A stretch of 49,580 bases of DNA. Origin: Bigelowiella natans CCMP2755. Taxonomy: Eukaryota; Protista; Cercozoa. The notes below the pieces were generated by a model that was not told the DNA's origin, made no database searches, and was given only the letters and a program-made list of their open reading frames with translations. How positions within the stretch are numbered: the stretch's first letter is position 1; the number at the start of each line of letters is the position of its first letter. Made by a program: the position numbers and the translations under genes. The DNA is taken from positions 1 to 49,580 of the forward strand of contig ADNK01000560.1 in NCBI GenBank assembly GCA_000320545.1, in the 5' to 3' direction. Shown here in pieces: positions 1 to 49,580 of this stretch.

Positions 1-62
1 TTGGGGGGGGGGGAGATAGAAAGCTAGAAAGTGAGAGAGAAATGCTTGCATTAAATTTACAG

Positions 63-720
63 GTCGACTACAGTCCATGTGGTGTTGCATGATCTTTCGG
101 AGGACTTTGCCCCGACTGTGTTTTGGCCAGCTACGCATAAGGGTAAGTAGGAGGAGAATGGGGGATTTTAGGGAAGATAATCATCATTCTAATCATCGAA
201 GCTACTACTGTCGTCATCATCATAGTTCTCTTCCTCCTCCTCCTCTTCCTCCCCATCTCACCATCAACAACCACCACACCGTAACACTTCGTCCAGCTGA
301 ACATGCTGTGTACATCGTTATTTCCTCTCCTCTCCCCCCCCCCCTCCCTTCTTTTCCCCCTGATGTATATATCCGCTATCTGCCGCCATAGATACATTGC
401 TCGATGGATCCGTCCTGTCGCTTGATATGCTCGCGGCAATCGCTCCCATGGGGAGTGCCGTCATGTAAGAAGGAGAAAATGAGGAGGAGGATGATGATGA
501 TGCCGATGATGACTCTGCCATGTGCTAGTCGCACACATATCACATGCTGATGATGATACCACCAATGCTGCTTCTCACGTAGGTATGACTCGTCGATCCT
601 ACACTATGGAGGTGGTGTCCGCATTTTATGTACTTCATATTGTTTACCGAAAGCATTCATTGCGTGCCTGTTTCTACTTACAGCAGCAGTTTTGGAAACA
701 TATAAATTATACACACACAA

Positions 721-773
<53 letters not shown>

Positions 774-1325
774 AAATTTTATGGTATCGCTGCTGTGTCA
801 AAGATGGATACATTTTCCTCCCTTTTTCCTCCTCGTATTTCGGTGTCTGAAACCCCTTGCAGGCTCTAACAAAAGAGAACAGAATAGGCACGCATTGTTT
901 CTCGACTACATGGGTAAGTAGTGCATCTTTCCTCAAAAGCTACCACATACAACATTGCCAACTACCAAGCTGCTCATAACTAGCAACCATAGTTTTATGC
1001 AGCTTCCCTCTTGTGACTGTGAGATATTTGGTTGCATTTCCACCGTCGCCATCATCAACATCATCATCGTTGGGTTGTGTGTTGTTCTCTATTATGGCAC
1101 TTAAGCGGATGAGCTGCACGGCAAGAAGTACCCTTTCTTCATAAAGGCTTCGATCTACCCAAAAGAGAAAGAAAAAGGTGCTCTGCGATTGAGATATCAG
1201 AGCATAGCGAGAGGGGGGAGGCGAAGAAAGGAGGAGGAGGAAATGAAGTGTCAATATATAATATAAATTCTTTCGATTTAGTCGATAGAATGATAAAGCG
1301 GCTGCCAAAGCGTAGTCCTCAATAA
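63..1325 (+). CDS. Phytanoyl-CoA dioxygenase (PhyH)-like 2OG-Fe(II) oxygenase, 3' exons (5' end lies upstream of the window)
   Basis: Hand-splicing at GT-AG introns gives STTVHVVLHDLSEDFAPTVFWPATHK|DTLL...APMGSAVM|YDSSILHYG|GSNKREQNRHALFLDYM|...|DRMIKRLPKRSPQ*. This matches the PhyH-family pattern (GPT.F.PGTH; G.A..YD...LH.GG.N; distal R). It is missing from the ORF track because the exons are short; the last two exons are less certain. Confidence 0.7.
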
Positions 1326-1636
1326 ATTGTCTTGCCACGATGATCGGCGTCTTATTACGATGAGGAGGCATTCATGTTGTTGTCGTTAATACCACCCGCT
1401 AATTCCTTCTGTGTTACGCACTCTATCTGACTAATGCAGGCATCTTATCCAACATATTCGCCATGCGAGAGAGTTTCGGTCGTTCAGCATAAATGATATC
1501 AGAAACATGTGTATATTTTTGTATGCATTATGTGTGTGTACACGCGTTTGTGTATGTGTGGTGAATTTGTTACTGTTTATTGTTTGTGTCCGTATGTCAA
1601 CGAGAGTGATGAGGCTACACACACACACACACACAC

Positions 1637-1677
<41 letters not shown>

Positions 1678-2562
1678 AGTACCATAGTTTGGTCCGTGTG
1701 TATAAGCATGTATGCAAGCCAAAACCATCCATATAATATACACATATACGAATGACGTTCATTTATCATTCCCCCCCCCCCCCCCCCCCCAGGCGAATTT
1801 ATCCACGCGCCGCCCGGATTGGTGGGGGGGGGGGGGGGTGCAAATGAAAGTAATTTGGGGGTGGGAGGAAGAAAGGGTTGGGGCAGTGATAAATAATAGA
1901 AGCTGTTCCCTCCCAATGTCCCCCCGCCCCAATATTAGGATGCCTCTAAAACATTCTCATCTGTCACAGATCTTCCAGCTTTCTCTTATACTACTGCTAC
2001 AGCGGCGACAAGAGGAAGAGAAGGAGGCGGTCTTTTGTCCTATTCCGAGCGGGAGAAAATATGGTGTATCTTACATCTTGCATTAACATCGTGCTTTTGG
2101 CGATGATCATCAACAATGTGTCCTGTTGGCGCAAATAAGCTGTACGAAACACGTGCCTATTCTCCTTCGACATGATGCATTAATGCTACTGAATTACCAT
2201 TGTTAGGAACCAGTGGCTGGATCATAGAATAAACTATCACAAGGATAACCTAAGGCGAAAGAGAGGCATACGAGTTGTTGATTGAATATCGATTAGTATG
2301 TATGTATGTGTGTGTGTGTGTGTGTGTCGTGTGCTGGCGGCTGCGCATGCATTAGCTTCGCACATAAAAATGGCTACCTTCAAATCGTATTATAATAATG
2401 ACAAGACACTATTGAAAAAACGTAATTATAATGCTAATAAAGCGATTCTCTGCTGTTATCAGCATACATTGTGACACATGTACTTATGACCGGAGCATCA
2501 ACGACATACTGCATTTCGCCTGGCCAATATAGGGACCGCCCTATAAAAATCACTATATTATA

Positions 2563-2597
<35 letters not shown>

Positions 2598-3183
2598 CTT
2601 TTCGTCATCGTCTGGTCTATCTGAAAAACAACGATGAATATAAAATTACTGTGTCTCTATGATCTATGCGCGCTCATTAGTACATTGTTCGCAGCCGCTG
2701 CACATGTGATCTAATATATGACAGCTATTTATGATGCATGTGAGACTCATGCGATGCTAATACGAATAAGGCAAGCTAAATGCTTTTTCAATAGTTATCC
2801 ACTCCTGGTATATTAGGCTTGTTCCTTCATGAAATAGCAGCTTCAAATTATTGATTTTTCATTTGTTCCACATGACATACGTCTCATCATAGCAGCTACA
2901 AAATCAGAAAATGCTGTACGCTGTCACCACATCGGCAGCAGATACGCATCGCACACGTGACATTGTGTCTTTTTTAGCTATATAGCGTATTGTATGTAGC
3001 AGCATAGCGTCCCACAGACCGGCGGAGGGTAGCTATTTTCACATGTAATGATGAATAACATAATAATTATAATTATAATAAACTGTTGCGGCAAGCATGC
3101 AGTGCGACCGCACAGCGTGTGTAATGTCACATCGAGGTCATGCTGCACATGCGTCCGTGGAAGTTCAGAACCAGAAAGTTATT

Positions 3184-3626
3184 TTAATTACCATGCATTT
3201 CACACCCATACATGTTGTGTTCCAGATCTGTTTGCGTGCAGCTTGTAGATGGAGAACCCATTCTAGGCTTTGTACTTTCTACCGCTACCACCACCCCCCC
3301 CTGCTCTGATGGCCTCGCTTCTAGCCTTTTTGGCCGCAGTAGAAACCAGTTGGCACTTCGTTTCCCACTGACGAATCTGATATTCGAGCATTGTTATCAT
3401 GTATTGCGTTTGACGCTCAAGGGCTAAAAGTTAAACGAAATCATGGAGGTTTAGACCACCTTTTTCCTAAGCTCAAATTCTTCATCTTTTTGTGCCACGT
3501 AATCTTGGATCTGCGGCATGTCAGAGGCCACAGTCTGCGCAAGCTTCAGCTTGTTGCACATCTTCTTTGTGCTGGTAATGATCGCCCCCGTTTTTTTAAG
3601 TTCCTAATCAAAACAAGTCACCAGGA

Positions 3627-3668
<42 letters not shown>

Positions 3669-5776
3669 ACAAAATTATACCAGCAATGTACGTATATCCA
3701 TTTACGCGTGGAAGTGTACGTGTACTCGCAGATACATTAATATTGAGTTCGTGTCTCTACAATAACACTGAGCACAGATATTATCCATCATTGTCATGAT
3801 CAGCATATTTGAGACAATCACCTCCTTGAGCTGCACCTCTCTGTTTTCAGCAGCTGCTATGCTTTTTCTGTAAAAGGATGAAGACGGGTAAATGTATTAT
3901 AAAATCAAATTTTGGGAAAATCATTGACGAAGTTTTTGGGTGCGCACCTGAGATCGACCGAATCAGAGAGGAGCTTGTTCAAAAGCGCCCTCTTTTCCGT
4001 GAGCATATGAGCTACCTTAGCTGTAGACACTTTAAGCTTCAACAAGGCCCTATTTTTTGCCTGATTACATTAGGGTGAATTTATGAAACCATCATCATTT
4101 TGCTGCTGCGACAAGAAGCACAGAATCAGGCTGTTTCAAGGTGACAAAAATCGTGGACTGCACTGCGAATGCACTTTTTGAACTAGCTTTATTCCAACAA
4201 CAGCTACAGATATCGAAGCACCTCTATTTTCTCCGAGAAACTCCCATTTTCTATCTTTAGCTGGTGGAAATCTATTGAACTCAACTTTTCACCTGATTTA
4301 ATGATGACGATGTTGTTGTTGTTGTTGATGATGATGATGAGTGGATGAGTGGGACGAAGATGTAAAGTGTGCGAATTAGTTCTCAGCTCTCCATCTCTCC
4401 ATTCTTTTAAATTCAGCTACCGGAGTGGTCCTTGTTATTGAGTCGTTTCTCGAGTTTTTGAATTTGGCTGGTGAGCTGCGAATTCTTATTCTCGAGCTTC
4501 TCCACCAAGGCATCCTACGAATCGGTATTCGACGTCAGATGAGGAGCTTAGTGGGTGAAAGACGATAGATGGTACAAATAAAGTAAAGTTTGGCTGTCGG
4601 CTGTTTGGATGCACACACAAATACGCGCTTGCATCCACTCCTAAAGAGTCTCACTACCAATTTGCATGCGAAACAGAGGGACATCAGGATGGATTTCTTG
4701 AGCTTTTATTCTCATTATTCTTCAATTCAATCAGCCAGTGTTACCTTCGCCCTAATCTTATCATCGTAGTATTTGATGACTAAATCGGCTCGGAACTTTT
4801 TTGTTGTGGGGTCAGCACCCTTGGCTAGCACCACGCGCTTGAATTCGTAGGCTTCCATTTTTATCTCAACTATCCGCGTTTCGGTCTCTTTGATCATTGC
4901 CTGAAAGAATAGGAATATCATCGTTTCTATTTTTTGGCAGAAAATTGATGACAAAAGATACTACTTTGAAATTGATTGCTTCCTTCTGAAAGTCGTTCTC
5001 CATTTCCGCCATCTGCTTCTGTCGGTGCTGTAAAAACGGAAAGAGCGGTATCAGGCTCATTCAAAGAAGGAAACAACCTAATCGGAATACCTTCATCTCC
5101 TTTGCGGCGATGAAAATTTTATTTTCCAGAGATAATGTGTGTATTGCGTGCTTGCGGCGCCCAGCTTTAGTCGAAGCTCGTCTGTATATGAATGGTATGA
5201 AATTAAATTACTGAACATTTCTCTCTTTTAGCATCTATCCTCACTTTCGAAGAACCAGTTACCTTTTAGAACTAGCTGTAGCGGGAGGGTCCATGTCCCC
5301 GTCTTCCGATAAGCTGAAAATTGCAGCAGATGGGGTAGAGTTCGTTCTCAGGCATACACATGTTTTGATAGCAACGTTCCCACAACTTTCCGCTCTCACA
5401 ATTCGAAAGAAAAACATTGTACCCAACCGAAAATCATTACCTAATTTCTTTCTCTCGAGCGAGAAAGGACTCCATCATTGCGTTCTCACGAAGAAGTATT
5501 TCACTCTCCCACATATACCTATGAGATGCAAATTTCTTGGTTAATCACTACTAAGCGAAAAACAAGCGAAACCGCCCGCTCTCCAACAGCATTAACAATG
5601 AGAGAATTAGCCGAAATCGAAGGATGATGCATTATGAAAAGACTTTCTTGCGATAACTCCGCTCGTGAAGAAATATTTTTTCCTGGCCACTGTTACAAAA
5701 CCCTCGTCTTTTCGAAATCCTGCCAAACCCTCATACTATCTGTTAGTTACCTAGCTAACTCATCCTTCGTTGTCAT
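3184..5776 (-). CDS. CFAP263: Cilia/flagella coiled-coil protein CFAP263/CCDC113 (DUF4201 family), multi-exon
   Basis: Exon peptides EILLRENAMMESFL, MIKETETRIVEIKMEAYEFKR...VIKYYDDKIRAK, KLSSIDFHQLKIEN, VPQIQDYVAQK and IRQWETKCQL parallel CCDC113 motifs (DFQQLKIEN, VPQVMTYV, IRMWERKVEI). The start (MTTKDELAR) and stop are hand-inferred. Confidence 0.8.
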
Positions 5777-6643
5777 CGTGGAGCAGGAAATGCAGCCTTT
5801 GGCTCCAGAGGATTCGAGGCTCGTTTAACGGTTTCTACTCCGGGAGAATGGACTCACAACGCTTTGCAGTTCGTGTGAGGGGGGCAGTTATGTGGCCAGT
5901 TCAGCATTAACGAGGTAACGGAGAAACGGGTTGGAATTTAAATGGAGTCTATTTTTTGATGTATAGAATTATCATCTTTGTCGTATGCTAATAATGCGTT
6001 GAGAGTCTGGTAACCGATTACAAGGGGAACATCAGAGACTTTCAGGAGAATCTCAGAAGATTTGTTGGCGGCGTCGGGAGCCCACACTGAGATTCTCGGC
6101 GGGAGCTCTATATTGTAAAATTATGTATATTATGTTGTCGCATATGATAAATAGGATTGATTTTATCGATGACTATCGGGGAATCCAAAGTAGGATCATC
6201 TTGGAAAGAAAGAAAGACTTGCCCACCCTGGGCCGCCATCACAGGTAGTCTATCGCCCTCTGATGGTGCAGACCTTGTTGTTGGGAGCCCATCGAAATGA
6301 CGAAAGTTTCTGTTGAGGGCTCCCACCGTGTGTCGAGATTATTTCTTGAACGAAGAGACTAATGTGTGAGGAGCCGATGTTTATGAACTGATATATGTGT
6401 ATACATGCATAGCATATTCTTTTACGAGCAACTCATTGTTATGCATAGATTGTAAGATCTTGAACTTCGTCGAACCTAAAATATCTCCTTTCAATATCGG
6501 GTAGGTGGACAAAGACAGTGGCATCGTGCGGGGGCAGACAAAGATTGGAGATCTAAGCACCTGATAAGGGCCCCCCTCCTTATTTGTCCTCTCGATAAGG
6601 ATTGCTCTCGAACTAAGGAAATTCGAATAGAATTATCTATAAG

Positions 6644-7006
6644 ATGAGTAGAGAAGGAAATTTTGCTCAACGAGTAGGGGTTCCGCTGCCAGTGCAAGGC
6701 ACCCCTGCTTTCTTCATTCTTGCAACTTCAGCAGTACTGGCGTCTCTATTGATTCGCACAATGAACTGGATGTCGTGCGGGCTGGTCTTCCTCCTGTTAG
6801 CGCTTCCACTCTACAGTGTGATTGTAGTTGGGGTATGTAGATAAAATAAATCATCTATGTGTATAATTAGGAAATTCATCAAAACAAAAAAATTGAAATT
6901 TGGAGAAAATAATCATTTTATTCAATATTAACCTCTAATGGGCCCGACGCTACATCCCTTCAGAATCCGTTCAGCGTGGAGCTTGTTCTCTGTTTTGACG
7001 ATTCTG

Positions 7007-7043
<37 letters not shown>

Positions 7044-7822
7044 GCGACAATCACCAGCAGCGAACAATGATCGAAATACGTGGCCTCCACGCTTCACAAT
7101 GGCTAAGGATTATCATGTCGAGGGGAGGCGGCAACATAAAGTAGAAGTAGCCTCCTCTTCTCTAAGAAGAAGGGAGTTTCCTGAACTCGAGGAGGATGTT
7201 GGAGGGGAGGAAGGGGAGCACGCAACCGTCGCCTCTGGAACGGGAAAAGATTACAAAGAGGTTGGGGGTGGGGATAAAGGTATCGACAGTGCGGATGAAA
7301 ATAGCGGCTCGCAGCAAACGCAAAACGACTATCCAAACTCTTCCGTGAAGGACAACCTCAAGAGGGTGGGTAAGGATGGGAAGGAACCGGTTCGTGTGCG
7401 TCCAATGTGGACGAACACCACAACGCCCGCGTCGCTGTTTAAGCCCCTTGATGCGAAATGCTTTCTAGTCCGGAGTGGGGCGGACTATTTCAAAACGAAA
7501 AAGAAGAAACCTTCACCAGAACCCCTTTACGACTTCAAAGGTTTTACACATCTCTGTCGTAATGCCTATAGCTATTGGTAGACAGTGGTCATTTTGAATG
7601 CACGTTTTATTAGTATTGCACTCCTTTGATGAGCCGCCATCTCCTTTCAGGTGCTGATATATTTTATGCCACTGGTTCTGGAGTGGTTATGGACTGCTCG
7701 CGTCACATAGACTTCTCAGAATGGTCAAAATCACACCTGCACGCACTCACTAAGACAAGTACATTTACAAAAACCGTGATTCAGTATAATTTGCAACCAA
7801 CTAAATGGATGTACCATCGCTC

Positions 7823-7860
<38 letters not shown>

Positions 7861-8958
7861 GATACCAGACCCCAAAGATGGATGGTTGGAGGGCGCGCCT
7901 AGGATCATTGTCAATACGTTGCAGTTTGCAGAAGACAGTAATTGGTTCGGCAAGAGCGAAGACGGGACAAGAATATACACCTTCATAATGTAGGATTGAG
8001 CGATTGTTGCACGAACGTCGTATGTAATAGTCGTCACTGTCACTCTCTGCTTTTGTGTCTTTCAAAATTATATTAGACAACTGAAAGTACCCGATTGCAT
8101 CAACCATTTACATTTTTTTGTTGCTTTATTTTTCCTTTAAAAGGTACTATATGTTGAATAAGAGGGGGGAAGCTGCGGTGAAGCAAAACACAAACGCCGC
8201 GAGGCTTTTAAAGCGTTTCGTCAACAATGAGCTCGACGAGACACGGTTCAAAATCATCATGAAGATCCAGGATAAGGAAAAGCTGGGGCTCCCCTTCGTG
8301 ATTCGGAAGTCTCTAGACCAGGTGGTGTTGTGGAGAGAAGCCACTGGAGGCCGCAAGGGAAGGGAAGCGAATGATGATGATGATGATGATGATGATGATA
8401 ATAATGATGACACATGATGATTACCACTGGCTGCTATTAGCTGCTATTATAACGACTAAATCGGTGTGACAGCACTGGTAAGTGTGCCTGCACCGCATGT
8501 GTACATACACTCACCACCTGCCATTGTCATCATCAGGTGGATGGGAAGCCCTTCCTCGCTGGTCGTATGAAGGACTCAAAGTCGTCGCGCACCCGTGGCG
8601 ATCGCTACTTTGAGTTCGGCACATACGGGCAAAACTTCGCGTACCTGGCCCGGAAGGCCATCTCCGCGTGCAAGGGCAAGTTGCCTGTTGTCAGGGTTGA
8701 CTACGGGTTCATGATAGAGGCGCAGCGAGACGAAGAGATGCCGGAGCAAATACTGGGGTGCGTGTCGATCGGGCCGGGGATCGAGTACGCGACGATGGCG
8801 CAAGGTAGGCTATACAAGCCACTGGCATTTATCAATCTAAAGCTGGTGGGGTGGTGGGATGATCTTTTCGGTAGGTAGTGCTATTCTTAGCTGCCTCCCT
8901 ATGACCCGCTGCTTTAATTTCAGGTGTAAATTGGACGGCACGGTCTAGTGTGCTCTAA
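6644..8958 (+). CDS. EDR2 C-terminal domain (DUF1336) protein with N-terminal hydrophobic segments, multi-exon
   Basis: Peptides FLVRSGADYFKTKKKKPSPEPLYDFKGADIF, RFVNNELDETRFKII, GKPFLAG, RGDRYFEFG and VDYGFMIEAQRDEEMPEQILGCVSI are typical of EDR2_C. The start could be 6644 or 6761. Confidence 0.8.
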
Positions 8959-9959
8959 CATCAATGAAGCTAGACGGAGAGAGAAGAAGAAAAGAAAGGA
9001 ATGAAATGTGCACAGCTGTAACGTATGGACGCGACTGTCTTTTTCGTAGAAAGTTTTATGTAGCCAGTAACTTCCTGGTGACCAAATGCGAATTAAAACA
9101 GTCGCGTATACGCGAAAAAATCTAAAGTTCTGGAAAAAATACCGTCCGCAATTTGTGCGCGAAAGACTGGGATGGAAAAGAAAAATCAAGATGTACCAAT
9201 GTTTAAATGGAACTCTTGTCTATTTTTGTACGTACGGTGTTGCTATGCCTAGATGCGATGATGTGGTGCTAGCTGATGCGGAAGCTAGCGCTATCATCCA
9301 CTTCTTGCTGTATCGTATAAGCTGCTAGTAAGGTCGCCAGTTGATCCCCATACCTGTGCATATAAGTGATTAGCGAGTAGCATGCATGCGCTCGAGCATG
9401 ATCCCTCCACAGCTGTCTCTCATTATTTCGTAATGTCGCATAGCTAAGCTAGTGCGCGTGCATGTGGATCTCGCTACTATCTAGTTACGTTATTACGTGC
9501 TTGTACACATATGTACACATGCATAGCGACATAGCATCGCACTAGCCTGCTAGAGCAGCATGAAGCTAGTCACCTGGTTCTGTCGCCGCGCAATGCAGAA
9601 AAAAAGTAAATAACTTTCTTTGTACATGTGGCAGTTCGTGATGTTTTTAAAGATTGAGTGCATATATCAGAGCTCTACACCCTAACCGCTACACCAGCTA
9701 CATGCAAGGGTGGTATTATGATATTATGTAATGCACATGTATTTTATCTTTGATATTGACCTTCATCCTACATGGTACACTGGCATGACATGCTTATGCT
9801 ACGTAGCAGATACAAACACAATAGACACAATATAGTACTACGCTACACAATATCTTAGCTTGTACAGAGTTTGGTGAAGATAGATTCGGGCAGTGCGCCT
9901 GAGGTAATATTTTTTTCAAAGATAATCCAAAAGGAAGCACCTCTAATTTTTAATATGAT

Positions 9960-10691
9960 TCAGAAGGGGTATTTTACGTCAAATCCTCGCTTTGCATTCT
10001 CCCGTTCAAAGCCAAGATAGTGAAAGTCGAAGACGGCAAGAGGGCATGTTCCCTTGCGACTTGGATCGTACGTTTTATTGACAAAGCAATTGGCCATAAC
10101 CTTATTGCATAGATCCATTGTCATCGGAATTGCGGTCTTAGATTGTTCCACGAAATTCGAAAAATCGATAGGCTCATTAGTAGACGTAGTGTTTGGGAAG
10201 GTTCCAGGAAGATTTTGAGCGAGATAGGCAAATGCCCAGCATTTTCTTCCCAGGGTATCCGGCGATTCGATCCGTACGCCGGGAATTCGTGGCATATCGT
10301 AATACTGGACTTGAAAAACCTGCCATGTGTTCATGAACGAGCCACTATTTTTGGGATCTGCCTGTGAATTGTTGAGCCATCCGACGGCATCTTTAACCAC
10401 TGACGATGTCTCTGGGTCACACCCATTTTTGGTGTACGATGAAAGGGAGGTGAGTAGTTTCCCCATGTACACCACTTGGTTTGGCCAGTCATGTTCCGCA
10501 TCTGTTGCATTTATCCCGCACTCGCTTCGCGAAAACAAAGATGAGCAGGCGGTTGCCCTCTCTCTTGCGATTTTACTTTCAAGTTCTTGACATTCTGTTT
10601 GCTTTGCGGAAGATGCGCCGCCTATAGACCCAAAGATAATAGCCAGGGCCGCAATGAGCGGGAACAAGCCCTCTCGGGGGGCTGAGAGCAT
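9960..10691 (-). CDS. Intronless secreted Cys-containing protein of unknown function (243 aa)
   Basis: Clean ATG-to-stop ORF with a hydrophobic signal peptide (LFPLIAALAIIFGSIGGASSA), 8 Cys, several N-x-T sequons and ordinary globular composition. Confidence 0.7.
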   Translation of the reverse strand: MLSAPREGLFPLIAALAIIFGSIGGASSAKQTECQELESKIARERATACSSLFSRSECGINATDAEHDWPNQVVYMGKLLTSLSSYTKNGCDPETSSVVKDAVGWLNNSQADPKNSGSFMNTWQVFQVQYYDMPRIPGVRIESPDTLGRKCWAFAYLAQNLPGTFPNTTSTNEPIDFSNFVEQSKTAIPMTMDLCNKVMANCFVNKTYDPSRKGTCPLAVFDFHYLGFERENAKRGFDVKYPF

Positions 10692-11054
10692 GGGGTTGGC
10701 TAGAAGGAGGGCACCTATTGAATAATGTCATAGATACTAAAACCACCTAAATCTTTGGGTAGAGACATGAAAAAAAGAAAAGAATACACTTCAAAATGCC
10801 CTGCGAGGCAGGGGTTTTGATCGAAATGAAGCTTAGGAAAAAGCAGAGAAAATGCCTTTCTCTACCGCTTGTCACAATGCAAAAACGACCCCGATATCAG
10901 TGGGTTTCTAATTAGAGCACAGGCCTTGGAGATGGTCGGTCTTCCTGCGACTCCATCTAGGATATTTTACCGATGAATTCTTATCTGAAAGATTCCAGAA
11001 TTAGAAGGAGACGGGCCTGGCCGTGCGCTGCTCCCACCTCCCACCTTCCACGTA

Positions 11055-12236
11055 ATGATGGAAGGCGGCCGGGAGTCGAAACGGGGATCCACCAGTAATT
11101 ATAACGATAGAAAGCTGAACGATGTGACAGCAGAGACCAAGCGCCCTAGTTCCCTGAGCGAGAGCGTCCCCAATGAAGGCACGATGAAGAGCTCATTCAT
11201 TCCCAATGAGGCTGCCGGGTCAGCAGAGCTATTAAAAAAAAACATGAGTGGAGCAAGCATATACGATGGCAAAGAACGTGCGATTTCAAACTGTAAGTAA
11301 CCTATATTATTTTACAATCAGGTTTATATCCGACGCCTTCAAGATGACAGGGCATGTCAACGCACCGGCCATGGAAGAAACGTAAGTTCTCTGGCTGAGA
11401 GTTTTTCTTTATCATACATAGCTACCGCTATCATCGTCCGGGAAAAGTTGATCGATTTTGACTTCTGAGAGAAACGTAACGTCTTAATCGGTGAATGTGA
11501 CATCAAAGGTACTACTGCCACGTGTGTCTTTGCAACAAACGGCGTAGCGAAGGCTATAAGGTATATCATCCTCCAACCCCAACCCTTTCATATATCTATA
11601 CTGATGGATTATCCATTCCTTCCCGTGCAATACAGCTTCGTGCCTGCGGTCACTATTACTGCAGAAGTTGTCTCTCAGCGTACCTGAGCAGTCAGTTTCA
11701 GTCGCGACAAACTCACCCAAGGTGCTTCTTCGTGGACGATTCCAGAAAGCAGGCATGCAACACCGAAATAGTTGTGGACGACCTAAAGGTGGTTTAAATG
11801 ATGAGTTGTTGGTAGTAGTAGTGGTGGTGGTGGTGGTAGTAGTAGCAGTAGTAGTAGTAGTAGTAGTAGGTTTGGCAGGTACTGTGAAGATACACAGCAG
11901 CGGCTAGTTAGAGCCCTTTTCTATTGATGGAAATAGAAGCATTTTTGTTGTCGAGGCTGGGTTGCTTGTAGCAGATGGTTTTTCTTCACACGAATAGATG
12001 TTTATCAATTTCGAGATGTCGTTTTGTTTGGAGGAGTAGAGAAACTGATGGTGTTTCAATTATTGATTGTTTTAAGTATGGAGTTTGACGTTGGTGATAG
12101 TGGCTGCTCTCGAGAATATTTTTCACTGCACGTTGTGTTTATTTGCATACTGCAATAATGTGCAGGAGGTTGCTACACCAGAGGCATGGAAGAAATATAT
12201 TTACTTTATGAACAAGGTGGTGGTCACACACGCGCA

Positions 12237-12311
<75 letters not shown>

Positions 12312-12313
12312 TT

Positions 12314-12352
<39 letters not shown>

Positions 12353-13919
12353 CTGTAACATATACTCGCAAATGACTTTATTAATACATATTTACTTTCC
12401 ATGGTTTTATAAAATCCACCAGGAAACAAATGACAACTTTATCGACTGTCCCAAGTGTAAGAAACAACAGGTAAAGCAGAGAGAAACTCAATGTGGTGAG
12501 AGAAATTATGTTATATCCTCAGTATTATGATATTGGTCGTGGTAAATTATGGTGATTTCAGATAGGGGACCCAAAGCAGCCATGGATGGTTTGTAGATCT
12601 GAAACGTGTAGCCATGAGTTTTGCTTCGTGCACCAGAACCAGGTCGCCATCATCATCATCATCATTTGATATGAAGTCTGTTCATATTATTGTCATCCCT
12701 ACTACTACCACTTTGAGCATTACTACTACCTGTATGATGAACCTCTTCCTCTTCCTCTTCTTCGTCGTCATCGTCGTGACCGTCATGCCCACCAGCACCG
12801 CAATCACATCCTCTTTCTCCCCTCCTCTGCAGCACACGAAGGAGATAACCTGTGCAGACTACGAGGCAAAAGTAGTTGCATGTGTGCTTTGGAATTAGGG
12901 GGAAGTGTTAGAGAAACGAATCAATATAGGCCTCATTCAGAAGCTCTATACGAGCGTGGGAGAAGAGAGTGGGGGCGTGAGACTGCCTTTGCCTGTTTTC
13001 CCGTGGGAGTCTTTGCTTTTCCATTGATTATCATCACCACCACCACCATCATCAGCATCCTCAATCTCCTCCTGCTCCTCCTTATCATCATAATCTCAGG
13101 TTCGACTCGAAGAAAAGAAAAATATGGCATGGGAATCTGCCAACACAAAAAAGTGCCCCAAGGTGATGCACATGCATACTGTTAAGCTATCGGCAGGAAG
13201 GGGGAGGGAAGGGAAAAGGAAAGATAAATATTCTTTCTTCTTACAGTGCCAATGAGGGGGCTGCTCACACAAGCGACCAATTAGATCCTTATTGCCTGCT
13301 GGTCCTCGATTCCATCTTTCTTCTTCATTTTGTTTTTACATGCTTGATCAGTGTGGTGTGGCGACCGAGAAGAATCAGGGCTGCAACCACATGACGTGCT
13401 ACGTGTAAGCAGTAAACACTACAATAAAGATGTCTTGTCGCGCACACACATTCGAACAGGACAAAACCATCATTATTCATGCATGTGTACACATATTCCT
13501 GCATCGCCATCGATCAGCTGCAAGACGGGGTGGTGCTGGCTATGTGGGGAGGAGATTGGCAACCAAACGCTCCCCGACCACTACAAAGAGGGGAAGTGCA
13601 AAGGAAAGCAATTTACGACGGAAAGTGTTGCGGCGTACATGACTCCCTGGGAGGCCACAATTTGCGTTATGGTAGTAGCGAGGCAGTGTGCAATTGTAGT
13701 AGCATGGTGGTTGTCGGGTTGCTGCAGGAAAGAGTTCCAAAATAGCGATTAAAAACAATGTTCTCACGAAGAAGCAACGGCACTTCCTTGTTCTGCTGCA
13801 TTTTTGACTTTATACAATGTCGAGGAGAACAGAAATTGTCGGTGTTTGCAGTTGCACTGCCAAAGAATTGATTATCTTTGAACAATTCGTACTTGCTCGC
13901 AACATTGATGATGTCATGT

Positions 13920-13958
<39 letters not shown>

Positions 13959-13981
13959 TTTTCTTATTATCTTATCAACAT

Positions 13982-14045
<64 letters not shown>

Positions 14046-14806
14046 TATATTTTTATACAATTTTTAGGTGCCGTTCTTCTTCCTGATGCTCTTCAGTCCG
14101 TTGGCCTTCGTAATGGTGGTTGTCGTCTGCATAATAAGCCCCCTTTTCTTCTGTTGTTTCTGGTAATGTATAGTGCTAGTTCGTCGCCACCAAACCAACG
14201 TATAGCTACAACAACATCAACAACTACTGCTACTGCTACTTCTACTACTGCAGCAGTTGTAACTACCACCAAGCCCGTATTATAAGGCTATTCGCTTAGT
14301 TGAAGCAAGCTAATGGCTTTCATCTGAGCCTGAGTGAAAAATCACTTCTACCATCGCACGTTCATAGACCCCCTATCACTATTTAGCTTCGCTCGGGAGG
14401 AGGACGACTGTGTGCACAACTGCGTGCAGTACGCAATGAATATCTTAATATTCGGTCCGATGTTTCTAGTAACGTTGCCATTCTGGCTTCCGTGCATGAT
14501 ATACCACCATTGTGTCATACTGCCTAGAAGACAGCGGATGCAGGAGGAGCAGGAAGAGCAGGTCATTATTGTGCGATGGATAAATAAGTATATGTTTCTA
14601 TGCTGGCTTAGGGTTTCTTAATAGTTTATTTTTCATGTAGCACCTTTGTGACTAAGATGAGATAATACACGTGATACATGTCATTCACGTATATGTAGGC
14701 AAGGCAGTTGGATGCGAGACGTGAGCAACAACAAGAAATGATAGAGGGGCAAGGAATAGCAGGAGATGCGGCAGATTCGCAACTCATCGGACCAAATGCT
14801 GCCTAG
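11055..14806 (+). CDS. RBR (RING-IBR-RING) E3 ubiquitin ligase with C-terminal transmembrane segments (RNF144/RNF19/RNF217-like), multi-exon
   Basis: RING1 CHVC...CGHYYCRSC...C; IBR CPKC...C...C..EFCFVH...H...TC; RING2 KKCPKCGVATEKNQGCNHMTC..CKTGWCWLC, including the catalytic GCNHM Cys. Hydrophobic C-terminal exons; stop TAG at 14804-14806. Confidence 0.9.
12241..12348. repeat. Compound palindromic microsatellite (CA)n(TA)n(TG)n inside an RBR intron
   Basis: Directly visible. Similar compound arrays occur at about 711-768, 1617-1675, 13923-14043, 28565-28605 and 41964-42030. Confidence 0.95.
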
Positions 14807-15686
14807 TTCACTGCGAATGAATGTATAGGTAATAGAAATGGAATCAGCTTCATGTATCGTGTGGAATTAGCTATGCACAAGCATGTGTGGAATCAGCCAT
14901 GCACAAGCAGCTTCCTTGTGTCCATTCCAAAGCGCATGCATCGCCTTGATCTAATTGCATTGTCAGATTTGTACGCGCTGTCAGCAGACACAGTTTTCTC
15001 CAAAGGATGTGGTGCACCTTTTCCATCAGAACCTCCTCTAGTCGTGTGCCGCCTCATGATGATGATGTGTTTTCGATTCCCATTGGACGAGTGCATGCAC
15101 GCAATGCCATCGCTAGTCGCATCAAACTGAAAATTGTCTTTCGCATGTGCCAGTGTGGCGGCAGGCCTGCACATCGTGTGCGCGTCTACACGTGGCTAGA
15201 CGACTGACTGTCACCAGATTGGACAACAGCAGTGGCGTCGATCATCGCAGACTGATCGCTTGCATGCATCCTCATCGCACCACAAGTCCGTCAAACCTGC
15301 AACGAATCGCCAGAATGTGCATTTGGAAGCCACACACAGCTTCCCTTCAATCGGGCAGTGCCGTCGAAACGAGTCGATGGCGCCCGCAATGTCCCGGACT
15401 GAAGGCTGCTGCTCAGCCTTCCGCTCCTTCGTCTCCAGCACGCCTGGTGGAGCACAATCCGGGTCTCCACTTTTCTTGAGCACGTGGGCCCAAGTTCGCA
15501 AAGTTGCCCCTTTGTCCATGCAACGATGAAGTGCAAACTCCCGCGATTCCAAGTCATTGGTCATCACTTTGACCAAGTCATCCACGTTTTCATCGACACC
15601 GTCGCAGTGCAAGACACACTTTGCAACCCGTCGGCTGTCACAAACGTCCAAGTCCCCAAACTGCTCCAAAACATCCTCCATCGTCA

Positions 15687-16012
15687 TGTTGCGCGTAAGG
15701 TGTTCACAGGCCGAGGCGCTACGTGCACAAGTAGGCAGGGGGGGGGAAAGGCACGTTTGCTTCCTTTTGAAGAGTTGTGTTTATTTTTATTAAAGATTAT
15801 ATTTTTATTAAATCGTGCACTGCGTAATCATTCGCGAAGCTTTCGCGAATGCCGCCGCACGTGGGGCAGCACACTTCCGGTGTGCTGCCATGAGTCCCGC
15901 CGGAACCCACGTGCCTATGCTGTATTAATATCTACGTTATCTATATTCTATATCCGCGACAACCCCTTTGTTGTCGCACGTGACTTGTGCCCGCGTAGTG
16001 GTACGCGCTACA
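15687..16012 (-). repeat. 3' LTR (326 bp)
   Basis: TGTTGCGCGTA...TACGCGCTACA (10/11 terminal inverted repeat); identical to 21077-21402. Confidence 0.97.
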
Positions 16013-16020
16013 CCTCCCCC
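16013..16020 (-). other. Polypurine tract
   Basis: GGGGGAGG on the minus strand abutting the 3' LTR, preceded by a second purine run (AAGG)n at about 16032-16049. Confidence 0.8.
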
Positions 16021-16063
16021 AAGTCACGTTGCTCCTTCCTTCCTTCCTTATTCCCTTAGACCT

Positions 16064-19000
16064 TCATCGCTTTCGGAACTTCACCAACCACCAGGTAATA
16101 GATTCCTCTCTAACCTTATCTCCTTTGTCGCTTACCCAGAACTCACCTTCGTCCTTAGGTTCGTGTCCATACCAGCCCTCTGCATCAAGGTCCCCCAGGA
16201 CCTTATACCAGTGCTCAAAGGGTAAGTCGGGAACAGCTAGGTAGAGTAGCTGATATTTTCCGTCCTTTATTTTCATAGCTACCCTCTCCATATTTCGTAA
16301 TCCAGGGTAGCCTAGATAGACAATCTTCATGCGCCAATCGTCGTTCACCCTGACCTTATTGTTTCCATATTCCACATCGAACTTAGGTCGGGGTCCTAAA
16401 CAAGGCATTGCTCGCTCCCACACAGTAGGGTTTACTTTAACATCCTCTAGGAGCTTCTCACCGATATCATAATTCTTTAGGTGACTGATGTGGCGCAAGG
16501 TGACCCTGTTCCCATCATAGATGTAGTACTGCTTCCTCCCCTTCCTCTCGGTAACCTTTGCAACGCCACCCCAGAAGGGGTCTTGTTTATTTCTCGATCT
16601 CAGATTTACCTTGGCCCTAACATACTGTCCTTCCTTTAGAACTCGGCCATCGTACGGGACCTTCTCGTCTTCGCTCTCGGTATCGTCGTCGTTGTCGTCG
16701 CCTTCTTCCCTCTCCTTATCCTTGATACCTCCCCCAGACGTGAAGGTGTCGTTTACTAACCCTTGTATCTTGTCTGGTGTGGTGCTATTTATCCTGCTTA
16801 GGTTGGCCAAGGTGCGGTGGAGTCGCTCTACCTTGGAGTTGGACTGGGCATAGTATACAGGTGAGGCATCAATATTAGGGTGTGGTAGCTGTAGAAGAGA
16901 GGTCTCATTATCCACATGTAACTTCTTTGGTATCTTGTTTATGCTAACTTCATCAGGGATAGCCTGGAGCTCAGACTCCCAGGTACGGTAGCAGTTAGTA
17001 AGCCTCTGCTTATATAAGCCTTTGTTCTTCTTAGCAACGTTGACCTTGATAATCTTTTTAACCCAGCACTTTCCAGTGGCCACATCAACGAAGGTAAGGT
17101 AGTGATAGCCATCGTACTTATAAACATCAATTTGCACGATATCTAAGAAGTTCCTTGCTTTGATTTTCTTAGATGCACGGCTCTTGCTGGACTCCTTGGT
17201 GGCGACGCCTGCCGCCTTCAAGCTGGAGCACCTGCAGCCACGCAGGTATGTCCTTATCTCTTTTAGCTTGTAGGGCCAGTAGTAATGGTAGAGTAGAGCA
17301 GTGATATGGTTTTCTCCTACGTGTGCAGGTCCATGGGCGGTAAAGAGAAGGGCTCCCCTGGTCCGCCGTGGCACGTAGGTACGCCTAACATTATTAGTGT
17401 ATACATATATCCTATCACTAAGTACCTCATGCTTGTGTTTGTATTTATCCAGGTGTTCTTGAAGGTGCTGGAGCTCCTCTGGCTCAGGCAGGAAGTCGCC
17501 GTCCTCGAAGGTAATCGCGTTAACCATAGGGGTGACCTGGGTAGGGACTTTCTTTTCGAACAGCCTGCTGAAATAGTCAGCAAGCTGCTTGTCTCCTGGT
17601 GCGTAGACCACTGTCCTCTTGTCCCTAAACTCTTCCGTGTCCGCCCTCATAGCTGCATACTCATCGTTAGGCGCTTCGAGCTTGCGGTCGATGCCTAGGA
17701 GGGGCTTGTGGTCAGTCATTAAGGTGAAGCTGGGCACCGACAGCAGGTAGTGTCTTAGTTTCCTCTGCGCCTCAGTCATGGCTTTATACTCTCCTTTTGT
17801 AGGGCTGTACTTGGCCTCAGCTGCTGTGCAGGCCCTGCCCCACACCCGTATGATCTGCTGGTCTTGGGTAAGTACAGCGGCCATACCTAGCTTAGACCAG
17901 TCTGTCCATAGGGTAGCTGGTCTAGTAGTGTCTAGCTTAGCATTCAATAGGGTGTTGCTGCATAACTTTATTAGGTTATCGAAGTGGGCATCAAGGCCAG
18001 CCTTGGCCCACACCTTAGCGAAGCTGAGGCCTACAGAGTTCTCCTTCCGGTAAGCAGTAGTAAAAGCAGCTGCAGTCCTAGCGTAGGTAGGGGAGAACCT
18101 ACGTAGTATCCAAGCTGCAGTCTGCAAGAATGACTTTAACTCCTTTGCATTCTTAGGTTTAGGGGCTTGCTGTAGTGCTGCTACTTTCTCGGGGTTTGGG
18201 GTGATGCGGCCTTGCTCCAGGTAATATCCACACCACTTGATTCTTGTAGCTAGGAATGTACACTTCTGCAGTCTAATAGTAAAACCGAAGTGTGCAAACC
18301 TAATAAATATATTTTCCAGGAGGAAGATCTGAGCGACGACTGTGTTGGTACATATTATGTCATCATCCACATACACAAACACAAACACCCACAACACAGA
18401 CGCCATCCCATCATGTGTGTATGCCCTGTAGTTCTGACTACTGAACGCATCCCCTGATATGCTTAGGCCGTAAGGGAATACGACGAAGTGCCACTTCCTG
18501 TGCCTGCTGGAGAACGCGGTAATGGGGCGGGAGGTTTTGTGGATGGGTGTCTGCATGTATGATTCATTTTTATCTAGGGAAGAGTAGTATTTGTATCCTA
18601 TGACGTGTTCAATAACGTCATCTATCCTTGGTGTAGGTGTCTGGATCCTCTTTATTACTCGGTTGTGGCGGATGAAGTTGTGCGCCAGGCGGAAGAAAGG
18701 GTAAGTAGGTTTCTTAGCTAGCACATGTCTCACGTTCCATGGTGAGTTGCTTGGCTCTATCTTCCCTTCCTTTGCCCATTCATTGATCTGCCACTCTATC
18801 TTTTCCCAGTCCGCTTCCGGTCGCCTATGTTCTGGGTCATTGATGATGCACTCTTCGTATCCCTTCTTTAGCTCGATCTTTACTGGGGTAAGCTTGCTGG
18901 AGGGCTTCGTCGTCGGCTTGGTGATGTCAGAGTACTTCTCGTTTAATATTTTATTAATGTACTTTTTGCCTTTGTCGATATCCCAATCATCAGCTGGGGG

Positions 19001-21037
19001 GGTCTTGTCCAGTAGCTCCGTTATCTGTCGGATGGTCTTGCCGGGGTTCTTCTTCCGTAGCTCGGTAGGTGTAGGTAGCTTGTTGTCCGCTAGGTCCATA
19101 AACTCTAACGCATTAACGCTTGACTCAGAGGTCCACTCGTCAAGCCGTATCATGTTCTGGCTGATGGTCCTGCCTGACTTCTTTGGCAACTTAGCAAAGT
19201 ATATCTTGTGATTGTAGAATGATATGATCCCCCCTAATTTTTCTAGGGCATCCTGTCCGAGGAGTAGTTCCATGGATAAAGTCATGGCTACTCGGGTCTT
19301 GATTTGGGTCTCCGCGTCGCTGCCAGGTATCTGTAGCTTTAGCATTAGCTCACCGACGGTCTTCATGGAAGAGCTTCCGTCTGCTTGAGCATATTTACGT
19401 TCTTTCTTAGTCACTTGATCCAATAGTCCTAACCTTCTTACTGTGCTTAGGCTTATGAAGGACTTCGGCATGCTGCCACTATCCCAAAGGGCAGGTAGTT
19501 TCTTGTAGTCTCCGTAGCTGTCTTTAACTTTAACCTTGGTCATAGCAACTTTGATAGTCCTGTTAGCGTCTTCGTCATTAATGTTGCATACTCCTAAGTT
19601 CTTTATGTCGTCTAGGGTCATGGGCTTGTCTTGGTCCTGCGTTGCTGGTACTGCTGTCTTCGTCGGCGCCTGCTTAAGGTGATCTAATATTCCGTTTATC
19701 TGCTGCTGTATAGCATTGATACTGTTCTGCTTTTTGTTCTTATATTTATTGTTCTTCCCGTTGTTGCTGCCTTGCCATTTGCTGTTGTTATATCCTTGTC
19801 CTCTGCCTTTCTTTCTCTTTAACTTCTCGTAGTGTTCGTTGAGCTGCCTGATCGTCATCCTGGGTCGTCCTTCTTTCCTGTCTCTGCAGTCTTTAGCGGT
19901 GTGTTTCCCTTTACGTGAGCAGTATCCGCAACGTCGGTTACCTTCCCTGTCCTTGTACCAGTCTCGCTGCGGCTTAATAGCGTTAATGTTTCCTATGCCA
20001 GGTACCTTAGGGCTGGTAAACTTGCGGTCCTGCTCCTGCTCGCGTAGGGATATAGCCTGCACTGCTGCCTCCATCGTGGTGTAGCCTTTCTCCGTAACGT
20101 AAGTGGATTCCTTTATCTTTAACTTGAACTCTTCAAACCTTGCCTGATCATCACCTGTGTTGTAATTAAAATCATGTAGTTCGTCGATCATATCCTGGAA
20201 GCGCGTGGCAAAGTCTCTAACAGGTTCTCTCTCATGCTGCATCATTGCTCTGTATTTTCTAATAGCCTGGGGTAGGGAGTTAGCATCCTGTTCATTTACA
20301 AAAGCCTTCATTATCGCCTCAACGTCTCGTAGCCCACTAACTGTAGTGTGTATTTTCTCTAGCTGCCTGATCCGGGTCCTGCCTGTCTCGTAAAGGTCCA
20401 TGGCTTGCTTTATTATAGCTAGCCATTTGAGCTTGTCGTTTTCGGTGGGGTTAGGGGTAAAGTCGCAGAGTATACTCCTAGCGTTCTTCCACCACCTCCT
20501 TGCCTCACCTCTTTTCCCGTTGTATTTCGTTATCATAACCGGTGCTGTTTTAACAGACATGAACTGGGTGTTCCGCTGTACCGGCTGCTGCTGCTTGACG
20601 GTGCTCTGGGTCGTCCCCCGCGAGGCGCCCAGACCCCCGTCGTTCCTAAACAAAGCTGCCCACTCTGGAGGTAAGTCTGCTTCGTAATCCATGATGTCCT
20701 GCATGATAGCTGCCCAAACATCATGTGTCTGATACTTGTATTCTATCGATACTTTCAGTTTGGCGTAGTTGCTCGCCCTGGGTCGCAAGGCTCGTAATGC
20801 CATTACGACCTTCTTGCTTTCGGCGGCCACGTCCTCGTCGTCCGCCTCGTAGAAGTTCTCCAGTGCCTCTGCTGCTGCATCTGCTTTCTTAATCCCGGGT
20901 GCTGGTCCCGGCGGTGCCTGTGGAGGTGTTCCTCCTCCTTCCTTAGCGTCCGTATCGCCCTTCCTTTCCTGTTTCTGCTCGTGCCCTTGCACGGCCTGCG
21001 AGCCAAAGTCCTGCTGTTCTTCTAGCTGCTGTGACAT
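16064..21037 (-). CDS. Gag-Pol polyprotein (1657 aa): Gag with zinc knuckle, aspartic protease, RT, RNase H, integrase, C-terminal Dam-like domain
   Basis: Knuckle CGYCSRKGKHTAKDC; protease ALWDSGS; RT LDKNESY...FPYGL...YVDD; RNase H TDWSKLG...E...TDHKPL...ADYFSR; integrase H-H-C-C, QIDV...HVDN...SNSKVERLH; GPY/F-like DPFWGG...HISHLKNY. No stops or frameshifts. Confidence 0.97.
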   Translation of the reverse strand: MSQQLEEQQDFGSQAVQGHEQKQERKGDTDAKEGGGTPPQAPPGPAPGIKKADAAAEALENFYEADDEDVAAESKKVVMALRALRPRASNYAKLKVSIEYKYQTHDVWAAIMQDIMDYEADLPPEWAALFRNDGGLGASRGTTQSTVKQQQPVQRNTQFMSVKTAPVMITKYNGKRGEARRWWKNARSILCDFTPNPTENDKLKWLAIIKQAMDLYETGRTRIRQLEKIHTTVSGLRDVEAIMKAFVNEQDANSLPQAIRKYRAMMQHEREPVRDFATRFQDMIDELHDFNYNTGDDQARFEEFKLKIKESTYVTEKGYTTMEAAVQAISLREQEQDRKFTSPKVPGIGNINAIKPQRDWYKDREGNRRCGYCSRKGKHTAKDCRDRKEGRPRMTIRQLNEHYEKLKRKKGRGQGYNNSKWQGSNNGKNNKYKNKKQNSINAIQQQINGILDHLKQAPTKTAVPATQDQDKPMTLDDIKNLGVCNINDEDANRTIKVAMTKVKVKDSYGDYKKLPALWDSGSMPKSFISLSTVRRLGLLDQVTKKERKYAQADGSSSMKTVGELMLKLQIPGSDAETQIKTRVAMTLSMELLLGQDALEKLGGIISFYNHKIYFAKLPKKSGRTISQNMIRLDEWTSESSVNALEFMDLADNKLPTPTELRKKNPGKTIRQITELLDKTPPADDWDIDKGKKYINKILNEKYSDITKPTTKPSSKLTPVKIELKKGYEECIINDPEHRRPEADWEKIEWQINEWAKEGKIEPSNSPWNVRHVLAKKPTYPFFRLAHNFIRHNRVIKRIQTPTPRIDDVIEHVIGYKYYSSLDKNESYMQTPIHKTSRPITAFSSRHRKWHFVVFPYGLSISGDAFSSQNYRAYTHDGMASVLWVFVFVYVDDDIICTNTVVAQIFLLENIFIRFAHFGFTIRLQKCTFLATRIKWCGYYLEQGRITPNPEKVAALQQAPKPKNAKELKSFLQTAAWILRRFSPTYARTAAAFTTAYRKENSVGLSFAKVWAKAGLDAHFDNLIKLCSNTLLNAKLDTTRPATLWTDWSKLGMAAVLTQDQQIIRVWGRACTAAEAKYSPTKGEYKAMTEAQRKLRHYLLSVPSFTLMTDHKPLLGIDRKLEAPNDEYAAMRADTEEFRDKRTVVYAPGDKQLADYFSRLFEKKVPTQVTPMVNAITFEDGDFLPEPEELQHLQEHLDKYKHKHEVLSDRIYVYTNNVRRTYVPRRTRGALLFTAHGPAHVGENHITALLYHYYWPYKLKEIRTYLRGCRCSSLKAAGVATKESSKSRASKKIKARNFLDIVQIDVYKYDGYHYLTFVDVATGKCWVKKIIKVNVAKKNKGLYKQRLTNCYRTWESELQAIPDEVSINKIPKKLHVDNETSLLQLPHPNIDASPVYYAQSNSKVERLHRTLANLSRINSTTPDKIQGLVNDTFTSGGGIKDKEREEGDDNDDDTESEDEKVPYDGRVLKEGQYVRAKVNLRSRNKQDPFWGGVAKVTERKGRKQYYIYDGNRVTLRHISHLKNYDIGEKLLEDVKVNPTVWERAMPCLGPRPKFDVEYGNNKVRVNDDWRMKIVYLGYPGLRNMERVAMKIKDGKYQLLYLAVPDLPFEHWYKVLGDLDAEGWYGHEPKDEGEFWVSDKGDKVREESITWWLVKFRKR

Positions 21038-21053
21038 TGTTAGTCAAATCGTT

Positions 21054-21071
21054 TCCCGTGTGTGGAAGCCA
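21054..21071 (-). other. Putative primer-binding site (tRNA-Glu/Asp-like 3' end)
   Basis: TGGCTTCCACACACGGGA, the complement of a ...TCCCGTGTGTGGAAGCCA tRNA-like end, 5 nt downstream of the 5' LTR. The tRNA identity is not verified. Confidence 0.6.
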
Positions 21072-21076
21072 AAGGT

Positions 21077-21402
21077 TGTTGCGCGTAAGGTGTTCACAGG
21101 CCGAGGCGCTACGTGCACAAGTAGGCAGGGGGGGGGAAAGGCACGTTTGCTTCCTTTTGAAGAGTTGTGTTTATTTTTATTAAAGATTATATTTTTATTA
21201 AATCGTGCACTGCGTAATCATTCGCGAAGCTTTCGCGAATGCCGCCGCACGTGGGGCAGCACACTTCCGGTGTGCTGCCATGAGTCCCGCCGGAACCCAC
21301 GTGCCTATGCTGTATTAATATCTACGTTATCTATATTCTATATCCGCGACAACCCCTTTGTTGTCGCACGTGACTTGTGCCCGCGTAGTGGTACGCGCTA
21401 CA
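21077..21402 (-). repeat. 5' LTR (326 bp)
   Basis: Identical to 15687-16012; followed on the minus strand by the PBS and, 39 nt later, the gag ATG. Confidence 0.97.
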
Positions 21403-24208
21403 GTCAGGGAGTGCCGGGCGCCCATTCCAAGCTCATGCCAGCATGTGAACGCTCAGAAGCCACGGGCTGAGCCACCGGGACACCTTCCCGAAGCCCATCA
21501 CCTCCCGTCCAAACTTCCGATTTTTCCAACTTGGCCTCCTTGCCCTCAGCTCCCTCCACATGCTGGCATGGTCCCCAGTCACGTCCTGAGACCCAATCGA
21601 GTTCCCTTGATCCATCGTTCAACGCAGTTCGTCCGCTGCCAGTGCAGTTGCATTGCGCAGCGCTGACAACACAACTCTGAACCGTGCCAACGTGTGCTTT
21701 GACAATGCTCAAGTCCACAAAACTGACACCCTGTTGAGTGCACGACGTGAGCTGATCGCACACGAGCAAACTGCCAAAAGAGGAAGCTCACCGCTTGCTT
21801 GCGGGTCGTTTGGAGCACGCTGAACCAGCCACTTGCGCGCCAATGCACATCGTGCGCTGGACACACAGCATCCCTGTCAGCAGCATGCTGCGTGTCACAG
21901 TTGCCTGAAAATCAGGGAAAAATCCCCGCCATTTTTCCCCAAAGTGTTGCACCACGCAGGCCGACTCTGTGTCGCAAGCAAAACACCGAGGATGCTCCTG
22001 GAAAACATCCACGGTTTGACAACCGAGATGGATGTTTTCCCGCTGCACATGCCCCCTCCCATGACAATGTTTCTGGGCATGCAACGTGAGTTGCATGCCC
22101 CTGTGACCCCTGTGTGACCAGCTGAGCCACAGTGGACATGGCCTGAACCCGTGCAAGCATGCCTGCATGAAAATGTGAGACACAACAAAGCACAACGTGC
22201 ACTCCCATTTGCACTCATGCATGCGCATGCGCACTTGCATGCACTTTGTGGTCGCAGACTGACCACACGCAAAGCGCTGCACTGTTCACAACCCCGTCGT
22301 TGCCGGGTTTGACGGACTTGTGACATCGCATGCCAGCATGCGTCAGCGCGTGTTCCGCGAGTCAGCATGTGTGTTCTGTGTCATGTGCCATGCTGGCAGC
22401 TGCAGCTGGCAGCCTCCAGCGCGAACATGCGAACGGCATCGACCTGCTCCAGCTGCTCCAGCTAGCCGCCAGCGCTGACCAGCACGGCTTGCATCCATTG
22501 TGTTCGCAGCATCCCTCGTGCATGCTGGCTAGCTGGCATGCGCGTGCGCCGCTACCCGCACGCTCTCTCCACATCGCACACTCTGCTGGCAAGCTCTGGC
22601 GCTGCTGGTTGGTGGCCCCAGCTAGCCGGTGACACTGCTGCTGCGTGCTCTGGTGCTTGCAGCGCGTGCCAGCTAGCCAGCGTGGTTGCATGGAACGCCT
22701 GGACGCGGCAGCGCTGCACGCCATCCACGCATCGTGTCTGGACGCACACGCACGCACTTGCACTGAGCCATGCGCACAGTTCCATGGAACGATGCCAACG
22801 TGATGTTCTGGCGTCGTTGCGAAACGGGCACCCGCTGAGGTTGCCGCGTTGCCGCTGACCGGTCGCGCGTTCAACCGAGGTGAAATTTGTGATTTGGGAC
22901 AGATTGGAAAGGTCCAGCTAGCCAGTCAATCTGGTGATGAATGATGATGATGACCTGCACTTCCAAAACGTTGCAAGACACTTGCAGTGTGCGAAACGCA
23001 GTGCCTCGAACAAACCAGCTTGTTTCGGTGAGGTCCAATTGGTGAAACCAGCAGGAATTTGAGATTGGCGTTTTGGCCACAGTGGATCAATGTGACTAGC
23101 AGCAATGTGGCGTCGACGCAAAGCATCCACTCTGAGCAGGAACTTCCCAAAGGCCATGTTTGCTCGACGGTCCACGGACGGGTCGGCTGAACTTTCGTGC
23201 ACACGATTGGAGGACGATGGTGTGCAACACAATTAATCGCACAAGCAATTTCTCCTAAAAAAAGACCAAACCAAATGAAAGTGAGTTGGAAGTGCTCTGC
23301 AGCTCTGCAGCTTGAACTTGTTCAGAGTCTCTTGGTGCAAGCTGATCAGAGAATCTTCTCTGATTTGATCCTAAATGTTCAAAAATTGCTTAACTCATGA
23401 AAAATGGTCTACATTTTTAGCGACATGGGAATATTTACACCTCACAGTTTTCGGAAGTGATCTTACAGTTTGTTGCGACACAAGTGAGACATAACCTGAT
23501 GCAATCGAGAGACAAAAATGTGAAAACAAAGACTGACTTTTAGTCTGCTGGGAGAAACAACTTAAACAAAAATGTGATCATTTTTGAATAAATTACAAGA
23601 TTCTGATCCTTCTTTTGTTAAAATCGCATGTCAAGAGATGTCCCGCAGAAATGCAGCGCAGATCATTTTGGAATAAAACTGTGTCAAAAATCTCAAAAGG
23701 AATTTCATTTCTCCATAAATGCAGGCGTTCGAGCATGTCATTTGCTGCTAAATTGAAATTATGCGAGAAGAATGAAATTCCGATGCATTGATTTATATCT
23801 TACACTTGAAAGACGTGTGCGGATCCGCAAGTTGAATCTTATTCGTTCTTGGTTGGCGGTGCGCCTCCCCTCCTTCCACCCTAATTCTCTTGCAACCGTT
23901 TTCCATCCTACGTACCTACACTTATCATTTCAGACACAAAAACATCAATTTATAAACATAGTCACTCTAGTCATCCTAATTTTACCATTACCCCCTCAGA
24001 AAAGTTCCTCCTTCTGAACGTTGACTCCGGAATTTTGCTTCCTGATCGTGAAAGAAACTTCCCTACAGGTGCTAAATTCATACGATGACAATGTTACACC
24101 CTTAAATTATATAAAATTCTATATTCTGGGTATTAATTCCACGATCATTCTCACTTCACGTGGTCGCTTAAATCCGTTTTGATGTCAGGAACTGAAGAAA
24201 ACTAGAAA

Positions 24209-25802
24209 ATGGGAGTAACCCTCTCAGCCCCCATACGGTCAAAATGGCTGCAGCGTCGCGGTGATGAAAATTATATGGTAGGGAGTGCAGATATGCAAGG
24301 TTTTCGCATTGAAATGGAGGATGCGCTTACGGCTGCACTGAAGATGAGTGGCAAGCATTCCTCCCGGGCATTTTTTGGTGTATACGATGGTCATGGAGGC
24401 GCAAGATGTTCCAAGTACTTGGAAACTGCAATGGTCAAAGCAGTTGGCGAACTTGAAGGTATGCTGTGAATCTTTATGAGAGAATGATCCAGGTTTGAAG
24501 TTGTGGAATTTTCTCAGACCCGACGAACGAAGGAGCTCTAAAAAAAGTGTGTATGGCAGTGGATGCTGAATTCCTTAAACGCGAGGATGAGGTTGGCATT
24601 TTTTTTTTAAATTCCAATTATATCAGTTAAATTGACATATGATTTTTGTTTGCAGCGTGAAGACGGTTCTACAGCTGTTTTCTGTGTAGTGACTCCCCAA
24701 GAGGGCAAGAAAGTCTACAATATCACCGCTGCAAACATTGGCGATTCTCGTGCATTGTTAATCCGGGCGGATGGAAAGATAGAGGCTATGACAGAAGATC
24801 ACAAACCAAACAATGCTGAAGAGATGGAGCGGATTACACGGGTGAACATTATAGAAAACTGAACGGTGATAGTAAGCTTGAATATCTAATCCTTGACCCC
24901 TGTAGGCCGGAGGATCTGTATCCTCGTGTCGTGTGGATGGGCAACTTGCTCTTTCCCGTGCTATCGGAGACTGGAATTATAAAGATAACCCCAATCTTGA
25001 GCCTAAAGACCAGAAGGTGACATTTTCTGTTGATGTCACTCGACGTGAAATCTCAATATATATACATATGCTGCACAGGTGATTCCCGTTCCAGATATCA
25101 CTTCATTTGTGGCAAAGGAGGGCGATACTCTCTTGATTTGTTGTGATGGTCTTTTCGAGCAGATGTCAAATGAAGAGGTGAGAATAGGTTGCTTGCCCCA
25201 TGTCCAATCGAATTGAGTTTGTTTGAACAGGTTGGAGGATATGTCTACAAGCAATTGGAAGAAACAAAGTACGCGGATCCCGCTGATGTCTTGAAAGGAT
25301 TACTCGACCTATCACTTGAACGAGGCAGCAAGGATAACATGTCTGCCCTTGCAGTGTGCTTCAGGGATGGAACGAAATATCACAAAGTAAATATGCATTC
25401 ATGGAACAATAAGTCAGGAGTAAATATCTTGTCTTTGATCAGGCTTCGGGTGAATTTGTCCCAGGCCCATATCATCAGCATGCCCACAATGAGAAGTTTA
25501 AGAAAGCATATCTAAATGACGCCAAGCGACACGGATTCGAAGAAGAAAAACTCATGTCGGTGATTCCAAAACCTCCCAACGGGTACAAACCAACCGAGGA
25601 ACAGGAGGACGAGAATCCGATGCAGCAGATGATTTCCAAAGCTCTTGAGGTTAGAAAGAATTCCAATTATGGAATTGGATTAGTCACTGAGAATAATATT
25701 GTGCAGGGTCAAATGGGTGAAGATGTAAAACAAAGACTATTGATGGCGATGTTCGCTCGCGCCCAAGGGGGTGGGCCAGGAGGAAATCAACCTAACCAAT
25801 AG
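24209..25802 (+). CDS. Protein phosphatase 2C (PPM family), multi-exon, probable N-myristoylation
   Basis: MGVTLSAP; MQGFRIEMEDA; FFGVYDGHGG; DGSTAV; ANIGDSRA; TEDHKPNN..E..RI; RVDGQLALSRAIGD; ICCDGLFE; GSKDNMS. Confidence 0.95.
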
Positions 25803-26671
25803 AGGACGCCGATTGAATGAAGGACTTACTATCATTCAAGGCTCGTCGTTAGTTAGCTACGTTGTTCTGTAGTCAGAAGCATGAGCTCCTACGTGCAATG
25901 CATGTAGGAGACTGAAGATATAACATATACTACACTAAATTGGTTGTTAAGACTGATGGGCCCTTGTCGTCTACTTTTGCGACGTGGTCCGTATGTCTAG
26001 GCTTCGTTGTCGCTACATTTTCGTCATAGCAGAGCAGAGATAACTAGTTGCGCCAAATTCTACGGCTGGGCTGGAAAGTCTCAAATTTATATCATAATAT
26101 GATGGTAGGTACTAAAAATAGCTTGGAGTTTTTCAAATGATGATTATTCTTTAATTGATCGAGTATAAACTAGCTAGGCTTGCTAAAAGCGTGTAAAAAG
26201 ATAGAATGCACACAGCAGTCACTTAATGAGCATGTATGGATGCGTTCAAATAAGTAACTGCATTATTACGTTGTCGGGTAGTTTTATTCTTACTTGGCCT
26301 GACGTTATTTTGCATCTGTATACGAGAAGCATGCCATAGAGAACGAGATAAGCATATGGAAGCCATACAGCTCGTTGAATAACATCTCATTCTTTGGACA
26401 AAATCGACGTTATTTACCTACGTACGAATACATGTCTAGATGTGCTTGAAACACCAGCAGAGTTGAGAGCGATGTGCAGGCTTTATTTAGGCGACGCGAG
26501 CGCGCAGCTAGCATGCTAGCATGACATGCACGACTATGCATACAATGCTCCTGCCACAGCCGCTTTCTAGCTTATTTGCTATAATTGCTTGTTGCATGCT
26601 AGCATGCGCACTGTCTGTTGCTAGCGAGCATGGAAAGATGACAGCTATGCATGCGATGGTCAAGACCCACA

Positions 26672-27087
26672 CAGCTCCGTCAAACCCGGTGACGACGGGG
26701 TTGTGAACAGTGCAGCGCTTTGCGACGCGCTTTGAAGCAGCAGGCAGTTGCAGTTGGTCAAAGAAATGTCATCAGAACTTGTCCGATGGCCAAACCTCAA
26801 AAAATGACCGAAGCATTGACCCAATGTCCATTTTCAAGGCCTCAATGAGCGCGCAAAGTGTGAAAATTCACACCCGTTATTGTGCAGAGGATGCACGCTG
26901 CGCGTTTTTGTTCTCTGCCACATTTTGAATGCTTTTGCGCGTGTGTTTGACCAAATGTGATATGCACGAAAAATTTCAAAGAAATGCGAGCAAATCCAAT
27001 GTCCATTGCATCACATGACGCGCTTGGTCGCGCGCAAAAGCTTCCATATGCATGTTCTGGCGATTCGTTACAGGTTTGACGGAGCTG
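26672..27087. mobile_element. 416-bp non-autonomous TIR element (MITE-like) related to 15283-22320, inverted orientation
   Basis: Ends CAGCTCCGTCAAACCCGGTGACGA and, in reverse complement, CAGCTCCGTCAAACCTGTAACGA; flanks CA and TG. About 50 bp at each end align with the ends of the larger element, while the interiors look unrelated. Confidence 0.8.
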
Positions 27088-27466
27088 TGCAACTCTAGAA
27101 CTAGCCAATGATGAGGATCGAGCGACAAGGCGGTGCATCTAGCAGAGAGCATGACGTGCACACTTCGAACAGAAAGCACAGCTACATATGTCAAACCGCA
27201 AACGCTAGCAGCACGGTGTATGTCCATAAGTGTAAGAGATGGTGTTCATCGCTTGGCATCGCACGACCGCAAGTGTCCCGTCTAGCCGTCGCAACAAGCC
27301 ATCAGTGTCAAGCTCAACAATTTCATTGGCCACCAAAGACAGATATCCTGCATGTCGTAGATTTGAAGAATGGGCATCAACTTGAAATTCTAGCACTGAA
27401 AGTATGGATCATGGGCAAGGCTTCTCTGCCAACAATGACCCCTAATGCCATATGCTAGCATGCGGA

Positions 27467-28563
27467 TCATTCAAACTTGCTCCCAGCTTCTAAGAGCTTG
27501 ACTACAGCTTTCGGGTTTCCGAGAGTCAGGGCTTCAGTATCATATTCCAACAATTTTTTCCTGCACGAGGTAGAAGATAGGAAAATCAAACAGACAATAT
27601 AACCGGACATGAGAATAGAAAGTAAATCAGATGTTGCAAAAACCCCGCATTCTATTTGAGGCAGAATTTTTTTGCAATGACTATCAATGGATCGGCTGTA
27701 CACAGAGTGATGAGTGATGAAGATGTTCCTTTAAATATATCAGTCTATCCTTCTCACCTCTTAGCTCTTCGAAGGACTCCTTTGAGGACGAAGCTGTTAA
27801 TTTTCTGCTTCAGCTCTCCCAATGTTATGGTTATCATACCATCCTTGTTCTTCGCTCCTGATGACTTGATCACCGTGAGCAGGTCGATTATCTGCTTCTT
27901 GACCCACATTTTCCCTTTTTGTGCGTTCTTCGCGATTTCAATAGACGCAAGTGAGGAGCTCGTGCGCCTGTGCTTTAGCTTACTCTGGGGAAGGAGGATT
28001 GGGGGAAGAGAAAAATTGAGGCTGGGTGTTATGCAACGTATGTGGTGGTATAAACATATTTAGAAGAGGATAATGGAGGCTCTTAAAGGTCAGTCTCGCA
28101 CTCCTTGGTCATAAACTGTTACCTTCTTATCGTTGCCTCCAAAGGCGCTCTCGATGGCGCCACATTCGAGGGACTCCAAAACAATTTCGGCCTCTTTCAC
28201 TTTACTGTGGTCTCCAAGGACCAACAAGCTCTCATCTGCCACTAATTTACCATCCTGATATTGTTGAGATAGAGGTAAGTATAATGATAACGAGTATTCA
28301 AGTTCTCGCTTCGTGTGCAGAAATTTTTTGATAGCAGCCAGTTCCTGTGTGGAAGCACGTGCTATATGTGAGTGTCGTCACCCCTTACCTTGCCAATTTT
28401 TTTTTTGGTGAAGCTCTTTGCCTCCTTAATGGAGGACTTCAGATAGATTTCGTTTGAGGTCTTCATACCCATCTTTAGCCTGTGTTGTTGGAGTGGTCGT
28501 AATAACTTCAGCGGTGAGATAGATGAGGTAATACTGGAAAATACCCCATTTACCCCATTTGAT

Positions 28564-28609
<46 letters not shown>

Positions 28610-30157
28610 TTTCCATTGTATTTTTAGTGCATGAGCACGCTTGCCAACACACACACACACACACACACACACACCATACCTTGCGAGTATGCGCCTTTCT
28701 GATTCACAATGCCTGCAGAATGCATCGATAATCTTTTGGCATTCTTCAACATTCTCCTTCTCCACGATCCCTACAAACGTTAAAACCGTAAATCATCCTT
28801 TGCCATAGTGTGTTGACTTGTGATTCGCAATTTGGAGCGCAGATTACCAAGAAGGGCCCAGGAGAGGAAGCATGTATCATCAGCAAAATGGTTGCCTCCT
28901 GGAGTTACATATGGCAATTAAAAATTATAAGAAACATCCCTGACGATGTAGCGAATAACTTGTCATAAAAATCAACCTTTGCACTATATACTTATAATCT
29001 CGACATTCATACGTGATTGGATCAGTTTCTATATGGTCTGCGAGCGCATTGTGAAGAGTAATACGATCGTTTTCCTCCTCATTCTCTCAAGATTACTACC
29101 GTCCCTGATGATAGCCCTGATCTCCCTTGGTGCCCTCTGTGAGATCTTCTCGTGCAGGTTCTCCTGCTGGCGTTGGAACTCCTTATAGAGTGATTCTGCG
29201 CCAAACAGGGCTGGATTAGATTTATCAAAGATCTTGTCCTTGAACTTCAACGCGATGTGGAGCTTCTTGGGGTTCCGCTCCTTGATGGCGGTTACGAGTC
29301 CCTTGATCGCCTGCTTCTCCTCCTCCAGAGCGATGAGAAGTACCCGTCCTTCCTTACACACGTCGAAGAACTCGTCACCCTCGACGTAGCTGCGCTCCAG
29401 CAAGCGTGTTCCGTCCTCGCTCATTGGATATCTGAAGAGCGGGGGTAAATGAGAAAAACAGAAACATTTCGATATTCCTCGGGTAACGCGAGCAACGTCT
29501 CTGTTCTTTTCTACTGTCACTGTGTGAGACCCCGTTTTTTTTAATTCCTTGCATCATCACCACTTCCACCTAAACTAGCGTTTCAATCTTCACTCTCACG
29601 CCATGGCCTTCGCACCACTACCTACAAATGCCCTTGAATTCGTCAGCCTTCTTTAGCGCGGCAGTGAGTTCGTCATAGTCCCTTGTCTTGATCGCCATGC
29701 GCACCGCCTCAATCACAACCTTCTCTCTTTCCCGGAATAAGATGTACTCCTGCAATAACTTCACAATCGCATGATCGCCAAGCCCCAGTCTCTTCGCTTC
29801 GCGCAGCAAAGCACGCAACTCCTCGAGAGAAAGATTCTTGTAGTTTTCGAGTAGGGTCTTCTTGATCTTCTCTGGCAGCTCCATCTTGGCTTTGATGTCC
29901 GGGTTATCGTCAAATACCTGTTGATGATCACAGCGATGGTAAGTATTGTACGGCCCTTATGGATGATACACCACTTCCGGTGAAATGTTTCAGTTGTAAA
30001 CCTTTTGTAGACGAGCGAGAACTCCTATCGTCTCTTCCCACTCCATCGGATTTATCTTAGAAATTACGAGAGTTTCTTCCTGCTGCGCGTATTCGAGAAC
30101 CTAAGCATGTGATGTTTTAGTTTTGGCGATATTTAGGGTTATCCATTGCTCTAATGT

Positions 30158-30233
<76 letters not shown>

Positions 30234-31143
30234 CCTCTTCCCTTCCCAGAATGTTATCTTAACGAAAGCACCTTGAACTCCTTGGCACAGTCGCGTGCCT
30301 CGCAGAGCTCGAAGCGCGTCTTAGCGTCCGTGAGTTGTTTCTTCAAGATGAACTCGGCTTGGATATTTTTCAAGAGTTTTTTGGCCAATGTGACCCACTC
30401 TCCCTTGAGTCCAAGCTTGAGGCCCCTTTCGATCGCAGCCTCAATGAGTTTGGCATCTCTGGCCTTCATAGCGGCTAGCAAATCCTTGTGGAAAGATTCG
30501 ATAGCCTTTGCAAGCTTCGTGGCACAGAGGAACATTGGATCTGACACGATGTCGCATTCTTGAGCTTTTTTTATCGCCTCCCTCAGACGCTTCAGATCGC
30601 GATCGACAGCAGCCTCACTCAGCTCGCGGATTCGGAGACCACGTAGAGCCTCAAGTTCACGCTGCTTCTCCTCTGCAGTTCTTAAACTTCGCCGCACAGC
30701 CTTCTGTAGAATCCGGAGAACGATGTTTGGGTTGTTATCATTCGTCTTGACCTGCACACAATTCTGGAAGTGGAAGGACTGCATTACTTCGTCTTTATCG
30801 TCGCGTGCGAGCTTAAGGGTGAGGAGGCATAGTTTACGGATGAGCCATTCCCCAGCGTCGGGATCCATGATGCGAAGAAGCTGCAACAGATCCGCCTCCT
30901 GACGAATGAGCTTTCGCATTCCAGCCACAGTTTTCTCCTCTATGAGAGGCACGCGAGAAAGAAATACCTCGCGCATGGCCGCGGAGATTGTTGTCGGCCT
31001 GATGGAGGGGAGGAAGGCAGCCAGAAAGCGCGCGCTGCGGGTCTCGAGCGCTATCTTTGTCACCTTGAAATCGTCTGGCTCAATTTCCTCCACATACAGG
31101 TACCTGTTGGAATGATGTTGCTCTTTAAGATGGCGACTAGCAT

Positions 31144-31188
<45 letters not shown>

Positions 31189-32847
31189 AACACACACACA
31201 CACACACAATATTTTTCTTCATTAGATTCGCTTGTTATCTGCTCGTCCTTACGAGCTCTCAGGGCACGTGAACAAGTCGTCGAGATCTTCGCAGTGGTCG
31301 TGGTCGTCATTCTGAGTTGTTCATTTTCGATAAGCACGAATAATTCATCCAGAGTAATGAAAGTCTTCCCCCGCTCTCAACCTCCTCGCCCCCCTCCATT
31401 GAATCCTTTTTCAGACCTCAGCAACGAGGGGATCATTCTCATCAACCGCCCAGTGGATCTTCTCCAAAACATCTGCCTTTTCATCTGCGACATCAGTCAT
31501 TGAAGGAGGTATTATTTAGAATTCCATGCGATGTGCAACACGTTCTCATAGCTTTCGTATCAGATTTAACGATGAAACAAAATAGATATTCTCACAGCAC
31601 CTAGAACGATGGTATGTGTAGGAAGCACGATGCCGATTTCGCTGTCACTTTTCCCCTCCGGTGTCTTATTTTCATTCTTCTGCTCCTCGTCTGCTCTGGT
31701 AACGAGTATCTCTCCATTATCAAACTTGATGCGATGACCTTCCTGCTCCTTCTTTGATCGGATCTCGTCTTTTCAGTAGAAGAAAACACGACATTTAATC
31801 CAAAACTCAAGAGATATTTGAATCATTTTAGAGTGTTCAGGTTGCTATTCCTCCCGACAACAACTATTTCAAAATTCTGAGCTAACCTTTATCCTGAAGA
31901 TTTCTTTCCGCTATAAGCAGCCTCTCGTATGTGTCAATCGCAAGGAACTCGTAGATTCTGGAAGAGTGGGACGCAAAACAGGAGATGAGTTATGAAGACT
32001 GTTTCCCGGGTTATTCTATATTTTTGCAACCATGTGTTCTTTTGGATTCGACAAAATATGGGCATGGAATTATAGAGTTTTCATAACTGACTGTGAAATT
32101 GTCGGATCTTTGGACTTATCCTCTGCTTTGTTGACGGCTTGTAACAGACTTTGCCAGAAGTTTTCAAGTCCCTCCCTTCTTCCCGCTGGCTCCACGCTCT
32201 CTGATCCGACCTTGAGGAGGTAGAAATCGATCATTTAACGCAATTTTCTTTTAAAAACACTGTTACTGTAAAACACACAACAGCCTAAGGTTAGTTCTAT
32301 TCTCGACGGAAATTCTTCTAACCCCTATCTTCTTCAGAGCGGACCAGAACATTCCTTTCCTTCCAGGAAGAACTTTGACAATATCTGCGTATTTTCCTTT
32401 GATACTATCGCCTAATCCTACGATCTCCTTGAACTGTTTTTTCACCAGCCAGGGCTTAGCGCCTTTCTGCTTATGCCGCACTCTCAGAGCATAGTACACG
32501 TGCTCGGCTCCCTGTTGGTGGTGAACACATATCCATATGACTATGACAAAAACTTCTAGATTTCAAAATTGAAATACAGTATAGCTTAAGAGAAGAGGAC
32601 GGCACGAAAGCAATTCTGAGAAGGGGGACAAACCTTCTTATCGTTTCTGATTTCATAGTGTGACACCTGGCAAAGGAAAGGAAAAGCTTCTGAGCTATTT
32701 CGGGCAGAATTACGCGAACGAACAAGTGACGATGATACATGAATTACTAAGGCTGTTGGTTCGGAATTAGCGCCTGTAAAGTACCGTCACAATGTAGTTG
32801 TAGCCAAAAGGCTTCCAATTAGGTACGGGTGGCTGCTCCTCAGACAT
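27467..32847 (-). CDS. Large multi-exon protein: N-terminal PX-like domain, helical/coiled middle, C-terminal Costars (ABRACL/ABRA-C) domain
   Basis: N-terminus VTVSHYEIRNDKKGAEHVYYALRV...WLVKKQFKEIVGL...RREGLEKFWQSLL...YEFL fits the PX pattern. C-terminus KQIIDLLTVIKSSGAKNKDGMITITLGEL...LKGVLRRAKR|KKLLEYDTEALTLG resembles Costars. Long internal exons at 30254-31093, 29618-29884 and 29029-29430. Continuity as one gene is inferred. Confidence 0.65.
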
Positions 32848-33475
32848 GACTTCAACAGCCTGGTAATTATCAGGAAAGCAATCATATCTTCCCTTCGACC
32901 AAAATATCCCCACTAACCCTCTCGAGCCCCTCAGCTAAACCGTTAATGGACCTAACTGCGTGCTCTGTGTGGTGGTGTGCTATGCTGTGCTGACCGGATG
33001 ATTCGATATTTATTATTATCAGAGGCAATGTTTTAGTAACGCTTATTGCTATTTCATCACGTGCGACATCACTTCCTGCTTGACGTATTGAAAAATTCCA
33101 TTACGCTCTGTCGGTTTCAACAGCTAAGTTTTTATTAGAGGATTGAGGATAGTCGGCGATATTTTTTCTATCTCGTACTCGAAATTGATAAAATACAAGT
33201 GCACGTGCCCCACCGCACGCGCCATGATTTAGGTCTTAACTCTGCCCATCCTGGAGAAGGACCAGCACGAAATGGTGCCGATTTTATCTGTTGCAAGAAC
33301 TTTCTTACAGACTCAGATCCTGTCGTAGATCTACACTCATAGCAGTTTCACGATTTCGCGAGAAAAATTTGGAAATCATAGGCGAATATTTCCTGGTGAC
33401 ATTATAAACGTTGTTGTCGTAAGTTTATCTGGTGCTCTTTGTTAGTTTTCAGAGATCTCGTCGAGGTCTCACAAG

Positions 33476-35083
33476 ATGGCGGGAAATTCGAAAGCAAATT
33501 CGAACCCCAAACGAAGCACGTCGAACGGAATAAATTCTAGATCTACCTTTGAGAGAACGCGTCCAGGTCCAGGTTGTGCTGAAATTATGCAAGCGGAAAG
33601 AAGGACAAGGCGAAAGAGTAAAAAAGGTACACGTGGCGTACATTAAATCGATACAAGCAGCAATATGTAGATTCTCACGACGCACATTCGTAGTAATTAC
33701 AACTTATCTTTAGCAAAATGGGGAATCTTCTCAAGAATAGCGCAGGGAAAAGCCTGCTTCCGAAACCGTCAAAATCAGAGACCCAGTTAAATTAAGCACA
33801 CTTACTGAATAATTTGCTAAAATGCTTTACTTGTCTGAATGATTTCCAGCGATCTTGAAAAGGGAAGACAACGGCGATCGAATAAAAAGGTGACATACTC
33901 ATTTATTATAAACCAATCTTTCACCATTTGTCAAAATAATAGCTTTGAAGATTTTGATGCCTATGGATATCTCGAGAGGATGAGAAGCAGGTTGCAACAA
34001 AATGCATCTCCACTTCTTCTCATGGACATAAAAAGTGGAAGTACCCGAAAACATACGTCTAGGTCGTACATGAGACCAGGTTCGGATCCACATGACACCT
34101 CAGGATCGCCCTGGAGTACAGTTGCAATTTCAAATGATGCTGAAGTTAAATCAGTAGGCTATACGTACGAATTACATGGGGCACATCAACCTTTCGACAA
34201 AACTAGCGCGAAGGAAACGATGGCTTTCTTCAAGTCGCCAAGAAGATCCCCTCCTTTCTCTGTTTTTCATAAACGTCAAACTGACTTCCAAAAACAATTC
34301 TTTAACGCTAGTGTTGCTGTTCAAGACTGCTTTGGAGAGGAGAAAATTTCGGAATTGTGTACCAAAAAAGTCCTTCCAAGGATAGACAGTTATCATAGCA
34401 AAAACTGTCATGAAAATGGAAATAAATCAAAGACAGGGTATGAAAGTGGGTTGAAGACACTTGAATCTTCTAGAAATTCAACGAATGAGGAAGAGAGACT
34501 TGGGTTTCAAGCGTTGGTCGCTCCTAAATATCGAAACTCCAGTACTTTTTCAACAATCTACCCTCCACGCATGCATTCTTTTGAGCCAAACTATTCAAAA
34601 CCCCAAGGACGCAATCATTTTGACAAGAGCACCAGTGGTGTAGAGATGGACGATGTAGATGACATAACTCTGATGGATTGTAGTGAGCTTGTTCTACCTA
34701 AAAACTCCAAAAATTCAAATACTACCCCCATTACATCACAAGGTAACAATGATTCGCTTTCTCCATTGTCCTATGATAGCCACTTACTAGAGAAGAATGA
34801 GCGGAAATGGCATCCTAGAGCTCTCTTTGAGACAAATCCTTGTCCAATACCACGTTTTAATTCTTCGAATGGTAGAGAATTAGCAAGGACACCTGTTTTT
34901 CACTTAGATCCACATTTATGCCCAATAGAGCATAACAGTTCTCTACCACTATTGGATGATCAGGCGAAAATTGAAACACTACCTATCATTAGTGACGGCC
35001 TCGTCGTAGAAAATTCGCATCAGTATCATGCAAACAGAACGATGAACATTTCAGATCTTGACATTTTCAAACATAATCCATGA
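33476..35083 (+). CDS. Hypothetical Ser/Asn-rich, probably disordered protein with a long terminal exon
   Basis: 414-codon open frame 33839-35083 plus plausible short upstream basic exons. No recognisable domain; start uncertain. Confidence 0.5.
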
Positions 35084-35466
35084 CATAAAATCAAAATTTT
35101 AGTTTGAGTATGAAGCCATGAGATGCGACGAAAATAAATACATACGTCAACCTGTACACGCTTCTTCATTTAGTATATTATTTCTACAGGCACTATGTAG
35201 TATAAAAATACACAATAAGTAACATATAAAATGTTTTACAATATAAACATTGAATAAAAATTGGTGTTTTGTTCTTTGCTACTATTATCAGTTATCTTGC
35301 TAGAATTATTACTTATAGTCATGAGTGCAAAGACGCAGGAATTGTACTTGCATTGCACAGCAGCAATACATGATTGAGCGCACATTAAGCTTGCACTGCG
35401 ATGTAATTTTGATATCCTTTATATTTTCTATGATGTTATCAACTATAACGTTTGAGAGCAGCGTTA

Positions 35467-37743
35467 TCAACAAACTAATGGCTTTTCCTGTAATTCCTGG
35501 ACGCAAATAGTAACGATCCCATTTCCCCGATCTTTCTTGACTTTCTTCACTACGAACTGTGTTCCTGGTGCGATGAGATGCTCATCTTCCTCTTGATAGC
35601 AGGAATACTTTTTAATATTTACGGCATTGTTCGTAGAAACCTCGAACAATGTCCTCTTTCCAGATTTCCCTAGGAATCGTCTATGGATCGTACACTATAC
35701 ATCAGCTACAGTTACAGCATTAATTTGGAACAATCATAGGAGGAAAATGTCATTTATTTTACTTCGCAATTGCAACGTCTTTAGTGCATGAACTGACACC
35801 CCACCAAGTGACTCGGTTGCCTTTAGAATACTTCTTACTGAGATCTAAATTTACGCCTCGATATAAGAGTCCTTCGTTTTTGGGAAGCTTTCTAAGTGCT
35901 ATATATGTTATGGAAGACAAATAACAAGCAACAAATATAAGATAAAGTTGATGGGGGATTTCAAACCTCTCACAAGAAAAATTTCGCAATAAACCTGTGA
36001 GCAATAGTTGAAGATAGCCGAAGAAATCCTTGATTTTTGCTCGTTTAGGATCTCGGAGGTCCTGACATTTTTAAGTTCATTTCAAGGTAGCCATGTTCTT
36101 CAAAGCAAAAAATGAAGGATCCTTTCTTTATTTATGTTATGACACTACCTCATTTAAAATTTTGTATAGCTTGCATTCTTGCGTGTATAAGTTTAAAGCA
36201 GCGATTTCATTTATTGTTAGGGTCTTCTCATCCTGGGTTCCTCGATTCCCTTTTTCCTTAGAATTATTTCTAACTGTTATTGCCGTCTTTCCGGTTCCCT
36301 TCATTCTGCTATCTTCGTCAGTCCTCAATATCTCCTTTGCAAAAACTAGTGCATTATTGATTCGTGTGGCCAGATTCTCGATGCGCGCGAGCAAGGCCTG
36401 GCATCCAGTTTCTAGGTCCTTTATCACCTCTACCCTCTTTCGAAGGCGTTTTCTAGGGTTCTTCGATTTTCTTGTTGTGAGAATTCCAAATATAGGATCG
36501 AGGGTTATTTTTGATTTTATTTCATGCTCTAAATCGCCAAGTCTCTCGAGATACGAGTTGTGCAATTCGATGGTAGAATCGATGAACTCGGACATTCGCT
36601 GAGCAACTAAATATTGAAATGTATTTTCATACACGCATTCGTGTGTATCCTCTAAAAATACCAAGTGTTGAGTAACTGTTGAGTTCAGTATATAAAAAAT
36701 AATTATGTATATTAAAAAAATTAATCGTATACTTTGTATATGGTGATTGTGGTGTATTTTGTTTATGTCTTTTAGGAATCAACGCAAAAGATATTTGAAA
36801 CTTCGTCGAATGGACATGATCGATGTAATGAGTCACCCTTTCTGCTCTTCTTCTTCATCCTTGTGTTCTTCTCTTTGTCGTAGGCAGTTGGAAGCCAGTC
36901 AATCGTCTTGAGCTTCAATTTTTTCAGCTCCTCATTGATCTTTCCGAAATGATCACCCCAAGAGAAACCGTCACCAGTCGCAGCTGGATTACAATGAACG
37001 ACGTGTCGAATTTTCACGTCTGTATACGTCTCTTCTAGCATCTCCGATAATTGTCGCTTGATGCTCAAAGCCTTAGCTCCCCACCATGCGAACACGAGAC
37101 CCTGATACTGTTGTTCTTTCACCACCTGTTTTGCTTTCAGGATCTCCTCAACGATAGCAAAAATGATTGGGCGCCAGAAGGTGGTATGTGCTCCAAGATT
37201 CGGCTTCTTTCCTCCATCGATCGTTAGAGCAGCGTTTAGAAGAAGACATCCCTGCATTAGGATGGATTTAAACCATTCCTTAGGCCCCACTGCTTTATTG
37301 TGTTTGAGGAAGATACGCATGTCTTTCACAGGCATATCGCACCCGGTCTTAAACTTTGAATTCATGGCCGCTCGAATGATACAGCGCATGCTGTTAATCT
37401 GACCGAAACGCCGATCGTTCCAGCTCTTCAGAGTCGCATCAAACATTGCAATTCCTGTTGCAGACTCTTGACGGGGGTACGGGCTCTGGCCGAAAATAAC
37501 AACGTTCCAATGAGCTGGAGGATTTGGCTTTATTGCTTGAAATGTAAGCTCTCGAACAGGTACGATAGATCTGCTACGATCCGGCCCAATAAAGGAACTT
37601 GCTTCCTCTTGTTCCTCGATCACATCTTTGAGCAGCACATACCAGTCTTCACCCCCCCCCTTGAACAAAGGTTCGAGGCACAGTGGGTCGGTGTCTTCCC
37701 CTGACCCATCCTCTGCTATCTTAAGTTTCTTCTTAGGCGGCAT
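35467..37743 (-). CDS. Uracil-DNA-glycosylase-fold domain fused to an R-S-E mono-ADP-ribosyltransferase (5 exons)
   Basis: UDG-like VVIFGQSPYP...ATGIAMF, QGCLLLNAALT, FAWWG, HCNPAA. A phase-compatible GT-AG intron at 36607-36836 joins it to AQRMSEFIDSTIELH...IAALNLYTQECKLYKILNE|DLRDPKR...|LYRGV...WWGVSSCT|...SCYQEEDEHLIAPGTQFVV. First in-frame ATG gives MPPKKKLK; an upstream exon is possible. Confidence 0.85.
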
Positions 37744-38028
37744 CGATGCTTCCAAGCTCTGTTGGTTTGTGGCGGTAAATCTCCCTCCTCCGACGCTGCT
37801 CGCCCTTTCTCTTTCCGAAGATCCATCTAAAGCCGATACGGGAAGGGTTTCCTGTTTAGCGCGACATGGAAAAGTCTCATTTTCGCCAAAATTCGCCTGC
37901 GTTTTTGCTCAGTCAAAGCTTTCGGTCCATGGCACACTCACATGGGGCCTGAGACCTTCTGATGAGGTTCAAGTGTTCTGCTCTGGAAAGAGCATTGTGT
38001 ACCGGCACTGATTGTTGCGACTAGAGCA

Positions 38029-40053
38029 ATGTTAATCGTTTGCCTTCTAGCTTTAGCATCTTGGCTGCCGAAGCCAAACGTGAGGTGTTGCGTGAAAAAA
38101 GATGCAGTTATGGCCAGCAGCTGTGGAGTCAAGCCGATGTCCCATCTACGTACACGCAGGTAATGGATACCACAAACACCTTATTCATAATGTACCAACG
38201 TATTTATGGATTGATGATAACGCACACTTTTCACAGCCGGCAGGCACTCTTGGCACGTGCTCAAAAGGACCATTCCAAACTAAACAGAAGAAGGAGGCAA
38301 TTCACAAAGGTTTCATCGGAAGAACGTTCAGATACTTGCAGTCGAGAAAACCTTTTCAATTTACAGTGTATTTTCTATGTTTAGTGTATGCTGGGGATTC
38401 TGACAAGTCTGCCGTCACTAGCGGCTCTAAACTACGGTGGGGTCCATGCCAGTGATGACCTCTCCTTAGTTTTGGAAGAAGGAAACAATGTAACAATTCT
38501 GGACGAAATAGTCTCCTTAGTGGATAGGTAAACCTTTGATCATCTTCTTTGTATTCTTCTGAAGCAATACGGATAGCATCACCCCCCAATTTATTAATTT
38601 TGTTGCAGATTCTACCTTTATCGCTACGACACGCCGTTGACCGCCGATGATCAAAGGTCTGCTGCTTGTTCATAAGGATGAAAGGAAAATGGTTAGAGGG
38701 ATTAGGATGCCGCACAATGTGCACATAGCAATATCAGCCTTTTTTACTTAACACCAAGTGCTGCATACATACGAACACTCCACGCAGACGTGAGAAGCAA
38801 TTTTTAAGATAGAGAAAAGGGACAGATCTTAGGTTATTGTGGGGGAAAGTTAGCCAAATTTTTACCAAATATCAGCGAGGTTAGTCCAATAACACAACAA
38901 ATACTCATGCGCATGTGCCGCTATTTTTGGCACTGTTGGTGCTGTATCTTTGTTAGGTTTGATATCGAACGCTTTAAATCTGTGAAGGAAGCTTTATTGC
39001 AAGAATACATGCTCCTGTTGCGAAAGAAGCAGTACTCTTCCTCCCCGGAGGAGAAAATGGTAATTGAATGGAAGACGTAGGAGAATAAGGGAGGTACTAG
39101 TAGAGCGAGGATGATTGCTCACAGGAATCATTCATCTTCAGCCATCTCAGCCATACCTTCTTTCCAATAAAAGGCTTTTCTGCGCAAGGCTGCTAAAGAA
39201 CTTATGCATAGAGGTGGCTCATTTGATCGTTATACACGCTACCTCCCACCAGAAGCTCTCAGGGCTAAATCAGTTACTTTCTCCGCCCCCAACACGGGAA
39301 TCCGCGTGCCAGATCTGAGAGAGGAGGAGGAGGAGGAGGATAATGACGTGAAACAAGAAATAGCAAGACAAGGCATTCTTACCGGATTGTACGAAAATCA
39401 TAGAAGCCATAGCATCAAAATGATGATGATCTTGCACATGAGAATTATGGTGACTAGAACGATGGAGAGACCGTCGAAACGATCAATAGAATGATACGAT
39501 TTACCTGATGATGATGATGAAATTGCGGAAACTTGGTTCTTCAAAATACAAAATACTTTAGCTTTATAATTAGGTACAATCGTAACCATTGTAACCATTA
39601 CCATTTTTTGCACATTCAAGGCTTCCAGCATCGCATGACTCATTGGATAACGGCAATGAAGGGAAAGAAGCAGAACCCAAAACGACTTTTTCCAGCAGAA
39701 CGACAACAGCAACAAAGAGCGTGAGCCCTGCCCGGATTATAAGGAAGAGGTTTCGGTCTGGAGAAGTGGGAGAGGAGCAATCAGAAGAGATGAGGACAAC
39801 AGCAGCAAATATTGCTGTAATTCGTGTTCGGTATTTCGGGCAGGGTACAGCAAGGGCCCTTGCAGAAGAGATAGAAAGGATTTCCAACGGGGAAGAACCA
39901 ATCGAGGAGGGAGAAGAAGTAGGAGCCGACGTCATGCCATCACTGCGGCAGCAGCAGCAGCAGCAAAAGGATCTGCAGCAAGGTGGAGATTTCCTTCCTT
40001 GACGACACTTCTATTATGATCAACCTTCTCCGCATATATGTCATTTTTTGATA

Positions 40054-40094
<41 letters not shown>

Positions 40095-40667
40095 ACACAT
40101 ATATATATATGGGGCGAAATATGCGGCGTTGGGCTGAATGTTTTCTTTTAATAGGCACTAGTGGAGAGATCGAAGAAATCGTAATTGATCTCAGACACAA
40201 CAAAGGCGGCAATCTTCAGGTTTTTGTGAGAAATTAGGAGAGCCGTAGACAAGTGAGAAGGGGGATGGAGAAAGTCGTAGGAGAAGTATAAGAATAGGAA
40301 ACTACATTCATGAGCACTGAAAAATGAGGAAGAAATCTAATGAATGTGGTTAGAATAGACATCAACAAAAGCATAATTTTCCCGTCATCATGTTTGGTGA
40401 CGTTAAATCTGTAACAGGAAGCTATCGCTGCTGCAAGTTTGTTCCTTGAGCCAGGGTCACGCATAACCTACTTAATCGATTCAGCTTCCTCTCGGCTTGA
40501 GAGTGCTACTACGATGAGAACAAAGAGAAGGGGTGGAAGTGAAAAACCATGGCACATCTGTCTTCCTCCCATAGTCATTCTTGTAGATAGGGCAACAGCC
40601 AGCGCTGCAGAGGTCTTTGCGACAGCTCTCAAAGACAATTGCAGGTTTGGTTTCAGTAGGGGGAGAT

Positions 40668-40698
<31 letters not shown>

Positions 40699-41006
40699 CA
40701 GTTGTTGTAGTAGAGTCTCGTATGATGGTGTCATTATGCACGAATGTTCTGGAAATCTCCCATTTCCAAGCAGTGTTCGTTGGTGTAAAGCTGCTGCTCT
40801 AGCTTTCTTAAACCTTCCTAGCTAATAGGGAAATCCTTGAGTGCCTAATGAAGACACGCAACTTCTGCATGTAAGATATCTTACAGATCTGTACTTTTTC
40901 CTTCCCCGTCTGATGGTGAATACTAGGGCGGTCGTTGTTGGGCGCCGAACGTATGGAAAAGCCCGAATCCAAAGTGTCTTCCAGCTCTCAGATGGCTCGG
41001 GGTAGT

Positions 41007-41043
<37 letters not shown>

Positions 41044-41321
41044 ATCGCGATAACATCGTACTTTATCAGCAGATACTATGGTCGTAGAAAGTAATAATGT
41101 GCTCTCTTTCATCTCCATCCTGTAATACGTATATCATTAGGCTACAGCTCACGGTGGGCGGTTATATGACGCCGAACCATGATGACATCAACAGGGTGGG
41201 GTTCCTGCCGGATGTAGAGCTCACACCGTTTGAGAACAAGGCCGAGTCACGCATTCCGTCCCCTCATACTGTGACGAAGATGCTAAATTCATCGCAGGCC
41301 CGCAATTCCGCTAAAGCATAA
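38029..41321 (+). CDS. ctpA: C-terminal processing peptidase (S41A, CtpA-like), plastid thylakoid-targeted, multi-exon
   Basis: DRYTRYLPP; IAVIRVRYF; IVIDLRHNKGGNL; ILVDRATASAAEVFATALKDN (catalytic Ser); VGRRTYGKARIQ (catalytic Lys); LTVGGYMTP...GFLPDV. Leader: MLIVCLLALASW signal, basic transit region, RRRRQFTKCMLGILTSLPSLAALNYGGVHA Tat signal. Confidence 0.85.
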
Positions 41322-41963
41322 GCATATATATACATTATATGAATTTAGCATGTTCTACGCAGTGAAAACAGCAGAACGCTTTCTAGCTGTCGCATGCTTG
41401 GTACCGGTGCAATGTTTCTATTTTTGTTACAAGATACGATGCGCTTATCGCACAAGTTAGCCAGTGTACAAAGCAATTTTGCATTCGGTTTCTGCATCAA
41501 TATTGTGCGCTCTACTGCCTCACTAGCACTTTGGCAAATGTTTGCAGGGCTAACTAAATCGAAACTTATAGCGCAGTAAATATTATAATAGACACAGCAA
41601 TATGGTATATATAACATATTGCATGTCTATCATTATTGAACGGCATTATCGGCTACATAAAGAGCAATGATTTACAATAAATATTTGTAATCAAACCTCG
41701 TCGTTACCACATATTATGTAGCATGCTAAACACATGATAATGACCAATTAAATTGCGTCGAGAACTTTTCTTAATTCATACTTGTGTGCAATACTACCTA
41801 GCAGGTTGATAGGTAGCTACACTAATAATGATAAATGCACAATTTTCCAAACCTGTCCAGTCTTAGATACAACTGCTACCGAGTAGTAACCAGGTAGGAA
41901 GGGGAAGAACCAAGATTCGTATTGCCAAAATGATGGTTTGAGGACGTAATAGGAAATAAAACT

Positions 41964-42038
<75 letters not shown>

Positions 42039-42077
42039 TATTTGCAATATATGACTTTTGGTAGAGCTCCTCCCCTA

Positions 42078-42404
42078 TTATGCAATCGAGCTCGTTCGCC
42101 GGGGGAGCGGTGGGGGGACCTGCGGTGAGGAATTAAAAGGCAATCGAAGGAAACTTTACTATTATGGTCACCACATAATGCCAACATCAACCGTGACGCT
42201 GCAGAAACGCTATGGAATGAAACATGACAGCCAAACCCATTTCCTGAATACCTGTGCGCCACCATCGGTAGCCCCGTTGTTTCCCCCGTCGTCGATGGGG
42301 ACTGTCTGTTTATCGATCCATATATGATGGTGAGGACCAGCAATTATGCATGATAACGACGATAGTGACACGATGCCAATGATGGCAACAACGATGAGGG
42401 AGGA

Positions 42405-42449
<45 letters not shown>

Positions 42450-43425
42450 GGATACCGGAACTTCCATGTGGCTTTGATTATCATGAAGGAACTCCTCCAA
42501 ATCCTACATATTTGGTTCATAATTTGTCGTATCACTTGATCCGGAAGAACACATCCCAGAAAAAAAGAACGAAGCAGAAGCTTAAAGGAGACAAATCTGC
42601 ATGAGTGCACTGTTGGTACTGTTGCTGCTGTAGTTGCCACATCAGAACAACTAAACCTTCTCATCACCACCATCACCACCACCATCACATAACAGAAATG
42701 CCGTTTCATTATTGTCAAAACCTGTCCAGGAACGGTAGGCACTCCTCCTCCATTGTCCGCATCGACTGCTCGCCCTGGTGCCTTCATGTCGCCGACTACA
42801 TCATAAACATACTACTCAACGGTATTATAGGACAGACGAAAACACTTGTGATAGTCAAAGAGTACACGTGTTCAATCTCAAACATTTCTTTTCGATAATG
42901 ACTCTGATCGGATTCCAATACGCTAAAGGGTCGTAGTGACCCCCCAAACTCATCAGCGTTTCATAATCTATCAACGTTTTAATTTTTTACTTCTTCTGTT
43001 ACCGTTTGCAGCGTTGGAAAGCTTTCCCTGAGCATTTTGCGATGGCACTTCAGGGTCAGGATTTTTGAGTATCTCGACAAGACCGGCAGCCTGTTAGATA
43101 ATACATTCTTCGTAAAATCGTCAGTATTGGTCATTGGTAATGGTGACGAGAATGGTGATGGTGATGATGATGATGATGATGATAGTGGATGTGTGTGTGT
43201 GTGTGTTCTTCTTGTGGATGCATGTCGTGTAGCAGGTGCTAGATGTGTGGGAAAATGTGCGGTGAGCGAGTGTATGATCAACCATGCTGAAGAGCCATGC
43301 CAGGACGGTGAGGGCGAACCCAGCGGAAAGGTCCTTACTGTACCCGTCGAATTGACTTGCATCCTTTGATATTTAAAAATTGATGATTAACGGCAACCAG
43401 TGATAGTGGTGATGATGATGTCTTC

Positions 43426-43464
<39 letters not shown>

Positions 43465-45112
43465 TACGGGGTTGGGGCGGGGGGCTGTCTCTTCATTTTA
43501 AGCTTCATTTCCTCACCGTTTTAATCACTCTATCAACTACCTTCATCTCATCGTAGCAGGACCCTTTGAACACGGCAAATGTGATGAGGAGGAATAAAGA
43601 CACGATCTCCAAAGCCACTCCTGTAACAAGCTGGGATATACAACCAAGAGGGAGGCAGGGGAAAGAGGGGCATGGATTTTGTGGGTTACACAAGAATTTG
43701 GGGAGTGTGATTCCTGCAGGAAATATGCATGTCCACATTTATACCCCTCCACCCTCCCCCCTTCTCCAAAACACACAGAGAAGGTCAAAGACCTTATTAA
43801 CGATTGCCGGCCAGAAACCCGCAAGAGGAGCGGGAGGGGGAAGCTGACGAGGAAAATTTAAACAAGGGTATAGAAGAGAGCCGAAGGATAATCAATCATC
43901 ATATTTATTTATTGTGAAGAGGCGTAATCGATATGCTACACCGCGGTAATAAGTTGGCTGTTGTGATGGCCACCTGGGCTAGGCGCAAAAACCTGCGATG
44001 TGCATTCAAAAGCAGCGTCTCATTATTGGATTCTTTTGAGGAATTGCGGTCCTTTGCATCTCACTTTGTGGTACATCTCACCCCCCCTCATTTTTTTTGG
44101 GTATAAGTGTAGTATATGTATTTATTTGGCCAACTGTGTGTGCGTGCGCGGTCATCGTTATTGTAGAAAAAGTAGTCAGGTGTCAAATGTGCCTTCCTCA
44201 TCTTACTGGATGCAGACAGCGAAGAAGAGAATCACGAACCCGATGATCAGAAAGCTAGCAACGACAAAGGTCAGCAGCAATCGCACAATATATGTACAAC
44301 GCCAATAGAACATGGTGGGGGCTATACAAGCTTGCTTATTCTACGTGTATGGAAGGCTGTGCTATTTGCACTCGTTCGATTAGCGATTCATCATTGTTGA
44401 TACCTCGTCGCGGCGTCCCCTAATTAGGATTATGGTAGAAACAATTAATCATTGCATTTGGTCTAGCAGTTGTAGTTCTAATGACCAGCTTTCTCGCATT
44501 TGTTGCACGCATCGTTTGAGATCTGACAGCTGTTTGATTTGTAGTACCTATTTATCGAAACAAATTAAATCATGAACGTGCCTCAAGTGCTCTCATTGAA
44601 ACCATAATCCTTCTCACAATATCGCATTCAGTAATGTGGCCATACGTTGCTGTAAAGGTATCCTTATTGCATCCATTGAAGACCTAAGAAGGGCGGAAAA
44701 TATGTGATGAACTGGCTGCTACAACCTTTCTTTTAATGTAATAATGGTTACAGGAGTTTTCGTTCTTCTTTCATTGTTTTCGGTTATGGGGGGTAGTTTT
44801 ACGTAGTAGCGAAGTAGACCGAAGGCTACGCGGATGTCACAATTATTGATTTTCCTCTCAAAGTGCGCCCATCGTACCTTCGTAGGCAGCATAAAAATAA
44901 CAAAATATTTAGAGTATCTGTTGATTCTAGCATTCTGATCAAAAACTGACAGTACCTCGGCAGTGATACCCCCAACAGCACATGCGGTGAAAAGGAGCGT
45001 GAGCGTGGATAAGAAGATCGCGAGCCCTGATTACATCGTCCATAAAGAGTGCTCTGCTGTCTTTACATCCAAACATCGGATTACCTGTCAGTGACCTCTC
45101 GAACCTAGCCAT
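42078..45112 (-). CDS. Claudin/amastin-like four-transmembrane protein with a cytosolic tail, multi-exon
   Basis: Spliced peptides GLAIFLSTLTLLFTACAVGG|VRWAHF...AFGLLRYY|VFNGC...|WRCTYIVRLLLTFVVASFLIIGFVILFF|...VSLFLLITFAVFKGSCY|...LSAGFALTVLAWLFSM; tail ends VPPPLPRRTSSIA*. Family call rests on topology and the W-GL-C-C pattern only. Confidence 0.6.
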
Positions 45113-45550
45113 TGAATTATGTGGAGGCCTTCCGTGATTTTCTGTGAAATAAATAAAGTTTCTTGGTCATTTTATATCTCGTGACTTAGATCCCTCCTCC
45201 TCCTCCCTCTCCCTCATGCTTGCTACCGTTACAGGTCGGAAAGTCCCGATCGGAGAGGAGGAGGTTTTCTCTCTCGAAAAAGCACGAGCCGTAACGATGA
45301 AGAGTAACATGGGAATTCGATGTTGCGACAATGATAATGACATTGTCGTAGAGATAAAATACAACACCATCATGACTACAGAAACTGATCATGGATGACT
45401 TCGTGGGAATCTCATCCTGCGACATGTATTTAGATGTTGTCGCGATACATGATTTTCCTTGTCGCAGTACAGGAATCCCAGTTGCGTGCACAAAAAGACG
45501 AGGGATCATCTCTAATCCCCTCCCCGTTCTCGTTCGATTGCTTCTTCAGT

Positions 45551-46129
45551 ATGGCCGAGGAAATGGAGAGAGGCATCGCGGTAGGAAAGTGACAATTTTC
45601 CATAGATTTCAACGTAGATTTTGATCACCCTCCAGTGCCTAAATGCGAATTCCTCCGCCTCTCTCGTCGTGCACCTACTGTAAACAGGAAGCCAAAGGGC
45701 TGATGGGCGTCACCACGGATCCGGAGAAGGAGCCTTATAAATCCAAATATAAAGCGCGCCAGATCATCAACGGCCTTTTGGCGATGCTGGGAGAGATTAA
45801 TGTGGAAGAAGAAGAAAAGGCGAAGGAAGCGAAGAAGATTGTGGTTGTTGATCAAATTAACTAGTGGTTGCTCACTTCGTTTTTGTTCCAATGGATGGAA
45901 CTTCGTTCGAAATGTACATTAAATGTAGAGTAAGCATTGTAATGTATGCTGCGTGTCTGTCTAAACCGCATCAACCAGAGCAAACTGTTCGCCGATGCTG
46001 GAGCCAAGCCACCACCTCAGGAAGAGGAAGACACTGCGAAGGCATGTTAATATCAAATACGCGCTTTGCACGAGTGTATATGCGCCGTATGAATCCTCCC
46101 CACACATATATATTCTATATGTGCACCAC

Positions 46130-46190
<61 letters not shown>

Positions 46191-47170
46191 CAGAAGGGAA
46201 AGGAGGAGCCGAAAGCTATGGATGAAAGGAAACGGGTACCTTCTCCTTACCCTCCCTCCTGTCGCATATCCTCCCATTACTCTTCGCAACATGTTATTAT
46301 TTGCTGAATCAACAACTTTTGATTGTTGGGAGCGGGGTGTCAATATTTATACTACGATAAGATGTACTGCAACGAATAACCGATCGACCAGTCTATTACT
46401 GAAACTGAATTGCGTTTGTGAAATTATTAAAAAGGCTTGGCTCGGCCGATTGCATCATCTGATGGCCGTGAACTATAGCGAAACTGTGAGTTAAACCGTG
46501 CCCAATATATCGCTACACCAAGCTCTGCCTGCTCCCTTTGTTTCGTCGATCTCTCATGGCTAAATTACTTCTCCACACTAGCACAATTTTTCCACACATT
46601 CGCACATCACACAGCGCTAACAAATTTATGTTTGCGTGTGTGTGTATGTGCGTGTGCGTGTGTGTGTGTGTGTTTATGTATGTGTGGCCCTCTTGGATAG
46701 GAGGAAGGTGGCAGGTAAAATTAAACAACAACAAAGATATGAGAGGAGGGAAAATATGTGCAAAATGAGGGAAAGAAGCACAAAATGGGGTGGTGGTGGC
46801 ATGCAAGAAGAGGGAAGCACACTGGAAAGTATCTTTGCGCACATCATCATCATCATCCTCATCATCATCATCATCATCATCATATAACTTGTGTTGGTGA
46901 TTCATCATTGGCAGGTCGAAACCCCACCTCAAACGAGCCAAAGAGTGTCTGGAAGTGAAGCCATTACAGGTGAAGTGGTGTGGTATCAACCATAGGAATA
47001 GCAATCAATACTTCGCACATACGATGATTGTAGCTAGTTTCTGGGTCTTTGTCCTTGGAACGGTATAAGCATAAAAGTTATAATGCACCCCATTGCAGCA
47101 CCCGGTGGAGCTAATAGACGTATACAACCACATCGGTATCAACCGATCGAATCGGCAAGAATTCAAGGAG

Positions 47171-47204
<34 letters not shown>

Positions 47205-47301
47205 TGGTAGTAATAGTACATTCTTTCGTACGTCGTTTTACTAGTAGTCATCAGTAGTTACTCCTCCTCCATGATGTTAGTTATCTGCAGGATACCGCCA
47301 T

Positions 47302-47336
<35 letters not shown>

Positions 47337-48562
47337 GCAACGCTAGCATGCATCATCTCGACATGTTGGTGATATACATGGGTGCTGTGTGCGGTTGATG
47401 ACACAGGCGAAGACGATTTTGCAGAAGGCGTTTGCGCTCTACAGCGACGCGAAGGAAGAAGGAAAAGGAGAGGGGAAAGCCGAGTTGGAGGCCAAGCATA
47501 CGCTCTCTCTGTACTTCCTCGCACAGGTAAGCAATTTGATGAGAACATATATGTTTTTCCTGCTTTGTCCCGACTTCCGTAGCAATTATAATGATGATGG
47601 TGATGGTGGTGATAATGATGATGGTGGTGATGATGACAATGTGGATGTAGGTCGAAGGACATCTTGGAAACGGCACAGGTTGCTTGCCAGTAAAATATTC
47701 CTACTCAGTCCTCTCCTTAATTCAGTTTTTGACCCACAGTAGTAGTAGTGGTAGCAGTAGCAGCAGCAGTAGGAAGAGAGAATAGAGATAGCGGGGGGTT
47801 CTGATTTAACGTCGTTGTCCTCCTCCTCCTCTTTGTCTTTTCCCTGTTTCTTCTCACTCCTTCTGCATTAACAGAGAGTGCAAAGCTTCTGGCGAAAACT
47901 TTGCATCGTCAACTGACAGGGGAGATTGATGTACGTATAGCATAGAGAGGAGGGGGAGGAGGAGGAGCGGGAGCACTCAACAACAAAAAGAAGGAGAGAT
48001 GAGAAGAGGAAGAAAGAAGAAGAAGAAGAAGAAGAAGAAGAAGAAGAAGAAAAAGAAAATAGCATGAGAGAAAAATAGACTGATAATTATAATGCGTCAT
48101 CATCACGGCCGTCGTTCATGATGTGCGACCGTGATAATGGACAATGATGATATAGAGGAGAGGAACACCTTGGCAAAGCAGTTGATAGAGTGTAGCAGCA
48201 CCTCCAATTTATACCAAACACACACTCCCCGCCCCCTCCCCGCCCCCCCATGCATTTCCCACCCTTTTTTGTGCTTCTTTCGCAACCTATGCAATCAGGC
48301 GAAGGATTGGGTTGTGAATGCTACGTCTATTTCTGGGTAAGTAGTTATGAAAAGTAGAGGAGATAGCAGCCATTGCTACTAGCATACTGCAATCATCATC
48401 ATCATCTTCCTCTTCTTCTTCTTCTTCTCCTCCTACTTCAATCACTATCATGATCACCAAACCAGGTTTTATATCAACTCCGGGCACTATAAACAAGCAG
48501 ATCACATGCTGCAGGTAATGCCAAGCGTCCGTGCTACGCTATCCTCCCACAAACGAACTATA

Positions 48563-48610
<48 letters not shown>

Positions 48611-49088
48611 CACACAACACACACACAGCGCAATCATCTGTGACATGCGAGGTAGCAGAAATTAGCCGCGCGGAGCAGCAAAAAGCTGTTTTAACATCCC
48701 TACGACTGGCATGATTTAAACGATGCCTAGTCGTGCCAGTTAATGTATTGACGTTTGTATGCATGTGTGTGTATGTGTGTGTGGCGGGGTATAAGGCTGC
48801 GAAGAAGGTGCTCGATTCACGATGGGCGATTCCTGAAGCTCAGGTAGCTGTGAGCTGTGAGCTGCTTATTGGCTTTCTCTAAGCTGTTGATGTGTGTGTT
48901 ATTTGTGTGTTGGTGATAATGATGTGTGGGGATTATATATCGTATGACTGACAGTGTCCCAAAGAATCATACTGCTATTGCTGCTTGCGACTGCGCTGAT
49001 GATCTGGCCCAACCACCCCCCTCCTCCCTTTTAGCTTGAGAAAGAAGAGAGAGAGGAACACGATTCGAATATCAGCAGGACCTGGGGG
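45551..49088 (+). CDS. KIFBP: KIF-binding protein (KBP/KIAA1279), N-terminal part only
   Basis: DPEKEPYKSKYKARQII (compare human NPEKEPYKSKYSARALL), HTLSLYFLAQV, KTLHRQL, DWVVNATSIS, HMLQAAKKV, NISRTWG. The remainder was not found in the window. Confidence 0.85.
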
Positions 49089-49100
49089 GTGAGTGCTATG

Positions 49101-49159
<59 letters not shown>

Positions 49160-49580
49160 CTCTTCGTCATCTCCTATATGTCTCATCATGCCAGCCGAGG
49201 ACTTTCTTGAAGTCAAAGAGCGCTTCTTTGGTGGCGTCCGTCATCGACGAGGAGCTAATAGCTGCGACCGCGTCAGCGCCTTGATAAGCCACCACAGCCT
49301 ATCGATTCGGTCATTCAGGTAAACGGGTTCAAAGACGAGAGTGTGAGGGTCATACTCGTTATAGTAGCAAGTACTGAGTAGCAGCAGCTGTAGTAGCAGC
49401 AAGCTCTCCACCTTAGCTTGATCGTCCCTCATTGGTGACTCCTGGCCAAGGCCGACTATCACGTAAGTACAGAAGCCTGTGTGCAGCCAGCAGTCAGCTA
49501 GCATCTGATGAAAAAAAATCAAATATAGCAGCAGAAAAAGCCACTTTTAGTAATGCAGGTGGAACAGGAGAGACCGGACA

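Follow-up and report, generated by a model that had tools for sequence, protein, structure and literature searches.

Does a single gene of the cercozoan Bigelowiella natans CCMP2755 join a uracil-DNA glycosylase (UDG) domain to an ADP-ribosyltransferase (ART), and, if so, what might such a protein do? The locus lies on a contig of 49,580 nucleotides (ADNK01000560.1), analysed here over its whole length and referred to as the window. The original prediction, made from the letters alone, was of one spliced frame in which an altered glycosylase fold, gained laterally from bacteria, would detect uracil or modified bases and trigger ADP-ribosylation.

The fusion gene is real, spliced and expressed. 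It runs on the minus strand from an ATG at 37743 to a stop at 35467, in five exons whose phases agree and which are free of internal stops, and its coding frame comprises 1782 nt and 593 aa (stop included in exon 5); upstream of the ATG the frame stays open without a further in-frame ATG. The sequence motifs PPKKKLK, GQSPY, LLLNA, HCNP, YRG, SSCT and EDE were found at the positions originally given for them. The features are as follows:

36837..37743, minus strand, coding part of exon 1 (aa 1-302): basic leader, UNG-like domain (approx. aa 18-288, carrying a Nitratifractor-type insert) and basic linker RMKKKSRK
37720..37740, minus strand, PPKKKLK, predicted monopartite nuclear localisation signal
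37477..37491, minus strand, motif 1 GQSPY, with Ser87 at the catalytic Asp position and Gln86 and Tyr89 kept
37441..37455, minus strand, GIAMF, with Met100 at the base-stacking Phe position
37231..37245, minus strand, LLLNA, with the pocket Asn170 kept
36979..36996, minus strand, motif 2 HCNPAA, with Asn252 at the catalytic His position and the HPSPLS leucine loop absent
36607..36836, minus strand, intron 1 (230 nt, GT..AG), between the two domains and in frame; joint in run X2
36149..36606, minus strand, exon 2: conserved long helix, basic insert and start of the ART helical part
36539..36604, minus strand, long helix of exon 2, after the UNG-like domain
36434..36472, minus strand, basic insert of exon 2
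36176..36190, minus strand, LYTQE of exon 2, where the ART helical part begins
36062..36148, minus strand, intron 2 (87 nt); joints in X2 and X9
35995..36061, minus strand, exon 3, ART helical part
35899..35994, minus strand, intron 3 (96 nt); joints in X2 and X9
35763..35898, minus strand, exon 4, with LYRG at 35855..35866 (Arg491) and SSCT at 35783..35794 (Ser513)
35681..35762, minus strand, intron 4 (82 nt); joints in X2 and X9
35467..35680, minus strand, exon 5, with the S-x-Y-x-x-E-x-E loop at 35581..35604 (Glu554, Glu556) and the stop

All four GT..AG introns are spliced out in transcript-like contigs, from runs guessed to be RNA. The joints of introns 2-4 were recovered in two of four runs (X2 and X9, from two studies), and that of intron 36607-36836, for which the original prediction had sought RNA support, in one of the four (X2; one contig, with a short side of 30 letters). 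Contigs from X2 and X4 also terminate at 36837, and among the transcript-like contigs of the four runs none covers the entire fusion frame. A single raw RNA run placed 27 reads on the window, with the minus-direction depth mostly near the 3' end, too few for joints. Introns have a GC content of 29-33% and exons one of 41-47%. The predicted joining of UDG and ART in one spliced frame was thus borne out by the in-frame joint and by contigs that skip all four introns. Two separate genes, as the other possible outcome, are ruled out by the in-frame joint together with the occurrence of the UDG-like domain and the ART in one frame in 80 of 80 GTDB loci kept (the best 80 of 561). We also rejected a degenerating copy: the window differs at 9 of 131 conserved columns, none of them catalytic, and its nearest relatives at 6-8. 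The claim that an exon of about 0.9 kb is unusual in this region did not survive, since adjacent transcripts show unbroken stretches of 831 nt (30270-31100) and of more than 1.1 kb (33941-35065); with comparable pieces in neighbouring transcripts, exon length is uninformative on origin, and we dropped it as a sign of transfer. Metagenome contigs L127 and L128 hold relatives with likely introns within the domain.

Several other features of the window were recorded. A spliced antisense transcript crosses the gene on the plus strand (36087-36220, 36416-36775, 36825-36883 and 37181-37331), with plus-strand GT..AG joints in X1 and X2 and a matching loose end in X12; as a contig of X3 is unbroken from 33941 to 36084, this transcript is likely to be read-through from the convergent gene. 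On the other side lies a divergent spliced gene (38029-39980, plus strand), the start of which resembles a signal peptide with a basic, transit-like segment behind it, and contigs connect it with sequence from 37460 or earlier. At position 37818 contigs of four runs exit the window with an identical loose end, absent elsewhere in the window. A frame of 1659 aa at 16064-21043 (minus strand), with aspartyl protease, reverse transcriptase, RNase H and integrase zinc-finger matches, is an LTR retrotransposon polyprotein.

The UDG half is descended from a family-1 UNG of the Nitratifractor type. Exon 1 has no match in Pfam and matches the NCBIfam UNG models (best E 1.5e-18), every one under its cut-off; for TIGR00628 the score is 51.8 bits against a cut-off of 185.75, so that the curated family score is not reached. 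The AlphaFold model of exon 1 (pLDDT 81.9) aligns with the Nitratifractor structure 5x3h at Z 16.8 and rmsd 3.3 over 233 residues. A full-length model was obtained for the relative from Lotharella (pLDDT 89, pTM 0.73), and both models match family-1 UNG, best of all the unconventional Nitratifractor enzyme, which took the top Foldseek rows for the Lotharella model. The motif-1 extension PYPR-x-ESA-x-G and a helical insert are common to the Nitratifractor UNG and the UNG-like domain of the fusions, the latter being 50-55% identical between protist and bacteria.

The original prediction of an altered glycosylase fold was upheld, and the alteration extends to both catalytic residues. The window protein has Ser87 and Asn252 in their places; the catalytic Asp is found in 0 and the catalytic His in 2 of 228 ART-fused domains, with Asn/Asn in 216, and both are kept in 127 of 151 relatives without a detected ART (domains complete at both sites, after 88 incomplete rows were dropped, in a set weighted to actinomycetes). 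The 41 non-redundant rows (<70% identity) give the same picture, with the motif-2 Asn in 39. At motif 1 the window protein, Lotharella and others carry Ser, Thr, Met or Ala. The pocket Asn is present in all 228 ART-fused domains, and Tyr and Gln in 226; the Phe at the site equivalent to GIAMF, which is the base-stacking residue in UNG, is replaced by Met in 220. The earlier view of HCNP as an altered HPSP was right in that the motif is altered, but the catalytic H-P aligns with N252-P253 and not with H250. This register was derived from profile-profile alignment, from the stand-alone sister family (with a profile from these proteins alone) and from the H-P of Nitratifractor; in a pairwise alignment with conventional UNG it is H250 that occupies the His site, as in the original prediction, so the register rests on the profile alignments. 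H250 is found in 30 of 41 relatives and N252 in 39, the remaining two having His. By its motifs the protein is not an active family-1 UNG, and a separate canonical ung gene is present in five of five carrier genomes tested. Human UNG with the substitutions D145N/H268N is catalytically inactive and retains uracil-DNA binding (PMC4756853).

By motif and modelled fold, the other half is an R-S-E ART. Exon 5 passes the Pfam ART model (PF01129; 39 bits, cut-off 22.3; E 7e-10), and R, S and E-x-E are all intact in the window (Arg491, Ser513, Glu554/Glu556). Among the 41 non-redundant relatives, Arg is kept in 41, the two Ser in 39 and 41, and the first and second Glu of E-x-E in 39 and 41, respectively. 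The best fold matches of this half, taken from the model of the Lotharella relative and not of the window protein, were Vis, the ART of a toxin/immunity pair and C3. The E-x-E motif suggests arginine as the acceptor of ADP-ribose. In the Lotharella model a 33-residue helix (303-335) connects the two domains, and its Phe, Thr, His and Arg are invariant or nearly so; aa 303-345 of the window protein are 68% identical to Lotharella. The NLS-like N-terminus noted at the outset is present and of a type seen in eukaryotes, K[KR]x[KR] occurring in 7 of 10 eukaryote-sourced leaders and in 0 of 73 named bacterial leaders, which are shorter.

Such fusions form a conserved pseudo-glycosylase/ART family, apparently undescribed. 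The search with exon 1 returned 952 proteins of 530-2000 aa among 2555 candidates. In the 120 matches listed, 118 carry Pfam ART, and most of those named are from actinomycetes, with a planctomycete and Lotharella globosa besides; members already stand in databases as 'uracil DNA glycosylase' or 'ADP-ribosyltransferase domain-containing protein'. The close fusions that the original prediction placed in Streptomyces and myxobacteria do exist, in Streptomyces and in Polyangiales: the domain is present in 58 of 301 Streptomyces genomes and in 5 of 401 genomes of the Polyangiales phylum (each set includes the seed carrier). The protist fusions with a named source are those of Lotharella, Paulinella, Noctiluca, Amoebophrya, Diplonema and Flectonema. 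Members of the ART clade bear WWE, SAP, HeH or macro domains. Both GQDPY and H-P are present in a stand-alone sister family of Naegleria, Giardia, Kipferlia, Monocercomonoides, Gefionella and Spironema and, more distantly, of Calditrichota. Sister domains that lack the Asp are joined to a TKL kinase in Thecamonas, to a RING finger, or to zf-PARP/FHA/PBZ in Acytostelium. We found no description of a UDG/ART fusion in the openly accessible papers covered (titles, abstracts and main text), and comparative-genomics tables may list the architecture; in a review on bacterial ADP-ribosylation the words 'glycosylase' and 'uracil' are absent.

Some relatives have other architectures. Six sister fusions of the kinase, RING and zf-PARP types (P0151, P0163, P0170, P0194, P0210 and P0268) are without Asp and His, and each may be a sensor family of its own. 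P0001 and P0002 each carry two dead UNG-like domains in tandem, one of the proteins also a SAP domain, and no ART was seen in either; their gene calls may be truncated. Transcript-like relatives L113-L116 and L119 have a common N-terminal extension without a Pfam match. Viral carriage was not backed by any of the collections searched: no relative of the domain was found in IMG/VR viral contigs, phage records matched at the level of conventional UNG only, the viral fold search gave no convincing two-domain match, and in the plasmid collection a full match was present in 4 of 72,556 records, all actinomycete and three of them >1.5 Mb. The Atlas returned generic UDG clusters only, mostly Pseudomonadota.

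A recent lateral gain from bacteria finds no support in the trees. There the closest company of the window is Lotharella and an MMETSP protein (99/89 with 39 rows by 531 columns; 96/83 with 48 rows by 260 columns), which points to a chlorarachniophyte-like host, within an ART clade (100/100) that stands among eukaryotic stand-alone and fused paralogues, with Paulinella first to branch and the bacterial rows nested among protist ones as a shallow group. The AU test rejected the joining of the window to the bacterial rows (p 0.001) as well as a single clade of all non-bacterial fusions (p 0.003 and p 0.014), the groups having been named after the trees were seen, with unnamed rows assigned by placement, several long branches, and the proteobacterial Nitratifractor-type enzymes left out. 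Transfer from eukaryotes to bacteria is the simplest reading of these sequences, and there may have been repeated transfers among protists and bacteria. Stand-alone UNG-like proteins (GEDPY) of Calditrichota and Spirochaetales (P0408, P0428 and P0197) sit on a long branch among the metamonad sequences of the tree.

In actinomycetes the fusion has a constant partner. In 75 of 76 loci it is accompanied by a macrodomain gene, either next to it or fused with it; the remaining locus ends at a contig edge, and the 75 pairs comprise 48 divergent, 6 co-directional and 21 fused arrangements. Searched separately, the macrodomain was found in the same 58 of 301 Streptomyces genomes as the fusion and was missing from the other 243; each gene always came with the other, a count inflated by linkage and kinship. 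The 75 partner rows read W-V-x-P-T-N-x(6)-GG, and the partner has the MacroD Nx6GGV loop without G[VIA][YF]G, that is, the first of two MacroD motifs only. ADP-ribose on arginine is as a rule taken off by ARH/DraG enzymes or by MavL-type macrodomains. The loop of the latter, WDxx[S/A]xPGN[D/E] (PMC10951314), is missing from the partner. Four Polyangiales loci have an N-terminal vWA fusion in place of the macrodomain, and 42 metagenome loci (many short) gave a macro match in 17 and a vWA fusion in 7; no macrodomain was seen within the window. The expected defence-island context was not found: in 20 chosen loci 11 of 134 neighbours matched PADLOC, many of them generic and without a background control, and no family recurred across loci. 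In L094 (2081-7377) the fusion comes after an endonuclease III gene and has a WGR-PARP gene and a macro-like match next to it, and the vWA-fused forms of L091 (192-2006), L096 (2035-4227), L097 (1134-2942) and L088 (27-674) follow a same-strand kinase-FGE-sulfatase gene (partial in L088).

A dead glycosylase fold, an ART with intact motifs and, in bacteria, a predicted eraser gene together point to a sensor of DNA lesions by which a reversible ADP-ribose signal is triggered, a reading we hold to be evenly balanced between right and wrong. The glycosylase fold would bind uracil-containing or abasic DNA without cutting it; binding would turn on the fused mono-ART by allosteric coupling, probably through the conserved connecting helix; the ART is predicted to modify arginine on a protein, and the macrodomain might reverse or read the mark. 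The protist protein would act in the nucleus, and the output would be a reversible signal for deaminated or uracil-rich DNA, be it damaged self or foreign. With Met in place of the stacking Phe and no leucine loop, the fold may bind a ligand other than uracil. Counted against this reading are the two ART-fused proteins that retain His, the different H-to-N register in pairwise alignment, a window in which no macrodomain was seen, and a partner without the MavL motif and with one of two MacroD motifs. The original account is thus supported in part; it had overlooked that the second catalytic residue is lost as well, that the fusion has a dedicated macrodomain partner, and that its range among protists is broad.

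The nature of the partner also suggests that the acceptor could be nucleic acid, the UNG-like pocket presenting a base or strand end to an ART that ADP-ribosylates DNA or RNA, and the macrodomain removing the mark as in DarTG. A macrodomain rather than ARH/DraG would fit, ADP-ribosylation of the uracil base reversed by TARG1-like macrodomains exists (PMC13036486), and the R-S-E enzymes Scabin and SCO5461 modify guanine (PMC8120803). However, those DNA-acting R-S-E enzymes read Q-x-E, against E-x-E in 39 of 41 relatives here, and the partner matches DarG weakly (E 0.014) and has the MacroD-like loop; we consider this unlikely. UDG families 2 and 3 use Asn at motif 1. Given the motif-1 Asn in 216 of 228 ART-fused domains and a pocket that is altered yet conserved, the domain might instead be a slow or re-specified glycosylase in which Asn activates water as in SMUG1/TDG/MUG, and which excises an unusual base, remains bound to the abasic site and passes the signal on via the ART; modified phage bases can be substrates of UDG-fold enzymes (Brig1; PMC11078745). 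We think this quite unlikely, as the His is gone as well, and the Ser, Thr, Met or Ala of the window protein, Lotharella and others imply that Asn is not required.

Repeated company of WWE, PBZ, macro and vWA domains, and the one locus (L094) that adjoins a WGR-PARP gene, would suit a dead fold that no longer reads nucleic acid and serves as a regulatory or ADP-ribose/protein-binding module within ADP-ribose signalling. SAP, HeH and zf-PARP are DNA-binding domain types, and their presence as partners, the NLS-like leaders of eukaryotic copies and the retained pocket Gln, Tyr and Asn make this distinctly unlikely. Very unlikely, in our view, is a decoy, in which the dead UNG traps UNG inhibitors of viruses or mobile elements (Ugi, p56) and the ART is then set off in an abortive response: the patchy presence in Streptomyces and the Polyangiales phylum and the writer-eraser pair fit a conflict system, but no defence neighbour recurs, and the Nitratifractor UNG, the nearest solved relative, is reportedly not inhibited by Ugi.

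Extended to the whole family, the lesion-sensor reading leads to a more tentative proposal, which we regard as possible and rather doubtful: dead uracil glycosylases would be receptors for DNA lesions, a class so far unrecognised, whose output in protists runs through an ART, a kinase or a RING ligase, and the ART form would have arisen in microbial eukaryotes, been exported to actinomycetes, myxobacteria and planctomycetes, gained its macrodomain eraser there and come to respond to uracil-rich or deaminated foreign DNA. The UDG fold is familiar from proteins that cut in repair or against phages; a natural form that binds without cutting and is tied to a signalling enzyme would, if true, open a new route from uracil or abasic DNA to a reversible ADP-ribose signal. 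About one-fifth of the sampled Streptomyces genomes carry the fusion with its private macrodomain, which makes the pair a candidate for the poorly explained endogenous ADP-ribosylation of this genus and offers an easy laboratory system, and the family may exemplify a protist gene passed to bacteria.

Among known systems, the UNG of Nitratifractor salsuginis (PDB 5x3g/5x3h) shares with the fusion the best fold match, the PYPR-x-ESA-x-G motif and the helical insert, but it is stand-alone and has GQDPY and H-P, where the window protein has Ser and Asn, Met for Phe and a fused ART. The engineered uracil sensor human UNG2 D145N/H268N is changed at the same two positions that are Asn/Asn in 216 of 228 fusions; it is a laboratory construct with Phe and leucine loop intact, whereas the window protein has Ser at the first position. 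With E-x-E R-S-E mono-ARTs (Vis, the Tre1-type toxin/immunity pair, C3-like fold) the family has the fold and the R, S and E-x-E motifs in common; it differs in the fusion with a sensor-like domain, in that no secretion or delivery part was seen, and in a macrodomain partner instead of a DraG-type immunity protein. DarTG and sirtuin-macrodomain pairs likewise co-inherit a transferase and a macrodomain gene (PMC9503650 and PMC8120803), but the fusion family has another class of transferase, and its pairs are mostly divergent or fused and seldom co-directional; PADLOC gave no match for the fusion and only the weak DarG match for the partner. The anti-phage glycosylases Brig1/Brig2 also employ the UDG superfamily fold beyond routine repair, but are active, stand-alone and located in defence loci, in contrast to a fusion without catalytic residues or defence context. 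PARP1-type lesion-activated ARTs resemble the fusion in the proposed logic of a lesion sensor gating a fused nuclear ART. In PARP1 the sensors are zinc-finger and WGR domains and the ART is of the H-Y-E type, whereas the fusion combines an R-S-E domain with a pseudo-glycosylase.
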